Assembly: GCA_964570515.1 (NCBI GenBank)
Contig: CAZMYM010000002.1
Span: 89,045-153,044 of the forward strand
From: an uncultured Thermotogae bacterium
Lineage (GTDB): Bacteria; Bipolaricaulota; Bipolaricaulia; UBA7950; UBA9294
Length of the DNA stretch: 64,000 nucleotides
Reading direction: 5' to 3'
The position numbers were made by a program, and so were the translations under genes. Below the pieces are notes generated by a model. That model saw only the letters and a program-made list of their open reading frames with translations. It was not told the DNA's origin and searched no databases. This document shows, piece by piece, positions 1 to 64,000 of this stretch (the first letter of the stretch is position 1; each line of letters opens with the position of its first letter).

Positions 1-1405
1 GTTTCTCACTGATCTCGCGCATTTCGCGCTTGATCGTTTCATCGAGAACAACCTCGCTGCCGAGGATCCGCTCGTATTCGGCGATCGCCTTCTGCTTCTC
101 CTCGTACTCCGCGTCGATCTTCTCTCGCTCGAGGGTGCGCAACTGCGAGAGCCGCATCCGCAGGATCGCTTCAATCTGCTCGTCCGAGAGTGCCAACTCG
201 GTCTGGAGGAGGCGAGTCTCCGTCTCGGTGTCCTTCGACGTCCGGATGATCTCGATCACGCGATCGATGTTGTCGAGCGCGATCCGGTATCCCTCAAGGA
301 TGTGGGCACGCTTTTTCGCGGCCTCGAGGCGGTGCGCGGTCCGGCGACGGACGACCTCCCTGCGAAAGTCGATGAAGCAATTGAGGATCTCCTTGAGCGA
401 CAATGTTCGCGGATTCCCGTCGATGATGACGAGGAGAATGGCCGCGAAGGTTCGCTCGAGCGGCGTGAACTTGAACAGCTGATTGAGTACGACGTTCGGC
501 GTCGCCGAGCGTTTCATCTCGACGACGATTCGGAGTCCTTCGCGGTCCGACTCGTCTCGAAGATCGGAGATCCCGTCGATCTCACCGGCCTGCACCTTGG
601 CCGCGATCGACTCGACGATCGTCGACTTGCGAACCTGGTAAGGAATCTCGGTGATGATGATCCGATCGTCCTCGATCGTGGCCTTGCCGCGAACGGTCAT
701 CTTCCCGTGCCCGGTCCGGTACATCTCCTCGATCCCGGCTCGCCCCATGACGAGGCCTCCGGTTGGGAAGTCCGGCCCAGGGATGTAGCGCATCAGGTCC
801 TTGACTGAGATGAGCGGATCGTCCATCAACGCGATGGTGCCGTCGATCAACTCGCCCAGATGGTGAGGCGGGATCTGCGTCGTCATTCCGACAGAAATCC
901 CCCACGCCCCGTTCATGAGGAGACTCGGAACCTTGGCCGGAAGGACGATCGGCTCTTCGAGGGAGTCATCGAAGTTTGGCTGCCAGTCCACGGTCCCTTC
1001 GTCGAGTTCCTCGAGGAACTCCATCGAAATCTTGGTCAGCCGAGCCTCCGTGTACCGGTTTGCCGCCGCCGGATCGCCGTCGATCGAGCCGAAGTTTCCC
1101 TGTCCGTCGACAAGGGGGTAGCGGTACGAGAAGGCTTGCGCCATGTTGACCATCGTGTCGTAGATCGCCATGTCGCCATGCGGGTGAAACTTACCCATCA
1201 CCTCGCCGACCACGCGGGCCGACTTGCGGTGGGGCTTGTTGGGGGTGAGGCCGAGTTCGCGGATCCCGTACATGATTCTCCTCTGCACGGGCTTCAGTCC
1301 GTCACGAACGTCAGGGATCGCTCGCCCTCGAATGACGCTCATTGCGTAGTTGATGTACGACTGCTCCATCTCATCTTCGATGGACACCGGCTCGATGCGT
1401 TCCAT
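1..1405 (-). CDS. gyrA: DNA gyrase subunit A, N-terminal ~468 codons; 3' end cut by the window edge (no in-window stop, so missing from the ORF track)
   Basis: Manual reverse-complement translation from ATG (complement of 1403-1405): [25 protein letters not shown]...[18 protein letters not shown]...[20 protein letters not shown]...[28 protein letters not shown] (catalytic Tyr context). The frame stays open to base 2. Confidence 0.9.
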
Positions 1406-1512
1406 GACTCACCCCCCCCCCATCGCGGTTCGGCTTCAGCGGCCAACCGGGACAGTCAAGGATACCTGAATCCCTGACCTGCTGCAAGGTTTCGCCGGTT
1501 CCGACCGCGGCC

Positions 1513-2706
1513 TCATGGGCCTACTCCGGCTCGCGCCTCTCGCGATCGTACGCGTCGCGCCTTCCCCGTTCGGGAGAGCGAATCGAGGGCATCCCGGAGT
1601 GCTTCCCCAACGAACGTGAATGCGCAAACGCTGACGACGACGAACCCGGCCGGGATCAGGAACCACGGGTATTGCTCGATGACGGTCACGTCCATCGCCA
1701 CGTTGAGGAGACCGCCCCAACTGACCATCGGCTCGCGAAGTCCGAATCCGAGAAAGCTGAGCGAGGCCTCGGTGAGCATGGTGCCCGGAATCAGGAGCGT
1801 TGCCGTGACGGCCAAGTAGGACGTGGTATGAGGAAGGATATGGCGCAGCAGGATCCGCAGATCACTCGATCCGGCCGCCCGCGCCGCGACGACGAAGTCC
1901 GTCTCGCGCAAGCCGATCACGAGTCCCCGGATCACCCTCGCCACGCGCGCCCAGCCGACGACCGCGAGCGCGGCCATCACGCCGAAGAAGACGGCCAGGG
2001 GCGGCGCGCTGCGCCCGGCGAGCGCGGCCCCGACAACGAGCACGATCGGAAGCTCCGGGATCATCATGAACCCCTCACCGATCCGCTGGATCACCGCATC
2101 AAGCACTCCGCCGAAGTACCCCGAAACGCCCCCAATGACGACGGCAAGCGGCAGAAGAATCAGAATTACGAACGGCCCTACGGCAAGCGAGATCCGCCCC
2201 CCGATGAGCGTGCGGGTGAGCAGATCGCGCCCGAAACGATCGGTACCGAATAGACAGATGCGCGCGTCACTCAAGCCGTCTGCGGCTCGAACGCCAAACA
2301 GGTGAACGTCGGTGGGGAAGAGCCCCAGCAGATGGTACGACGCGCCGCGCACGAAGAGCCGCACGTAGTAATTTTTCGTCCGATCTTCAGTGAAGTCCCG
2401 TTTGAGGGTGCCCGGATCGATGGACATCGTGGTTCGGTAGACAAACGGACGCCAGCTGGAGCCTCCTTCGTCGTGGAAATGTACGCGTGTCGGCGGGGCG
2501 TACGCATGCGAGCTGTCCTGATCGCGATACGCATACGGCGAGAAGAACCCCCCGAACGCGGTCAACAAGAACAGGACGGCTAGGATCGATCCTCCGACCC
2601 GTGCCAGGTGATGTCGGTGAAACGCTCGCCAGACGCGGTTCCCGCTCACCGTTCTCCCGCGTTGTCCTCGCGAACTCCGGCTCATGTCCCCATCGCAATG
2701 GCGCAC
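1513..2706 (-). CDS. ABC transporter permease, peptide/nickel family (OppC/DppC-like)
   Basis: 397-aa ORF with several hydrophobic spans and the conserved loop region DFVVAARAAGSSDLRILLRHILPH. It lies 15 nt downstream of the OppB-like gene. The start may be an internal Met. Confidence 0.8.
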   Translation of the reverse strand: MRHCDGDMSRSSRGQRGRTVSGNRVWRAFHRHHLARVGGSILAVLFLLTAFGGFFSPYAYRDQDSSHAYAPPTRVHFHDEGGSSWRPFVYRTTMSIDPGTLKRDFTEDRTKNYYVRLFVRGASYHLLGLFPTDVHLFGVRAADGLSDARICLFGTDRFGRDLLTRTLIGGRISLAVGPFVILILLPLAVVIGGVSGYFGGVLDAVIQRIGEGFMMIPELPIVLVVGAALAGRSAPPLAVFFGVMAALAVVGWARVARVIRGLVIGLRETDFVVAARAAGSSDLRILLRHILPHTTSYLAVTATLLIPGTMLTEASLSFLGFGLREPMVSWGGLLNVAMDVTVIEQYPWFLIPAGFVVVSVCAFTFVGEALRDALDSLSRTGKARRVRSREARAGVGP

Positions 2707-2721
2707 GCGGTCTCCTTCATC

Positions 2722-3714
2722 TTAGTCCAGCCGAACACGCGGATCGGCCAAGGCCAGCAGGAGGTCGGCCAACAGGTTCCCGAGCATCAGGAAGACGCCG
2801 AAGAAGAGAAGGCCTCCCATGATGACGTATGGATCTTGCCTCAGAACAGCGAGCCAGAACGCGCCCTCCACTGTGTGAAGTCCGAACACGATCGACGCAA
2901 TCAACGAGCCGGCGACCAGACGGGGCAACTGCATTCCGAGGATGCTGATCAGCGGGTTGATCGCGTTTCGCAGCGCGTGCTGATAGACGACGGCATGCCG
3001 CCCCAGGCCCTTGGCTCTGGCCGCTTGTACGTAGGGCTTGGCCAACTCATCGAGCAGCGATCCGCGCGTATAGCGCATCAAACCGGCCGCACCGCTCAGC
3101 CCGACGACGAGCCAGATCGGCCACAGGTGCCAGAGAATGTTGGCAAGCTTCGCCCACGACAGCGGCGCTCCAATGAAGCGCTGATCGAGGAAACCGCCCA
3201 CGCCCAACCCGAATTCGCCGGCGTTGAGCAAGCTGACCATGGCCCACATCAGGACGAGCCCGATCACGAAGCCGGGGATCGACAAGGTCACGAAGCCAAG
3301 AACCGTCACGACGTGGTCGCCCGGGCGGTGCTGATGGGTCGCCGCGTAGGCGCCGAGCGGAATGGCCAACAGCCACATGAAAGCGATGGTCGTCGCCGAG
3401 ACGAGCATCGTCCGAGTGAGCCGGCTTCCCATGAACAGCGTCTCGAACACGGGAAGCGATGTCTCGATGGAATCCCCGAAGTCTCCGCGGGTTACGATAT
3501 TCCAGAGCCAGTGGCCGTACCGAACAAGAACCGGGCGGTCGAGGCCCAGCTGCGCGCGGAATCGATCGATCGTCTGCTGCGAGAAGTCCGGATTCGCCTC
3601 CAGGCGCGTCACGTAGTCGCCCGGCATTAGGTCGACGACAAGGAACGAGACAAAGGAGACAAGAAGCAGAAGCGGTACCATGAGCAACACGCGACGCAGG
3701 ATGAAGCCGCTCAC
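2722..3714 (-). CDS. ABC transporter permease, peptide/nickel family (OppB/DppB-like)
   Basis: 330 aa. The N-terminus MSGFILRRVLLMVPLLLLVSFVSFLVVDLMPGDY and the PYVQAARAKGL motif are typical of this family. Confidence 0.85.
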   Translation of the reverse strand: MSGFILRRVLLMVPLLLLVSFVSFLVVDLMPGDYVTRLEANPDFSQQTIDRFRAQLGLDRPVLVRYGHWLWNIVTRGDFGDSIETSLPVFETLFMGSRLTRTMLVSATTIAFMWLLAIPLGAYAATHQHRPGDHVVTVLGFVTLSIPGFVIGLVLMWAMVSLLNAGEFGLGVGGFLDQRFIGAPLSWAKLANILWHLWPIWLVVGLSGAAGLMRYTRGSLLDELAKPYVQAARAKGLGRHAVVYQHALRNAINPLISILGMQLPRLVAGSLIASIVFGLHTVEGAFWLAVLRQDPYVIMGGLLFFGVFLMLGNLLADLLLALADPRVRLD

Positions 3715-3771
3715 GATCCCACCCGACCTGAGGACGAACGGGCGCTGGACAGCGGCCGCTCAACGAACGAT

Positions 3772-5613
3772 CTACGGCAGGAGTCGGCGATCGAAGACGA
3801 AGTCGGACGCATTGCCGCTGTGCCCGGTCGGATGCCCGTTCGGGTTGGCCATCTCCGCGTTTCCCACGTAGTCGTAGTACGCGTAGCGAAAGGCCCCGTA
3901 GACCGTGTAGATCATGCTCGCATCCTCGGCCGCCCGCTGCTGGATCTCCTCGTAGCTCTCAAACGTCGCCTCGTTGTCCAACGTCGCGACCCCCGCTTCG
4001 AACAGCTCGGCGATCTCCAGATCCACTTCGGTCGGCTCGTCGCATGCACTGCGGCGCCAGAAGTGGAGCCGCCCGCAATTCCCGTAGACGCCGGCGAGGC
4101 TGTTCGGCTCATTCCCGCCCGTGAACGCGAGGAGGAGCGCGTCGAACGATCCGGTGTACATCGCCGTGAGGACAGCGTTCACCTCTCCCGGAACGAATCG
4201 GACGTCCAGCCCGATCAGGCGCGCGCGATCGGTGATGATGATTGCCATCCCTTCGGAGTCAGACAATCCCGAGACCGTGGCAAGCGTGATCGAGACGCGC
4301 CCGCCGTCCTCATAGTCTCGCCAGCCGTCCTCGTCTCGGTCGACGATCCCGATTCCATCGAGCAGACGAGCCGCCTTGTCCAAGTCGTACTCGAAGATCA
4401 CGGCGCCCGTCTCGGTGATTGGCCCCCCGTACAGGTCACGGCCTGCGTAGAAGGGCGAGCCGAAGCTGAGTGGGCTCCACTGGGGAAGCGCGAGTCCATG
4501 GAAGATCGAGTCGATCATCGCCTGTTTGTCGAGCAGGTGAGCAAACGCTTGTCTGAACGTCCGGTTCCGGTAGAGATCTCGCTTGCTCGCGTCCGTTCCG
4601 TCGGCGAGACCGATGTCCTGGTTGAACGCAAGCCAGGACGTCCCGTACGTCGCGATGTGAGGGTCAACTTCCACACTGAATCCCCGCAGCGCCGCTTTCC
4701 CCATGAGGAACGGCAGATCGCTCGTGCGTGGCGCGAATCCGTTGATCTCCCCGTTGAGGAACTTGAGCAACGCAACGTCGTCACTCGGCACGACCAGCAA
4801 GACCCGCTCGTCGTAGTACGGCAGCTGTGTGCCTTGCCCATCGTATACGTAGTAGAACGGATTCCGCTTCAGCACAACGTGCTGGTCGGGCACGAAGCTC
4901 GATGGGACATACGGTCCCATCCCCACGATCTCCGAGAGTTCTGTGTCAAGTCCCAAGGCGGAGTCGAAGGTCCCCGGCTCCACGTCCGGATTCAGTTTGT
5001 GGACAAACCGAGCCAGCTTATGCTTCGGCAGGATTTTCTGTCCCATCGCCGAGAGGATCGGACGAAAGGGCACGGACGTCGTGACCGTCACCGTGTACTC
5101 GTCCACCTTCGCGATCGTGGGGAACGATCCGTCGGGAAGACGCAGCCCATCGCGAAGGCCGGTCGTCACGTCCTCATTCAGAATCACGTCGTTGAACGTG
5201 AACAACACGTCGTCCGCCGTGAACGGCGCTCCGTCCGACCAGCGAAGCCCTCGGCGGACATGAAAGGTGATCGTTTGGTCGTCGCTGGAGACCTCCCAGC
5301 TCTTGGCGAGCGCGGGATCGAGCGAGCCCGTGACCGGATTCAAGCCGACAAGGCCGTGGAAGATGTGGTTCGTGTAGAGGGTCGTCGACGTCTCCATCGC
5401 GGTCGTCGGGTTCCAGCGCTTTGGGTTCCCAAGAGCGAACTGGTAGAACGTGCCTCCTCGGACGCCGGGCTCCAGATCCGCCCAGGCTGTCCCCGGTTCG
5501 CCGAGCGCTAGGACCTTGGCGTCGGCCGGAATCTCGGAATAGCCCTGTCCGCAGGCAAGGAGGCTGACGAAGAGGCATGCCAGAGCGGTCAGCACGAAAG
5601 CTCTTCGCCTCAT
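3772..5613 (-). CDS. ABC transporter substrate-binding lipoprotein, family 5 (OppA/DppA-like)
   Basis: 613 aa with a signal peptide and Cys lipobox (FVSLLAC|GQG). It sits directly upstream of two peptide-type permeases, and its size and composition fit SBP family 5. Confidence 0.8.
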   Translation of the reverse strand: MRRRAFVLTALACLFVSLLACGQGYSEIPADAKVLALGEPGTAWADLEPGVRGGTFYQFALGNPKRWNPTTAMETSTTLYTNHIFHGLVGLNPVTGSLDPALAKSWEVSSDDQTITFHVRRGLRWSDGAPFTADDVLFTFNDVILNEDVTTGLRDGLRLPDGSFPTIAKVDEYTVTVTTSVPFRPILSAMGQKILPKHKLARFVHKLNPDVEPGTFDSALGLDTELSEIVGMGPYVPSSFVPDQHVVLKRNPFYYVYDGQGTQLPYYDERVLLVVPSDDVALLKFLNGEINGFAPRTSDLPFLMGKAALRGFSVEVDPHIATYGTSWLAFNQDIGLADGTDASKRDLYRNRTFRQAFAHLLDKQAMIDSIFHGLALPQWSPLSFGSPFYAGRDLYGGPITETGAVIFEYDLDKAARLLDGIGIVDRDEDGWRDYEDGGRVSITLATVSGLSDSEGMAIIITDRARLIGLDVRFVPGEVNAVLTAMYTGSFDALLLAFTGGNEPNSLAGVYGNCGRLHFWRRSACDEPTEVDLEIAELFEAGVATLDNEATFESYEEIQQRAAEDASMIYTVYGAFRYAYYDYVGNAEMANPNGHPTGHSGNASDFVFDRRLLP

Positions 5614-6329
5614 CCGACGTCCCCCCTCCTCACGGTGAAGCGGTGGGCGAGAACCCGCATGTACGCCTCGGCAAGCTCCGTGTGGATCATCGTGTGCTCC
5701 ATGATCTTCACCGTGATCTCCACCTCCGTTAGCGACGACGTCTGAATGAGGTGCGATGCCAGTGCCAGCCCGGCCGCGACTCGCATCCCGTGGCTCACTC
5801 CGTGAAGTGCCTGGTCCATCAGGTCCGCCTCACTCATCGGATCGAATGAAGCGTAGAAACCCGCCAGCGCTTCTCCGGCCGCCAATGCCAGTTCAGCACT
5901 CTGGCTCTCCGTCGCGTCCGACTCGAGTCTGTCTGCCGACAGCGTCGTGCGGATCTTGAGGTAGTACGCACGCGCCGCGTTCAATCGCTCGGTGGAAGAT
6001 ACGGCCGAAATCGCAAGAGCCTTCAGCTCTTCTTCAGCTAGGATGATCAGCGGTTGGAGCGGATCGGCCAGCGAGTCGAGCGCCGTCTGAGCCGCAAGTC
6101 GAATCCCCTGGGTGCGGCCGGCCTCGGCCAGCGCCACGAGATCCCCAGCCGTCTTGGTCAGCGCGTAGTGGTCGGCGAGCGCCAGTCCAGCGGCCATGCT
6201 GACTTCGCGAATCGCGTCCGAGCCGACGATCTTCTCCAACTCCGCTACGGAGCGGGAATGGCTCAACATAGACACCGCCAACGTCCCCACGAGGACCCAG
6301 CACGTGCAACGAAGCCACAGTCGCGCCAT
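5610..6329 (-). CDS. Hypothetical secreted Ala/Leu-rich repeat protein
   Basis: 239 aa with a hydrophobic N-terminus. The motif AAGLALA/AAGEALA recurs three times. Its stop overlaps the SBP start by 4 nt. Confidence 0.55.
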   Translation of the reverse strand: MARLWLRCTCWVLVGTLAVSMLSHSRSVAELEKIVGSDAIREVSMAAGLALADHYALTKTAGDLVALAEAGRTQGIRLAAQTALDSLADPLQPLIILAEEELKALAISAVSSTERLNAARAYYLKIRTTLSADRLESDATESQSAELALAAGEALAGFYASFDPMSEADLMDQALHGVSHGMRVAAGLALASHLIQTSSLTEVEITVKIMEHTMIHTELAEAYMRVLAHRFTVRRGDVG

Positions 6330-6552
6330 TCACCCTCCTCGGCTTGGATGCTCCACCGGCCTTCGCCCCTAAGCGATCGGCTCGCCATTGGCGAGTCGTG
6401 GGCGAGTTCCCTGCATACACTACACGAGGGTGCAGGGAGCATCAATCCTCATCGAGACGAACTCCAAGGAATACGACAGAATCTGTTGACGCTCAGGGTC
6501 TCCGCCCGCAAGCAGACGTCCTTTCAGAAGGCCCGTCTGTTCCTCGGCGCAA

Positions 6553-6581
6553 TTGACGGCTTCTCGGAGCATCACTATGCT
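6553..6581 (+). promoter_or_regulatory. Sigma-70-like promoter upstream of spoVS
   Basis: TTGACG (6553-6558), 17-nt spacer, TATGCT (6576-6581), about 57 nt upstream of the ATG. Confidence 0.4.
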
Positions 6582-6638
6582 GGGTCGGCATTAGCCACAT
6601 CATGGGGAGCGCTGTCGGTACGCCTCGGAGGGCAAGCC

Positions 6639-6899
6639 ATGGAGATCCTGAAGGTCGCATCGCGGTCCAATCCCAATTCCGTTGCCGGCGCGATCGCCGG
6701 TGCGCTCGAACAGGACCGCGCCGTCGAGGTGCACGCGATCGGCGCGGGAGCCGTCAACCAGACGGTGAAAGCGATCGCCATCGCTCGTCGGTTGATCGAG
6801 AGAGACGGTGCCTCTCCGATCAAGGTGGTTCCCGGATTCATAGAGCTACAGATCGATGGAGCGACGAAGACCGGAATGCGGTTCATCGTCGAGAAGTAG
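6639..6899 (+). CDS. spoVS: SpoVS-family protein (stage V sporulation protein S homologue)
   Basis: 86 aa: MEILKVASRSNPNSVAGAIAGALEQDRAVEVHAIGAGAVNQTVKAIAIARRL...FIELQIDG matches the SpoVS pattern (KVS..SNPNSVAGA...IGAGA.NQAVKA.AIAR). GGAGGG precedes the ATG. Only the last 86 codons of the 281-aa track ORF look real. Confidence 0.85.
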   Translation: MEILKVASRSNPNSVAGAIAGALEQDRAVEVHAIGAGAVNQTVKAIAIARRLIERDGASPIKVVPGFIELQIDGATKTGMRFIVEK

Positions 6900-6923
6900 T
6901 CTTTCCAGTATCCTTCTGTCCCC

Positions 6924-8582
6924 ATGGCGACACACCTCGAAAACCTGATCGCGGGCGCTGTTGCGTCGGCCTACTCGGCCGCCTTCGGAGAAGATCTCCC
7001 GGCAAGCGCAATCGAGATCCGGCCGACCGATCGGCCCGAGTTTGGAGACTACTCGACGAACGCCGCACTGGTGGCAGCCTCGAATGCGGGCACGTCCCCG
7101 CGTGACCTCGCCGCGGATCTTGCTCAGCGAATCGCGCAGGCGGACGGTCGCTCGTGCTTCCGAGAGATACAGGTCGCCGGCCCTGGCTTCGTCAACTTCT
7201 TCTTCCAGCCAACGGCGATCCAGTCGTCTCTCTCGCATCTGTTGGGTCTCGGCGACCGTTACGGGCGGTCCGACCGCGGAGAGGAAGAAAGGATCCAGAT
7301 CGAGTTTGTGAGCTCGAACCCGACCGGTCCGTTGACCGTTGGCCATGGGCGTCAGGCGGTCTTGGGCGATGTGCTCGCCAACCTCTACGAGCGCCTGGGC
7401 TTCGACGTGAGCCGCGAGTACTACTTCAACGACGAAGGACGACAGATCGATCTTCTCGCGGAGTCTTTGTGGATCCGGTACAGAGAGCTGTTCGGCGAGG
7501 ATCGGGAGATCCCCGAGGACGGGTACCGCGGCGAGTACCTCAAGGACGTCGCCCGAACCGTCCGCGACGAGCTGGGTGATGGATTCCTCGAGTTCGATGG
7601 AGAGACGAGCGATTGGTTCCGCCGCGAAGCGGTTCATCGCATGACCGATCGAATCAAGGCCGATCTCGGGGCGCTCGGCGTCCGATTCGATGAGTGGTTC
7701 AGCGAGGCCACGCTTCACGGCTCCGGCGAGGTCGACCGGGCGCTCGCCGCACTCCGCGAACACGACGGCGTGTACGAGCAGGACGGTGCCGTCTGGCTGA
7801 AGGCCGAGGACCACGGAGGCGCGAAGGATTCAGTGCTCTTCCGCAGCGACGGCCGCCCGACCTACTTGATGGTCGACATCGCTTACCACCTCAACAAGCA
7901 CGATCGCGGATTCGATCGCGTGATCGACGTGCAGGGGTCCGACCACCACGCGGAGCAGACGTGCGTCCTGGCGGCTCTGCGCATTCTCGGCCTTCCGGAA
8001 GGCTGGCTCTCCTACGCTGTGCATCAGTTCGTGAGCCTCAAGGAGGGGGGCGAGACGCTGAAGATGTCCACGCGGGCCGGCCGGTTCGTCACATTGGGAG
8101 ATCTGATCGACGAGCTTGGGTCGGACATCGTCCGCCATTTCATGATCTCGCGGAAGCCCGAGGCTCACCTCGACTTCGATCTCGATCTGGCGCGGAGCGA
8201 GTCGCGGGACAATCCGGCGACCTACGTCCAGTACGCGCACACACGGATCACGTCGATCTTCCGCAAAGCGGGAGATGAAACGATCGCCGAGGCGACACCC
8301 GATCTCTCTCCGCTCACCGAGACGGAGGAACTCGACTTGATCAAAGTGCTCGACCGCTTCCCCGAAGTCACCGAGAACGCGGCGCTGTCGTTCGCCCCTC
8401 ATCTCCTCGCGGACTACGCCCTTCAGCTGTCGAGGGCTTTCCACGGCTACTACGACAGGCACCGCGTCTTGTCGGACGATGCGGAACTCACAGCCGCTCG
8501 GCTCGCCCTCCTTCACGGACTGCGGATCGTCCTTCGTGAGAGCCTCGAGATCCTCGGCATGGCCGTCCCGGAGGAGATGTAG
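6924..8582 (+). CDS. argS: Arginine--tRNA ligase
   Basis: 552 aa with the class I synthetase layout. Key segments are SSNPTGPLTVGHGR (HIGH-type region) and MSTRAGRFVTL (KMSK-type), with a C-terminal ...VPEEM end typical of ArgRS. Confidence 0.9.
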   Translation: MATHLENLIAGAVASAYSAAFGEDLPASAIEIRPTDRPEFGDYSTNAALVAASNAGTSPRDLAADLAQRIAQADGRSCFREIQVAGPGFVNFFFQPTAIQSSLSHLLGLGDRYGRSDRGEEERIQIEFVSSNPTGPLTVGHGRQAVLGDVLANLYERLGFDVSREYYFNDEGRQIDLLAESLWIRYRELFGEDREIPEDGYRGEYLKDVARTVRDELGDGFLEFDGETSDWFRREAVHRMTDRIKADLGALGVRFDEWFSEATLHGSGEVDRALAALREHDGVYEQDGAVWLKAEDHGGAKDSVLFRSDGRPTYLMVDIAYHLNKHDRGFDRVIDVQGSDHHAEQTCVLAALRILGLPEGWLSYAVHQFVSLKEGGETLKMSTRAGRFVTLGDLIDELGSDIVRHFMISRKPEAHLDFDLDLARSESRDNPATYVQYAHTRITSIFRKAGDETIAEATPDLSPLTETEELDLIKVLDRFPEVTENAALSFAPHLLADYALQLSRAFHGYYDRHRVLSDDAELTAARLALLHGLRIVLRESLEILGMAVPEEM

Positions 8583-9490
8583 TGGCCTGGCTAGACCGTC
8601 TACGAGACGGGCTCTCGAAGACGCGCTCCGGTCTGACCGATTCGATCGGACAGCTTCTCCGCGGTCGCTCCAGCCTGTCCGGGGAGGAGCTCGAGCGGAT
8701 TGAAGAGATCTTGATTGGAGGCGACGTCGGCGCGCAGGTCGCGGCCGGACTCGTCGAGGAACTGAGCGACGCGATTCGTCGGGACAACCGTGATCCGTTG
8801 GAGACGCTCAAGGGTCTCGTCTGCCGGCGCCTCGAAGAATCTGAGTGTGCGAAGACATTGCGGGCCGATGGGACGCCGACGGTCTTTCTCGTCGCCGGGG
8901 TCAACGGCGCGGGGAAGACGACGACGATCGCCAAGCTTGCCGCACGACTCCGCGAGCAAGATCCGGGACTTCCAATCACGTTTGCCGCGGCTGACACGTT
9001 TCGTGCCGCGGCCGTCGAGCAGCTCGCCGTCTGGGCCGAGCGGATCGGCGCGGACCTCATCAAGCAGCGGGAAGGGGCGGATCCGGCGGCCGTCGCGTTC
9101 GACGCGGTCGACCACGCCATCTGCAAAGGCGGCGTCCTGTTCATCGACACTGCAGGTCGTCTTCAGACGAAGCACAATCTGATGGAGGAACTGAAGAAGA
9201 TCGAGCGAACGGTCGCAAAGAAACTCGGACGCAGCTCCGACGAGCGGCTTCTTGTGCTCGATGCGACGACCGGACAAAATGGTCTCTCGCAGGCCGAGCG
9301 GTTTCACGACGCCATCGACCTCACGGGGCTTGTTCTGACGAAGCTTGACGGCACGGCGAAGGGCGGCGTGATTCTCGCGATTCGTGAGAGGCTCGACGTC
9401 CCGATCCTGTTCGTCGGCGTCGGCGAGACGGCGGAAGATCTGCACGCGTTCTCGGCCGAGGAGTTTGCCGAGGCGCTGTTCACGACATAA
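8582..9490 (+). CDS. ftsY: Signal recognition particle receptor FtsY
   Basis: 302 aa with a GTG start overlapping the argS stop by 1 nt. Motifs: GVNGAGKTTTIAKLA (G1), DTAGRLQ (G3), TKLDGTAKGG (G4). Confidence 0.9.
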   Translation: MAWLDRLRDGLSKTRSGLTDSIGQLLRGRSSLSGEELERIEEILIGGDVGAQVAAGLVEELSDAIRRDNRDPLETLKGLVCRRLEESECAKTLRADGTPTVFLVAGVNGAGKTTTIAKLAARLREQDPGLPITFAAADTFRAAAVEQLAVWAERIGADLIKQREGADPAAVAFDAVDHAICKGGVLFIDTAGRLQTKHNLMEELKKIERTVAKKLGRSSDERLLVLDATTGQNGLSQAERFHDAIDLTGLVLTKLDGTAKGGVILAIRERLDVPILFVGVGETAEDLHAFSAEEFAEALFTT

Positions 9491-9534
9491 CGACATGGGC
9501 ATACGGGCGAAGAACGCACGGAGGTGCACGGAGG

Positions 9535-12312
9535 ATGAAGTACGTCTACTTCTTCAGCAAGGACCAATCGGATGGCGACGCAAAGATGAAGGAACTGCTC
9601 GGCGGAAAGGGAGCCAACCTCGCTGAGATGGCGAGTCTGGGCCTCCCGGTGCCCCCGGGCTTCACGTGCACGACCGAGGCTTGCGACAAGTACTACAAGC
9701 TTGGGAAGACGAAGCTGTTCGCCTCATTGAAGCCGGAGATCGACGCAGCGCTGAAGCGGCTTGAGAAGGCCACGGGCAAGACGTTCGGGGTAGGGCCAAA
9801 CCCGCTCCTCCTGTCCGTCCGGTCAGGCGCCGCCGTTTCGATGCCGGGGATGATGGACACGGTCCTCAACCTCGGCCTCACGCCGGCGACGATCAAGGCG
9901 CTGATCGAATCGAGCGGCAACGAGCGCTTCGTGATGGACTCCTATCGGCGCTTCATCCAGATGTTCGGAAACGTCGTGATGGGCGTCGACCACCACGCGT
10001 TCGAGCACGAGCTCGAGGCGGTCAAGAAGGCGAAGCGAGCGAAGCTCGACACCGACCTGAGCGTGGCCGGCCTCGTCGAGGTCATCGAGCGCTACAAGGC
10101 GGTCTACAAGAAGGCCACCGGCAAAGCGTTCCCGACCAGTCCGATGGAGCAGCTCTACGCAGGGATCGACGCCGTCTTCCGCTCGTGGAACACGCCGCGC
10201 GCAGAGAAATACCGCCAGCTGAACGACATTCGCGGCCTCCTCGGAACCGCGGTCAACGTGCAGACGATGGTCTTCGGCAACAGCGGTGAGAACTCCGCCA
10301 CCGGCGTCGCGTTCACGCGCGATCCGTCGACGGGGGACAACAAGTACTTCTACGGGGAGTACCTCGTCAACGCCCAGGGCGAGGACGTGGTCGCCGGCAT
10401 CCGCACGCCTCAGGAGATCACGCTGAAGGGATCCCGAGCGTGGGCGAAATCACAGGGCGTCAGCGAAGGGGAGCGGAAAGCCAATTTCCCGTCGCTCGAG
10501 GAAGTGATGCCGAAGGCGTTCAAGCAACTCGACGCGATCCGCGTCAAGCTGGAGAAGCGCTACAAAGACATGCAGGATCTCGAATTCACGATCGAGAACG
10601 GAAGCCTCTACATCCTGCAAACGCGAAACGGAAAGCGGACGGCCCAGGCCGCCGTGCGAATCGCCACCGACCTCGCCAAAGAAAAGCTGATCTCCGAGAA
10701 GCAGGCGGTGCTCCGTGTCGACCCCGCGTCGCTCGATCAGTTGCTCCATCCCGTGTTCGTCAAGGCATCCGAGGACAAGGCCCAGCAGATCGCCGTCGGG
10801 CTTCCCGCCTCGCCGGGCGCCGCTACGGGCCAGGTCGTGTTCACCGCCGAGGACGCCGAGGCGTGGGCCGCCAAGGGCAGGCGCGTCATCCTCTGCCGTA
10901 CCGAGACGAGCCCCGAAGACATCGGCGGCATGGACGCCGCCAACGGGATTCTGACCTCGCGTGGCGGCATGACCTCCCACGCCGCTGTCGTCGCTCGAGG
11001 CATGGGACGATGCTGCGTGGCTGGCGTCGGGGACGTCAACATCAACTACAAGACGAAGCGGTTCACCTGCAGTGGCGTCACGATCAAAGAGGGCGACTGG
11101 ATCTCCCTCAACGGATCCAAGGGATTCGTCTACAAGGGTCAGATCGACACCGTTGACCCGAGCCTGACCGGTCCGTTCGGCACGATCATGAAGCTTGCCG
11201 ACAAGTACCGGAAACTCGGCGTCCGCACGAATGCGGACACCCCGCACGATGCGGCCGTGGCCGTGAAGTTCGGCGCCGAAGGAATCGGCCTCTGCCGAAC
11301 CGAGCACATGTTCTTCGAGGGAAGCCGAATCGTCTCCTTCCGGCGACTGATCCTCGTCGCCGAGACGGTCAAGCGACTCCGTGAAGCCCACGGCATCGTG
11401 GATCTGGCCGCCCTGCAGAAGGCATGCGGCAAGGATGCCAAGGCCGTCGAGGCGATCAAGCAGTACCGACAGGCACTGCGGGAACTCCTCCCGCTGCAGC
11501 GCAAGGACTTCGCCGGGATCTTCAAGGCGCTCAAGGGCAGACCGTGCACCGTCCGTCTGCTCGATCCGCCACTCCACGAATTCCTTCCGCAGGATGCGGC
11601 AGGGCAGAAGGAGATGGCCGAGACGATGGGCGTCAAGCCGATCGAGATCAAACGCCTCGTCGAGGCCCTGCACGAGTTCAACCCGATGCTCGGCCATCGG
11701 GGCTGCCGACTCGGGATCACCTACCCTGAAGTGACCGAGATGCAGACGCGCGCGATCTGTGAGGCCGCCGTGGCCGTCAAGGGCTCGAAGCCCGAGATTA
11801 TGATCCCGCTCGTCGGGCACGTGAAGGAGCTCGCGAACCAGAAGGCGATCGTCGAACGGACCATCGCCGACGTGGAACAGAAGAAAGGCGTCAAGCTGAA
11901 CGTCCTCATCGGCACGATGATCGAGGTCCCGCGGGCCGCGGTGACCGCCGATGAGATCGCGAAGGAAGCGGAGTTCTTCAGCTTCGGAACGAACGACCTC
12001 ACCCAGATGGGCTGCGGCTTCTCACGCGATGACGCCGGGAAGTTCCTCGGCGACTACGTCGAGATGGGCGTCTACGAGTACGACCCGTTCCAGGTGCTCG
12101 ATCAGGACGGCGTCGGGAAGCTCCTTTCGATGGCCTGCGAGCTCGGGCGGAAGGCCCGCCCTGACATCAAGCTAGGGATCTGCGGCGAACACGGCGGCGA
12201 GCCGAAGTCGGTCGCCTTCTGCCACAAGGTCGGCCTCGACTACGTCAGTTGCAGTCCCTACCGCGTGCCGATTGCACGCTTGTCAGCAGCTCAAGCAGCC
12301 ATTCGAGGCTAG
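9535..12312 (+). CDS. ppdK: Pyruvate, phosphate dikinase
   Basis: 925 aa. The N-terminus MKYVYFFSKDQSDGDAKMKELLGGKGANLAEM and the phosphohistidine region GGMTSHAAVVARGMG fit PPDK, as does the C-terminal PEP-utilising TIM domain. GGAGG RBS. Confidence 0.95.
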   Translation: MKYVYFFSKDQSDGDAKMKELLGGKGANLAEMASLGLPVPPGFTCTTEACDKYYKLGKTKLFASLKPEIDAALKRLEKATGKTFGVGPNPLLLSVRSGAAVSMPGMMDTVLNLGLTPATIKALIESSGNERFVMDSYRRFIQMFGNVVMGVDHHAFEHELEAVKKAKRAKLDTDLSVAGLVEVIERYKAVYKKATGKAFPTSPMEQLYAGIDAVFRSWNTPRAEKYRQLNDIRGLLGTAVNVQTMVFGNSGENSATGVAFTRDPSTGDNKYFYGEYLVNAQGEDVVAGIRTPQEITLKGSRAWAKSQGVSEGERKANFPSLEEVMPKAFKQLDAIRVKLEKRYKDMQDLEFTIENGSLYILQTRNGKRTAQAAVRIATDLAKEKLISEKQAVLRVDPASLDQLLHPVFVKASEDKAQQIAVGLPASPGAATGQVVFTAEDAEAWAAKGRRVILCRTETSPEDIGGMDAANGILTSRGGMTSHAAVVARGMGRCCVAGVGDVNINYKTKRFTCSGVTIKEGDWISLNGSKGFVYKGQIDTVDPSLTGPFGTIMKLADKYRKLGVRTNADTPHDAAVAVKFGAEGIGLCRTEHMFFEGSRIVSFRRLILVAETVKRLREAHGIVDLAALQKACGKDAKAVEAIKQYRQALRELLPLQRKDFAGIFKALKGRPCTVRLLDPPLHEFLPQDAAGQKEMAETMGVKPIEIKRLVEALHEFNPMLGHRGCRLGITYPEVTEMQTRAICEAAVAVKGSKPEIMIPLVGHVKELANQKAIVERTIADVEQKKGVKLNVLIGTMIEVPRAAVTADEIAKEAEFFSFGTNDLTQMGCGFSRDDAGKFLGDYVEMGVYEYDPFQVLDQDGVGKLLSMACELGRKARPDIKLGICGEHGGEPKSVAFCHKVGLDYVSCSPYRVPIARLSAAQAAIRG

Positions 12313-12336
12313 ACATCCTGGAGAAGATTCAGACTA

Positions 12337-12391
12337 AGAGAAGCCCTGGCATCAGCTGGGGCTTCTCTCTGTTACTCATCTGCGATGAGTA
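12337..12391. terminator. Two consecutive stem-loops between convergent ppdK and the NTPase gene
   Basis: AGAGAAGCCC-12 nt loop-GGGCTTCTCT (12337-12368), then TACTCATC-TGC-GATGAGTA (12373-12391). No clear U-tract. Confidence 0.45.
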
Positions 12392-12426
12392 GCCGGCGGC
12401 AGGCGCATACAGGCAGCGCTAGCTCG

Positions 12427-13620
12427 TTAGTCCGCGTCGTCAGTCCCAGATGGGTATCTTCGCTGTAGATACCGATCGAACTGCGGAACCGTGAACGCTG
12501 CGTATCCGTGCCCCGGCGTGTAGAGCAACCCCTTTTCGATCAACCTCGAGCGAATGGGACCTGCTTGCTCCGACGTGCGGTTGATTCGCCTGGCGACTTC
12601 GCTTGCTCGCTGAGCTTCTGGTCCAAGCTCCGCCATGGCGCAGAGGTATCTTAGTTCCAGATTGGTCGTACGATCCGCGCGAACGCGGAAGAAACTCTCA
12701 TCCAGCTTCGCCTCAACCAAGGGTAGGACCTGGGTCGCATCATCACCTGTGATGGGCGAATCGGAGGACTCATCCCAGAGAAGTTTGCCGTACTCTTGCA
12801 AGAAGTATGGGTAGCCCTGCGTATACCCGACGACGAAGTCCACTGCGGAATTCTGATACTCAACATCCAGTGCCTGGGCCGGCAACGTCAGCGCATCACG
12901 GGCATCCGAGTCCAGTCCAAGCTTCCCAATTATCGGGAACTCGAACAGCCTCTCGCTGTAGGAGCGCGCTTCACCTGCCAGGCGAGGGATTTGGGGCAGA
13001 CCGGCACCTACCAGGGTTATCGGAAGGGACCTGCGTGAGCACTTGTGGAGAGCTGTGATCAGTGCCTCGAGTTCTCTCGATTCGAGGTACTGGATCTCAT
13101 CGAGAAGGAAGATAACTCCGGTCTCTCGCTCGCGTGCTGCTTCCCCCAGCGCAACGAACAGGTCCGAGAGGTCCTCTGACAGAGCGCCGCTATCGCCAAC
13201 GCCTGCGAGTGCATCTACATTGAGGCCCGCGGTGACTGCCCCGTCAGGGTTGAATGTGATTGTGAATGACTTGAGGATGGCGGCGGCCCGTCTTGCTCGA
13301 TCCGTCCAACGGGCCTTGGGCGCAATCTGGAGCAACGCCCGCCTCGTCTGGGTCGCGATCTTCGATTCGAGCGATGTCGCCTTCTCGACTTCCCACTCTA
13401 CGGTTGCCCAGTTCCTATCCTCTGCCTTCTCGCGAAACACATCGAGCAAAACGGTCTTCCCGACGCCTCGAAGGCCGGTGACGATCATCGACTTCTCCGC
13501 GTATCCGTTCTCGAGACGCTCAAGGAGAATGTCGAACGATTCAATCTGCTCGTCACGACCGACAAGAGCCGGAGGTTTGGTCCCAGCTCCGGGAGCATAG
13601 GGGTTTGTTCGTGGATCCAT
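12427..13620 (-). CDS. P-loop NTPase (AAA/Orc1-Cdc6-like ATPase) with C-terminal winged-helix domain
   Basis: 397 aa. Walker A GLRGVGKTVLL, Walker B VIFLLDEIQYL, and a C-terminal wHTH-like segment (LRYLCAMAELGP...ASEVARRINRTSEQAGPIRSRLIEKGLLY). AAGGAG RBS. Confidence 0.75.
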   Translation of the reverse strand: MDPRTNPYAPGAGTKPPALVGRDEQIESFDILLERLENGYAEKSMIVTGLRGVGKTVLLDVFREKAEDRNWATVEWEVEKATSLESKIATQTRRALLQIAPKARWTDRARRAAAILKSFTITFNPDGAVTAGLNVDALAGVGDSGALSEDLSDLFVALGEAARERETGVIFLLDEIQYLESRELEALITALHKCSRRSLPITLVGAGLPQIPRLAGEARSYSERLFEFPIIGKLGLDSDARDALTLPAQALDVEYQNSAVDFVVGYTQGYPYFLQEYGKLLWDESSDSPITGDDATQVLPLVEAKLDESFFRVRADRTTNLELRYLCAMAELGPEAQRASEVARRINRTSEQAGPIRSRLIEKGLLYTPGHGYAAFTVPQFDRYLQRRYPSGTDDAD

Positions 13621-13758
13621 GACCGCTCCTTTACAGACTAAACGGATCTTATCAGATTTCCGTAAGTCGCGTCTAGTTCGTAAAGGTCGTCATCGCATGC
13701 TTCTCGACGCAAGAGGGATCCGTAGATCCCGACAGGCTTCCCACCACCGAACCTGCAA

Positions 13759-14118
13759 TCAGCCGCCGCGTGGACCAGTTGACTGGGTCTCATCGTTCCT
13801 TTGTTCAATGCTGAACAGCCACCACCGCTTCGTCCGGTCGCGACCACGAGGCTGCCTCTCGAAGTAGATTCTCGCTCTCCGGTTGTCCGTAGTCTGGACC
13901 TCGAACCAGTGCTTCCGCACGTACGACTCCGAATTGCCGTGTGTGCACGGTCCGGTCTCCCGCCAGGCGCGAAGCACCGCGACAGTCCCGAGCCGTTCGC
14001 CGCACCAGACGAACTCGCGAGGCAGGCCCGGCCCGCCAACGGCCATGGCCCTCGGATCGACGGTCGAGACAACAGGCTGGATCAGTTCCGAAACGAATTC
14101 CATGTTCACTTCCGTCAT
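13759..14118 (-). CDS. Small Trp/Arg-rich hypothetical protein (possibly DUF6504-like; memory-based)
   Basis: 119 aa counted from the internal ATG at 14118, 10 nt after the upstream stop. Sequence: ...PREFVWCGERLGTVAVLRAWRE...KHWFEVQTTDNRRARIYFERQ...KRWWLFSI. Confidence 0.55.
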   Translation of the reverse strand: MTEVNMEFVSELIQPVVSTVDPRAMAVGGPGLPREFVWCGERLGTVAVLRAWRETGPCTHGNSESYVRKHWFEVQTTDNRRARIYFERQPRGRDRTKRWWLFSIEQRNDETQSTGPRGG

Positions 14119-14128
14119 TATCACGATG

Positions 14129-14917
14129 CTAGGCACCGCTCGCGGTACGGCGCCGCTCAATCGCGTCCACACGTTGAAGTAGCGCGAAAGCGCATCCGAC
14201 CTGGGCGGCCTTCGCAATTGGGCCGAGAACGGAAGTTCCAAACATCATCGTATCGCCGGGCGGTTTTCGATAGAAGAGGCTCTCGCGCTCAACCGCTTCG
14301 GTGAGCATTGACGCATTCGCTATGTACCTTCCATTCTCGGCAGATGTCGCACTCCAAGCCCATCGACCGATCACTGCGCGGTGTCGAGTATCATGCGTCG
14401 CATCAACGATCTGCGGAACCAGGCGACGAATCTGTTGGGGACTGTACTGTCCACTTCTCGACAACCCTACCTCGAATTCTGCCCGTAGCATCGCACCTAC
14501 CTTGTCAAACTGCGCCCGCTGCCACGCCGCCTCCAGGGTAGCAGCGACGTCAGGGAGGTCCGAGACTCCAGCCTTCTGAAGCACTTCAGTTGCCGAGGCG
14601 ATGGCTGCTGACAACTCGACATCCGGCATTCTCCCGACCGCGTTGAGCGCCGCACCGAACAGCAGAATGGCCGGTCCTTCGTAGACGTCCATGATCTGCT
14701 TGCCTGCCCCGTAGGACGCCCCTGCTGCTACGATGGATCTGTAGTCTTCCCTCTTCTGCAAGAGATCAGCCAGTTCGGAAAGTGTTGGTCGCCACGTATC
14801 GTGGCTGTCCTGAATCGCCGCAGCGAGACCTCTCAGTTGGAATGGCGTGGTTGGTGGGTACTCCGTGTGATCAATGAAGGCAGCCTCGTAGGCTGGGTCG
14901 AGTATTGTGTGCTTCAT
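14129..14917 (-). CDS. Hypothetical protein, no recognisable motif
   Basis: 262-aa ORF with coding-like composition and a GAGG RBS. It is tightly coupled to the downstream 119-aa gene. Confidence 0.55.
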   Translation of the reverse strand: MKHTILDPAYEAAFIDHTEYPPTTPFQLRGLAAAIQDSHDTWRPTLSELADLLQKREDYRSIVAAGASYGAGKQIMDVYEGPAILLFGAALNAVGRMPDVELSAAIASATEVLQKAGVSDLPDVAATLEAAWQRAQFDKVGAMLRAEFEVGLSRSGQYSPQQIRRLVPQIVDATHDTRHRAVIGRWAWSATSAENGRYIANASMLTEAVERESLFYRKPPGDTMMFGTSVLGPIAKAAQVGCAFALLQRVDAIERRRTASGA

Positions 14918-15005
14918 GGTTGCCTCGACGAACCTCGCCGGCGTGGTCCTCGTGTGCCTAACGCCTTGCCATTATCCGGTCTTCGCTCATCCTCACTTCG
15001 TGGCA

Positions 15006-16187
15006 TTAGGATCGACCGTCCTTGCCAAGGCGAGGCCTGTAGTGCTCAATCGCCGCTTGGGTGCGCATCAGATCCTCCTCCGCGCCCTGGAGGTGCCGTC
15101 GCTCTCGAAGGATGGGTCCGTTCCAACCTACGTCGCCCCATTCCTTCGGCCATTGCCAGTAGATCTCCTCGTCGTTCTTCCAGCCGCCCGATCCCCACAA
15201 CTCACAGATTCTCAGCAGCTCCTTCTTACGAAACTCCAGAACAGAGATGAACTCGGAGAGCGACAGGATGTACAGCAGACTTCTATCTCGGCCGAGCCGT
15301 TCCTGCTTCTCGTTGTGGGCCTTCGCGGCTTCCGCATATGCATCGTAGTCGTATTCGAAATCTGGCAGCGAGGCGGCCACGGCAGACCAGAAAGCATACC
15401 TCTCGTCGACCTTGGCATCGGTGGCCATCTTCCGTTGATGGTGCCAAAGAAAGTGACCGTCGAAGTCCCGCAAGAGCTCCGCGACAAGTCGTTTGTGCCG
15501 AAGCTCCGTGGCGAGAGTGCCGCCCACCATTACGGCCCTTTGGGCCTCGGCATCGTCTACGCGCTGCCCGTGAACGATAGCGTTGGCGAGCTGGATGAAC
15601 TCGCGCAGGTTGGAGGCGAGGCCAGAATCGATGGCCTCCTCCTTCTCGAGAAGGGAGATGGACTCGGATACCGGTCGAGATCGGTGCGCGCGTGAACTGA
15701 CCCTGCATTGCTCCTGAAAGTCGACTCCCTTGGGATAGTGCGACCGCGAAAGCAGAAACAACTCTCTCTCAATCTCAAGCCTCACCTGAGCGATAGCGAG
15801 TCGAGGATCGCTGTGGGTGGCGGGACCCACAGCAACCGCAGCGGTGGAGCCAGACGCTTCGGAGCGCACTGAAGCGGAGACCACCTTCGCTTCAAGCTGG
15901 CCCAACAAAATTTGCCTATAGTTCTCCTCATCCCGATAGTCGCCCGGGCCGTACAGCTTGCCCGGGTGTTTGCTGACAAGCCACGCGAAGACGGCGAGGA
16001 CGATCGGCGGGAAGAGAACAAGAAACCAGATGAGGGGTTGGCGCTCGCCCGCTTCCATCGAACGGGCAAATGCCGTTACGAGAGCCGCGACGCCGTAGAC
16101 AAGGACAATGAACAGGGCGATGATCCCAAGGGGGTTTCTCGTGAGTCCCTTCGCAGTCTCAGCGAACGTCTTTAGGTTGTCTGTCAC
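15006..16187 (-). CDS. 2-TM membrane protein with cytoplasmic DUF4145/HEPN-like helical domain and Trp-rich C-terminus
   Basis: 393 aa with a GTG start. Two N-terminal hydrophobic helices (GIIALFIVLVYGVAALVTAF; LIWFLVLFPPIVLAVFAWLV). LREFIQLANAIVHGQRVDDAEAQRAV resembles the DUF4145 '..R..GN...H' helix. The C-terminus contains WGSGGWKNDEEIYWQWPKEWGDVGWNG. Confidence 0.6.
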   Translation of the reverse strand: MTDNLKTFAETAKGLTRNPLGIIALFIVLVYGVAALVTAFARSMEAGERQPLIWFLVLFPPIVLAVFAWLVSKHPGKLYGPGDYRDEENYRQILLGQLEAKVVSASVRSEASGSTAAVAVGPATHSDPRLAIAQVRLEIERELFLLSRSHYPKGVDFQEQCRVSSRAHRSRPVSESISLLEKEEAIDSGLASNLREFIQLANAIVHGQRVDDAEAQRAVMVGGTLATELRHKRLVAELLRDFDGHFLWHHQRKMATDAKVDERYAFWSAVAASLPDFEYDYDAYAEAAKAHNEKQERLGRDRSLLYILSLSEFISVLEFRKKELLRICELWGSGGWKNDEEIYWQWPKEWGDVGWNGPILRERRHLQGAEEDLMRTQAAIEHYRPRLGKDGRS

Positions 16188-16290
16188 CTACTGGGCTCCA
16201 TTCTACTGCTCTTCAGGATAACGCTACAGCTCAGCGGCAGCAATGAAGCGTAGCGGGATTGCTGTCCGGTGAAGCGCCTTGCTGGGCACT

Positions 16291-18063
16291 CTATTCCTTT
16301 CTCCAACGACTTATCACATCCGAGAACGTCACATCCCGCCACGGCTCTTTCCATTCCTTGTGGACACAAACGCTCTGCGAATGCGGTTCGGGCTTCGGCA
16401 ATGGCATCTGGACAACGGCCGGAAGCAAGACAGCATCGCCCACCACAACGCATTCGCCGGGGGCAAGGTTAGGAAGAATGTCTGTAATCCCGCTTGAATT
16501 GTCCGGGAATAGCCTCCTCACGTAGTTTTGATCGGCGTTGTTCGTGAGCCGGAGCGCCAGGAAGTTGTTGCACTGCGCGAAAATCGTCTCGGAGACTTCT
16601 GACGGGCGTTGGCTCACGACCATGAGGCTGAGCCCGTATTTCCTTCCCTCTTTCGCTACCCGCTCCAGCGACTTGCGTGATGACCGATACGCGGCGTCGT
16701 CTTTTTGCGGGATGTAGTTGTGGGCTTCCTCGCAAACGATCATGACAGGCACATCGTTCAGAGCATCACTCTCGTGGCGTAGCTTCGAGTAGTGGAAGCA
16801 GAAATCGAAAATCAACCGTGAGACGAGACTCACCGTAATGCTCAGAACCTCGAAGGGAATGCCGCTGAGGTCCACAATCGTGACATTCGCCCTGTTCAGA
16901 TAGCCCACGAACTGCTTCATGATCTCCTCGAAATCCCCGCTCTTGAAAGGCTTCTTGTCAGGCCTGGCAGGGTGAAGCAAGAACCGTAGGCGTTTGTCTG
17001 CAAGCTTGGTTTCCAGGCGCGACACGAAGCGGTTGAATTCACCATTGAACGGCCCGTTTGTCGCTTTGTCGGCCTTGGAAGTTGAAGCGATGGCGAAGGA
17101 TACGGCTGCATCGAAGTAGATACGACGATCAGATACTAGGGTGCCATCCGCCAGTTTCGGCCGATTCTCGTTCTCAAGGCGACCGATCACCTCTCGGTTC
17201 ATGTTCTCGATGTACTGATAGACTTCAGTAATCGAGAAGTACACCGGGGTGTCGTAGGTCATCTCCTTAATCCCAGGATTGTGCTTCTCCTTGTTCAGAA
17301 TGACCGCTTGCTTGAACTTGCTGACCTGATTGTGGGAGCTCTGCTCGTTGCTCTCAATGAACATGCTCTCCAACTCCTCGGAGTTCATGAGCCAGTAGGG
17401 TAGTTGGAGACTGTCAATGTCCAGACGATTCAGCGTGAAGCTCTGCTTCTTCTGCAATGTGAACGCGGCTGTGTACTCGTCATGGATGTCGAAGATGACG
17501 ACGTGGGAGTTGTTCTGTTTCCCGATGCGCGTGTTCTTCTCATCGGCGATTCCCACTACGTCGTGGAGGATCTGAGCGACAGTGCAGGATTTCCCGGAGC
17601 CGGTGGACCCGACGACTGCAACGTGTTTGCTGAAGAAACGGTCGCCATGGATCTTCATGCCTATTGCCTTGTTCAACGACAACTTGCCAAGAGGAAACTG
17701 ATAGTCGACATCTTCAGCAAAGAGCTTGTCGAGGGTGTCTTCGTCTCCTGGAAACGCCAGCTCAGTTGGCACAGGCAGGAGAACACTCGCACGCTCAAAT
17801 GTCTTGCCGTCAACGAGGGTGCCGACCGCCTGGCACTCAATGTGAAACTGCCATTTCGGCTTCCCCTCAGTAGCCTGGTCGGTAACGCCACGGACATTGC
17901 GGATAGCAGCAACGGTGAAATCGTTGTTCCCCTGGGCAATCCGTAAGTAGCGCCCCACTTGCAGGGCCGCCTTGTGTTCTTCGAACACCTTCAAATCGTC
18001 AACGAGCACGATGATTGCCTCGGGGGAACAGGAGAGAACCTGGCCGATGCTATTCGTGGACAT
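16291..18063 (-). CDS. herA: HerA-like (FtsK/HerA superfamily) ATPase of a DUF4297-HerA defence pair
   Basis: 590 aa with an N-terminal HAS-barrel-like region. Walker A VVGSTGSGKS, then FDIHDEY, Walker B VMIVCEEAHNYIP, and GRKYGLSLMVVSQRPSEV. Confidence 0.85.
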   Translation of the reverse strand: MSTNSIGQVLSCSPEAIIVLVDDLKVFEEHKAALQVGRYLRIAQGNNDFTVAAIRNVRGVTDQATEGKPKWQFHIECQAVGTLVDGKTFERASVLLPVPTELAFPGDEDTLDKLFAEDVDYQFPLGKLSLNKAIGMKIHGDRFFSKHVAVVGSTGSGKSCTVAQILHDVVGIADEKNTRIGKQNNSHVVIFDIHDEYTAAFTLQKKQSFTLNRLDIDSLQLPYWLMNSEELESMFIESNEQSSHNQVSKFKQAVILNKEKHNPGIKEMTYDTPVYFSITEVYQYIENMNREVIGRLENENRPKLADGTLVSDRRIYFDAAVSFAIASTSKADKATNGPFNGEFNRFVSRLETKLADKRLRFLLHPARPDKKPFKSGDFEEIMKQFVGYLNRANVTIVDLSGIPFEVLSITVSLVSRLIFDFCFHYSKLRHESDALNDVPVMIVCEEAHNYIPQKDDAAYRSSRKSLERVAKEGRKYGLSLMVVSQRPSEVSETIFAQCNNFLALRLTNNADQNYVRRLFPDNSSGITDILPNLAPGECVVVGDAVLLPAVVQMPLPKPEPHSQSVCVHKEWKEPWRDVTFSDVISRWRKE

Positions 18064-19255
18064 TTCTTACCCCCATGACGTACTTGATTTCCTTCATTGT
18101 CACGCCCGCCAATGGCTCGACATTCACGTCCACTGTATCGAGTGAATCACAGCCTGGTTCGCCGATCATGAAAAGGTCATCGCATTTTCTGTTGTTCAGC
18201 ACTTCGCCGTGGTCTTCCCAGCTCAGAAGGCGAAGGGCGAACTCCCTTTGAAGCTTGGCACCTGGCTTCTTCAAGCACATTGGCTCTCTGAAGAAACGGG
18301 ACTCCTGGAACTCTCCACCGATGTAGCCGTCTTCCGCGATGACTTCTTTCGCGAATAGGCGACGCTGAATGTCCTGAACCTGATCCCGATTGGCGCAGAG
18401 GCACAAGATGGGCGTGCTGATGTGAGCTGGTTTGAAGTGATACTTGTCGATGTAGTCGGTGATGAAGAGGACGACTTCAGTGTCGTAGTCCTCAATACTA
18501 CGGGGGTCGATAACCAAGTAGCGGAGCCGGGCATTCTTGTCGAGATGAACCTTGAGCTGCTTGCGCCGCGCTTCGAGCAGCCTCTTCCGGGTCTTGAGCG
18601 CCAGCGTCCATCGGGAGATGGCCGTTGTGCGGATAGTCTTGAGAGCAGAAAGGAATTGCTTCTTCGTGATCTGTCGGTCGGTTGGGTCATGCTTCACGCT
18701 GAGCGTGGCGATCATGTGGATCGCGTTTGGATATGCCAGGGTCTCGATCTCGCCTGCCGGAATCCCTTCCGCCTCCAGTTCCTTCGCGACGTGTTCTGTG
18801 ATTTCGTCGTAGCCGGGCCCGAACTTCATGGCAAACCGACCCTCGAAGCTGTCGAGGTCAATGCCTGCTGGAACTGCTTTGACGTGCCTCGCAAGCTCCT
18901 TGTCCTTGGATGCCAACGCTGCCTGCAATATGGTCTTGTCCACAGTGGGGGGCGGTGTACCGACCCCTGGGAAGTGGGCAAAGAGAACGTAGCGGATGTT
19001 CGCGGTCGGATTGTCGGAGAAATGCTTGAGCATCTGGAGCAACGGCTTGTAGACCGCGCTCGCAGTGAAAGCTGTGCTCGCCTCATGGTACTTGCACTGG
19101 ATTGCCGTAAGGGACGCGGGGGAGGCCACCTCGATGTCCTCGACGATGCCCTCAATGGTAATTGTGTCTTCATCTTGGGCTTTCAGTATTTCCAAGGCAG
19201 TCTTGTTGAACTGGTACAAGAAGCCTTGGATTGTGTAGTCAGCAGTACGCGGCAT
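18050..19255 (-). CDS. DUF4297 / Cap4-like dsDNA nuclease-domain protein (HerA partner)
   Basis: 401 aa. The N-terminus TIQGFLYQFNKTALEIL...ITIEGIVEDIEV...AIQCKYH has the GF.YQ ... E.(D/E) ... Q.K PD-(D/E)xK-like pattern of DUF4297. It overlaps herA by 14 nt. Confidence 0.75.
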   Translation of the reverse strand: MPRTADYTIQGFLYQFNKTALEILKAQDEDTITIEGIVEDIEVASPASLTAIQCKYHEASTAFTASAVYKPLLQMLKHFSDNPTANIRYVLFAHFPGVGTPPPTVDKTILQAALASKDKELARHVKAVPAGIDLDSFEGRFAMKFGPGYDEITEHVAKELEAEGIPAGEIETLAYPNAIHMIATLSVKHDPTDRQITKKQFLSALKTIRTTAISRWTLALKTRKRLLEARRKQLKVHLDKNARLRYLVIDPRSIEDYDTEVVLFITDYIDKYHFKPAHISTPILCLCANRDQVQDIQRRLFAKEVIAEDGYIGGEFQESRFFREPMCLKKPGAKLQREFALRLLSWEDHGEVLNNRKCDDLFMIGEPGCDSLDTVDVNVEPLAGVTMKEIKYVMGVRNVHE

Positions 19256-19568
19256 ATTGCATTTCCTTCATGTCAATGCCCAACAATGATTAGTGTACGC
19301 CCATGCATACGAGTATCGCGGCGACCCCTCGCCCAGTTCGCCTCGCTCGTTCGTTGTTTCCCTCACTCCCATCCTCTCATATTGACATTGGTATCCTTGC
19401 TTGCCATCCTACAACCATGAGACTTCTCGATCCAGTTCCTGAAGCGTGCGTGACGAAGGATTGCTCCCCGCGGACGGAGGGAATCTACATGAGGTGGATC
19501 AGCAGGGTGCGTGTGTTGCATTTCTTCGCTCCCCTTGTACAATCCGCGCGCATCGTGAGGGGAGAGAA

Positions 19569-20756
19569 ATGCTAGAACGGAACGTGGTTCTCGGCGTCAC
19601 CGGGTCGATCGCGGCCTACAAGGCGGTCGATCTGGCGAGCAAGCTGACGCAGGCCGGCGTCTCGGTCTACACGGTGATGACCGAGAGCGCGACGAAGCTC
19701 GTCGGTGAGGCGTCGTTCCGTGCGATTACCGGGCTCCCTGTCTCCACGCGCATGTTCGAACTCACGAACCCGCACTCCATCGAGCACATCTCACTTTCCG
19801 AAGTCGCGGATCTGCTGCTGATCGCCCCTGCTACGGCCAACGTCCTGGCCAAACTGGCGAACGGGATCGCCGACGATCTTCTGACTTGCACGGCACTTGC
19901 CACGCGGGCGCCGCTCCTCGTCGCACCGGCGATGCACACGGCGATGTGGGAGCACCCGGCAACCCAGGCAAACGTGAAGACGCTGCGCGACCGCGGCGTG
20001 AGCTTCGTCGGACCGGCGGTCGGACGACTCGCCTCCGGCGGATACGGATCGGGCCGTTTCTCCCCTGTTACCGAGATCCTCGGCAAGGCGCTCCGAATCC
20101 TCGGGCGCTCGGGCGACCTCGCGGGACGAAGAATCCTCGTCAGTACCGGTGGAACGCGCGAGCCGATCGACCCGGTACGCTTCCTCGGCAATCGGTCGAC
20201 AGGGAAGATGGGTTTCGCGCTGGCCGAGGCCGCGCGGGATCGAGGAGCCGAGGTCACATTGATCGCCGGGCCGACGCAACTCGCCTCGCCGTCGGGCGTC
20301 GACGTCGTCAACGTCGAGACGGCAGCCGACATGCTTGAGGCTGTCCGCACCGCCTGCGGCGACGCAGAGGCACTGATCATGGCCGCCGCGGTCGCGGACT
20401 GGACTCCTGCTTCTCCCTCGACGTCCAAACTCAAGAAATCAGAGGCTGAGTTTCTCCTGCGCCTGGTCCGGACAGACGATGTGCTAGGGTCCATTGAAGG
20501 ACCGGCCGTTCGCGTCGGGTTTGCCGCGGAGACCGACGACCTCGTCGGGAGTGCGCGGAAGAAACTCGAGGCCAAGCGGCTCGACCTGATCGTCGCTAAC
20601 GATGTCGGCGGGCCGGATTCCCCGTTCGGGTCCGACACGAATCAAGCGTTCCTGATCAACGCAACAGGCGAAGTAGAAGAACTGCCTCGCCTCTCGAAGC
20701 GCGATCTCGCGGACCGGATCCTCGACCGGGTCCGGGATCTTCTCGACGCACGCTAG
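19569..20756 (+). CDS. coaBC: Bifunctional phosphopantothenoylcysteine decarboxylase / phosphopantothenate-cysteine ligase
   Basis: Flavoprotein motif VVLGVTGSIAAYKAVDLASKL followed by a CoaB domain. The start was moved to ATG 19569, which is preceded by GGGGAGAG; the track ORF starts at 19446. Confidence 0.9.
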   Translation: MLERNVVLGVTGSIAAYKAVDLASKLTQAGVSVYTVMTESATKLVGEASFRAITGLPVSTRMFELTNPHSIEHISLSEVADLLLIAPATANVLAKLANGIADDLLTCTALATRAPLLVAPAMHTAMWEHPATQANVKTLRDRGVSFVGPAVGRLASGGYGSGRFSPVTEILGKALRILGRSGDLAGRRILVSTGGTREPIDPVRFLGNRSTGKMGFALAEAARDRGAEVTLIAGPTQLASPSGVDVVNVETAADMLEAVRTACGDAEALIMAAAVADWTPASPSTSKLKKSEAEFLLRLVRTDDVLGSIEGPAVRVGFAAETDDLVGSARKKLEAKRLDLIVANDVGGPDSPFGSDTNQAFLINATGEVEELPRLSKRDLADRILDRVRDLLDAR

Positions 20757-20763
20757 GAAGGCC

Positions 20764-21672
20764 ATGACACCTTCGGACACGCCACGTCTCGGATTCGTCG
20801 GCCCCGGCACGGCAGGCACCGCGCTCGCTCGCTGCCTCGCCTCGGTCGGCTACCGCGTCGTGGCGATCTTCGGACGAAACACCGAGTGTGCATCGCGCGT
20901 CGCCGGCGACATCGCAGGAGCGCACGCTGCTGCGAGCGCGCAGCATGTCGTCGACGCTGCGGATGTCGTCTTCCTCACGGTGCCCGACGACGCGATCCAA
21001 TCGGTGGCCGAGCGTCTCGCCTGGGCTCCCGGGAAAAGCGCGGTTCACTGCTCCGGCGCAACCTCGCTCGATGTTCTGGAGCACGCGAGGGCAGAGGGCG
21101 CAGACGTGGGGGCTTTTCATCCGCTGCAAACGTTCGCCAATCCGGGACAGGCGGAGAGGAACCTTCCCGGCTCAGCCTTCGCGATCGAGGCATCCGCTCC
21201 GGCTCTGGCGAGATCGCTCGCCGCGATGGCGACTGCCCTCGGCGGGAAGCCGCTCGTTCTGCGTGGAGACAAGGCGCTCTACCACGCGAGCGCCGTCATC
21301 GCCTGCAACTACCTGGTCACGCTCCTCGACGCCGCGGCCGGCCTGTGGGCACACTTGGGTCTCACGAAGGAGGAGGGCCTGCGCGCCCTCCTCCCACTCG
21401 TCCGAGGAACGATCGAAAACCTGGAAGCCGTGGGCCTGCCCGATGCGCTAACGGGCCCCGTCGCACGAGGTGATGTTGGGACCATCGAACGGAATCTCAA
21501 GGCGCTCGCAGAGTTCTCGCCGGAACAGGTCGACTTGTATACGGAACTCGCACGAAGGACGATTCCCATCGCTCGGGCAAAGGGAACACTCACTGAGTCT
21601 GACGCCAAAAGGCTTCTCGAGTACCTGAAGGCGGCTGCGAAGCGGCCGCTCGACGTCCAAGAAACGAGGTGA
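20764..21672 (+). CDS. Rossmann-fold / DUF2520-type oxidoreductase, candidate ketopantoate reductase substitute
   Basis: 302 aa. GFVGPGTAGTALARCL dinucleotide-binding motif and a C-terminal LTGPVARGD signature. The gene is embedded between coaBC and panB. Confidence 0.65.
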   Translation: MTPSDTPRLGFVGPGTAGTALARCLASVGYRVVAIFGRNTECASRVAGDIAGAHAAASAQHVVDAADVVFLTVPDDAIQSVAERLAWAPGKSAVHCSGATSLDVLEHARAEGADVGAFHPLQTFANPGQAERNLPGSAFAIEASAPALARSLAAMATALGGKPLVLRGDKALYHASAVIACNYLVTLLDAAAGLWAHLGLTKEEGLRALLPLVRGTIENLEAVGLPDALTGPVARGDVGTIERNLKALAEFSPEQVDLYTELARRTIPIARAKGTLTESDAKRLLEYLKAAAKRPLDVQETR

Positions 21673-22517
21673 ACGTGATGCGCGTCACAATTGCGGACAT
21701 CCGAAAGTACAAGGAAAAGGGTGAGCGGTTCGCAGCCATCACCGCCTACGACGTGGTGACGGCACGTCTCGTCGACGAGGCCGGGATCCCGCTCATTCTC
21801 GTCGGCGACAGCCTGGGGATGGTCGTTCTCGGGTACGACAGCACGATTCCGGTCACACTCGACGACATCATTCACCACACCCGCGCCGTCGTTCGCGGGA
21901 GTCAGCGTGCGTTGATCGTCGCCGACCTTCCATTCATGACGTACCAGAAGTCGGCGGAGCAGGCGCTCGAGAGCGCCGGGCGCTGTCTCCAGGAAGGCGG
22001 CGCACAGGCCGTCAAACTCGAGGGCGGCAGGGCGGTCGCCGCCACCGTCGCCCGTCTGACGGAGGCGGGCATTCCCGTGATGGGGCACCTCGGTCTGACG
22101 CCGCAGTCGATTCATCAGCTCGGCGGATTCAAGGCTCAGGGGAAGAGCGTCGAGCGGGCACGCGAGCTGCTCGAGGATGCGCTCGCACTGCAGGGGGCCG
22201 GCGCCTTTGCCATCGTGCTCGAGTGTGTCCCTGCCGAGCTTTCGAAGCTCATCACCGAGCGTCTGGCCATTCCGACCGTGGGCATCGGCGCCGGCCCGCA
22301 CTGCGATGCCGAGATCCAAGTGGTCAGCGATACGCTGGGCTGGTTCTCCGACTTCGTGCCCAAGCACGCGCGGCAGTTCGCCAAGCTCGCTGACGTAGCA
22401 GCCTCCGCGCTACGCGAGTACGTTGACGAAGTGAAGGCAGGAACGTTCCCAACCGCAAAGGAGTCGGTCTCCGTCTCCGAAGACGTGATCCGAGCGGTAG
22501 AGGAGGCAGACGGCTAG
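21669..22517 (+). CDS. panB: 3-methyl-2-oxobutanoate hydroxymethyltransferase
   Basis: AAITAYDVVTARLVDEAGIPLILVGDSLGMVVLGYDST and VKLEGG motifs. GTGA overlap with the upstream gene; an alternative ATG lies at 21678. Confidence 0.9.
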   Translation: MNVMRVTIADIRKYKEKGERFAAITAYDVVTARLVDEAGIPLILVGDSLGMVVLGYDSTIPVTLDDIIHHTRAVVRGSQRALIVADLPFMTYQKSAEQALESAGRCLQEGGAQAVKLEGGRAVAATVARLTEAGIPVMGHLGLTPQSIHQLGGFKAQGKSVERARELLEDALALQGAGAFAIVLECVPAELSKLITERLAIPTVGIGAGPHCDAEIQVVSDTLGWFSDFVPKHARQFAKLADVAASALREYVDEVKAGTFPTAKESVSVSEDVIRAVEEADG

Positions 22518-23369
22518 GTGGACGTCGTAGGGACGATCGAGGCCTATCGGAAGCTGCGGTCCGACCTCCCGGAGCCGGTCGGCTTCGTGCCGACGATGGG
22601 CTATCTGCATGAGGGGCACTTGTCCCTCGTTCGGCATGCGAAACGTGCCGCGGCGTCCGTCGTCGCCAGCATCTTCGTCAACCCGTCGCAGTTCGCGCCC
22701 TCGGAGGATCTCACCGCGTACCCCCGAGATCTCGATCGGGATCTGAAGCTTCTCGAAGCCGAGGGCGTCGACCTCGTCTTCGTCCCGACGGTGGAGGAGA
22801 TGTACCCGAACGGGTTCGATACCTGGGTCGACGTCGAGGAACTCACGCAGCGACTCGAAGGGGCGTCCCGGCCGACTCACTTCCGTGGCGTCGCGACCGT
22901 CGTCTGTAAGCTATTCAACATCGTCCAGCCGCAGATCGCGGTTTTCGGGCAGAAGGACGCGCAGCAGGCGCTCGTCATCCACCGAGCGATCCGAGATCTC
23001 GGATTCGACATCGACCTGATCGTCGCGCCGACGGTGCGCGAAGCTGACGGACTTGCGATGAGCAGCCGCAACGCGTACTTGACGCCTGAGGAGAGGGAGG
23101 CCGCCACCGCTCTCTGCCGCTCTCTAAGACACGCAGAGAACCTGTTCGCCGGGGGGGAACGCAATGCCGAGAATCTCCACCACGCAATGATGGAGATTCT
23201 CGAAGCTGAAGCTCTGCTTCAGCCAATCTACGTCAGCATCGCCGACGTACTGGCCCTTGAGGAACTCGAGACGATCGACCGCAAGGCGCTCGTCTCCCTC
23301 GCGGTGCGCGTCGGCAACGCTCGCCTGATTGACAATGTGGTCCTGCCAACTGGAGAGGGACTGCTGTGA
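22518..23369 (+). CDS. panC: Pantoate--beta-alanine ligase
   Basis: VPTMGYLHEGHLSLV motif. 283 aa with a GTG start directly after the panB stop. Confidence 0.9.
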   Translation: MDVVGTIEAYRKLRSDLPEPVGFVPTMGYLHEGHLSLVRHAKRAAASVVASIFVNPSQFAPSEDLTAYPRDLDRDLKLLEAEGVDLVFVPTVEEMYPNGFDTWVDVEELTQRLEGASRPTHFRGVATVVCKLFNIVQPQIAVFGQKDAQQALVIHRAIRDLGFDIDLIVAPTVREADGLAMSSRNAYLTPEEREAATALCRSLRHAENLFAGGERNAENLHHAMMEILEAEALLQPIYVSIADVLALEELETIDRKALVSLAVRVGNARLIDNVVLPTGEGLL

Positions 23370-23461
23370 AGTTGCGAACGTGTGAGAGGGCGATGCGCGC
23401 TCGAAGAGCGCGCCGTCTCATTGACAATACCGTGCTGCCGCCAGGGGAGGGATTCCTATGA
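23319..23461 (+). repeat. Diverged direct duplication of the panC 3' end (copy 1 about 23319-23369, copy 2 about 23409-23461)
   Basis: ATTGACAATGTGGTCCTGCCAACTGGAGAGGGACTGCTGTGA against ATTGACAATACCGTGCTGCCGCCAGGGGAGGGATTCCTATGA, offset 92 bp and about 30/42 identical by hand. Both read in frame as (A)RLIDN.VLP.GEG.L*. Confidence 0.7.
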
Positions 23462-24237
23462 TTCTCGTCGGAGACGTAGGCAACACGCAGACCGTCCTCG
23501 GTCTGTGCGACGAAGAGCAGCTTGTCGAGCACTGGCGCCTCACGACCGACCGGAATCGGACGTGCGACGAGCTGGCGATTCTCGTCCGCGGGCTTGTACG
23601 GGAACGGCAGCACTCTGCCGGCGAGGTCGACGGCATCGCAGTCGCCTCCGTCGTCCCTTCGCTTCATCGCGCTCTCCACGGAGGCCTCTCGAAGGTCTTC
23701 GGGATTGAGCCACGCTTCCTCACGCCCGCGAACTGCGGCATCCGCCTTGACGTCAAGGAGCCCCACGCGGTGGGCGCCGACCGGATCGCCAACACGATCG
23801 GCGCTCATGCCCTCCTTGGCGGCCCCTGTCTTGTGATCGACTTCGGCACAGCGACGAACTTCGACCTCGTCGGAGAGGACGGAGCATTTCTAGGCGGGGC
23901 GATCGCTCCCGAGATGCAGCTCGCCGCGCAAGCGCTCACCGATCGCGCAGCGCAGCTCCACTCAATCCCGCTCGAAGTCCCCGCCTCCGTCCTCGGCAAG
24001 ACGACGACCGAGAATCTTCAAGCGGGGATCGTCCTCGGCTTCCTCGACCTCGTCGACGGACTCATCCGAAGATTCCGACAGGAGCTCCCGACGATCGGCC
24101 GCGTCATTGCGACCGGGGGCAATGGCGAGCTCTTCGCGCGACAACTCGATGCGATCGACGAGTACGTTCCGTTTCTTACACTCAGAGGCCTGCGGACATG
24201 GTGGGATCTGAAAGCGGATGACCTCGCCAGCGGCTAG
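23458..24237 (+). CDS. coaX: Type III pantothenate kinase
   Basis: MILVGDVGNTQTVLGL, GADRIANTIGA and the ASKHA fold pattern. 259 aa. Confidence 0.9.
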   Translation: MILVGDVGNTQTVLGLCDEEQLVEHWRLTTDRNRTCDELAILVRGLVRERQHSAGEVDGIAVASVVPSLHRALHGGLSKVFGIEPRFLTPANCGIRLDVKEPHAVGADRIANTIGAHALLGGPCLVIDFGTATNFDLVGEDGAFLGGAIAPEMQLAAQALTDRAAQLHSIPLEVPASVLGKTTTENLQAGIVLGFLDLVDGLIRRFRQELPTIGRVIATGGNGELFARQLDAIDEYVPFLTLRGLRTWWDLKADDLASG

Positions 24238-24264
24238 TCGCCTGACATCCTTCGAGCCGAGGAA

Positions 24265-25053
24265 CTAGGGTCCCGTGCCAAGCTGTGCCGGATCGAACAG
24301 GGCTGGATCGAGTTCGTCCGTGCCGATTTCGAGGATCTCGGAGACCGTGAGTCGGTCGACGAGGATGCGATTCTCGATCCGCTGCACGCTGACGTAGACG
24401 TCCTCGTCACCCCGCGTGACGTATTTCCCGTAGAAAACCTCGTAGAAGGCAAGTCCGCTGATGGCATAGAGGACAACGGAGCTCGGTTGGAACGTCTCCG
24501 GATCGGCCTTCACAGTAGCGGCCTGGAAGGCCACAGTGAAGTCGACGGCGACGAGATCGATTTCGAGAATCTCGACACCATCCTCTCCGGTCACCGTACG
24601 TCGTTCCTCGATCGTGTAGTCGTCCGCGAAGCGGATGCCTGCCGTCTGCGCCACAGCAGAGTCGCCGAACACGGCCGTGTTCCCGCCGACCTTGAGAGGC
24701 TCGTCGAGATCGGGGCCAAAGAAGAAGGCTCCATCACTGATCGCGATGTAGATCTGGCCTGCTAGTTCTTCCGGCGACAGGAACTCGATCCGGCTGGCGT
24801 CGGCGCCATCCAGTTCGCCAAACAGAAGCAGCACTTCGGCCTCGCGAATCTCGTCGGCTGTCTCGGAGACGATCCGCGTTCGAAGCGACGTCACATCGGC
24901 ATCGAAGAAGCGGAAGTCGTCGAAGGTCGCGAGGAGATCGGCATCGCTTAGGACCTCTTGGGAAGCTGCGCCGAGTGAGAGCGCCAGCAGGCTGATCAAG
25001 AGGAGGGTTGTCATTGTCGTTATCTTCGTCTGTGTCATGGTCGTTATCTTCAT
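24265..25053 (-). CDS. Secreted LolA-like / lipoprotein-sorting-like protein (memory-based family call)
   Basis: 262 aa with an N-terminal signal anchor. It is the last gene of the ATPase-FtsX-FtsX cluster. Several in-frame ATGs arise from a 5' tandem duplication. Confidence 0.5.
   Translation of the reverse strand: MKITTMTQTKITTMTTLLLISLLALSLGAASQEVLSDADLLATFDDFRFFDADVTSLRTRIVSETADEIREAEVLLLFGELDGADASRIEFLSPEELAGQIYIAISDGAFFFGPDLDEPLKVGGNTAVFGDSAVAQTAGIRFADDYTIEERRTVTGEDGVEILEIDLVAVDFTVAFQAATVKADPETFQPSSVVLYAISGLAFYEVFYGKYVTRGDEDVYVSVQRIENRILVDRLTVSEILEIGTDELDPALFDPAQLGTGP
25009..25050. repeat. 24-bp tandem duplication at the 5' end of the LolA-like gene
   Basis: GTCATTGTCGTTATCTTC (25009-25026) and GTCATGGTCGTTATCTTC (25033-25050) encode MKITTMTQTKITTMTT. 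Confidence 0.8.
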
Positions 25054-25086
25054 GATGGTCCTTTCAGTCCTCCCGGTTCACGCTGC

Positions 25087-26334
25087 TTATACACTCCGAA
25101 GGGCATCAACGATTCGCGTGCGCGCGTTCTTCCTGGATGGATAGAGGGCGCTGACCAGGGTCGCGCCCAGCGCGGTGAGAAACGGGATCATGAGTGTCGA
25201 CAGATCGAGCCGGAGCCGGATCGCTTGAGGAATCGCCGCCCCGGGCGGCGTCCAGGCGAAGCCAACGGCGTTGAAGATCAACGCGACGCCCACGCCCACG
25301 CCCACGCCCGCCAGGCCACCGATCAGCCCAAGCCAGACACCCTCAGCCAGGAAGGTTCGGAAGACGGTCGATGGAAGCGTCCCGAGGGCTCGAAGCGTTC
25401 CGATCTCGCGCGTCCGTTCGAGGAAGGCGATCGTCAACACCTCGAGGACACTGAAGAAGACGAGGACGAAGACTGCGATCCCGGCCAAACCGGAGAAGCC
25501 GGCGTAGAACGATTGGAGGGATTCGTAGCTCGGATTGAGTATCTCCCAGGTGCGCGTCACGAGCGGGATGCCCTCAGCCTTCAGCTTCTCCGACAACGAG
25601 GCGGCGACGGCGTCCGCGTCATCGAGATCACTCAGACGCACCAAGATGCGCTCGACACCGTCCGTCTTCAGCAGACGCTGAACGAACGAGATCGGGAAGA
25701 CGGCTAGCTGCTTCTCGACCTCTTCAATGCTGTAGACCATCTCGCCGGCGACATCGACGCTTGCGGCGTTGAATGCCCCGGATACCGTTCCGGTGGCGAT
25801 GCTGATTCGATCGCCGGTGGTCACGCCCAGCTTGCGTGCCAGCGCCCGACCGAGGATGGCCTGGCGGTCGGAGCCGCCATTCTCCGGCAGAGCCATACCC
25901 TTGGTGATGACACACTCGTAGTCCTGAACGGGGTTGCAGGGCACGACGCCCTGCCCGATGACCAGCGTGCTACCGGTTGCATCCCCGATCAGCCCGGCGA
26001 AATCGAGCCGCCAGGTCAGGCTCGCGACGCCCGGCTCGGCCCGTACGATCTCGATGACTCGATCCAGGATCTCCGGCGCAATGAGGTACTCGTAGCCCTC
26101 GCCGGTGTTCTCGAACAGGCGCGCATCGGCGATCTGCAACGCGCCCGTCTCGTCAGCGAATGATTGCTTCGTCGAGCGGAGCGCCTCGCCGATGAATCCG
26201 AGCAGGAACAACAGAATCGAGATGCCGACGATCATCACCGCCAGCGAGAAGGCGGTTCGGCGCCGATTCCGGAAGACGTTTCTCAGAGCCAATCTCCAGG
26301 TCATCTCGCGCCCCTTGCTCTCTTCATTACTCAA
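25087..26334 (-). CDS. ABC transporter permease, FtsX/MacB/LolE-like
   Basis: 415 aa with an N-terminal TM, a large periplasmic loop and a C-terminal FtsX domain containing FLERTREIGTLRALGT. Alternative start at 26304. Confidence 0.85.
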   Translation of the reverse strand: MSNEESKGREMTWRLALRNVFRNRRRTAFSLAVMIVGISILLFLLGFIGEALRSTKQSFADETGALQIADARLFENTGEGYEYLIAPEILDRVIEIVRAEPGVASLTWRLDFAGLIGDATGSTLVIGQGVVPCNPVQDYECVITKGMALPENGGSDRQAILGRALARKLGVTTGDRISIATGTVSGAFNAASVDVAGEMVYSIEEVEKQLAVFPISFVQRLLKTDGVERILVRLSDLDDADAVAASLSEKLKAEGIPLVTRTWEILNPSYESLQSFYAGFSGLAGIAVFVLVFFSVLEVLTIAFLERTREIGTLRALGTLPSTVFRTFLAEGVWLGLIGGLAGVGVGVGVALIFNAVGFAWTPPGAAIPQAIRLRLDLSTLMIPFLTALGATLVSALYPSRKNARTRIVDALRSV

Positions 26335-27538
26335 CCCTCAACGCGTCGACGACGCGGATCCGCGACGTCCGGATCGATGGGAAGAGCCCCGAGATCAGCG
26401 TCGCAACCAGGCCGACGACGAACGGGGGAACAACGGTCATCGGCGTGATCACGATGGAGAAGGTCACCGGATCAATCGTCCCCGGCGGCCGCCATTCGAT
26501 GCCGACGGCATTGAAGGCGATCGAGAAGAGCACGCCCCCAACGACGCCAACCAGTGCTCCGAGGAGCGCCAGCCACGCGCTCTCGACGAAGAACATTCGG
26601 AAGACCTCGCCCTGCGTGGTTCCGAGCGCGCGCAGCGTGCCGATCTCGCGTGTGCGCTCCAGGAAAGAGAGCGTCAACACCTGCAGGATGATGAAGAAGA
26701 CAAGGACGGTCACCGCCAACGAGAGGAAGCCGAAAAGTGCGTCGAAGAATCCGGACAGCTGTTCGTAGAACGGCGACAGCTCATACCACGTCTTGACTTC
26801 CAGCGCGATCCCAGAGCCATCGAGCCCCGCCTGGATTCGATTGCGCGCCCCATCCGTCTTCGCAAGATCGGACAACCCGACAACAACCCGATCGACGCCG
26901 CTCGTGCCGAACAGGAGCTGGCCGAACACCAACGGGAGGAAGATCGTCCGCAGCTCGGCGTCCTCGCTCTGGAAACGGTAGATGCCTGTGACAATCAGCG
27001 GCGTCGCGTTGTAGGCGCCGGCCGCCGTCGTCAGCGTGAAGATCAGCGGATCGCCAACATCGAGCGACAGGCGATCGGCAAGGCTCCGCCCGATGAGAAC
27101 GGCCGCCGTGTCCTCAGGGGCCAGATCCCTCCCCGAGATGATGGATGAAGAGGAATCGAGCACTCCATTTCCCGGTTCGATCGCCACCGCTTGGACGACC
27201 TGTGTCCGGCTACCGCTTGCGAGGAGGCCGGGAAACTGAAGCCGGGCCGTTCGCCCAACGTACGCCGGATCGACGGTCAGTAGCTGTTCGACTTTTTCCA
27301 GCGTTTCCGGCGGAATCAGGTACTCGTAGTCGTCGGACGTCTCGTTCCACAAGTCGGCGGACGCAATCTGCAGGTTGCCATATTCCGCGACCGTCGTCTG
27401 CTGGATCTGCCCCCGCGAATCCTCCACGAAGCCGAGCACGATGAGAGAGACTGCTGTGCCGAGTGAGACAACCGCGATCGACAGGATCGTCCGGCGACGG
27501 TTGCGCCAGAGGCTACGAAGCGGAACCGACAGCCACAT
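26327..27538 (-). CDS. ABC transporter permease, FtsX/MacB/LolE-like (paralogue)
   Basis: Same architecture and the same FLERTREIGTLRALGT motif. The start was set at MWLSVPLRSLWRNRRRT (27538); the track ORF extends to 27592. Confidence 0.8.
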   Translation of the reverse strand: MWLSVPLRSLWRNRRRTILSIAVVSLGTAVSLIVLGFVEDSRGQIQQTTVAEYGNLQIASADLWNETSDDYEYLIPPETLEKVEQLLTVDPAYVGRTARLQFPGLLASGSRTQVVQAVAIEPGNGVLDSSSSIISGRDLAPEDTAAVLIGRSLADRLSLDVGDPLIFTLTTAAGAYNATPLIVTGIYRFQSEDAELRTIFLPLVFGQLLFGTSGVDRVVVGLSDLAKTDGARNRIQAGLDGSGIALEVKTWYELSPFYEQLSGFFDALFGFLSLAVTVLVFFIILQVLTLSFLERTREIGTLRALGTTQGEVFRMFFVESAWLALLGALVGVVGGVLFSIAFNAVGIEWRPPGTIDPVTFSIVITPMTVVPPFVVGLVATLISGLFPSIRTSRIRVVDALRVE

Positions 27539-28253
27539 CGACGGCCTCCTCACTGAGCTTACCGTCGAGAATGCGGATCTTTCGTTGGGCATAGGCTGAG
27601 ACGGCCGGATCGTGCGTGACCACGACGAACGTCACACAGTGCTCCTCATTGAGCCGCTGCAGAAGCGCCATCACGCGGCCACCAGTCTCCGAGTCCAGAT
27701 TGGCCGTTGGCTCGTCGGCGAGGACGATGTTCGGTCCCGAGACCAACGCTCGGGCGACTGCCACCCGTTGGCGCTGACCGCCGGAGAGCTCGTTCGGCCG
27801 ACGTCTGGTCATGTCAGCCAGCCCGACTTCTTCCAGCATCGCCGCGACGCGGGTGCGTCTTTCCGGTTTCGGTAGTTGTTGAAGCAGGAGCGGGTATTCG
27901 ACGTTCTCGGCCGCGCTCAGGACGGGAACCAGGTTGAATGTCTGGAAGACGAGGCCGATCGTCGATCGTCGGAGCATCGCCAGCTGTCGCTCAGACTTCT
28001 TCGATGTCGGCTCCCCGTGGATAAGCACTTCGCCCTCCGTTGGACGGTCAATGACGGAAAGCAGATTCAGGAAGGTCGTCTTCCCACTGCCGGACGGACC
28101 ATTGACAACGACGAAATCGCCCTGCTGTGCTGCGAAGTTGACGCCGCAAAGGGCATGTACATCCTCGGCGCCGAGCTTGTACGTCTTGCTCAGTGCTCGT
28201 GTTTCCAACGTATTCCCGCCACGCTCGTGGCAGAAGCCGCCTTCATCTCCCAT
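27513..28253 (-). CDS. ABC transporter ATP-binding protein (LolD/MacB-type)
   Basis: Walker A GPSGSGKTTFLNLL, signature LSGGQRQRVAVARAL, Walker B VLADEPTANLD. The start was moved to ATG 28253, preceded by GAGGGAGGG. Confidence 0.9.
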   Translation of the reverse strand: MGDEGGFCHERGGNTLETRALSKTYKLGAEDVHALCGVNFAAQQGDFVVVNGPSGSGKTTFLNLLSVIDRPTEGEVLIHGEPTSKKSERQLAMLRRSTIGLVFQTFNLVPVLSAAENVEYPLLLQQLPKPERRTRVAAMLEEVGLADMTRRRPNELSGGQRQRVAVARALVSGPNIVLADEPTANLDSETGGRVMALLQRLNEEHCVTFVVVTHDPAVSAYAQRKIRILDGKLSEEAVDVAVGSAS

Positions 28254-28357
28254 GGTCTCGCCCTCCCTCGTCCTTTGACCGTTCCACTCTAGGCTCTGTT
28301 GAAGGGTTGAGCAAACGCGCGATTGACACATCGGTGTCACCGCCCGTAGGATGGTGA

Positions 28358-29398
28358 ATGAAACGGCCCTGGACACTCGCAGTTCTTACGTCGCTCGCCA
28401 TCCTCGCTCTCCTTTCAGGCTGTTTCTTCCTGTTGAACGCCCCGCCGACCGCCGTGCTCACGGCGTCGCCCCAGCAGGGGAACTGCCCGCTGACCGTTGC
28501 CTTCTCCGCGACCGGCTCGTACGACGACGAGGGCATCACGTCCGTTCTCTGGGACTTCGGAGACGGCTGGGCGGCATCGACGACCACGGGACAGCACACG
28601 TTCACGCATCCGGGGACCTACACCGTCCGGCTGACCGTCGAAGACGCATACGGTGAAACCGACAGTGCTACGATGACGATCGTCGTCTACGAGCTCGCCA
28701 CCTACGACCAAACCTTCGCCTGGAACTCTCACGGAGACACGTGGACGTGGGAGATCGCCGTCCCGCGGTCGCTTCATGCGCACTACACGAACCTGGTGCC
28801 GCGATACTGGTGCTCCGACACGGGATACTGTGACTGGTACAAGTATGTCACCGACCCGGATGACGATCCGTTCATCGAGACGCTGTCGGAGAATCTCCTC
28901 GGCGCGATCGCCCCGCACTATGTTGGCTCCCTGTCGACCTACCACGGGTTCCTGCAGTTCGCCCTCGATTTCGTCTCCGCGGCCATCCCGTACACGGTTG
29001 ACTCGCTCCCGGACGAGTGGCCGCGCTATCCGTTGGAGACGCTTGTCGAAGTCGTCGGAGACTGTGAGGACACGGCGATCCTCTACTGCTCGATCGTCCG
29101 GCCTCAAGTCCAAAGCACGCACCTGCTCTTCTTCTCAGCACACGTCGCCTCCGCCGTCCCCGTAGACTGGAGCTTTATCGACAGCCGGGATTACACGGTC
29201 GGATACTACGAGTACCAGGGCAACTACTACGTGATCGCCGAGACGACCGGAGACCCGCCCGGCTACTGGCGCGTCGGTGAACTGCCTGACAGCTTGCGGA
29301 CGGAGTGGACGGGCGGGGGCTTCTGGTTCTACGACGTCGGACTCCGGTCCGGTCTGAAGGGCAAAGGCCTCGTGCACGATCCACCGAGCGGCCTCTAG
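28358..29398 (+). CDS. Lipoprotein with PKD domain and transglutaminase-like Cys-protease core
   Basis: Lipobox LLSG|C. PKD signature in CPLTVAFSATGSYDDEGITSVLWDFGDG...HTFTHPGTYTVRLTVEDAYG. VVGDCEDTAILYCSIVR resembles a transglutaminase core. Confidence 0.65.
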   Translation: MKRPWTLAVLTSLAILALLSGCFFLLNAPPTAVLTASPQQGNCPLTVAFSATGSYDDEGITSVLWDFGDGWAASTTTGQHTFTHPGTYTVRLTVEDAYGETDSATMTIVVYELATYDQTFAWNSHGDTWTWEIAVPRSLHAHYTNLVPRYWCSDTGYCDWYKYVTDPDDDPFIETLSENLLGAIAPHYVGSLSTYHGFLQFALDFVSAAIPYTVDSLPDEWPRYPLETLVEVVGDCEDTAILYCSIVRPQVQSTHLLFFSAHVASAVPVDWSFIDSRDYTVGYYEYQGNYYVIAETTGDPPGYWRVGELPDSLRTEWTGGGFWFYDVGLRSGLKGKGLVHDPPSGL

Positions 29399-30330
29399 CG
29401 TTCACAGGCGGCCGGGATCCGAAGGATCTCAGCCCGGACAAGCAGGTCGGCATCCTCGAATCGAGCACCGAAGGAGGGCATCGGATGGTGCCCCTGCGGC
29501 CACTGCCATGCAGTGGCGAAATCGACCGTCTCGATCTCGCACATCCGCCGGTAGTCTCGGAAGAACGTCTCGTTATCGATCGCGTTCGTGTTCGCGTTCA
29601 GTGAAGCGACGTAGGCGAGGTCGTGCTCGTGCGCCGATATGGATTGATCGCGGTGGAAAGCGACCGGGTCGCTGTATCCGGAAGGCAGCTTGGCGTGGAC
29701 AACTTGCCCGGACGCAAACCCCGCGCCCGGGACGAGGGCCATGTAGGCGGGTGGCGCAGTGGACCCGACTCGGACGTCCCCAAGATAAGAGCGGACCAAG
29801 GCGAAGGCTTCGCCCAGTTCTCCCGGATCGATCTCGAACGAAGGTGGGTAGCCGGCCGGATCGTGTGGCTCGTCGATGAAGCGGACTCCCCAGATTGTCC
29901 CGTCGGCGATGAACGGACGGATCTCCGAGGCGAGCGCGAGGATCGGATCGAGTTCACGCCGCACCGCGTCCATGCTCAAGTGCCTGTTAGCACCGAGGTA
30001 ATCGGCGGGAGCGGTGCTGCCCAGCGTTAGGATCAGGCGCACACCGCATGCCTGCGCAGGAGCCAGGTCGGCGATGAGAGTAGCCGCCCCGCGGTCGCCA
30101 CGGTAGTGCTTGATCGCCCCGGTCATCCCGCCGTCGGTCAGATGCTCGTTCGGCGTGTACATCGCACCCCAAGGAATCGAATCGCGTCCGTCCCCGCCGA
30201 GAGGCTCGGAGGCGGCCGTCAGCAAGACCAGACCGAGGGTGAGGACAAGACCCCATCCGATGGCTTGTACCAGCGCCGCATCCCTAGTTCTCATTCCGAC
30301 CCATCCTAGCGCGGACGAGGCAGAGGTCAA
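29395..30330 (-). CDS. Hypothetical membrane-anchored/secreted protein
   Basis: 311-aa ORF with an N-terminal hydrophobic helix (AIGWGLVLTLGLVLLTAAS) and no motif I recognise. Alternative start at 30294. Confidence 0.5.
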   Translation of the reverse strand: MTSASSALGWVGMRTRDAALVQAIGWGLVLTLGLVLLTAASEPLGGDGRDSIPWGAMYTPNEHLTDGGMTGAIKHYRGDRGAATLIADLAPAQACGVRLILTLGSTAPADYLGANRHLSMDAVRRELDPILALASEIRPFIADGTIWGVRFIDEPHDPAGYPPSFEIDPGELGEAFALVRSYLGDVRVGSTAPPAYMALVPGAGFASGQVVHAKLPSGYSDPVAFHRDQSISAHEHDLAYVASLNANTNAIDNETFFRDYRRMCEIETVDFATAWQWPQGHHPMPSFGARFEDADLLVRAEILRIPAACER

Positions 30331-30595
30331 CGCCTCATCGGCTTCGTGCTATGCTCTCCCGGAATGGCGCTCTCCGGAACGCGCCGTGAGGTGAATGCCC
30401 GCGAGAAGAGCACTTCCGCAGCTACGCCAACGCCGGACTCGGCGCGTTCGAATGCCGTTGAGATCCAGCGACGAGATGCATCGATGATTGACGACCAAGC
30501 CGAGAGCTCGGCACGGCAGATCCGAACGCGGACGGGAACCACGCTCGGCGCGCGCGTGTACGTCCATCAGCACCCTTTGCACGGAGGGGATTCTC

Positions 30596-32725
30596 ATGAA
30601 GCGCAGGACGCTCTACCTGGCTGCCGTTCTTGGCCTTCTCTTCACTGTTCTCGTCGGTTCTCACGTTTGGGCCGATGGCGTCATCCTGCCGGACGACCCG
30701 GAACACGGATGGCTGACGATCGTCTATCACGACGTGTCGGTGACGATCCGCGACGGCGTCGTGACCACACACGTGGATCAGCTGTTCCGAAACGACACCG
30801 GGCGCAACGTCGAGGGGCAGTACATCTTCCCGCTTCCGCCCGGCGCCGTCGTCTCTAGCTTCACGATGTGGGTCGACGACGCGGCCCTCGAGGCACGGAT
30901 CCTCGACGCCGACGAGGCGCGCGCCATCTACGAGGACTTCGTCCGCCGAGCCATCGACCCCGCGTTGCTGGAGTACGTCGGCCGCGACGCGCTTTCGGCT
31001 CGAATCTTCCCGATTCCGGCCGGTGGCGAACGACGGGTTGAGATCACGTACAGCGAGCTCCTGGCGTCCGAGAGCGGCGTCTATCGATACCGCTATCCTC
31101 TCGATACGGAGCGGTTCTCCGCGCGGCCGCTCGAACGGGTCCGAATCACGGTCGATGTGGAGACGAGCGCCCCGTTGTCGGCCGTCTACTCGCCCACACA
31201 CCGAATGACGGTCGAACGGACGAGCGAATACGCGGCGACCGGCGTCTACGAGGATCAGGATCTCCTGCCTTCGCAGGACTTCCTCCTCTACTACGCCGTG
31301 ACGGCCGATGAGCTGGGGATGACGCTGCTCACGTATCGGAACCCGGGTGAGGACGGGTACTTCCTTCTGATCGCAACGCCCCCGCAAGTCGAGGCGAACG
31401 GAAGAGCCCTTCCAAAGGATCTGGTCTTCGTTCTCGACCGCTCGGGGAGCATGAGTGGCGAGAAAATCGAGCAAGCGAAGGAAGCCCTCCGGTTCATCCT
31501 CGAGAACCTCAATCCCGACGATCGGTTCGCCGTGATCGCCTTCTCCGACTACGTCTCGGCCTACCAGCCCGAGCTGGAGAGCGTTTCGCCGGACTCGATC
31601 GCAGGCGCGATCGCCTGGTCCTCATCGCTCCACGCGACGGGGGGAACGGACATCGACGAGGCCCTCTCCGTCACGTTTCCGCTTTTCGAGCAGAGCGACC
31701 GCCCGCGCTTCGTGATCTTCCTGACCGACGGTGAGGCGACCGCCGGCGAGACCGATCCGGTTGTCATCGCCGAGAACGCTCTCGCCGCCAATACCGCCGA
31801 TGTCCGAGTCTTCGTCTTCGGCGTCGGCTATAACGTCAACACCGTTCTCCTCGACCAGCTTGCGGAGGAGAATCGAGGGACGACGACCTACGTCCTTCCC
31901 GGAGAGAACCTCGAGGTTTCGCTGTCCACGTTCTATAAGAAGATCGCATCGCCCGTTCTCGCGGACACGGTTTTGGAGATCGCGGGCATCGAGACGTTCG
32001 ACGTCTTCCCGCGCGTGCTGCCGGACCTCTTTCGCGGATCGCAGCTCGTCGTCCTCGGTCGATACCGAGACGCCGGAGACGCACGCGTCACCGTGTCGGG
32101 GCAAGTCGAGGGCGTCCCGACCGCCTACACGACGCTCCAGTCGTTCCCGGACGTCGCTCTCGAATCCTCATTCCTCCCGCGACTCTGGGCAGGCAGGAAG
32201 ATCGCCCACCTGCTGAGCCAGATCCGCCTCTACGGCGAATCGGATGAACTCGTGGACGAGGTGATCGCGCTGTCGAAGAGCCACGGCATCATCACGCCGT
32301 ACACGTCCTTCCTTGTCGATGAGACCGCGCTCTCCGATGAGGACATGGCGGACGCCTTCCGTGCCGCCACCGCGCCGAAGACGGGCGCCTCCGCGGTCGT
32401 GGGAGCCCAGATGCTTCAGGGTCTGGCGCAGGCGGAGACGGTTCCCGTTCAGGCCGATGTCGAGCGACTCCGCGTCGTGGAGACCCACACGTACTACTTG
32501 CGTGACGGCATCTGGACGGACAGCGAGTACGACGAGGAAGAGACGATCGCGATCGCCCTGTACAGCGCGGCGTACTTCGATCTGATCGGAATTCTTCCGT
32601 GGATCGGTCCCCATCTGGCGCTCGGTGACCGCGTGATCATCGCTGTCGGCGACGTGTTCATCGAGATTGGTGAGGAAGGCGCCGAGAGCCTGACACCGGA
32701 ACTGATCGAGACGCTCACACCCTAG
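30596..32725 (+). CDS. Secreted VIT + von Willebrand factor type A domain protein
   Basis: Signal peptide MKRRTLYLAAVLGLLFTVLVGSHVWADG. VIT-like N-domain and the VWA MIDAS motif VFVLDRSGSMSG. The start was moved to ATG 30596 after GGAGGGGA. Confidence 0.8.
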   Translation: MKRRTLYLAAVLGLLFTVLVGSHVWADGVILPDDPEHGWLTIVYHDVSVTIRDGVVTTHVDQLFRNDTGRNVEGQYIFPLPPGAVVSSFTMWVDDAALEARILDADEARAIYEDFVRRAIDPALLEYVGRDALSARIFPIPAGGERRVEITYSELLASESGVYRYRYPLDTERFSARPLERVRITVDVETSAPLSAVYSPTHRMTVERTSEYAATGVYEDQDLLPSQDFLLYYAVTADELGMTLLTYRNPGEDGYFLLIATPPQVEANGRALPKDLVFVLDRSGSMSGEKIEQAKEALRFILENLNPDDRFAVIAFSDYVSAYQPELESVSPDSIAGAIAWSSSLHATGGTDIDEALSVTFPLFEQSDRPRFVIFLTDGEATAGETDPVVIAENALAANTADVRVFVFGVGYNVNTVLLDQLAEENRGTTTYVLPGENLEVSLSTFYKKIASPVLADTVLEIAGIETFDVFPRVLPDLFRGSQLVVLGRYRDAGDARVTVSGQVEGVPTAYTTLQSFPDVALESSFLPRLWAGRKIAHLLSQIRLYGESDELVDEVIALSKSHGIITPYTSFLVDETALSDEDMADAFRAATAPKTGASAVVGAQMLQGLAQAETVPVQADVERLRVVETHTYYLRDGIWTDSEYDEEETIAIALYSAAYFDLIGILPWIGPHLALGDRVIIAVGDVFIEIGEEGAESLTPELIETLTP

Positions 32726-32830
32726 TCCTCCTTTCTCAGCCCCGAGAGGGGCTCCACAGCGGAGCCCCTCTCGACTCAAGCGGGTCGACCTCCCGGCACC
32801 ACCTTCCGACTTCCCCTGCAACGTGATAGC

Positions 32831-33229
32831 ATGGCGTCACTGGAGGTGATCGACGTGAAGGAGTTCTCCTTCTTGATCGGCAACTGCCCAGGCGCTCTCG
32901 TGGAGATCGCTGAGGCCATGGGAAACGAACACGTCAACATCGAAGGCATCGCCGGCCTGACCGTGCTCGAAGAGGGCGTCGTCAGCCTGCTGCCCGACGA
33001 CGCGGGTAAGGCTCGCAAGATCCTCAAAGAGAAGAACGTCGACTACGAAGAGCGGGAGGCGATCATTATTGACCTCCCGAACCATCCGGGCGAACTTGCC
33101 ACGCTCCTCGACCGCCTTCGCCACGACCACATCAACGTCCTCTCCTGTTACGCGGGGGTGGAGAAGAACCAGGTCATCATCACGGTCGACCAAGTCGATC
33201 GGGCCAAGGAGATCTTGCGCATTTCCTAG
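32831..33229 (+). CDS. ACT-domain protein (tandem small ACT-like modules)
   Basis: 132 aa. The first module contains EFSFLIGNCPGALVEIAEAMGNEHVNIEGI and the second contains IIIDLPNHPGELATLLDRLRHDHINVLS. Confidence 0.6.
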   Translation: MASLEVIDVKEFSFLIGNCPGALVEIAEAMGNEHVNIEGIAGLTVLEEGVVSLLPDDAGKARKILKEKNVDYEEREAIIIDLPNHPGELATLLDRLRHDHINVLSCYAGVEKNQVIITVDQVDRAKEILRIS

Positions 33230-33272
33230 GTCCTTCGGACCAAGGCAATGCGTGCGTATCGCTGAAAGGGTC

Positions 33273-33306
33273 GGGACCCATGCGACCAGGCGCTCGCATC
33301 GGTCCC
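33273..33306. other. Stem-loop downstream of the ACT gene
   Basis: GGGACCCATGCGA-8 nt-TCGCATCGGTCCC: 13-bp arms with one central mismatch and no U-tract. Confidence 0.3.
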
Positions 33307-33356
33307 AGTGCTGAGAAGACCACCGAGCGAGCGTCTAGCAGGGATGCGGTGAATCG

Positions 33357-34067
33357 ATGAAGATCCTGTATGTCTTTCCCCATCCGGATGACGAGTCGTT
33401 CGGACCGGCACGGGCGATTTCGGCGCAAGTCCGCGCCGGCCACGAAGTCTTTCTCCTGACCCTCACCCGAGGCGGCGCAACGAAGGAGCGGCATCGCCTC
33501 GGATACTCCGTCGACGAGATGGGCGCCGCTCGGTTTTCTGAGATGCAGCAGGTTGCGAGGGTTCTCAACCTCACAAATCTGACCGTCCTCGATTTTCCGG
33601 ACAGCGGTCTCAAGGAGTTTGATCCTCGTGAGATCGAGACCGTCGTCGCCGAGAACATCCAGCGCGTGCGGCCGGTCATCGTTGTCACGTACCCCGTCCA
33701 CGGCATCAGCGGATTCCACGATCACTTGGTGACCCACGCCATCGTCAAGCGCATCTTCCTCGAGCTTCGCGACGCAGGCGCTGAGTACCTCCGGCGCCTC
33801 GCCTTCGTCACGCTGACCGAGGAGCAGGCGACAGCCGCCTCCGGCGTCCACCGGCTCTCCGGCTCAACGCCGGAGGAGATCGATTGCCTGATGAACGTCG
33901 ACGACGAAGACATGGCCGTATTCCGCCGTGCCCTCGACTGCTACGTCACCTATCGTGAGATGATCGAACAGATCGGCGTTCGCGAGTCGCTCGACCGAAC
34001 CGTCGCCTTCGAGATCTTCGGCGAGGCTCACGACCCACCGCTCGACGATCTCTGCGCCGGGCTCTGA
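33357..34067 (+). CDS. PIG-L/LmbE family deacetylase
   Basis: MKILYVFPHPDDESFG (the PHPDDE motif) followed by further His/Asp motifs. 236 aa. Confidence 0.8.
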   Translation: MKILYVFPHPDDESFGPARAISAQVRAGHEVFLLTLTRGGATKERHRLGYSVDEMGAARFSEMQQVARVLNLTNLTVLDFPDSGLKEFDPREIETVVAENIQRVRPVIVVTYPVHGISGFHDHLVTHAIVKRIFLELRDAGAEYLRRLAFVTLTEEQATAASGVHRLSGSTPEEIDCLMNVDDEDMAVFRRALDCYVTYREMIEQIGVRESLDRTVAFEIFGEAHDPPLDDLCAGL

Positions 34068-34117
34068 GGACGCGGAAGACACCCAGACTACGGTTGGCTC
34101 GCGGGGACTGATTGGGT

Positions 34118-35218
34118 CTAGTTCCTCTCCTCCTCAGAGAACACGAACGTACGTTTGAGGTCGTTGAACCAGTCGAACGGGATCATGCCGTCATGTTGTA
34201 GCCTGCCGACCACGATTCCGGGAGCAATCCCGAGTCCATCCGCAAACGCGCGAACTCGTGCCTTGGAGAGGGGCGTCTTGCGGACTAGCGAAAGGAACTG
34301 GTCCTCTGGGATTAAGTGCCTCGCCGCAAACGCGTCCGCTTCTTGCTCCTCGTCCGACGCGTCCATCGACTCCTCATCGATGAAGACGGCTCGTTTCCCG
34401 TGCAGGAGCACATGAGCCGCCTCGTGAAAGAAGGTGAACCAGAAGTGATCGTCCTTCCGGTGGCGGAGGCTCTGGACGATCAGCGCCTTGTCCGATGAGA
34501 TCCATCGCGTAGCGCCCGAGAGACGCGTCTTCGGCAGCTCGGGGACGAAGACCAGCGCGACGCCCACCTCGGCGCAGAGCCGCTTCATGCGTGGCTCGAA
34601 TTCGGACACCGGAAGGCGCGTGAGACGGCGGATCTCATTCAGCGCATCGAGGAATCCGGTCTTGTCAAACGGCTCGGTGCTGGCTTCCGCTGCTCCAAGG
34701 TCACCGATCCGTAGCCACGCCGCAACCGCCTCTCTGGAGCTGATAAACGCGGGCGACTTGCGGTAGGCGACGACGAGCCGATCGTACTGCCTCTCCCAGG
34801 CGTCCGGACTCGTGACTCCGAAGAACTGCAGCAACGCCCGAACCTTCTCCTGTTTGCTGCAACGCGAGGGAATCCAGCCGCGCTTCGCGAGCGCCTGTAG
34901 GGGAAAGCGTTTTGCCCACTCGACATAGGACGACAGCCTATCTTGCTCCTTTCTTGTTGCGATGTGGAGCCGATGGTTTTGATCGAGGTTCATCCACAAA
35001 CTCGCACGCGTCCCCAGAACGTGCTCGAACGTCAACGCAGTCTCCGACGTGATCGACGCTTTCCCATTGATGATCTGACTCACATGCTTTTCCGATAACC
35101 CGCAACGCGAGGCGAATTCCGATTGCGAGATGGATCGCGCTCGTAGTGTCTCGCCAAGGATCTCGCCCGGATGAACTGAGTAGTCTGGGCTGAACACTTG
35201 CTGCTTGTTGGTGCTCAT
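34118..35218 (-). CDS. higA: HigA-type XRE antitoxin fused to an ImmA/IrrE metallopeptidase domain
   Basis: The N-terminus HPGEILGETLRARSISQSEFASRCGLSEKHVSQIINGKASIT is a HigA-type HTH. The C-terminus has FTFFHEAAHVLLHGK (HExxH). Its ATG shares 1 nt with the higB stop. Confidence 0.8.
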   Translation of the reverse strand: MSTNKQQVFSPDYSVHPGEILGETLRARSISQSEFASRCGLSEKHVSQIINGKASITSETALTFEHVLGTRASLWMNLDQNHRLHIATRKEQDRLSSYVEWAKRFPLQALAKRGWIPSRCSKQEKVRALLQFFGVTSPDAWERQYDRLVVAYRKSPAFISSREAVAAWLRIGDLGAAEASTEPFDKTGFLDALNEIRRLTRLPVSEFEPRMKRLCAEVGVALVFVPELPKTRLSGATRWISSDKALIVQSLRHRKDDHFWFTFFHEAAHVLLHGKRAVFIDEESMDASDEEQEADAFAARHLIPEDQFLSLVRKTPLSKARVRAFADGLGIAPGIVVGRLQHDGMIPFDWFNDLKRTFVFSEEERN

Positions 35219-35553
35219 CAGTGGTAGTCCTCCACTCCGAGAATCCGAATCGACGTGACGCGCTCCAGGTCGATGGAGCCGTCTTCAAGAAACGGGATCG
35301 GGTTGTTTGCTGGCTGCAGGATGATTCGGTACGGGTGCTTGACGTCCACGGCGTACTGGCCCTGCCGTTTCCCAGAGAGCGCGTGCAAACGCTCTGGACG
35401 CTTCGAGGGCACGTCAGCCAAGCATTCAGCAGCGTCCAGAACGATCATGCGCCGCATGATCAACCGAGCGTTCTCCTTCCCGAACTCACGTACCAGAAGG
35501 GTTTCCGAGCTCATGATCTTCCGAAGCTTCGACGACTTGAAGAGGATCTCCAT
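35218..35553 (-). CDS. higB: HigB / 'killer protein' RelE-superfamily toxin
   Basis: 111 aa from ATG 35553: MEILFKSSKLRKI...LHALSGKRQGQYAVDVKHPYRIIL...VEDYH matches the plasmid-maintenance killer protein pattern (...L.G.R.G.wS.ri...wRi.F......DYH). Confidence 0.75.
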   Translation of the reverse strand: MEILFKSSKLRKIMSSETLLVREFGKENARLIMRRMIVLDAAECLADVPSKRPERLHALSGKRQGQYAVDVKHPYRIILQPANNPIPFLEDGSIDLERVTSIRILGVEDYH

Positions 35554-35583
35554 GCATCCCACGCACCTCGCCCGGCGCCGTTA

Positions 35584-35612
35584 ACCTTACCAGATTGGTA
35601 AAGGATAAGCAA
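35584..35612 (-). promoter_or_regulatory. higBA promoter with embedded palindromic operator
   Basis: On the minus strand: TTGCTT, 17-nt spacer, TAAGGT. The spacer holds the perfect palindrome TTACCA-N3-TGGTAA (35587-35601). Confidence 0.5.
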
Positions 35613-35878
35613 CAGATGGCAGATCGAGCAGCGATCTCCATCAACCCAAGTCCGGGTGATTCGAGGACCGGAAGCCCAGTCTCGGGCCGCGCGGTGCAGA
35701 GACATGGTATGCGTCCCTGAACTCCTCTTCGTACGATGCCAACTCCGGCGTGCATCGCCGGGGCTGCCAAGAAGCCGAGGCGCCAGGATTCGCACTTGTC
35801 ACACGGACGGGGCCGCCGATACAGTGAGAGCAATCCAGTTATCTGGAGGCGGATCGCCCGTGCAGGGCGAGCGTGAGG

Positions 35879-35905
35879 AGGCCCGCAAGGGCCTTTTCAT
35901 TTCGG
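35879..35905 (+). terminator. Rho-independent-terminator-like hairpin within a 430-bp ORF-poor gap
   Basis: GGCCC-GCAA-GGGCC followed by TTTTCATTT, and preceded by a second hairpin TCGCCC-GTGCA-GGGCGA. Confidence 0.4.
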
Positions 35906-36052
35906 TCTGGGGGAAGAAGACCTTCCCGTAGCACCAGATTCCGCTGACTGGTCCCTGCGTACCGGCACGGTGCCCACGCGGGTTCGCCCCCGGAACTCCC
36001 GGCATGCAATCTTCTCCCTCTGACGCGTCGGTAGCTCCAGTACGGCGATTAT

Positions 36053-36081
36053 TTGACCGCCTCCAATCTATGCCGTAGAAT
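36053..36081 (+). promoter_or_regulatory. Near-consensus sigma-70 promoter of abiEi-abiEii
   Basis: TTGACC (36053-36058), 17-nt spacer, TAGAAT (36076-36081), 50 nt upstream of the ATG. Confidence 0.55.
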
Positions 36082-36131
36082 AGCCACACAACGAAGAACG
36101 CTTCTCTCTGTAGAACCTTGGAGACCATCCA

Positions 36132-36971
36132 ATGAAAGCCGAAAAGAAACTGAAGAGGTCGCAGGTCGGAGTGGAACTCATCCGGGTTCTGGTTTCCGAG
36201 GGCGATCGCATCTTCTCGACGAAGCGGGCAAGGGAGCTTGCCCCTCGCGTTGGCTTGAGCGATTCGTACCTTGTGGAAGCATTGCACCACCTGCGCAACA
36301 ACGGGTGGATCGTCTCACTGCGCCGAGGTCTCTACGCGGTGTCAGCATCGGTCCCAGGAGTCACCCCTGTCCATGAGTTCGAGATCGCCGCAGCGCTGGT
36401 CGCCCCCGCGGCCATCAGCCATTGGTCGGCCCTGCATTACCACGGCATGACGGAGCAGCTTCCGCGACGAGTGTTCGTGCTGACGACGACGGAGACGTCC
36501 GTTCCCCGGGCACGTGGAACGCACACCGCACGAGACGGCAATGCCTATCGGATTGGCGAGACGACCTATCAATTCGTTCAGGTCAAGCCGGAGAGGTTCT
36601 TCGGGACAGGGAGAGCGTGGATTGGAGACTCCCGCGTGCCCGTCACCGATCCCGAACGCACGTTGCTTGACGGACTCTCCCGACCTCAGTATTGTGGCGA
36701 CTTCGCCGAAGTTCTCCATGCATTCGAGGTGTGGCGAGATCACCTGCGGATCGATCGGCTCATCAACTACGCGCGCCAATTGGACGCAGCGGTCTCCAAG
36801 CGCTTGGGGTGGGTGCTTGAGAATCAAGGCACCCAGACAGAACGACTTGAGGCCCTCAGGGAGCTTGCCATCAAAGGCTATCGGAAGCTCGATCCGACCG
36901 GGCCACGCGCGGGCCCGCTCAACCGTCGCTGGATGATCCAGGAGAACCTTCCAGGAAGGCTTCGGCGATGA
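36132..36971 (+). CDS. abiEi: AbiEi-family antitoxin / transcriptional regulator (type IV TA)
   Basis: 279 aa with an N-terminal wHTH-like segment (FSTKRARELAPRVGLSDSYLVEALHHLRNNGWIV). The AbiEi-like core contains AAISHWSALHYHGMTEQLPRRVFVLT. 4-nt overlap with the next gene. Confidence 0.75.
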   Translation: MKAEKKLKRSQVGVELIRVLVSEGDRIFSTKRARELAPRVGLSDSYLVEALHHLRNNGWIVSLRRGLYAVSASVPGVTPVHEFEIAAALVAPAAISHWSALHYHGMTEQLPRRVFVLTTTETSVPRARGTHTARDGNAYRIGETTYQFVQVKPERFFGTGRAWIGDSRVPVTDPERTLLDGLSRPQYCGDFAEVLHAFEVWRDHLRIDRLINYARQLDAAVSKRLGWVLENQGTQTERLEALRELAIKGYRKLDPTGPRAGPLNRRWMIQENLPGRLRR

Positions 36972-37843
36972 AGCCGCTCTACACGCGTTTGCAGGAAGTC
37001 AGAGGGAAACTCGGGACGCCGTGGGAGATTCTTGAACGCGACTACCTCCTCTCTTGGATTCTCGCTGGCATCGGGCTGGTCGATTCGCTGAGCGGGACCC
37101 TCGTCTTCAAGGGCTGGACTGCACTCAAGAAGTGCTACTTCGGCGATTATCGTTTCTCGGAGGATCTCGACTTCTCCACCCTGCAGGGCGCCCCAATCGG
37201 CGATGCGATGGAACACGCGATCGGAGAGAGCTGTCAGGCAGCCGCCGAGTTGCTTGATGAGTACGCGCCCGTAGAGATCGTGTCCGAGCGATACACCGAG
37301 ACCGATCCGCACCCGGAAGGCCAGGAAGCCTTCACGATTCGCGCGCGTTTCCCATGGCACAGGCAACTGCATACGCGTGTCAAGATCGAGATCACCCAGG
37401 ACGAAGAGATCCTCAAACCCACGGCAACGCGACAGGTCATCCACGAATACGGCGAGCCCTTCGATGCCGAGGTCCAGACCTACGCCTTGGAGGAAATCGT
37501 TGCGGAAAAGCTCCGTGCGATCCTCCAGCATATGGAGAAGCTTCAAACACGAGGATGGAGCCGCTCGCGCGCTCGTGACTACTACGATCTCTGGCGGATC
37601 ATCGGGACCTATGGCGATCGATTCCATCTTTCCGGTTTCGTGCCGTTCCTCCACGAGAAGTGCGCCGCACGCAACGTCAGTTTCGAAGGCCCTAGCAACT
37701 TCTTCCAGGAACCGATGCTCTCGTACGTCGAAGCGACATGGGAGCAGTCGCTCGGTCCGCTGGTTCCCGAACTGCCGCCCTTCGAAACCGTGATCGGAGA
37801 GCTGCGCCCGCAGATCGCGGATCTGATATCGCCAGGGGAATGA
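36968..37843 (+). CDS. abiEii: AbiEii/AbiGii nucleotidyltransferase toxin (DUF1814)
   Basis: 291 aa. LVFKGWTALKKCYFGDYRFSEDLDFS is the characteristic (GG)TAL...Y...RFSEDLDF motif. Confidence 0.8.
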   Translation: MKPLYTRLQEVRGKLGTPWEILERDYLLSWILAGIGLVDSLSGTLVFKGWTALKKCYFGDYRFSEDLDFSTLQGAPIGDAMEHAIGESCQAAAELLDEYAPVEIVSERYTETDPHPEGQEAFTIRARFPWHRQLHTRVKIEITQDEEILKPTATRQVIHEYGEPFDAEVQTYALEEIVAEKLRAILQHMEKLQTRGWSRSRARDYYDLWRIIGTYGDRFHLSGFVPFLHEKCAARNVSFEGPSNFFQEPMLSYVEATWEQSLGPLVPELPPFETVIGELRPQIADLISPGE

Positions 37844-38003
37844 GGATCGGGTTCCTGGTTAGTTCCTGAGGACCGGCGCGTTGCGCTCGAGGGATTCCAC
37901 AGGAGGCAAGAGACCGGGGCAACCCCATTCCGCCTGTGCAGCCAGCAAGCCAAGCTCTGCGACGTTCAGCAACGGGTCGAGGTGTGCGTTCTCGGCGTTT
38001 CAG

Positions 38004-38279
38004 CTACATGCAGACACCCACGATCTGCAAGATTGTGCCCAGCGCGACCAGGGCAAAGCCACTGCGGTTCAGTATCTTGGCCCGCTTCAGATAAGCATTA
38101 GCAATTGGCTGCCACTCGCCGTCAGGAACGTCGGGCACCTCTGAATCTGCGAACTTTATCATGGATATGCCAGATATGACGACATTCCCGATTCTCTTCG
38201 TAGGCAGTCCGTAGAAAAACAAGAGACATGCTCCCGTGAGCGTGAGTGCGAGGCCTCCGGCGGAGAGGAACACTGACAT
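38004..38279 (-). CDS. Small 2-TM membrane protein
   Basis: 91 aa from ATG 38279, preceded by AGGAGG. Hydrophobic helices at both ends (LSAGGLALTLTGACLLFFYGL; GFALVALGTILQIVGVCM). It starts 16 nt after the Zn-ribbon gene. Confidence 0.6.
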   Translation of the reverse strand: MSVFLSAGGLALTLTGACLLFFYGLPTKRIGNVVISGISMIKFADSEVPDVPDGEWQPIANAYLKRAKILNRSGFALVALGTILQIVGVCM

Positions 38280-38295
38280 GCAGATCTCCTCCTTT

Positions 38296-38904
38296 CTATG
38301 GTGCGTTACCGTGGCAAAACGCCTTGGCGTCTTCCAGAACCTGACGGATTCTGGTCTCAGGCCAATCGGCTTCCTTGAGCTGTGTGAGCTTGGCGAAGTA
38401 GCCGCGTTCGTGTGCGATCCGATTCCGCACATCGTCAATCTCGCGGACTAGCGGATCCCAGGTTGGTGAGAGCACAAGTGTGTCACTCCGAGTCATGTGC
38501 TCTGTGACCGCAAGGAGGCCGGAGAGAGTGACCTGCTTGGGATGGTTCGGAATCTGCCCCCAGATTGAGCTGACCCTAGGAGTCGCCGCAGTCAGGCTCG
38601 ATGTCGGTGTGAAGCTCCGTAGGTTCTCCCACAGGATGAACTCCACGTTGACGGCCGCGACGAGCAGCGCCGCTGCATGCTCGGCCTTCGCCAGCAGCCT
38701 ATCGACCTCCTGCCAGCCGATGATGAGCTTCGCATCCACTGACGCGCTTACCCGCACTTGCGCGTGCATCTCCCCGAACTTGGTTCGCTTCGTCGACCCG
38801 CAATTGGGACAGGGCATACGCTTCGCTCCTTCAGGCCGAGGATCCTCAGCGGGTAACCACGTTTCGCAGTCGCTGCATCTGTCTTGACCACGTTTGACAC
38901 TCAC
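38296..38904 (-). CDS. Zinc-ribbon protein with C-terminal HEPN-like Rx4H motif
   Basis: 202 aa. CxxC-x18-CxxC (CSDC...CPNC) at the N-terminus. DDVRNRIAHERG (R160-x4-H165, nt 38410-38427) near the C-terminus. Its start overlaps the MTase stop by 4 nt. Confidence 0.65.
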   Translation of the reverse strand: MSVKRGQDRCSDCETWLPAEDPRPEGAKRMPCPNCGSTKRTKFGEMHAQVRVSASVDAKLIIGWQEVDRLLAKAEHAAALLVAAVNVEFILWENLRSFTPTSSLTAATPRVSSIWGQIPNHPKQVTLSGLLAVTEHMTRSDTLVLSPTWDPLVREIDDVRNRIAHERGYFAKLTQLKEADWPETRIRQVLEDAKAFCHGNAP

Positions 38905-41699
38905 TTGCTGATCTCCTCGTTTGAAGCAGTCGCCCGTTCGAGGTTGAGGGTGAGGAGGCGTTCGAGGATCTGGTCGTCGGGGAGGTCGTGGGGCCAGGCG
39001 TAGGCGTCGAGTACCGCCTCATCGAGGCGGCAGTGGGCGAGGTCGAGCCAGGTGGGGCGCTGGTTGTAGAGGTTGGTGAGGGTGCGCTTCTTGAGTTCGC
39101 TTTCGCTCGCGCCTTCGGGGTTCAGCCAACGGTCGCGCTTCGCGACGAGTTCCTTCGCCGCTGCGGCGATCGCCTGGACGCGCGGATCGTCGACCGGCTC
39201 GGTTCCAGGCGCCCACGGGAACGGGAACGTCTCGAAGCAGGTCGTCGGCGTGTAGCGGAAGCCGCTTTCTCGCTCACGCACCTGGGTGCCCTGCCGACGG
39301 GCCCACAGCTCGTGAACCTTCGAGTGGAGGACGCCGAAGAAGTAGGCGTCTTCGCGGGCGAAGACGATGGTGGCATCATTGGCCACAACTTCCTGCGCCA
39401 GCCAGACGAAAAGGCGATGCTTGGCGTGTCTAGGCGTGCAGATGAACCGGCTCTTTGCCGAGAGAGCTTCTCTCATTCCAGGGCGAGGTTCTGCGTACTG
39501 CCACCACTTCTCCGCGTAGGCGCGCCTTCGATTCTTCGAGCGGATCGGGTAGACGTGCTTCCTGGCGTATTCGAATGGCATCTCGTACTGAGAGGCCTCT
39601 TCGACGGACATCAGGGCGAAGTCGACGGTCCACACCCCACGCGACCCTCGCGCGATATCAACAGCACTGTAGACACGGCGCACCACATCTGAGTTCGGGC
39701 GGGCGTTTGGATTGCCTGCCGAAGCCAACATCGCCATTGCAGTTTCACGAGGGATGTCGAACGGCCCCTTTGGCGATGGTCCCTGGTATGAGATGCCGAG
39801 GTTCTCAGCTAGGACCGCACGCTTCGTCAAGTCGAGCATGGAAGTGAGATCGGAGTTGACGGATTGAACAGGTTCTTCGTCCAGCTCACACTCGGGTTCG
39901 CTTCCGTCATCGAAGCCGAGCATCGAAACGTGTACCGCCGCGCCTTCGAGGATCCACTCCCGGTCGGACTGCGCCCAGAAGATGTCCCCGGTCTCCTTGA
40001 TCCGCTTGAGAACCGTCCGGTTCACGCCTCCTCGGATCGCTTGCGTCGCCAGGAGACCGGCGCGGCGGAGCTTGCCGCTCTGGATTGCGGACCGTGCCTT
40101 CTCGAACCAGTAGCAGCAGAGATCTGAGAAAGCAGGAACACGGTCTTCGTACTTCCGGAAGAGGCTATCGACGTAGCAGTCTCCGAGTTCCTGGCGGATC
40201 CGATTCCCACCAACGAACGGCGGATTTCCGATGGCGACGTCGGCCTCGGGCCATTCGGGCTCGATTGGGTTCCCGTCCTCGTCGAACGCGAGGATCGCGT
40301 CCATCTCGTGGATGTTGTCGAGGGCCTTCAGGATCGGTTCGGACGGCTGGCCGAACCCGTTCTCGCGCAGCCACTGGATGTAGCCGATCCAGATGGTGGC
40401 CTGAGCGAGCTCGTGGGCGTACTCGTTGATCTCGATCCCGTAGAGCTGTTCGGGGCTGACGGTCGGGAAGAACATGCCGAGACCCACGTTGGCCGAGAAG
40501 GCGATGACCTCCTTCTCCAAGTTGAGCATCTGGCGCAGCGCAACATAAAGGAAGTTCCCGCTGCCGCAGGCGGGATCGAGGACCTTGGTGTCGGCGATCT
40601 CGTCGGCGAACCCGGTCAGGCACTTCGACAGTCGGTTCCGCGCTCGCGTCTTTGCCCCGCCGGCGGAATCGGCCGCCTGCCACTTCTCGTGCAGCTCGGC
40701 GGCTTGGGTTTGCACTTCCTCCCAACGTCGCCGAAGCGGGCGCATCAGGACCGGCTCAACGATCAGCAGGATGTCGTCGCGGCTGGTGTAGTGCGCGCCG
40801 AGCTGGGCGCGCTTCCCCGGATCGAGCCCGCGCTCGAACAGCGTCCCGAGGATCGACGGTTCGATCGACGACCAGTCGAGGCGAGCGACGCGGGAGAGGA
40901 TCTCCAAATCGTCGCGTCCGAGCGGGAGTGTCTCGCGGCTGTCGAAGATCCCGCCGTCGAAGTGCGGGATCCGTTCGAGTCCGAAGTACCCTCCGTCGGC
41001 CATGTGGCCGAACAGCTCCTCGACCAGTTCGCGGGCTCGACTCGGATCGTCCTTGGAGCTACCGATCAGTTTGGTGAAGAGATTCTCCGGGAGCAGGCCG
41101 ATGTCCTCGGCGAACAGGCAGAACAGAATGCGGATCAGGAAGTGGGCCGCCTTCTCGGGATCGTGCCCGGCAGTCCGGAGCGACTCGGCAAGCTTTCCGA
41201 ACTCGGCGGCTGCCTGCTTGGTGACGCCTTCGGTCGTCTGCTCGGCGCGGAGCCGCTCCGGGTGCTCGAACGCGTTACGCAGGATTTGGAGCCCGTCCTT
41301 CGTCAGCAGATCGTCGAACGTGAGCGTGAACGTCTGCTTGATCGTGTTGGTGAAGTTGGTGTGGATGACGATCGTCTCCATGTCGGAGACGATGAGGAGC
41401 GGCGGGTTGAGGAGCGCGTCGCGATAGAGCTGGAGCTGTTCGTAGGCCTTGTCGAGATTCTTGTGTTTGCCCTTGTACTCCCAGGCGAAGGCGCCCTTCT
41501 TCCAGACGTCGGCCCAGCCCTCGCCGCCGGTCCGCTTGGTCGCGCCCTTCTCGAACGTGAACGTCGCGCCTTCCGGATCGGCCTTCGCTGGCGTCGGATG
41601 CCCGAGCATTCGGCAGAGGTCGTTGAAGTGCGACTGCGATCCCGCGCTCTCCTTCAGCTTCGAGCGCCGCCACTTGTCGACGAATTCCTGCGCGGTCAT
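38901..41699 (-). CDS. MmeI-like Type IIL restriction-modification enzyme (N-terminal D...ExK nuclease + gamma-class N6-adenine MTase + TRD)
   Basis: 932 aa from ATG 41699. GWADVWKKGAFAWEYKGKHKNLDKAYEQLQLY (D..ExK), LIRILFCLFAEDIGL, LDWSSIEPSILGTLFE, LGAHYTSRDDIL, LDPACGSGNFL (motif I), GNPPFVGG (motif IV) and FRYTPTTCFETFPFPW all parallel MmeI as I remember it. Confidence 0.8.
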   Translation of the reverse strand: MTAQEFVDKWRRSKLKESAGSQSHFNDLCRMLGHPTPAKADPEGATFTFEKGATKRTGGEGWADVWKKGAFAWEYKGKHKNLDKAYEQLQLYRDALLNPPLLIVSDMETIVIHTNFTNTIKQTFTLTFDDLLTKDGLQILRNAFEHPERLRAEQTTEGVTKQAAAEFGKLAESLRTAGHDPEKAAHFLIRILFCLFAEDIGLLPENLFTKLIGSSKDDPSRARELVEELFGHMADGGYFGLERIPHFDGGIFDSRETLPLGRDDLEILSRVARLDWSSIEPSILGTLFERGLDPGKRAQLGAHYTSRDDILLIVEPVLMRPLRRRWEEVQTQAAELHEKWQAADSAGGAKTRARNRLSKCLTGFADEIADTKVLDPACGSGNFLYVALRQMLNLEKEVIAFSANVGLGMFFPTVSPEQLYGIEINEYAHELAQATIWIGYIQWLRENGFGQPSEPILKALDNIHEMDAILAFDEDGNPIEPEWPEADVAIGNPPFVGGNRIRQELGDCYVDSLFRKYEDRVPAFSDLCCYWFEKARSAIQSGKLRRAGLLATQAIRGGVNRTVLKRIKETGDIFWAQSDREWILEGAAVHVSMLGFDDGSEPECELDEEPVQSVNSDLTSMLDLTKRAVLAENLGISYQGPSPKGPFDIPRETAMAMLASAGNPNARPNSDVVRRVYSAVDIARGSRGVWTVDFALMSVEEASQYEMPFEYARKHVYPIRSKNRRRAYAEKWWQYAEPRPGMREALSAKSRFICTPRHAKHRLFVWLAQEVVANDATIVFAREDAYFFGVLHSKVHELWARRQGTQVRERESGFRYTPTTCFETFPFPWAPGTEPVDDPRVQAIAAAAKELVAKRDRWLNPEGASESELKKRTLTNLYNQRPTWLDLAHCRLDEAVLDAYAWPHDLPDDQILERLLTLNLERATASNEEISK

Positions 41700-41705
41700 T
41701 GGCGA

Positions 41706-41809
41706 CCCCCCGGGTCGCTTGAGAGAAGCTTCAATGGGTGGCTTCTCGTGTTCATCACTCTTCCCTCGGGTTGCTTGCGAGAAGCTTCCATCGGGCGCTG
41801 CTCGTGTTC
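41706..41809. repeat. Two imperfect 48-bp direct repeats in the MTase 5' leader
   Basis: 41706-41753 against 41762-41809, about 39/48 identical by hand with a 56-bp period. Copy A folds as GAGAAGC-11 nt-GCTTCTC just upstream of the RBS; both copies contain AAGCTT. Confidence 0.75.
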
Positions 41810-41966
41810 GGTTCTCAAGCAGTGTGTCTCCTGTGACCCATTGGCGCCACGTTCCCTCATTGCCGCGCGTTTCATACTGACCCCGTCGAGCCGTTCCGAT
41901 CTCTTCCGCTGAGGCGTTTGAGGCGATCCTGAGGCGTTGGCAGCGTCGATCCATGAGTCATTTGGG

Positions 41967-42155
41967 TCATTTCTGAGGCATTTCTTTCACTCGTTCGTAG
42001 TGGGTCCCCCGCCCTGCGCCGATTCTCCGCAGCACGCCCTTCGCGACCAGTTTGTCGAGATCGCGTGAGGCCGTTTGCCGACTCTCGCCCATGAGGTGCT
42101 CAGGAAGATGCGAAACACCGGACGCCTCCTTCCTCTCTCTTGCTTCAGGATGAGT
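41967..42155 (-). pseudogene. Remnant of a winged-helix DNA-binding protein C-terminus
   Basis: This frame differs from the 64-aa track ORF and reads ...HLMGESRQTASRDLDKLVAKGVLRRIGAGRGTHYERVKEMPQK*. It is open only back to a TAG at 42156-42158 and has no plausible full-length start. Confidence 0.5.
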
Positions 42156-42308
42156 CTAACGAAGGAGAGGTTTCGATCCAACGATGTTTGGCCACTGAAC
42201 GCACTTCGGGCCGGCTGGGATCAACGTTCACACACGCTTCAGACGATGGGATGATTGCCGGAATGCGCCCAGTATAATGCGGCCATCAAGCGAGGTGCGG
42301 GAGGGTTC

Positions 42309-43430
42309 ATGAGCTACAAGATTGCGCTCTTGCCCGGCGACGGCGTCGGCGGCGACGTGCTCGAAGCGGCGAAGGGTGTCCTCGATGCGATCGGCTTCGA
42401 GGCAGAATACACCTACGGTGACATCGGCTGGGAGTTCTGGAAGAAGGAAGGGAAACCCCTTCCGGAGCGAACGATTGACCTTCTGAAGTCGACCGACTGC
42501 TGCCTGTTCGGCGCGATCACGTCGAAGCCGAAGGACGAGGCGGCGGCCGAGCTGGCCCCCGAGCTGCAGGACAAAGGGATCGTCTACTCGAGCCCGATCG
42601 TCGGCCTGAGGCAGCTGTTTGGTCTGCACACGAACCTGCGTCCGTGCAAGGCGTACGCGGGAAACCCGCTCAACTTGCGGGATGACATCGATCTCGTCGT
42701 CTTCCGCGAGAACACCGAAGGCTTGTACTGCGGCGTCGAATGGCATCCGGTGCCGGAGGGAGTCCGTGCCGCGTTCGATGCACACCCGAAGATGAGGCGA
42801 TTCGGAAGCGTTGCCAACGACGACATGGCGATCTCGACCCGCATCTTCACCCGCGAAGGCTGCCGCGCCATCCTTCGCAGCGCCTTCGAGTACGCCAAGA
42901 AGCACGGCTACAAGACCGTCACCGTCGCCGAGAAGCCGAACGTCATCCGCGAGACCTCGGGGCTGATGATCCGCGAGGCCCGCGAGATGGCGAAGGAATA
43001 CCCCGGCATCGAGTTATGGGAGACGAACATCGACGCGATGTGCATGTGGCTCGTCAAGAATCCCCAGGACTACGGCGTGCTCGTCAGCTCGAACATGTTC
43101 GGTGACATCCTGTCCGACCTGGCGGCGCAGATCGTCGGTGGGCTCGGCTTCGCGTGCGCCGGGAACATCGGCGACGACTACGCCGTCTTCGAGCCGACGC
43201 ACGGCTCGGCGCCGAAGTACGTCGGCCAGAACAAGGTCAATCCGATCGCCACGATCCGCTCCGCGAAGATGATGCTTGACTACCTCGGCGAGATCGAGAT
43301 GGCGGCCAAGATCGAGACCGCCGTGTCGCGAACGATCGCCGAAGGCCGCCTGCAGACCTACGACATGGGTGGCGCCACGACGACATCCGAGATGGCCGAG
43401 GCGATCGCGAAGGCCGCGAAGGAGGCTTGA
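42309..43430 (+). CDS. Isocitrate/isopropylmalate dehydrogenase family protein
   Basis: IALLPGDGVGGDV, NLRPCK, VFRENTEGLY and SNMFGDILSDLAAQIVGGLG. The start was moved to ATG 42309 after GGGAGGG. Confidence 0.85.
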   Translation: MSYKIALLPGDGVGGDVLEAAKGVLDAIGFEAEYTYGDIGWEFWKKEGKPLPERTIDLLKSTDCCLFGAITSKPKDEAAAELAPELQDKGIVYSSPIVGLRQLFGLHTNLRPCKAYAGNPLNLRDDIDLVVFRENTEGLYCGVEWHPVPEGVRAAFDAHPKMRRFGSVANDDMAISTRIFTREGCRAILRSAFEYAKKHGYKTVTVAEKPNVIRETSGLMIREAREMAKEYPGIELWETNIDAMCMWLVKNPQDYGVLVSSNMFGDILSDLAAQIVGGLGFACAGNIGDDYAVFEPTHGSAPKYVGQNKVNPIATIRSAKMMLDYLGEIEMAAKIETAVSRTIAEGRLQTYDMGGATTTSEMAEAIAKAAKEA

Positions 43431-43431
43431 G

Positions 43432-44826
43432 ATGACAACAGGCTCGGGCCGCTCGATCAGCCGCACCATGGCGCAGTTCGCGCTGTCGCTGACCTACGAT
43501 CGGATCCCGGAAGCCTCGCGCAAAGAGGCGAAGCGCTTCCTGCTCGACTCGGTCGGCTGCGCCCTCGCCGCCGTCGATCACGAGGACATGCGACAAGCGT
43601 ACGAGTTCGTCGCTGGGCTTGGCGGGATCGAGCAGGCGACGATTATCGGCCACGGGACAAAGACGAACCTCGGCAACGCCGCGCTGATGAACTCCTTGCT
43701 GATCCGGGCGATGGACTACAACGACATCTACTGGAAGCAGGACCCGTCGCACCCGTCGGACATCATCCCCGCCGCGCTCGCGCCGGCCGAGTACATGGGC
43801 CGCAGCGGGAAGGATCTTCTCGTCGGGATTCTGATCTGCTACGAACTCGAGATGCGCCTCTGTCTTGCGGCCGATCCGGGCGTTCGCGAGGTGGGCTGGC
43901 ATCACGCCACCCTGACGCAGTTCGTCAGCCCGCTCGTCGCAGCACGCATGCTTGGCCTGACCGAAAACCAGGCGGTCGCCGCCTGCGGGATCTCCGGATC
44001 GAGCCACTTCACTCTAGGGGGCGTCGTCGCCGGGCACCTGACGAACATGAAGAACACGGCCGATCCGATGGCGACCGAGGCCGGCGTCCGCGCCGCAATG
44101 CTCGCCGCCACCGGATACTCCGGGCCGGTCGAGCTGTTCGAAGGGAAGGAGGGCGTGTTCGAGGTCATCGGCAACGTGACATTCGACCCAGCGAAGATGC
44201 TCGACGGTCTCGGCAGCGAGTTCCTGATCACCGAGTGCGGCTACAAGGCCTTCCCGACCGAGGCGCTGACGCACCAACCGATCACGGCCGTCCTCGAGGT
44301 CATGAGCGCGAACAGCATCGATCCGCACAAGGTCACCGAAGTACTTATCCAGACGACGACCCGCGGAGCCGACATCCTCTCCGACCCGACGAAGTACGAG
44401 CCGCGGACGAAAGAGACCGCCGACCACAGTCTCCCGTACTGCGTCGCCGTCGCCGTCACCAAGGGGAACGTCCTCCCGTCCGACTTCGAAGAGGAAGCGC
44501 TCGCCGATCCGTTCGTCTGGGAGACGCTCCCCAAGATCAAGGTCGTCGCCGATCCGGAGATCGACGGGCTCTTCCCGGGGGTGAAGCGGGCCATTGTCAC
44601 GATCACGACCGAGGACGGCCAATCGCACACGGTCCAAGAGGATCACGCCAAGGGTCGCGCGGAGAATCCGCTGACCGACGAGGAACTGATCGCCAAGTTC
44701 CGCGCCAACGCATCGCACGCGATGACCGACGGGGCGATGGACAAGGTCATCGACGCGACGTTCGCGCTGGACGAGATCGACCACGTCGGTGAGTACACGA
44801 GACTTCTGATACGGGATCGCGGCTGA
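43432..44826 (+). CDS. MmgE/PrpD family protein (2-methylcitrate dehydratase-like)
   Basis: 465 aa from ATG 43432, 1 nt after the upstream stop. FALSLTYDRIPEASRKEAKRFLLDSVGCALAA is a typical PrpD N-terminus. Confidence 0.8.
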   Translation: MTTGSGRSISRTMAQFALSLTYDRIPEASRKEAKRFLLDSVGCALAAVDHEDMRQAYEFVAGLGGIEQATIIGHGTKTNLGNAALMNSLLIRAMDYNDIYWKQDPSHPSDIIPAALAPAEYMGRSGKDLLVGILICYELEMRLCLAADPGVREVGWHHATLTQFVSPLVAARMLGLTENQAVAACGISGSSHFTLGGVVAGHLTNMKNTADPMATEAGVRAAMLAATGYSGPVELFEGKEGVFEVIGNVTFDPAKMLDGLGSEFLITECGYKAFPTEALTHQPITAVLEVMSANSIDPHKVTEVLIQTTTRGADILSDPTKYEPRTKETADHSLPYCVAVAVTKGNVLPSDFEEEALADPFVWETLPKIKVVADPEIDGLFPGVKRAIVTITTEDGQSHTVQEDHAKGRAENPLTDEELIAKFRANASHAMTDGAMDKVIDATFALDEIDHVGEYTRLLIRDRG

Positions 44827-44890
44827 TTGCAGTGCCCTGCAATCAGCTAGCGGTTTCCCGCCCGGCCTTCGGGCGAGAAATGCGCTGGCA

Positions 44891-46009
44891 ATGAACGCCA
44901 CGAAGGTCGACGAGATCCGGAACAAGCTCCTCGGCTGGTACGCCGTTGAGGCGCGCGATCTCCCGTGGCGGAACACGCGGGACCCGTACGCGATCCTCGT
45001 GTCGGAGATCATGCTGCAGCAGACGCGTGTCGAGACCGTGCTGTCGTACTACGACCGCTTCCTCAACCGCTTCCCGACGATCGAGTCCCTAGCCACCGCT
45101 TCCCTCGACGACGTTTTGAAGGCGTGGGAGGGTCTCGGTTACTACCGCCGGGCACGGAACCTTCATCGGGCCGCCCGGATCGTCGTCGACGAACATGGAG
45201 GTCGACTCCCGCCCGCGGTCTCCGAGCTTCGAGCGCTTCCCGGCATCGGGCCCTACACGGGCGGCGCGATCGCCTCGATCGCGTTCGGACTCGATGAACC
45301 GGTTCTCGACGGAAACATCGTCCGTGTCCTCGCCCGTCTCTTCCGCATCGGCGGCGATCCGATCCGAGCCGCAACACGCAAGCGCCTTCTCCAAGAAGCG
45401 AAGCTTCTCACTGGCTTCGGCAAGGCCGCAGCCACTAACCAAGCGCTGATGGACCTCGGCGCCCGAATCTGCCGTTCGCGGTCGCCTCGATGTCACGAAT
45501 GTCCGCTCGGTGCAACGTGTGACGCACATCACACAGGAGAAGAGGTCGTCTACCCGCAGCGGCGAGCGCGCAAGGCGATCCCGCACGTCGTCGTCGTTGC
45601 CGGGATCATCTGGGATGGAGCGCCGTTCGCTCCGGATGCCCGGATGCTCATCGCCAAGCGGATGGAAGACGACATGCTCGGCGGAGTGTGGGAATTCCCA
45701 GGAGGACGCGTCGAGGAGGGCGAGTCACGCGAGGAGGCCCTGATCCGCGAATTGCGCGAAGAGCTGGCGATTGACGTGGACGTGATCGAGCCGCTGATGC
45801 AGCTCGATCACGCCTACACACACTTCCGAATGACGCTACACGCGTATCATTGCCGCCATACGGGCGGAGAACCCCAGACGATCGAGTGCGCGGACTGGAC
45901 TTGGGTCGGCCTGGACGAACTCGATGCCTTCGCGCTTTCCACCGCCGACCGCAAAATCATGGCTGCCCTACGGGCAGCTAGCGAGAAGGCGGGTGCTCAT
46001 CTTCGCTGA
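44891..46009 (+). CDS. mutY: A/G-specific adenine DNA glycosylase
   Basis: ILVSEIMLQQTRVETV (HhH-GPD), the 4Fe-4S cluster CRSRSPRCHECPLGATC, and a C-terminal NUDIX-like GGVWEFPGGRVEEGES. Confidence 0.9.
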   Translation: MNATKVDEIRNKLLGWYAVEARDLPWRNTRDPYAILVSEIMLQQTRVETVLSYYDRFLNRFPTIESLATASLDDVLKAWEGLGYYRRARNLHRAARIVVDEHGGRLPPAVSELRALPGIGPYTGGAIASIAFGLDEPVLDGNIVRVLARLFRIGGDPIRAATRKRLLQEAKLLTGFGKAAATNQALMDLGARICRSRSPRCHECPLGATCDAHHTGEEVVYPQRRARKAIPHVVVVAGIIWDGAPFAPDARMLIAKRMEDDMLGGVWEFPGGRVEEGESREEALIRELREELAIDVDVIEPLMQLDHAYTHFRMTLHAYHCRHTGGEPQTIECADWTWVGLDELDAFALSTADRKIMAALRAASEKAGAHLR

Positions 46010-46088
46010 GCAACCGCCTTCTCGTGTTGGTCCCAGGAGCACACTGTGCTTGGTCACGAACCAGGGGAAGGCGAAGCCTTCTCGTGAG

Positions 46089-46117
46089 CTTCTAGGTTGC
46101 CTATGGCGACCTAGAAG
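46089..46117. terminator. 9-bp stem-loop between convergent mutY and the envelope gene
   Basis: CTTCTAGGT-11 nt-ACCTAGAAG. The right arm includes the stop codon of the 46111-46716 gene. Confidence 0.35.
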
Positions 46118-46716
46118 CCAATCTCAATTGCCAGGCCGAAGCTGAACAACGGGTTCCGGTAGTCGATCATCAAGATGAGCGCCGCCGTGTCCGAGATCGC
46201 AAGTCTCAACCCACCGGCGATGTGGTGCCAAACGGCGAACTCGCCCGTCTCGAGCGGGATCGTCGGTTGATACACCAGAAACAGCGGCAGCGTCGAGTTG
46301 ATGTTGAAGAGAACCTCGCCGAACAGTCCCCAGTTGAGGAACTCGACGCCGTACCCGGCCCCGAAGCCCATTGCCAGCGAGAAGGTCTCCGGATCGTCGA
46401 TGACCGAGAACTTCAGGTCGGCTTTCGCTCCCATCCACCCGAAGTCGCCGGTCGACAGCGGGACTAACGCCCCGGTCTGCATCCCGAGATCGATCTTGTC
46501 CGAGAGCCCGAACGCCAATCTCGCTTGCGGCGTGAGATTCCAGTTCGGATCGCCGTCCTGGATCACGTCCATCAACCCCGTACCCAAGGTGATCGCAGCG
46601 TTTCCGGCCCCGATCATCTTCGCGGTCTGGAACAGGTTGAACAGGCAGCCGGTGGACATCACGAGAACGCCCGCCAACAACCCCACGACCATCAGGATTC
46701 GTACTCTCTTGCGCAT
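46111..46716 (-). CDS. Putative envelope (lipo)protein, beta-rich, C-terminal Phe
   Basis: 201 aa. N-terminal signal sequence with Cys (VMSTGC), Gly/aromatic alternation, and a ...LAIEIGF end as in outer-membrane beta-barrels. Confidence 0.5.
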   Translation of the reverse strand: MRKRVRILMVVGLLAGVLVMSTGCLFNLFQTAKMIGAGNAAITLGTGLMDVIQDGDPNWNLTPQARLAFGLSDKIDLGMQTGALVPLSTGDFGWMGAKADLKFSVIDDPETFSLAMGFGAGYGVEFLNWGLFGEVLFNINSTLPLFLVYQPTIPLETGEFAVWHHIAGGLRLAISDTAALILMIDYRNPLFSFGLAIEIGF

Positions 46717-46900
46717 AGTGCCCCCCTCAGGACTCGAAGTACATCAGAACACTCTGCCGGAAAGGGAATCCGGCTGTCAAGCCCAACGGCGCGGTCCCGC
46801 CAAGCGCCGCCCGTAGCGCTGCCCGATGGGAGGACCTGTTTGCCCGCCCCAAGGACGGATGCTATGATCGATGCGAACTCTGGTTTGGGGGGACACAGCG

Positions 46901-47656
46901 ATGGCCGGCCATTCGAAGTGGGCAAACACCAAATACCGCAAGGAGCGGCAAGATAAGAAGCGCTCCAACGTGTTCGCCAAGCTGATCAAGGAGATTACGT
47001 TGCAGGCGCGCAGCGGCGATCCGAACCCGGGCAACAACGCCGGACTCGCCCAGGCTCTCGAGCGGGCCAAGGCCGCCAATCTGCCCAAAGACAGCATCAA
47101 TAGGGCGATCAAACGCGCCACGGGGGACCTCGAGGGCGTATCGTACGAAGAGGGGACCTACGAGGGGTACGCGACCGACGGTGTCGCCGTTCTGGTCCGC
47201 GTGGTCACGGATAACCGAAACCGTGCCTCGGCGGGCGTTCGCCACATCTTCAGCAAGCACGGCGGAAGCATGGCCGCCGCAGGCAGCGTAGCCTGGCAGT
47301 TCGAGCGGCGGGGTGTCGTCGTCCTCGAAGACCTTCCTGACGACATCGATCGCGACGACCTGCTGATGTCACTGATCGACGCCGGCGCCGTCGATCTTGA
47401 CGACCAGGGGGAGACGATCGAGATCACGTGCGAGCCGACCGATCTACCGAAGCTCGGAAGTGCGGTCCGAGAGCGCGGCCTCGACCCGATTCGAGCCGAA
47501 GTGACGATGCTGCCCAAGTCCACAGTTCACGTGGAGGAAAATTCGGCGGGAAAGGTCCTGAGGTTGATCGAGGCCCTCGACGAGAACGAGGACGTACAGG
47601 AGGTCTTCGCGAATTTCGATGTCGACGACGAAGTGCTGGAACGACTGAGCGAGTAG
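46901..47656 (+). CDS. yebC: YebC/PmpR family DNA-binding transcriptional regulator
   Basis: MAGHSKWANTKYRKERQDKKRS N-terminus. 251 aa from ATG 46901. Confidence 0.9.
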   Translation: MAGHSKWANTKYRKERQDKKRSNVFAKLIKEITLQARSGDPNPGNNAGLAQALERAKAANLPKDSINRAIKRATGDLEGVSYEEGTYEGYATDGVAVLVRVVTDNRNRASAGVRHIFSKHGGSMAAAGSVAWQFERRGVVVLEDLPDDIDRDDLLMSLIDAGAVDLDDQGETIEITCEPTDLPKLGSAVRERGLDPIRAEVTMLPKSTVHVEENSAGKVLRLIEALDENEDVQEVFANFDVDDEVLERLSE

Positions 47657-47676
47657 CTGAACGAAAGGAGCGGAGG

Positions 47677-48579
47677 ATGAAGAGATATCGGTGGGGTGCA
47701 ATCGCTGGGCTGGTGGGTCTCCTCGCCTGCGGATCACTTGCTGTGAGCGCAGAGACTGTCATTACGTCGGGCGGGTCAGTCCTTCAGGGAACGATCGAGT
47801 TCGGAATCCCAGCGGTCCTCAGCGTGACCTCAGCAACGGGCGATGTGTTCACCGTGCAACGGACGAATCTGAAATCGATCCGTTTCCCCGATGAGGAGGG
47901 CGCCGATCTCACGGTCGAGACGTTCGACGGGAACATCCTCATTGGCGCACTCGGTGGTGTGCCGGAGGTGATCGGTCTCAGAACAGCAAGTGGGGACGTG
48001 CAGTCGGTTAAGCTGTCGAGCATCGTCGAGATCCGGTTCGATGCTGCCGCTGCACCGCCGCCGGTCCAGTCTGCAGCTCCGGTCGCGCCGGCCCCGACCG
48101 CCGCGACCCCTGCGCCCGCGGCTCGCAACGTCGACAGCCTCGTCGCTGAGGTTGTAGGCATCCACGAGTCCGCGAGAGCCGGGGTCACCGTCGGACTCGA
48201 CACCGGATTGCAGCTTGGATTCACATCCAAGAGCGGACTGGGCATCCCCCGCTGGACGCTCGGGTTCGATTTCCTCTTCCTGGGACCGGTCTGGAGAAGC
48301 TACTTCGGACCATCCGTGAAGCGCGTCGAGGAAGCGGCTCTAGAACTTGCCACGGAGGATCCGTCTCTCGATCTCGAGGAGCTGACGGAGGCCGTGAGCA
48401 AAGAGGTAACGCCCTTCCTCCTCCCGTATCTGCACGTTGGCACGAACGCCCTCGTGATCCCCGACGTCGGCGGAGGCGTCATGCTCCGCTTGGGCAGGGC
48501 GATTTACATCGATCTCGGAGCCTCGATCGACATCCTCGGAACCATCTGGTATTCCGTCGGACTGCAGATCGTTCTCTGA
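47677..48579 (+). CDS. Hypothetical secreted/lipoprotein
   Basis: 300 aa from ATG 47677 after GGAGCGGAGG. Signal sequence with LLAC|GS, a Pro/Ala-rich linker and a Gly-rich C-terminal half. Confidence 0.5.
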   Translation: MKRYRWGAIAGLVGLLACGSLAVSAETVITSGGSVLQGTIEFGIPAVLSVTSATGDVFTVQRTNLKSIRFPDEEGADLTVETFDGNILIGALGGVPEVIGLRTASGDVQSVKLSSIVEIRFDAAAAPPPVQSAAPVAPAPTAATPAPAARNVDSLVAEVVGIHESARAGVTVGLDTGLQLGFTSKSGLGIPRWTLGFDFLFLGPVWRSYFGPSVKRVEEAALELATEDPSLDLEELTEAVSKEVTPFLLPYLHVGTNALVIPDVGGGVMLRLGRAIYIDLGASIDILGTIWYSVGLQIVL

Positions 48580-48608
48580 GGGGAATCAAGTTCGCTAAGG
48601 AGGAGAAG

Positions 48609-48971
48609 ATGAGGAAGGCAGTGGTGGTGGTTGTCGTGGCTCTCAGTCTGTTGTTCGTCGCTCTCGGAGCGATGGCGCAGGACAACGATGCTTGGATCCC
48701 GGGACTCGCTTCGTTCGTCCTCCCGGGGCTCGGGCAGCTGCTGAACGATGAAGTGGACAAGGCGATCATTCACTTCGGCGTGGATGTCGCCATCATTGCC
48801 GCCGGATACTACCTCGGGTTGATCGTCCCGTTCGTCGGCTTCTATGCGATCCCGGCGCTTCACCTCGGGTGGGCGCTGTTCAGCGGTTTCGATGCCTACA
48901 ACGTGGCAAAGGACACCGGCTTCTCGATCGGTTTCGTGGAGAACGGGATCGCGGCCTCGTACAGCTTCTAG
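48609..48971 (+). CDS. Small integral membrane protein
   Basis: 120 aa with a signal-like N-terminus and 2-3 hydrophobic spans. AGGAGGAG RBS. Confidence 0.5.
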   Translation: MRKAVVVVVVALSLLFVALGAMAQDNDAWIPGLASFVLPGLGQLLNDEVDKAIIHFGVDVAIIAAGYYLGLIVPFVGFYAIPALHLGWALFSGFDAYNVAKDTGFSIGFVENGIAASYSF

Positions 48972-48989
48972 GGGTCAATCCGGCGTAGG

Positions 48990-49895
48990 CTAAAGCAGAA
49001 CGAGAAGAATCGTCAGAGCGAGCGCCGTCACAACGGTCATGAACTGAAGAACGCCCCGGCCGGAAGCGGTCGGGGCGTTCTCTGTCTTCAGGAGATCGTT
49101 GGAGACGAGGTTCAGCTCTCCCGTCGCTTCGTCGATGTCAATGACCAAGCGACCCAGCCGTTCGCCGAACCTCCCGGACTGCACGACGAGGCTCTTCCCG
49201 ACGCGCACGGGCTCGTGCGTCTCCTCGTGTGAGTGGCCTGTGACGAAGACGTCGATCGACGGGACCTCGCGAACGATCCCGACCGCCTGCGCAACAGGAA
49301 TGTGACCGACGACGACGATGAGGTCGATCGGCTCGGCGATTGCCGCGATCTCCGCCTGGATTGCCCTCGCTGGCGCGATGTAGCGCAGCCAAGGGAAATC
49401 TGGATAGGGAATGTGATAGGCGGTGACCACACCGACGAGGAAGATCCTGATGCCGTCGACCGAGCGAACGACCGACGAGACGAAGGGGGGCGCGAAGCCG
49501 GGGGGCGCCTCCAGGTTGGCACAGAGAATCGAGAACGACGCACGCTCGGCAAGCTCGGCGAGTCGGTCCGATCCCCAGTAGAGCTCATGGTTTCCGATGG
49601 CCATCGCATCGTACCCGACGTCGTTCATCCACTGCACCATCTCGTCGGCGCCCCAGACCGCGGCCAAGGGCGTGCGGAAGTCCTGCCAAGCGTCTCCGCC
49701 GTCGACGAGAAGGATCGGCTCACCGCTGGCGCGCTCGTGTTCGATCATCCTGCGAATGGAGTCGAGGCGCGCGAACCGCAGATGCAGATCGTTCGTGTAG
49801 AGGATCTCCAGCGGCCGCGCGAGCCCGCTGACGCCGCCCGCAGCGAGCGCGATCCCTGCGAGGACGATCAACCCGAGGCGCGCGGCGCGGGTCAC
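48990..49895 (-). CDS. Calcineurin-like metallophosphoesterase (5'-nucleotidase-like), membrane anchored at both ends
   Basis: YTNDLH, VDGGDAWQ, AIGNHE, VVVGHIP and TGHSHEE motifs. GTG start at 49895 in a GTGA overlap with the upstream stop. The 508-aa track ORF is over-extended. Confidence 0.75.
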   Translation of the reverse strand: MTRAARLGLIVLAGIALAAGGVSGLARPLEILYTNDLHLRFARLDSIRRMIEHERASGEPILLVDGGDAWQDFRTPLAAVWGADEMVQWMNDVGYDAMAIGNHELYWGSDRLAELAERASFSILCANLEAPPGFAPPFVSSVVRSVDGIRIFLVGVVTAYHIPYPDFPWLRYIAPARAIQAEIAAIAEPIDLIVVVGHIPVAQAVGIVREVPSIDVFVTGHSHEETHEPVRVGKSLVVQSGRFGERLGRLVIDIDEATGELNLVSNDLLKTENAPTASGRGVLQFMTVVTALALTILLVLL

Positions 49896-50452
49896 AGGGT
49901 CCCTCCGACCGTGAGCCGGGCTCCGCCTGGCGTCACCAGGAGCGACGCGCCCCACAGGCGCGTCCGCCCGGGGTGAATCCGGAGACCGAGGATCGCACCG
50001 AGGGTGTCGTTTCGCTGCTCCAGCCCCAGCACGAGTGACATCGTCTGATGGAACGCGTGTTGCAGGTAGCCCCAACGAACGGTTTCGTCTCCCCACGTTC
50101 GCCCGTAGTTCACGTGCACGGGCCCGAGAAAGAGCGTGGAGATTAACGAGAGACGTTGCGAACTCAGGGCGACGACGACGTTCAACGGAAGGAGGTTCTT
50201 CACCACGAGCACGCGCGCTTCGAGATCGAACAGGTTCCGGGGGCTCGTCGAGGCCGACACGTCGATCCGCGGTGACAGGCTCCTCGTGATCGATCCCCGC
50301 CACCCCTGCAGCGACAGCTCGCACGCGAGCGAGGTTCTCCCGGCGTCGCCGCCCAAGATCGCCTCCGGCAGATCCCGGAACGCGACGTGAGGCGCCGCAG
50401 ATCCGCAGACAGACCACGAGAGCGCGAGGAGGATCACGAGTCCCATCTTCAT
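49892..50452 (-). CDS. Hypothetical secreted beta-rich protein
   Basis: 186 aa from ATG 50452. Signal peptide MKMGLVILLALSWSVCGSAA. Translationally coupled to the phosphoesterase. Confidence 0.5.
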   Translation of the reverse strand: MKMGLVILLALSWSVCGSAAPHVAFRDLPEAILGGDAGRTSLACELSLQGWRGSITRSLSPRIDVSASTSPRNLFDLEARVLVVKNLLPLNVVVALSSQRLSLISTLFLGPVHVNYGRTWGDETVRWGYLQHAFHQTMSLVLGLEQRNDTLGAILGLRIHPGRTRLWGASLLVTPGGARLTVGGTL

Positions 50453-50527
50453 GACGCACCAGAGTACTCGACCTGGCGGATGTCGCCAATCGTTGATTTC
50501 CTCCGAGAGGAACCACACAATCGCTTC

Positions 50528-51913
50528 ATGCTCTTGAAAGCCGTGAAGGAGACCCTTCGGACGCACGAGATGCTCGATCCGGACGACCGCGTTCTCGTCG
50601 CCGTCTCCGGGGGGATCGATTCGATCGTCTTGCTTCACGTTTTGCGACTGCTGTCGGACGATCTCCGCCTGTCGCTGGTGATCGCGCATCTCAATCACGG
50701 ATGGCGCGGGGACACGTCAGACGACGACGCGCGATTCGTGGCGTCGCTCGCGCAAGAGGCCGGACTCGAGATCTTGACCGAACGAATCGACGCCGCCGAA
50801 CTCGACGTCCATCGCAGCCGAGGGTCGGAGGGGGCCGCCCGCGAAGTGAGGCGTCGCTTCCTCGCGGAGGCCGCCGACGCCGTCGCCGCAACGCGGATCG
50901 CGCTCGGACACACGGCGAACGACCGGGCGGAGACGATCCTGTTCAATCTGACGCGCGGCACGGGTTCCGCCGGCTTGGCCGGGATCGACCCGATCAACGA
51001 GCGGATCGTCCGGCCGCTGATTGCCGTGACGCGGGACGACGTGCGAGCCTATGCGCAGGACAACAACCTTGTCTGGAGGGAGGATGCCACCAACGAGGAT
51101 CTCGCCTTCGCGCGCAATCGCATCCGCCACCGCGTCTTGCCCGAGCTGGAGCAGGTCAATGCGCGTGCCGTAGAGGCGATCTGTCGAGCCGGGGATCTCG
51201 CTGCTGAGGCCCAGAGAGCCGAAGCGTTCCTCGTGTCAGCTCTCTGGGAAGACGTGGCGCTGTTCGAAGAACCTGGGGAAGTTCGCTTTCGCCGTCCAGA
51301 GTTCGCCGAGCTGCCGCTGGAAGTCCAATGTCTCGTTCTTCGCGACGGCTTTCGCCGCGTTCGTGGAGATCTTGACGGAATCGAACGGTGCCACGCCCGC
51401 GCCGTCCTTGATCTCCTCGGGCGAGACGGGCACGGAGACGTCGATCTGCCCCGTGTGCACGTGCGGGTCGATCGCACCGCCGTCAGCCTCTCAGCCTCCC
51501 CGTTCCCGGCATCCACGGCGTGGGAGGCGGCGGTCGAGATCGGGTGCACGACGTTCGCCGAGCGCGGGTTCGCCCTCGATCTGAAACTCGTTGACCACGG
51601 ATCGAGCGACGGCGGCATCGCGTGTTCCGACCCTGCCATCGAGGCCGCCGACGCCGATCGGATCGCATTCCCCTTGCATGTCCGCAGTCGCCGCGTCGGC
51701 GATCGCTTCACCCCGCTGGGCATGGACCGACCGATCAAGTTGAAGGACTTCTTGATCAACGAGCGCGTCCCGTTCTTCACGCGAGACAACGTTCCACTCC
51801 TCTGTGACCGTGAGAAGATCCTTTGGGTCGTCGGCGTGAGGCTGTCGAACGAGATCCGTCTCGCCGAGGCGACGAGACGTCTACTCATCATGCGGATGGA
51901 GCGCGTCTCATGA
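50528..51913 (+). CDS. tilS: tRNA(Ile)-lysidine synthase
   Basis: PP-loop VAVSGGIDSIVLLHVL. The start is uncertain (50528 or about 50480). The stop overlaps the rseP ATG (ATGA). Confidence 0.85.
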   Translation: MLLKAVKETLRTHEMLDPDDRVLVAVSGGIDSIVLLHVLRLLSDDLRLSLVIAHLNHGWRGDTSDDDARFVASLAQEAGLEILTERIDAAELDVHRSRGSEGAAREVRRRFLAEAADAVAATRIALGHTANDRAETILFNLTRGTGSAGLAGIDPINERIVRPLIAVTRDDVRAYAQDNNLVWREDATNEDLAFARNRIRHRVLPELEQVNARAVEAICRAGDLAAEAQRAEAFLVSALWEDVALFEEPGEVRFRRPEFAELPLEVQCLVLRDGFRRVRGDLDGIERCHARAVLDLLGRDGHGDVDLPRVHVRVDRTAVSLSASPFPASTAWEAAVEIGCTTFAERGFALDLKLVDHGSSDGGIACSDPAIEAADADRIAFPLHVRSRRVGDRFTPLGMDRPIKLKDFLINERVPFFTRDNVPLLCDREKILWVVGVRLSNEIRLAEATRRLLIMRMERVS

Positions 51914-53202
51914 CCACGTTTCTCATCTTCGCCGGGTCGATTCTTCTGTTGATTGGGTTTCATGAGGCCGGGCATTTCGTTGCGGCCAAGGCGTTTGGCG
52001 TATACGTCATCGAATATGCCATCGGTTTCGGCCCGCGCCTGGCGACGGTGAAGGGCAAAGAGACGCGCTATTCGCTCCGCGCGATCCCCTTCGGCGGCTA
52101 CGTCCGGATGGCAGGGGAGGATCGACGCGAGGACGGCAACGAGATTCCCGCCGATCGCCTTCTCTATCGGAGGCCGCCCCTTGTACGTGCCGTCATCAGC
52201 CTCGCCGGCCCGACCGTGAACCTATTGCTCGCTCTCGTCGTGACGATCGCCGTGATCTGGTCCTACAACTTCCCGATCCTTCAGGTCGCGGGCGTCATCC
52301 CGGACGCTCCAGCCGCCAGCGTCCTCGTACCCGGCGACAGGGTTCTGGCGATCGATGGGCGCGACATTTACATTGTGGATCAGATCATCGATGCGATTCA
52401 GCACTCGCGGGGAGAGGAACTGGCCATCGACATCCGCCGCGAGGGCACGAGGGAGACGATTCCCCTCCGACCGGATTACGTCGAAGAGGAGGCTCGCTAC
52501 GTCGTCGGTGCGTACTTCCAGGGGATCACGTTCACCAACGAACTTGTCGCCCTCGATCCTGATTCGTCCCTCGCAGGCCTCGGCCTCAGAAACGGCGATC
52601 TCCTGACGGCCGTCGATGGAAAGGAGACGACGACTGCCGTCGCACTGGTGGTCGAGCTTGAGTCCCAAACCGGCTCGGCCTCTCTGTCCGTGCGCCGAGG
52701 TGGCGAACTGCTCGACGTCTCGATCGTTGATGCACCCGCGTTCGCGCAGGAGCTTCTCCAGACCCTGCCGTTCGCCGATCTTGGCGTTGCCTATCGCCAC
52801 ACCGGATTCGCTGCAGGCGTCGCCCTCGGCTCGGGGCAGTTCGCGGAGTATGTCGTAATGATGGGTGACGTGGTCGGCGGGATCGTCAGCGGGCGCGTCG
52901 CGGCGGGCGACGCCCTTCAGGGGCCGGTCGGCGTGGCGCGCACGCTCGGCGAGGGATTCCGCCTCGGCCCCGCCGTCTTCTTCCAGCTCCTGGCGTTCCT
53001 CAGCCTGAACTTCGGCCTGCTGAATCTGATTCCGTTCCCCGGCCTCGACGGAAGCCGCGTCGCGTTCGCGCTCTACGAACGGATTCGGGGTCGGCCGATC
53101 CCGGTCGAGCGCGAGGGCCTCATCCACACCATCGGCTTCCTCGTCTTGATCGCCGTGATGGTCCTGATTACATACAAGGATCTGCTAGCGCTCTTCCGAT
53201 GA
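51910..53202 (+). CDS. rseP: RIP site-2 metalloprotease RseP
   Basis: HEAGHFVAAK zinc motif, a PDZ region, and NLIPFPGLDGSRV. 430 aa. Confidence 0.9.
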   Translation: MTTFLIFAGSILLLIGFHEAGHFVAAKAFGVYVIEYAIGFGPRLATVKGKETRYSLRAIPFGGYVRMAGEDRREDGNEIPADRLLYRRPPLVRAVISLAGPTVNLLLALVVTIAVIWSYNFPILQVAGVIPDAPAASVLVPGDRVLAIDGRDIYIVDQIIDAIQHSRGEELAIDIRREGTRETIPLRPDYVEEEARYVVGAYFQGITFTNELVALDPDSSLAGLGLRNGDLLTAVDGKETTTAVALVVELESQTGSASLSVRRGGELLDVSIVDAPAFAQELLQTLPFADLGVAYRHTGFAAGVALGSGQFAEYVVMMGDVVGGIVSGRVAAGDALQGPVGVARTLGEGFRLGPAVFFQLLAFLSLNFGLLNLIPFPGLDGSRVAFALYERIRGRPIPVEREGLIHTIGFLVLIAVMVLITYKDLLALFR

Positions 53203-53668
53203 GACAGACGGCGATTGCGCCGATTCCCTCTTCCCTGCCGAGCGCCCCCATCCCTTCGCTTGTCGTCGCCTTGAGGCCGACGAGCTCACGGTCGATCCCG
53301 AGCACTTCCGACAGGCGATCGCGCATCTCCGCGAAGTGAGGCGTCAGCTTCGGACGCTCGGCGATGACCGTTGCGTCGATGTTCACCGAACGGAAGCCGG
53401 CGGCTTCGATCTTCCTCGCGACGTCGCACAGCAGCCGAAGGCTCGAGATCCCGCGATAGGTTTCGTCGGTATCCGGGAAGTGTGTTCCGATGTCGCCGAG
53501 GCCGGCCGCTCCGAGGAGGGCGTCGCAAATGGCGTGGGTCAGGACGTCGGCATCGGAATGACCGAGAAGGCCCCGGTCATGTGGCACGCTGACGCCACCC
53601 AGGACGAGCGGACGATCGAGGCCGAATCGGTGGAAGTCGATGCCGAGTCCGACGCGTTGGTCACGCAT
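53168..53668 (-). CDS. ispF: 2-C-methyl-D-erythritol 2,4-cyclodiphosphate synthase
   Basis: RVGLGIDFHRF...GHSDADVLTHAICDALLGAAGLGDIGTHFPDTD. The start was set at ATG 53668. The 3' end overlaps rseP convergently by 35 nt. Confidence 0.9.
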   Translation of the reverse strand: MRDQRVGLGIDFHRFGLDRPLVLGGVSVPHDRGLLGHSDADVLTHAICDALLGAAGLGDIGTHFPDTDETYRGISSLRLLCDVARKIEAAGFRSVNIDATVIAERPKLTPHFAEMRDRLSEVLGIDRELVGLKATTSEGMGALGREEGIGAIAVCLIGRALADPCM

Positions 53669-54164
53669 CCGTCTCTCCCTTCGCCAGCTGGCGGACGACG
53701 CCGCATGCAAGGCCAAGCGAGAATCCGCGACGGGTAAGAAAGCCGACCGTCCGACGTTCCCGCTTCACCGGGTCGACCCCGCTCAGCCGCTCGTAGCGCT
53801 CCCGCGCCAAGCGCCAGATCAGATCCCTCTCCATCGGCTCAGGGTAGTGCTCGGCAAGTGCAGCTTCGGCGATCGATTTCGGGACGCCCTTCTCGTGGAG
53901 TTCTCGGGCCACCGCGCGGCGAGAGAGCGGATGATACTGCACGCGATCACCGACCCACAGGCGCGCGAAGGCGCTGTCGTCGATCATTCCTGCATCCTTC
54001 GCCACCGCCACCGCCTGTTCGATCTCTCCCTTGGCGTAGCCGCGTCCCTCGAGGCGACTGCGCGCCTCGTGCTCGCTCCTAGGGCGAACCTTCAGAAGTC
54101 GGACGAGGTACGTCCAGGAATCACTCGTCGTCGGCCTCCTTGGAGGGTTCCTTCTTGGGCGCAT
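53661..54164 (-). CDS. recX: Recombination regulator RecX
   Basis: [53 protein letters not shown]... shows three-helix repeats typical of RecX. The only in-frame ATG (54164) lies inside the recA 3' repeats. 8-nt overlap with ispF. Confidence 0.65.
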
Positions 54165-55233
54165 CCTTCTTGGGCGCGTCCTCCTTGGGCGCGTCCTCCT
54201 TGGGCGCGTCCTCCTTGAGCGCGTCCTCCGACGAAGCGACCGCGAGCGGAAGGCCGGCCTTGGCGCGGATCTCCGCCTCGAGCTTCGCAGCGAGCGCCGG
54301 ATCCTCCTCGAGCGCCAGCGCGCTGTTGCCGATTCCCTGTCCCAGGCGCTCGTCTCCGAAGGAATACCACGCGCCGCTTCGCGAGACGATGTCCAGCGCC
54401 GCTCCGGTGTTGACCAAATCGCGCTCACGGACGATCCCGCGGCCGTAGATGACGTCGAACGTCGCCTCCTTGAACGGCGGGGCGACCTTGTTCTTGACGA
54501 CGCGCACGTTGACGTGCGTACCGACCCGTTCGGCTCCATCTTCGATCCTGCCCGAGTTCCACAGCTGCAGCCGGATCGACGCGTAGAACTTGAGTGCCCA
54601 TCCTCCGCTCGTCGTCGTCGTCGCGCCGTAACGCGCCCCGCTGATCGTCGATCGGAGCTGGTTCGTGAACACGACCATTGTGTTTGACTGCGAGATCGCG
54701 CCGGACAGCTTCCGCATCGCCTGACTCATGAGACGGGCTTGCAGCCCGACCTGGGAGTCACCCATCTGTCCCTCGATCTCGGCTGTCGGCACCAGGGCGG
54801 CGACGGAGTCGATGACGATGATGTCGACGGCGCCGCTCCGAGTCAGCTGCTCGGTGATCTCCAGCGCCTGCTCTCCCGAGTTCGGCTGCGACAGGAGAAG
54901 ATGATCGAGATCCACGCCGAGCGCGCGAGTGTACGTTGGGTCGACCGCGTGCTCCGCGTCGATGAAGGCGGCTGTGCCGCCGCGCCTCTGCACTTCGGCA
55001 ATCATGTGAAGCGCCACGGTCGTCTTTCCGCTCGACTCCGAGCCGAAGATTTCGATGATCCGACCCCGCGGCACGCCTCCGACGCCGAGCGCGATGTCGA
55101 GAGCGAGCGACCCGGTCGAGACCGACTCCACTTGGAGAACCTGCGCCCCGTCGCCGAGCCACATGATCGCTCCGTCGCCGTAGGTCTTCTTGATGTGCTT
55201 GAGAGTGCTTTCGAGAACTTCCCGCTTACCCAT
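54121..55233 (-). CDS. recA: Recombinase RecA with repeat-extended C-terminal tail
   Basis: [16 protein letters not shown] (Walker A) and [10 protein letters not shown] (Walker B). 370 aa, ending ...[34 protein letters not shown]. Confidence 0.95.
54151..54225. repeat. Five tandem 15-bp repeats inside the recA 3' end
   Basis: CTTCTTGGGCGCATC / CTTCTTGGGCGCGTC / CTCCTTGGGCGCGTC x2 / CTCCTTGAGCGCGTC, read directly from the sequence. Confidence 0.9.
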
Positions 55234-55265
55234 GCTTGATGCCCCCTACCTCTTGTCTGTCCGAC

Positions 55266-55294
55266 ATTCTAGGATAATTCGGTGCGTTATTCAA
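55266..55294 (-). promoter_or_regulatory. Sigma-70-like promoter of recA
   Basis: On the minus strand: TTGAAT, 17-nt spacer, TAGAAT, about 33 nt upstream of the recA ATG. I found no convincing LexA box. Confidence 0.45.
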
Positions 55295-55352
55295 CGGCGC
55301 CAATGAACTACGGCGTGAAGCTTACCGAGATGTTGGATTCTTCGTTCCTGAC

Positions 55353-56303
55353 TCAATCTTGGCCATTTGCTCTCAGCCTCTCCATCTCTTGGACGAATCG
55401 CTCCGCCTCGCTCCGCCGTGTGCCCGAAAGCGCAATGCGTCCGCCCGGAGTCTGGATCACCAACCGCCCACGTCGGAAGCCCCACTTGATCCGATCGAGC
55501 TTCAACTCACGGGCCAATTCGGACGCCTCGACCGATTTTCGCAGCAGGCGCCCAAGGAGCCGACTCATGGCTCGCTGCAACAGCGCCGATAATACGCCAT
55601 CCTCATCGGACCTGGCAGCACGAAGCGTCTCCAGCGCCTCCCGGACCTCCTTCTTCGGATCCTTCGCGAATTCGACTATCACCGACGCTCCCTCCGTGAG
55701 AATCAGCGTCAGCCGATCCCTCGCGTCCGAGACGCGTGCAACCTCTCGCAGCCACGTAACCTCGGCGATTCGCTCCAATCCGACGCCCCGGATGCTCCTC
55801 GAGCCGAGCGGCGTGAACCGCAGCTCGGGGGGAAGCGTAGTCGCCTCACAGATCTCCTCCGCCACAAGGATCTGTCCGCCCTTTGCCAGGGCGGACAGGC
55901 GCTGGGCGACGTTGACGGAGTGGCCAATGAAGTCGATGTCGGTCATTACCGGCGTTCCGCTGGAGATGCCGACGCCCACGTCGATCGGCTCCTCGGACGC
56001 CGCGCGATTCCGCTCTCGGACCGCTCGCTGAATGCCGACGGCGGCCTGAATGGCGTCGATCGGCCGCTCGAAGGCGGCCATGATACCGTCGCCGAGGGAC
56101 TTCACGACGATCCCGTATTCGTCGATCCGCGCGCGGAGGATTCCCTCGTGGAGCTGCGAAAGGCGGAAGGCCGCCTGATCTCCTTGGCTGGCCGTGAACG
56201 CGGAGAACCCACGCAGATCGCTGAACAGAAGCGCGATCGTCTCACCCGCGTCGATCTGCGCGCGCAGGACTTGGCGGATCTTCAGCGTTCGGCTCCATGA
56301 CAC
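55353..56303 (-). CDS. Class III adenylate/guanylate cyclase with uncharacterised C-terminal domain
   Basis: ALLFSDLRGFSAF, KSLGDGIMAAF and GISSGTPV...GHSVNVAQRL. GTG start at 56303, 9 nt after AGGAGG. The track ORF extends to 56609. Confidence 0.8.
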   Translation of the reverse strand: MSWSRTLKIRQVLRAQIDAGETIALLFSDLRGFSAFTASQGDQAAFRLSQLHEGILRARIDEYGIVVKSLGDGIMAAFERPIDAIQAAVGIQRAVRERNRAASEEPIDVGVGISSGTPVMTDIDFIGHSVNVAQRLSALAKGGQILVAEEICEATTLPPELRFTPLGSRSIRGVGLERIAEVTWLREVARVSDARDRLTLILTEGASVIVEFAKDPKKEVREALETLRAARSDEDGVLSALLQRAMSRLLGRLLRKSVEASELARELKLDRIKWGFRRGRLVIQTPGGRIALSGTRRSEAERFVQEMERLRANGQD

Positions 56304-56351
56304 GAGAATCGGCCTCCTGACTGGAAAGGGGAATCGCCGTATTATACTATC

Positions 56352-56441
56352 GAATCCGGCCTGGGGCCGGACGCGAACCCGGGTTGGGCCGGATAAGGGA
56401 GCACTCACTTCCGACCGAATCGAACCCGGGTTGGGGCCGGA
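56352..56441. repeat. Three ~20-nt direct repeats in the cyclase / cNMP-binding intergenic region
   Basis: GAATCCGGCCTGGGGCCGGA (56352), GAACCCGGGTTGGGCCGGA (56375) and GAACCCGGGTTGGGGCCGGA (56422). The last two are each followed by (A)AGGAGC(A/G)C. Confidence 0.8.
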
Positions 56442-56487
56442 CGAAGGAGCGCACTTGCGCTCCCAGACAGAACGAGGAGGAGCGCAC

Positions 56488-56916
56488 ATGGACCAGAAGA
56501 AGATCATCCCTCTCCTGAAGAAGACACCCATTTTCGCCAAGACGAGCGAGTCGAGCCTGAAAACGATGCTCAAGGCTTCGATCGAGAAGGCCGTCCAGGC
56601 GGGCGACAAGCTCGTCGAGAGGGGAGAGACGGGAGCGGGATTCTACCTGATCCTCGCGGGCCAGGCCGAGGTGATCGCCGGCGGTGAGAAGCTCGCGAAA
56701 TTCGGCCCCGGAGACTTCTTCGGCGAACTCGCAGTCATCGACGGAGCGCCGCGAACGGCCGACGTCGTTGCCTTGACGGACACAACGTGCATCGTCGTGT
56801 CCCAGTGGGCGATGCGCAGCATCATCTCCTCTCACGCCGAGATCGCTTTGAGCATGCTCGAGGAACTCGCACGGCGGCTCCGCGCGACCGACGAGGCGCA
56901 CACGCCCTGCGACTGA
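56488..56916 (+). CDS. Stand-alone cyclic-nucleotide-binding domain protein
   Basis: 142 aa from ATG 56488 after GAGGAGGAG. FFGELAVIDGAPRTADVVA is the canonical cNMP phosphate-binding cassette. There is no HTH domain. Confidence 0.8.
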   Translation: MDQKKIIPLLKKTPIFAKTSESSLKTMLKASIEKAVQAGDKLVERGETGAGFYLILAGQAEVIAGGEKLAKFGPGDFFGELAVIDGAPRTADVVALTDTTCIVVSQWAMRSIISSHAEIALSMLEELARRLRATDEAHTPCD

Positions 56917-56920
56917 CGCC

Positions 56921-57658
56921 TTGAGAGACCGGATCCCCATCCTCTGTCTTGGGTCAGGGGCTGCCCTGACCGATGGCCGGCAATGGAATTCCCTGTTGAT
57001 CGATGGGAGATTCCTCCTCGATCTTCCTCCAACGGCGATTCCTCAGATGCACCGTTTGGGCGTCGATCCCAAGGCGATCGACGTGATCTTCATCAGCCAT
57101 CACCACGCCGACCACAACTTCGGACTTCCGTTCCTCCTCCTCGAGTACTGCGTGCGCTACGAGCGATCGGAGCCGCTCTTCATCGTCGGCCCCACGGGCC
57201 TGGAGGACAGGACGGAGCAGATGTGCGAGCTCGCGTGGCCGGAGATGCGAGCGAAGGACTTCCGTCCAAGAGTTCCCCTGCGGTTTGTGGAGATCCACAA
57301 CGAAGGTGAGTACTGCGCAGGCGATCTGAGCTTCACGGCCGTGCCTGTGGAACACTTCGGACTCGACGCGTTCGGGTATCGCTTCGCGTACAAGGGGAGG
57401 ACGGTCGCATACACCGGCGACACGGGCGAATGCGATCAGGTCAGTCGCCTACTCGACGACGCCGATGTCGCCATCATTGAGTTGACCCATCCGAAACCCT
57501 CGGAAGACCCTGGGCACCTCGATATCAACGAGGTCGTCCACCTGACGGCTGACCTCCGCGACCGCGGGGCCCTCGTGCTGGCAACGCACATGAGTGGAAC
57601 GCCAGACCCGATCAGCGGGATCACCATCTGCGAAGACGGCGAGACCTACTATGCGTAG
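56921..57658 (+). CDS. MBL-fold metallo-hydrolase
   Basis: FISHHHADHNFGLPFL (HxHxDH). 245 aa with a TTG start. Confidence 0.75.
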   Translation: MRDRIPILCLGSGAALTDGRQWNSLLIDGRFLLDLPPTAIPQMHRLGVDPKAIDVIFISHHHADHNFGLPFLLLEYCVRYERSEPLFIVGPTGLEDRTEQMCELAWPEMRAKDFRPRVPLRFVEIHNEGEYCAGDLSFTAVPVEHFGLDAFGYRFAYKGRTVAYTGDTGECDQVSRLLDDADVAIIELTHPKPSEDPGHLDINEVVHLTADLRDRGALVLATHMSGTPDPISGITICEDGETYYA

Positions 57659-57713
57659 TTCGTAGTTGGGTGCTTCGTGGTGCGGTCTTGCTTTGTTGGC
57701 GTCCTTGCGTGAG

Positions 57714-58322
57714 TCAGACTAGCGGAGATTCGCGTTGAGCCTGGTAGCAGCTTCGGCAACGCGCCTCGTACGTTTCGGCTCCCCCGATCTGAATGACGGG
57801 ACCGTCGGTCGGCGCCGGCTGCCCATCGACGAGGCGCTGGGACCGAGTGGCCATGCCTCCGCATTTCACGCATACGGCTTGAAGCTTGTCGACGCGGTCG
57901 GCGAGGGCCATCAGTCGCGGCATCGGCCCGAACGGCTCCTCGGCGAACGTGAGGTCGAGACCGGCCACGATCACGCGTTTCCCCGATCCCACGAGCACTT
58001 GGCACAAGCTTGGCAGCTTGTCGGAGAAGAAGTTCCCCTCATCGAATGCGATGACTGAGGCCAGATCGAGCGCCTCGGCGCCGACCGAGGCGATCAGGGT
58101 CTCCAGGGTCTCGCGGCCCGGCTCGAGGAGATGCGCATCGAACGCTCGCCCGTAGTGGGTCATCACCGAGTTCGTGCTGTAGCGATCATCGATCGTGGGC
58201 TTGAAGAGGAGGAGCTTTCCCCGCGCGATTCTCACTCGTTCCAGCCTTCGGATCAGCTCTTCGGTCTTCCCGGAGAACATGCATCCGGTGATCACCTCGA
58301 GCTGCCGCGCTTTCCCGTCCAT
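57714..58322 (-). CDS. tdk: Thymidine kinase
   Basis: GCMFSGKTEELIRRL P-loop and the C-terminal zinc motif CVKCG...CRSC. Confidence 0.9.
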   Translation of the reverse strand: MDGKARQLEVITGCMFSGKTEELIRRLERVRIARGKLLLFKPTIDDRYSTNSVMTHYGRAFDAHLLEPGRETLETLIASVGAEALDLASVIAFDEGNFFSDKLPSLCQVLVGSGKRVIVAGLDLTFAEEPFGPMPRLMALADRVDKLQAVCVKCGGMATRSQRLVDGQPAPTDGPVIQIGGAETYEARCRSCYQAQRESPLV

Positions 58323-58336
58323 CGCTTCGCCCCCTC

Positions 58337-59311
58337 TCAGTCTTCGGGCAGGAGTGCCGTCGTGTACAGCGCATCGAGTGGAAACTCGGTCGCGATCAAT
58401 CCGTTCTCGAAAAGGTACGCCTGCATCGCACGCCAGATCTCCGGATCATCGTGCCGCGCCCCCGCAGCGTACAACGGAAGGGTCGCGTCGAACGAGCGGC
58501 GATTCAGCTCGTCGTCCAGGTCCGGGTTTGCGGCCGAGAATCTGGAGAACGCCGTTGCGGGATTGCCCCGCGTATACGCAACCGCCTCGGAAAGCGCATC
58601 AAGCAGCGCGCGCAGGTCGCTCTCGCGTTTCTCGATCACACTCGGGTGCGCCACTAAGATGATGTCATAGGTCGCGGGGATGCAATACTCCTCCTGCGGG
58701 AAGAAGATCGGCTCCGCTCCCTGCAATTCGATCTGGATCGGTTCGAAGTTCCGGAACGCGCCGACGGCGTCGATCGACCCCGCCAGGAGCGACGGGATCG
58801 TCGCGTATCCGACGTTGACCAGCTCGACCTCGTCAATAGAAATCCCGACGCAGCGAAGCATCGTCTCCCACAGGATCGGCTCGAGCGGAGCGAGCGAGTA
58901 CCCGATCCGACGACCGCGAAGGTCCTCTGCGGCAGCGATTCCGGTGTTGAGTACAGCGAGAAGGCCGCCGAGATTCCGGTTGATCAGCGCGCCGATCGAC
59001 ACCAGCGGAAGGCCTTCCGACCGCGCAATCAGGTAGTTGATCTGGGGCGTCAACGCGACGTCGATCGCCCGTGCGGCGGCGAGTTTCACGGGATCGCTCG
59101 GGTTCGCCGGTACGATGATCTCCACGTCCACGCCACGATTTCGGAACAGCCCATCCTCGATGGCCACGTACAGCGGGACGTGATTCGGATTCGGGAAGAA
59201 GTCAAGGCTGATGCGGAGCGCTCTCGCTTCCTCTGGGGTGTGCAGAATGCCGATCAACAGGAACGCGAGGAAGACCCCGATGAGCACGGCCGCGATCAGT
59301 CCTCTGCGCAA
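58337..59311 (-). CDS. ABC transporter substrate-binding protein, NMT1/THI5-like (NitT/TauT family)
   Basis: 324 aa with an N-terminal anchor. SLDFFPNPNHVPLYVAIEDGLF is typical of the NMT1/THI5-like fold. Confidence 0.75.
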   Translation of the reverse strand: MRRGLIAAVLIGVFLAFLLIGILHTPEEARALRISLDFFPNPNHVPLYVAIEDGLFRNRGVDVEIIVPANPSDPVKLAAARAIDVALTPQINYLIARSEGLPLVSIGALINRNLGGLLAVLNTGIAAAEDLRGRRIGYSLAPLEPILWETMLRCVGISIDEVELVNVGYATIPSLLAGSIDAVGAFRNFEPIQIELQGAEPIFFPQEEYCIPATYDIILVAHPSVIEKRESDLRALLDALSEAVAYTRGNPATAFSRFSAANPDLDDELNRRSFDATLPLYAAGARHDDPEIWRAMQAYLFENGLIATEFPLDALYTTALLPED

Positions 59312-59336
59312 TGTGCCCCCTCGTCCTGGCTAGTGA

Positions 59337-60098
59337 CTACCCGGCGACTCGGCGCCGCCAGCGAAGCGCCCAACGCTCGATTATCCGGACGATCCCGAAC
59401 AGGAGCAAGCCGACGAGGGTGAGGGCGAGAATCGCCGCGAAGACCACATCGACGCGCAACAGCGCGTTCGACTGGAGCATCAGGAAGCCGAGTCCGCGCG
59501 AGGCGCCGATCCACTCCCCGATCGTGGCGCCGACGACGGAGAGCGTTGCGGCGATCTTCCACCCGCTGAAGAGGGCCGGCAGGCTCCCCGGCAGACGAAG
59601 TTTGACGAACACCTGCCAGCGTGACGCGCCCAGTGAGCGGAACAAGTCAATCGTTTCTCGGTTCGCCGAGCGCAGGCCGTCGACGCCGTTGATCACGATT
59701 GGGAAGAAGCCGATGAGCGCCGCCACGACGACCTTCGGCCAGAGCCCATATCCCAGCCAGACGATCAGGAGCGGCGCGATGGCGAACACGGGCACCATCT
59801 GAGAGGCGATGATCAGCGGATGAAACGCCCACTCGAGCACGGGGACGTAGACGACGGCCGCCGCCAGCAAGAACCCGGCGGCGCTCCCGAGGAGCAGGCC
59901 GAACACGATCTCGGCAAACGTGGTGACACTGTGAAACCACAGCAGACCGAAGCGAAGGACGAAGGTCGCGACGATTCGGCTCGGGGGCGGCAGGATGTAC
60001 CCAGGCACATGTGCGACCCTGGCTCCGAGTTCCCAGATCGCGAACAGGGTGACCAGAAGCAGGATCGGGGCCACAGTCCGCTTCACGCGCTCGTTCAT
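59337..60098 (-). CDS. ABC transporter permease (NitT/TauT family)
   Basis: 253 aa from ATG 60098 after GGGGAGGGAA, with six hydrophobic spans. The track ORF is over-extended to 60323. Confidence 0.8.
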   Translation of the reverse strand: MNERVKRTVAPILLLVTLFAIWELGARVAHVPGYILPPPSRIVATFVLRFGLLWFHSVTTFAEIVFGLLLGSAAGFLLAAAVVYVPVLEWAFHPLIIASQMVPVFAIAPLLIVWLGYGLWPKVVVAALIGFFPIVINGVDGLRSANRETIDLFRSLGASRWQVFVKLRLPGSLPALFSGWKIAATLSVVGATIGEWIGASRGLGFLMLQSNALLRVDVVFAAILALTLVGLLLFGIVRIIERWALRWRRRVAG

Positions 60099-60865
60099 AT
60101 TCCCTCCCCGGTGAGAAGCTCGAGGAGCGTCTCCTTCTGTGTGACGAAATCGGGAGCGGTTCTCGACCTCGGGCGCGCAAGAGTTGGCTCGATTCGCGCG
60201 CGAACGAGCGCCGGGCGCGGCGAGAAGACGAGAACGCGGTCGGAGAGAAGAAGCGCCTCTTCCACGTCGTGCGTCACCAACAGGACCGTCTTGCCGAGCT
60301 CTCGCCACACATCGAGAAGCCAACCCTGGAGCGTGGTGCGGGTGAGCGTATCGAGAGCACCGAGCGGTTCGTCGAGGAGGAGGATGTCGCGGTGCGCCAG
60401 GTAGGTTCGGATGACAGCCACGCGCTGACGCATCCCGCCGGACAGCTGGTTTGGGTATAGGCGTTCGGCCTCCGAAAGGCCGAACCGGGCGAACAGACTT
60501 CGCGCTTCGGAGAGGGATTCAGCGCGCGGGTGCCGTGCGATCTCCGAGGAGAGCACCGCGTTGTGTAAGGCACTCCGCCACGGAAGAAGCGTGTCCTGTT
60601 GGGGAAGATAGGCCATCGCGTTTGCGCGCGGCTCGACCGAGTCACCGACCGTGATTCGTCCTCGATCGAGCTCGATCAGTCCGACGAGAACGCGTAGCAG
60701 TGTGGTCTTCCCGCACCCGGAAGGTCCGAGGCACGTCGTCCACGTCCCGCGCTCCATCGCGAACGAGACGTCGGAGAGGACCTCCGTCCGTCCCGGCTTC
60801 GATGGGAAGCTTACGGACAGCCCCACGGCCTCAAGGATGCCTCTCTCGGTTCTCTCCTGCCGCAC
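60095..60865 (-). CDS. ABC transporter ATP-binding protein (NitT/TauT family)
   Basis: GPSGCGKTTLLRVL, LSGGMRQRVAVIRTYL and ILLLDEPLGALD. GTG start; 4-nt overlap with the permease. Confidence 0.9.
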   Translation of the reverse strand: MRQERTERGILEAVGLSVSFPSKPGRTEVLSDVSFAMERGTWTTCLGPSGCGKTTLLRVLVGLIELDRGRITVGDSVEPRANAMAYLPQQDTLLPWRSALHNAVLSSEIARHPRAESLSEARSLFARFGLSEAERLYPNQLSGGMRQRVAVIRTYLAHRDILLLDEPLGALDTLTRTTLQGWLLDVWRELGKTVLLVTHDVEEALLLSDRVLVFSPRPALVRARIEPTLARPRSRTAPDFVTQKETLLELLTGEGI

Positions 60866-61101
60866 AATCGGCCCTCGCCTGCGTCACCCCATCGAGAGGA
60901 TGCACGCTATCCCCAGCATTGTAGCAGGCGCCTCGGCGTCGCCGGCGGAATCGGAGTCGGCGATGCGCACCCCGGTCTCGGGACTGCCTGTCGGCCCAGG
61001 AAACCCCATCCACGTTCAAGCTCGGGACAGCCGTGGAGGATCGCAAGATAGCATGACGAAGAGCGAAGCCCGCTCTGATGAGCAGATCGACTCCGCCGAT
61101 G

Positions 61102-62283
61102 CTAGGACACGTTGTCCATCCAGTCGCTCGGAAGCCGACGAAGGCGTTGCGAAGCTTCAACGATCCGGTCGGTCGACGCCGTCGCCGAGACGCGAAGAAA
61201 GCCTCTGCCCGCCGACCCGAAGAACGTGCCCGGTGAGACGGAGATGCCCGTGGCCTCAAGCAAGTGCAACGCCAAGGCCTCGGAATCCACACCCGGTGGC
61301 AGGCGAACCCAGAGGTAGAGCGTGGCACGCGGGAGGGAAGCATCGAGCCCGGCGGCGTTCAGCGCTTCGACGAGCATCGCCAGACGCTGACGATAGACCT
61401 CGTTGCGCGCGGCGATCCAGTCGGAATCGACGCTCAGCGCTCGGACCGCGGCATCTTGGATTGGGAGGAAGACGCCGGAATCCACGTTCGACTTGATCTG
61501 GGCGAGCAGCGCAAGGGCATCGGGCTGACCGACGGCCATCCCGACCCGCCATCCGGCCATGTTGAACGTTTTCGACACCGAGTTGAACTCGACCGCGATG
61601 TCGGCCGCGCCGGGAACCTGGAGAACACTGGGGGCGACGTACCCATCGAACGTCACGTCGGCGTACGGAGCGTCGTGGCAAAGGAGAAGGTCGTTCGTTC
61701 TGGCGAACTCGACGGCCTCGGCAAGGAATGTGAGATCCGCCGTGGCTCCGGTCGGGTTGTTGGGGTAGTTGAGCCAGAGCATGACGGCTCGGCGCACGGT
61801 CTCCATCGGAAGGGATTGGAGGTTCGGTACGAACGCCCGCTCCTCGACGAGCGGGAAGAAAGCGGGGTTCCCGCCCGCGAGCAAGGCCCCTCGGGCGTAC
61901 GGGGCATACCCCGGATCCGGCACAAGGACCACGTCTCCCGGATCGAGACAGGCGAGAGACAGGTTGACGATCCCTTCCTTCGAGCCCAGTAGGGGAACGA
62001 TCTGCGTCTCCGGATCGAGCGTGACGCCGAATCGGCGTGCATAGAACGTCGCAATCGCCTCACGCAATCGCGGCGTGCCGCGAAATCCGGGATACCCGTG
62101 ATGATCGGCGCTCCGTGCCGAGGTGCAGAGCGCGTCGGTCACGGCGTCAGGCGGTGGAAGGTCGGGGTTTCCCATGTCCAAACGGATCACATCGATCCCT
62201 TCATCCGCTGCACGCTGACAGGCTGCGTTCCAGCGGACGAACGGATACGGCGGCACGTCCTGCAATCGTCCCGAGGGCTTCAC
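61102..62283 (-). CDS. PLP-dependent aminotransferase class I/II (LL-diaminopimelate aminotransferase-like)
   Basis: 393 aa. IRLDMGNPDLPPP, YPGFRGTPRLREA and SVSKTFNMAGWRVG (PLP lysine). Confidence 0.8.
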   Translation of the reverse strand: MKPSGRLQDVPPYPFVRWNAACQRAADEGIDVIRLDMGNPDLPPPDAVTDALCTSARSADHHGYPGFRGTPRLREAIATFYARRFGVTLDPETQIVPLLGSKEGIVNLSLACLDPGDVVLVPDPGYAPYARGALLAGGNPAFFPLVEERAFVPNLQSLPMETVRRAVMLWLNYPNNPTGATADLTFLAEAVEFARTNDLLLCHDAPYADVTFDGYVAPSVLQVPGAADIAVEFNSVSKTFNMAGWRVGMAVGQPDALALLAQIKSNVDSGVFLPIQDAAVRALSVDSDWIAARNEVYRQRLAMLVEALNAAGLDASLPRATLYLWVRLPPGVDSEALALHLLEATGISVSPGTFFGSAGRGFLRVSATASTDRIVEASQRLRRLPSDWMDNVS

Positions 62284-62284
62284 G

Positions 62285-62773
62285 CTACGCGCCCTCGGAC
62301 GATGGCTGCATGCCGCGGACGTGGTCGACGATAGACGTCAACCCCAGAAGGTAGCTGCGCGGACCGAATCCCCCGATCTGACCCAGACAGACCGGCGCGA
62401 TCAACGAGCGTCGCCGGAAGTCCTCTCGGGCGTGAACGTTGGATAGATGGACCTCGACCGCCGGCAGCCCGACGGCCACGATCGCGTCCCTGAGGGCGAC
62501 GCTCGTGTGGGTGTACGCTGCGGGGTTGATCACGATCCCGTCGGCCCAGCTCGCCGCGTCGTGAATCGCGTCGATCAGCTCGCCCTCATGATTCGACTGG
62601 GTCGTCCGAATCTCGACGTCTCTCTCCGCGGCCGCTCTGCGGAGCGCCTCGTCGATCTCCGACAGTGTCGTAGGGCCGTAGACGTCCGGCTCGCGCGTCC
62701 CGAGAAGGTTGAGATTCGGCCCATGCACGACGAGGATGCGTACGCGTGTCTTGCCTTTCGACTGCGACATCAT
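62285..62773 (-). CDS. aroQ: Type II 3-dehydroquinate dehydratase
   Basis: [17 protein letters not shown]..., [10 protein letters not shown] and [15 protein letters not shown]. Confidence 0.9.
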
Positions 62774-64000
62774 CTCCTCCTTGCCCCCATTTCGCCCAGT
62801 ACTTCACGGACGAGTTCGGAGGGAACCTTGTCCGTCACGGTGACATCCCCGACCGCTCGCGGGAGGACCCATCGAAGCGCGCCGGCCGTACGCTTCTTGT
62901 CGCACCCCATCGCAGCCTCGATCTCCTCGACCCTGTGTGCCGGACAGACCGTCGGAAGGCCGTTCCGGCGCAGGATCCGCTCGATCGTCTCAGCGAGTGA
63001 CGGTGTCGCTAAGCCTAGTTTGTGCCCCAGCCGCGCGGCGGCGACGAGCCCGATCGAAACCGCCTCTCCGTGCCGTAGCGCGTATCCGCTGAGTGTCTCC
63101 AACGCGTGCCCGACCGTGTGGCCCAGGTTCAGGACCGCCCGGCGGCCGGTTTCAAGCGGATCCTGCTCGACAACGGCTATCTTCACACCCAATGCGCGCA
63201 CGATCCGATCCACGGCCGCATCCGTCCCCCAAGACGCCCGATTCAGGGGCCTCTCTTCGAACTCCGCGAACAGGGTCGGATCGCCGAGGACTCCGTGCTT
63301 GATCACTTCCGCTACGCCGGACCGGAGCTCCTCGTCCGGAAGCGTTCCCAGCACGTGAGGATCGATCAGGACGAGATCGGGCCGCTTGAACGCTCCGACC
63401 AGGTTCTTCCCGTCGGGAAGGTTCACGCCGGTCTTCCCACCGACGCTCGCGTCGACCATCGATAAGAGCGTAGTCGGAACCTGGATGAAGCGAATGCCTC
63501 GCAGGAACGTCGCCGCAGCGAATCCGGCGATGTCCCCCGTGACGCCGCCCCCAAGGCCTATCAACGCGTCTCCCCGATCGAGTCCCTGTTGCAGCAGGCT
63601 ACCGTAGATGTCGCGCACGGTCTCGAGCGTCTTGAATCGCTCGCCGTCTGGGATGATGCACGACCCGATCTCGTATCCGGCATCCCTGATCGCCGCCGCC
63701 ACGGCCGCTCCGTAGAGAGAATCGACGATGGGATTGGAGACGATGACAATCCTGGATCTGGCCGCCAGACCGGCGGCGCGGACGCCGTCACCGAGGTGGG
63801 CCAGGAGACCTGGGCCGATCTGGATCGGGTAGGTCCCGTCGCCGTGGCGGACCGACAAGGTTCTCACGGACGCCAGGCGGACGACGTCCTCCACGACGTC
63901 CGCGATCGAGCGACTCGTTGTATCGACGTGCCACGGGAGGTCTGCGTACGCCTCCCTGCGGCTTTCCAGCAACTCCATGATCGTGGTCCGCGGGTCCTTC
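62770..64000 (-). CDS. aroB: 3-dehydroquinate synthase, apparently fused to (or overlapping the end of) shikimate kinase; 5' end beyond the window
   Basis: AroB motifs [30 protein letters not shown] and [12 protein letters not shown]. The frame stays open upstream of Met 63978 to base 63997 ([28 protein letters not shown]...), which resembles an AroK C-terminus. Confidence 0.8.

Follow-up and report, generated by a model that had tools for sequence, protein, structure and literature searches.

An MmeI-like Type IIL restriction enzyme and a predicted zinc-ribbon-HEPN protein form a conserved gene pair

MmeI, the prototype of the Type IIL restriction-modification enzymes, functions alone; members of its family (Type IIL/IIG) cut approximately 20/18 nt from their site and methylate only one strand. 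Why, then, in the 64,000-nucleotide stretch of DNA analyzed here (the window), is a gene for such an enzyme followed directly by genes for a zinc-ribbon protein and a small membrane protein? The original prediction read the three genes, which together occupy only 3.7 kb, as a possible composite restriction and abortive module, and everything that it reported of the sequence itself proved correct. The genes lie in a defense island, with AbiEi/AbiEii genes and a HigB-like/HTH-M78 pair.

The enzyme gene (38901 to 41699, minus strand) encodes 932 amino acids and begins at an inner ATG of a 1,017-aa open reading frame, the same point at which its homologues and the Pfam MmeI_N model begin (alignment from residue 1). 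From N to C terminus the protein comprises a PD-(D/E)XK nuclease, a helical spacer, a gamma-class N6-adenine methyltransferase, a target recognition domain (TRD), and a C-terminal domain. Pfam models score above their cut-offs for MmeI_N (3.2e-12), MmeI_hel (8.3e-13), MmeI_Mtase (3.7e-26), and MmeI_TRD (4.5e-09), and MmeI_C reaches 20.7 bits, under its cut-off of 27. PADLOC matches the protein to REase_MTase_IIG (2.4e-270), and it aligns with the MmeI structure (PDB 5hr4) at an E value of 2.8e-46. In that alignment its nuclease motif D-X9-E-X-K (gwaDvwkkgafawEyK) falls on D70/E80/K82 of MmeI, and its AdoMet motif (DPACGSGNFL) and NPPF motif fall on those of MmeI. As judged from these matches, the 932-aa protein is a complete single-chain MmeI-type restriction-modification enzyme, in line with the original expectation that it should be self-sufficient. 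MmeI-like enzymes on 17 viral contigs (45 to 63% identity; a small control set) all lack the downstream partner described below, so the enzyme has no need of it.

The second gene (38296 to 38904, minus strand) encodes a 202-aa protein and opens with a GTG within AAGTGAGTG. This GTG (38904-38902) overlaps the enzyme's TGA (38903-38901), so that start and stop share the 4 nt noted originally, GTGA, at 38901-38904, an arrangement expected to couple translation of the two genes. As publicly annotated, the protein (P0001) starts at Met30 and has 173 aa; because a CxxC pair upstream of Met30 is kept in homologues, the longer reading from the GTG is preferable. The CxxC pairs, at residues 10-13 and 32-35, lie in a putative zinc-ribbon segment (residues 10-38, CxxC ... 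CPxCGS; 38791 to 38877, minus strand) that shows weak matches to many zinc-ribbon Pfam families. In an alignment of the family (A1), conservation of C32 and C35 reaches 90% or more, and full-length members also keep the first CxxC. Some relatives are without the ribbon (a 171-aa form at locus L067, and proteins P0121 and P0122), indicating that the core domain can do without it. The AlphaFold2 (AF2) model (pLDDT 86.9) assigns residues 1-43 to the ribbon and 60-200 to a helical domain.

The helical domain carries the sequence R160-N-R-I-A-H165 (38410 to 38427, minus strand), an Rx4H motif of the HEPN catalytic type. In an alignment of 24 sequences with identities as low as 19% (A2), R160 and H165 are the sole invariant residues, in the context RNxIAH. 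HEPN domains are characterized by Rx4-6H with a polar residue after the arginine and by a core of four helices with an insert between the second and third, and the motif is expected at the end of helix 3 (Anantharaman et al. 2013, PMC3710099); in the AF2 model it closes the third core helix (residues 152-165), flanked by helices 76-96 and 183-200, with a variable or deletable segment at 97-149. A profile search with A1 picks up the distant members P0135 (6.8e-14) and P0151 (4.5e-06), which score 31.3 and 29.6 bits, respectively, on PF18735 (HEPN_RiboL-PSP), above the gathering cut-off of 28.4. PF18735 is matched by 15 of the 24 distant members, these two above the gathering score, and there are weak matches to HEPN_Swt1, HEPN_AbiV, and PADLOC HEPN-containing models.

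The window protein itself has no HEPN match at E values up to 10, and no Pfam, PADLOC, or NCBIfam match beyond the weak zinc-ribbon ones. A sequence-profile search of the PDB with A1 returned nothing meaningful, and Foldseek comparison of the AF2 model with the PDB and BFVD gave nothing at E ≤ 0.001; the best HEPN structures (AbiV 9bj7, HepS 9oij, 2hsb, and 1wol) came at E values of 3.7 to 6, which is noise level. Placement of the 202-aa protein in the HEPN superfamily, as first proposed from its Rx4H motif, therefore holds through transitive homology and not through a direct match or fold search. That precisely the catalytic arginine and histidine are invariant favors an active enzyme over a subunit with a purely structural role.

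How firmly is this protein tied to the enzyme? The 202-aa family comprises 102 clusters at 90% identity, with 76 representatives among 1.84 billion proteins, and its members (about 100 clusters) are all labelled "hypothetical". Some distant members lie on contigs too short for informative context. MmeI-like coding sequence lies directly upstream of the family gene in 47 of 55 informative loci (85%), a figure for loci found from the partner side. In 37 of the 47 the MmeI-like gene is full or cut by the contig end, and in the other 10 it is a C-terminal remnant beside an intact partner gene (L003, L028-32, L042, L051, and L054/55); in 8 loci the partner occurs without any MmeI. The two genes are spaced by -4, -1, +2, or +7 nt at 45 of the 47 junctions, with a Shine-Dalgarno sequence (usually GGAGG) inside the 3' end of the enzyme gene. 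The number of clusters and the conserved gene order place the association beyond chance.

The pairing recurs in dozens of uncultured bacteria, including metagenome-assembled genomes labelled Bipolaricaulota, Eisenbacteria, and Thermotogae, suggesting that the pair moves as a module; a tblastn search with the 202-aa protein found no match in PLSDB plasmids or INPHARED phages. The zinc-less distant relative P0122 (39% identity) also follows an enzyme, of 1,132 aa and MmeI_Mtase/Eco57I type. Sequence identities of enzyme and partner show only a modest correlation (rho 0.44), a point against the back-up reading favored below. We also looked at co-variation between the TRD and the insert in the HEPN domain and set it aside, since linkage confounds the correlation and its strength (rho 0.25, versus 0.01 to 0.07 for other enzyme regions) is too low.

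The third gene (38004 to 38279, minus strand) encodes a 91-aa protein, and its ATG lies 16 nt past the TAG of the 202-aa gene, the spacer (38280 to 38295, minus strand) containing a Shine-Dalgarno AGGAGG within AAAGGAGGAG. Hydropathy analysis marks two segments as hydrophobic (approximately residues 3-24 and 72-91), and the AF2 model (pLDDT 83) has helices at 2-24 and 57-90 with three short strands between them, in keeping with the two transmembrane helices first described. The open reading frame belongs to a family of 18 clusters with the invariant motifs GACLLFFYGLP..K..GN and W..P.A...LN..GF, indicating that it is a real gene. Pfam, NCBIfam, and PADLOC give no family match for this protein, and no HMM of PADLOC-DB v2 matches either small protein to a named system, consistent with the original prediction, which had no system name for the trio. 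A relationship of the 91-aa family with the 8xMP-type membrane protein of locus L041 was rejected (hhalign probability 1.2%).

The original prediction that the three genes form one unit was not supported by comparison across loci. A 91-aa gene lies next to a 202-aa-type gene only in the window and in its near relative L033; the other 62 of the 63 HEPN-partner loci are without it, and most have a different third gene, of about 195 aa in 23 loci and Mrr-like, DUF3800, ATPase, or others elsewhere. Searching from the 91-aa side adds one more type, L067-69, with the 195-aa gene separating the HEPN and 91-aa genes. Recurrence downstream of MmeI-family genes, the check put forward originally, holds for the 202-aa family, and for the 91-aa family mostly behind other middle genes: it closes the 3' end of MmeI-like cassettes at L033, L064-69, and L071-74, the intervening gene usually being SLFN_AlbA_2, SIR2-like, or HEPN plus the 195-aa gene. 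No consistent neighborhood of a recognized toxin-antitoxin pair was found for the 202-aa and 91-aa genes across the 63 loci. The ~195-aa and 202-aa families were also compared as possible paralogous HEPNs, an idea set aside after hhalign gave a probability of 4.8%.

An obligate three-part system, with the 91-aa membrane protein as its final effector or anchor, would account for the tight packing of the genes on one strand and for the recurrence of the 91-aa family, which follows MmeI-like genes in at least five different kinds of cassette. No promoter-like site separates the genes, in a promoter/terminator scan that performed no better than on shuffled sequence and is uninformative on the transcription unit; a HEPN fusion listed as "ZnR with two TMs" (PMC3710099) is a lead only. 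Given the rarity of the trio, and the occurrence of the 91-aa gene in MerC/DUF2199 and hydrolase contexts that have no restriction-modification gene, we consider such a system very unlikely. The 47/55 adjacency and the tight junctions in 45/47 loci instead identify the enzyme-HEPN pair as the conserved unit. The 91-aa gene is a separate, loosely attached, and occasional companion rather than a required third subunit, although its product may possibly act as a membrane effector or anchor.

The pair could also arise without functional connection, if the slot 3' of this MmeI-like clade were a recombination hot spot and the zinc-ribbon-HEPN gene, often with the ~195-aa gene, an autonomous defense or toxin module riding on the enzyme's transcript with no cross-talk. 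Several features fit this reading: genes downstream are highly variable, the window is mosaic relative to L033, and the partner occurs without MmeI or beside its remnants. In sister cassettes the slot after the MmeI-like gene is filled by SLFN_AlbA_2 or SIR2-like genes, which are classic suicide-effector families, and at one slot a STAND NTPase gene sits within an MmeI remnant. Passive cargo would not, however, be expected to show such small spacings and internal Shine-Dalgarno sequences, far tighter than between usual island neighbors, or such frequent adjacency to MmeI-like sequence, and even the distant relative again adjoins a Type IIG-like enzyme. We regard hitch-hiking as rather unlikely.

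We instead favor, as about an even call and by analogy with PrrC/EcoprrI and the many other linkages of HEPN proteins to restriction-modification, a back-up RNase tied to a Type IIL enzyme within a defense island. The classic suicide-effector families (SLFN_AlbA_2 and SIR2-like) that fill the corresponding slot in sister cassettes speak for this reading as well. The enzyme would cleave unmodified incoming DNA and methylate that of the host. Its partner in the two-gene operon, translationally coupled and most likely a metal-independent RNase, would be produced in step with the enzyme and stay silent during normal growth. Should restriction fail or be blocked by a phage, the HEPN protein would be triggered to cleave RNA of the cell or of the phage, leaving the infected cell unable to support the phage further, a presumably abortive outcome. 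Candidate sensor or contact surfaces, both of them hypervariable, are the zinc ribbon and the stretch inserted between helices 2 and 3 of the HEPN domain.

The persistence of intact partner genes at the 10 remnant loci and the 8 loci without MmeI argues against a strict, constitutive toxin that is restrained by the enzyme as its antidote. It also weighs against an addiction module, in which a HEPN toxin stabilizes the cassette by post-segregational killing, and against a partner that is non-catalytic and tunes the enzyme as a regulatory or nucleic-acid-binding subunit. HEPN toxins are known from HEPN-MNT pairs (PMC3710099), a zinc ribbon could bind nucleic acid, and expression appears coupled to that of the enzyme; yet the window has no conserved antitoxin-like partner, the residues held invariant are exactly the catalytic ones, and MmeI and relatives of the enzyme do without a partner. 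Either role strikes us as improbable.

MmeI-type enzymes are treated as fully self-sufficient; a clade in which a coupled HEPN protein is nearly always present would, if the back-up reading is right, extend the two-layer "restrict, then abort" logic from Type I and BREX-like systems to single-chain Type IIL enzymes. A broader version casts the MmeI-like clade as a sensor platform whose effector socket is swappable. The socket would hold HEPN (alone or together with a second, ~195-aa Rx4H protein), Schlafen/AlbA_2, or SIR2-like effectors and often be closed by the 91-aa protein, with the hypervariable HEPN insert and zinc ribbon reading either the enzyme's own state (such as a block by a DNA mimic) or its equally variable TRD. 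We think this version doubtful, but if true it would mean that single-chain restriction enzymes have a general guard mechanism. Further products of the analysis are an unnamed HEPN family and a small membrane-protein family, which defense-finding tools currently miss. The linkage of HEPN proteins to restriction has been described since 2013 and the back-up idea is not new (Anantharaman et al. 2013, PMC3710099), with further precedent in PMC12839542; the gain is thus incremental unless the swappable-socket reading holds.

Comparison with known systems places the pair among several relatives. MmeI and the window enzyme have the same five-domain order and aligned D-X9-EXK and NPPF motifs, but overall similarity is distant, and MmeI is described as acting on its own, unlike the window enzyme's clade with its coupled downstream gene. 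With the HEPN_RiboL-PSP (PF18735) or Abi2/Swt1 assemblage, for which zinc-ribbon fusions and restriction-modification operon contexts were already listed in 2013 (PMC3710099), the 202-aa family shares its RNxxAH motif and, as modeled, an all-alpha domain whose helices 2 and 3 are separated by a variable insert. It differs in having no L-PSP or ParB partner and in being tied specifically to MmeI-like enzymes, and neither the window protein nor any of its close relatives reaches a HEPN model directly.

In PrrC/EcoprrI (as described in PMC3710099), an Rx4H HEPN protein likewise lies in or beside a restriction-modification unit, and the proposed common logic would be DNA restriction first, with RNA cleavage to follow where that layer is defeated. 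At its N terminus PrrC carries an ABC-type (Rad50-like) NTPase where the window protein has a zinc ribbon of about 45 aa and no NTPase match, and the two proteins have no detectable sequence relation. The partner of PrrC is the Type Ic hsdMSR (EcoprrI), which masks the nuclease until an anti-restriction factor activates it, whereas that of the window protein is a single-chain Type IIL enzyme whose loss the partner gene outlives in several loci. In BREX and BREX-related systems, HEPN or Schlafen RNase genes serve as auxiliary "backup" effectors that adjoin PglX/MmeI-like methyltransferase defense (PMC12839542), and the same HEPN/Schlafen alternation is seen in the slot that follows the MmeI-like clade of the window enzyme. 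The window has no BREX core genes (BrxC, PglZ, and others), and its enzyme carries its own nuclease domain.

All three genes are on the minus strand, arranged head to tail in surroundings of 59-62% G+C (window sequence). The first encodes the 932-aa MmeI-family enzyme (38901-41699, minus strand), assigned by Pfam, PADLOC, and alignment to the MmeI crystal-structure sequence 5hr4. Its reading frame is open back to an ATG at 41954; we placed the start at an inner ATG (41699, after a G-rich stretch), which is where homologues as well as the Pfam MmeI_N model start. The enzyme scores above the Pfam cutoffs for MmeI_N, MmeI_hel, MmeI_Mtase, and MmeI_TRD, with an MmeI_C match below the cutoff, and is matched by the PADLOC Type IIG model (2.4e-270) and by 5hr4 (2.8e-46). 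Its nuclease D-X9-E-X-K and methyltransferase NPPF motifs align residue for residue with those of MmeI. The GTG start of the 202-aa partner (38296-38904, minus strand) overlaps the enzyme stop in the four bases GTGA, and the 91-aa membrane protein gene (38004-38279, minus strand) starts 16 nt past the partner TAG, behind AAAGGAGGAG. Checked against gene coordinates, motifs, overlap, and spacer, all factual statements of the original prediction on these three genes are correct.

Apart from weak zinc-ribbon matches, the partner goes unrecognised by Pfam, NCBIfam, and PADLOC models, and its family is absent from all three collections. At the 90% cluster level it has 102 relatives, all "hypothetical" and nearly all metagenomic; the two named ones come from Candidatus Bipolaricaulota MAGs. 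The family profile found 76 proteins among 1.84 billion representatives, so the family is small, and none was found in the plasmid or phage collections searched. Close relatives keep both the ribbon at the N terminus (CxxC...CPxCGS) and the helical domain at the C terminus. Once members as distant as 19% identity are included, R160 and H165 of RNRIAH are the sole invariant residues. Pfam HEPN_RiboL-PSP matches 15 of 24 distant members, two of which (P0135, 31.3 bits; P0151, 29.6 bits) exceed its gathering score of 28.4 and are recovered by the family profile at 6.8e-14 and 4.5e-06, respectively. Weak matches to HEPN_Swt1, HEPN_AbiV, and PADLOC HEPN-containing models point in the same direction. 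In the AF2 model (pLDDT 86.9), RNRIAH ends helix 152-165 and is followed by a loop and the last long helix; the motif helix is preceded by a variable segment (97-149) that is wholly missing in some relatives. This arrangement, with a helix-end motif and a preceding variable segment, is the HEPN layout described previously (PMC3710099). A Foldseek search with the model did not confirm the fold: it returned nothing better than E 0.2, with known HEPN structures only at E 3.7-6. The family is real, conserved, and unnamed; on transitive homology and the motif, rather than a direct match, the 202-aa protein is likely a member of the HEPN superfamily.

To place the partner in context, we collected 63 loci encoding its relatives (5 GTDB genomes and 58 metagenomes), 55 of which have informative upstream sequence. 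In 37 of the 55, the partner comes directly after an MmeI-like gene, complete or cut off by the contig end, whose identity to the window enzyme is 58-86%; an MmeI-like C-terminal remnant alone precedes it in 10, and no MmeI-like sequence does so in 8. At 45 of 47 junctions the partner starts at -4 nt (23 loci), -1 (1 locus), +2 (12 loci), or +7 (9 loci) relative to the enzyme stop, usually with GGAGG within the last codons of the enzyme. The pair is present in MAGs labelled Bipolaricaulota, Eisenbacteria, and Thermotogae, and a distant, ribbon-less relative of the partner follows a different enzyme, a 1132-aa protein of MmeI_Mtase/Eco57I type. None of 17 MmeI-like loci on viral contigs (45-63% identity) has a 202-aa-type partner, indicating that the partner is an accessory of one clade and that the enzyme does not require it. 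The conserved unit is the enzyme-partner pair; both its anatomy and its conservation are direct observations.

The proposal that all three genes form one unit was not borne out, as the 91-aa gene occurs in only 1 of the 63 partner loci, the syntenic relative L033. The 202-aa family recurs directly after MmeI-like genes in 47/55 loci; the 91-aa family also recurs downstream of such genes and is not randomly placed, but stands mostly behind other middle genes. The 91-aa protein has two hydrophobic stretches, modelled by AF2 (pLDDT 83) as two long helices linked by a small three-stranded element. Searches from its side recovered a family of 18 clusters with strongly conserved motifs. In the related loci L064-66 the order is enzyme, SLFN_AlbA_2 protein, 243-aa protein, and membrane protein; in L067-69, enzyme, short HEPN partner, 195-aa gene, and membrane protein; and in L071-74, enzyme, SIR2-like 341-aa protein, and membrane protein. 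The context is not resolved in L070 and lacks an R-M gene in L075-77. The SLFN_AlbA_2 protein (L064 4084-4884, 7.7e-11) and the 341-aa protein (L071 2045-3070; SIR2_2 at 2e-4, a weak match below the cutoff) each directly follow MmeI-like enzymes that are 67-69% identical, and a 91-aa family member follows the effector slot in both. In these contexts the membrane protein tends to come last in MmeI-like cassettes, at a variable 3' end behind exchangeable, effector-type middle genes.

The commonest third gene, absent from the window, encodes a ~195-aa protein and follows the HEPN partner in 23 loci (L003 8658-9248, L005 4123-4707, L067 5297-5875, and 20 others). This family carries a KLAEARFF helix at the N terminus and an invariant GLRxLxVHH, an Rx4H of its own; it has no Pfam match, and hhalign does not connect it with the 202-aa family. 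The ~195-aa protein may be another HEPN-like protein that pairs with the first. Other third genes in partner loci include Mrr-like, DUF3800, ATPase_2, CBS, and 8xMP-type genes, among others.

Housekeeping genes border the defence island of ~7.8 kb (34118-41954) that holds the cassette. A complete AbiE pair, the AbiEi antitoxin (36132-36971, plus strand; PADLOC 2.9e-64) and the AbiEii nucleotidyltransferase toxin (36968-37843, plus strand; PADLOC 7.9e-64), overlaps by 4 nt and converges on the 91-aa gene. Farther out are a 114-aa HigB-like toxin (35218-35562, minus strand) and a 366-aa HTH_3 and M78 (ImmA/IrrE) peptidase protein (34118-35218, minus strand; PADLOC PD-Lambda-2_B, 2.1e-37). A similar pair, judged by unaligned sequence resemblance, seems to be present in L003 (10382-11799), again downstream of the partner, and these two genes may move together with the island. 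Shortly before the enzyme gene on the same strand, a short open stretch (41967-42100, minus strand; ...HLMGESRQTASRDLDKLVAKGVLRRIGAGRGTHYERVKEMPQK*) resembles the winged helix at the C terminus of a larger gene product, as in Schlafen/AlbA_2-HTH or Fic-type proteins, and is probably a remnant.

Comparison with L033 reveals a mosaic. The same AbiE pair flanks its cassette (91% identical at the DNA level); identity is 84% over the membrane gene and partner 3' end, 78% over the enzyme C terminus and partner 5' end, and 84% over the methyltransferase; the enzyme TRD and the central insert of the partner are unalignable. Among 19 full enzyme-partner pairs, mean pairwise identity is 0.77-0.79 for the nuclease, methyltransferase, and C-terminal parts of the enzyme and 0.55 for the TRD, its most variable part. 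In the partner, the HEPN core (0.72) is much better conserved than the Zn ribbon (residues 1-45; 0.42) or the HEPN insert (residues 97-149; 0.32). The correlation is only modest between enzyme and partner identities (rho 0.44) and weak between TRD and insert variation (rho 0.25), the latter not enough to claim co-evolution of the two segments. At several loci (L029 3192-7977, L030, L051 1175-1348, and L003 7522-7998), all that remains of the MmeI-like gene is the first ~25-29 codons and/or the last ~40-115. L029 and L030 carry a 1517-aa STAND/NACHT-type NTPase with HEAT repeats between two such remnants, which suggests cassette replacement within a conserved frame. In L034 (515-706 and 3228-3659), the 202-aa homologue appears to be divided, with an insert of ~2.5 kb separating residues ~64 and ~60, and may have been interrupted by a mobile element.

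The best-supported reading is a two-layer module in which the Type IIL enzyme would restrict DNA and the translationally coupled HEPN RNase would stop the cell once restriction fails; the RNase activity of the partner, its silencing, its trigger, and the outcome are what we infer. Intact partner genes persist beside deleted enzyme remnants and in the eight loci without an enzyme, which speaks against a simple version in which the enzyme masks a constitutive toxin. An active partner would have to be auto-inhibited or depend on a signal. As the main rival, the partner would be autonomous cargo of a hot spot, sharing no more than the transcript with the enzyme. The two-layer arrangement is readily testable. 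We found no paper linking MmeI and HEPN in this sense in the literature searched. As a kind of arrangement, HEPN beside R-M is familiar, and a 2013 survey already included Zn-ribbon-HEPN fusions. The two-layer reading fits the general proposal of that survey that many HEPN clades, at least 16, are wired to R-M systems (PMC3710099), and also a recent account of HEPN and Schlafen "backup" effectors beside BREX-type methyltransferase systems (PMC12839542). The same proposed logic, restriction first and a HEPN back-up second, is that of PrrC/EcoprrI, a HEPN-type anticodon nuclease inside a Type Ic R-M operon.
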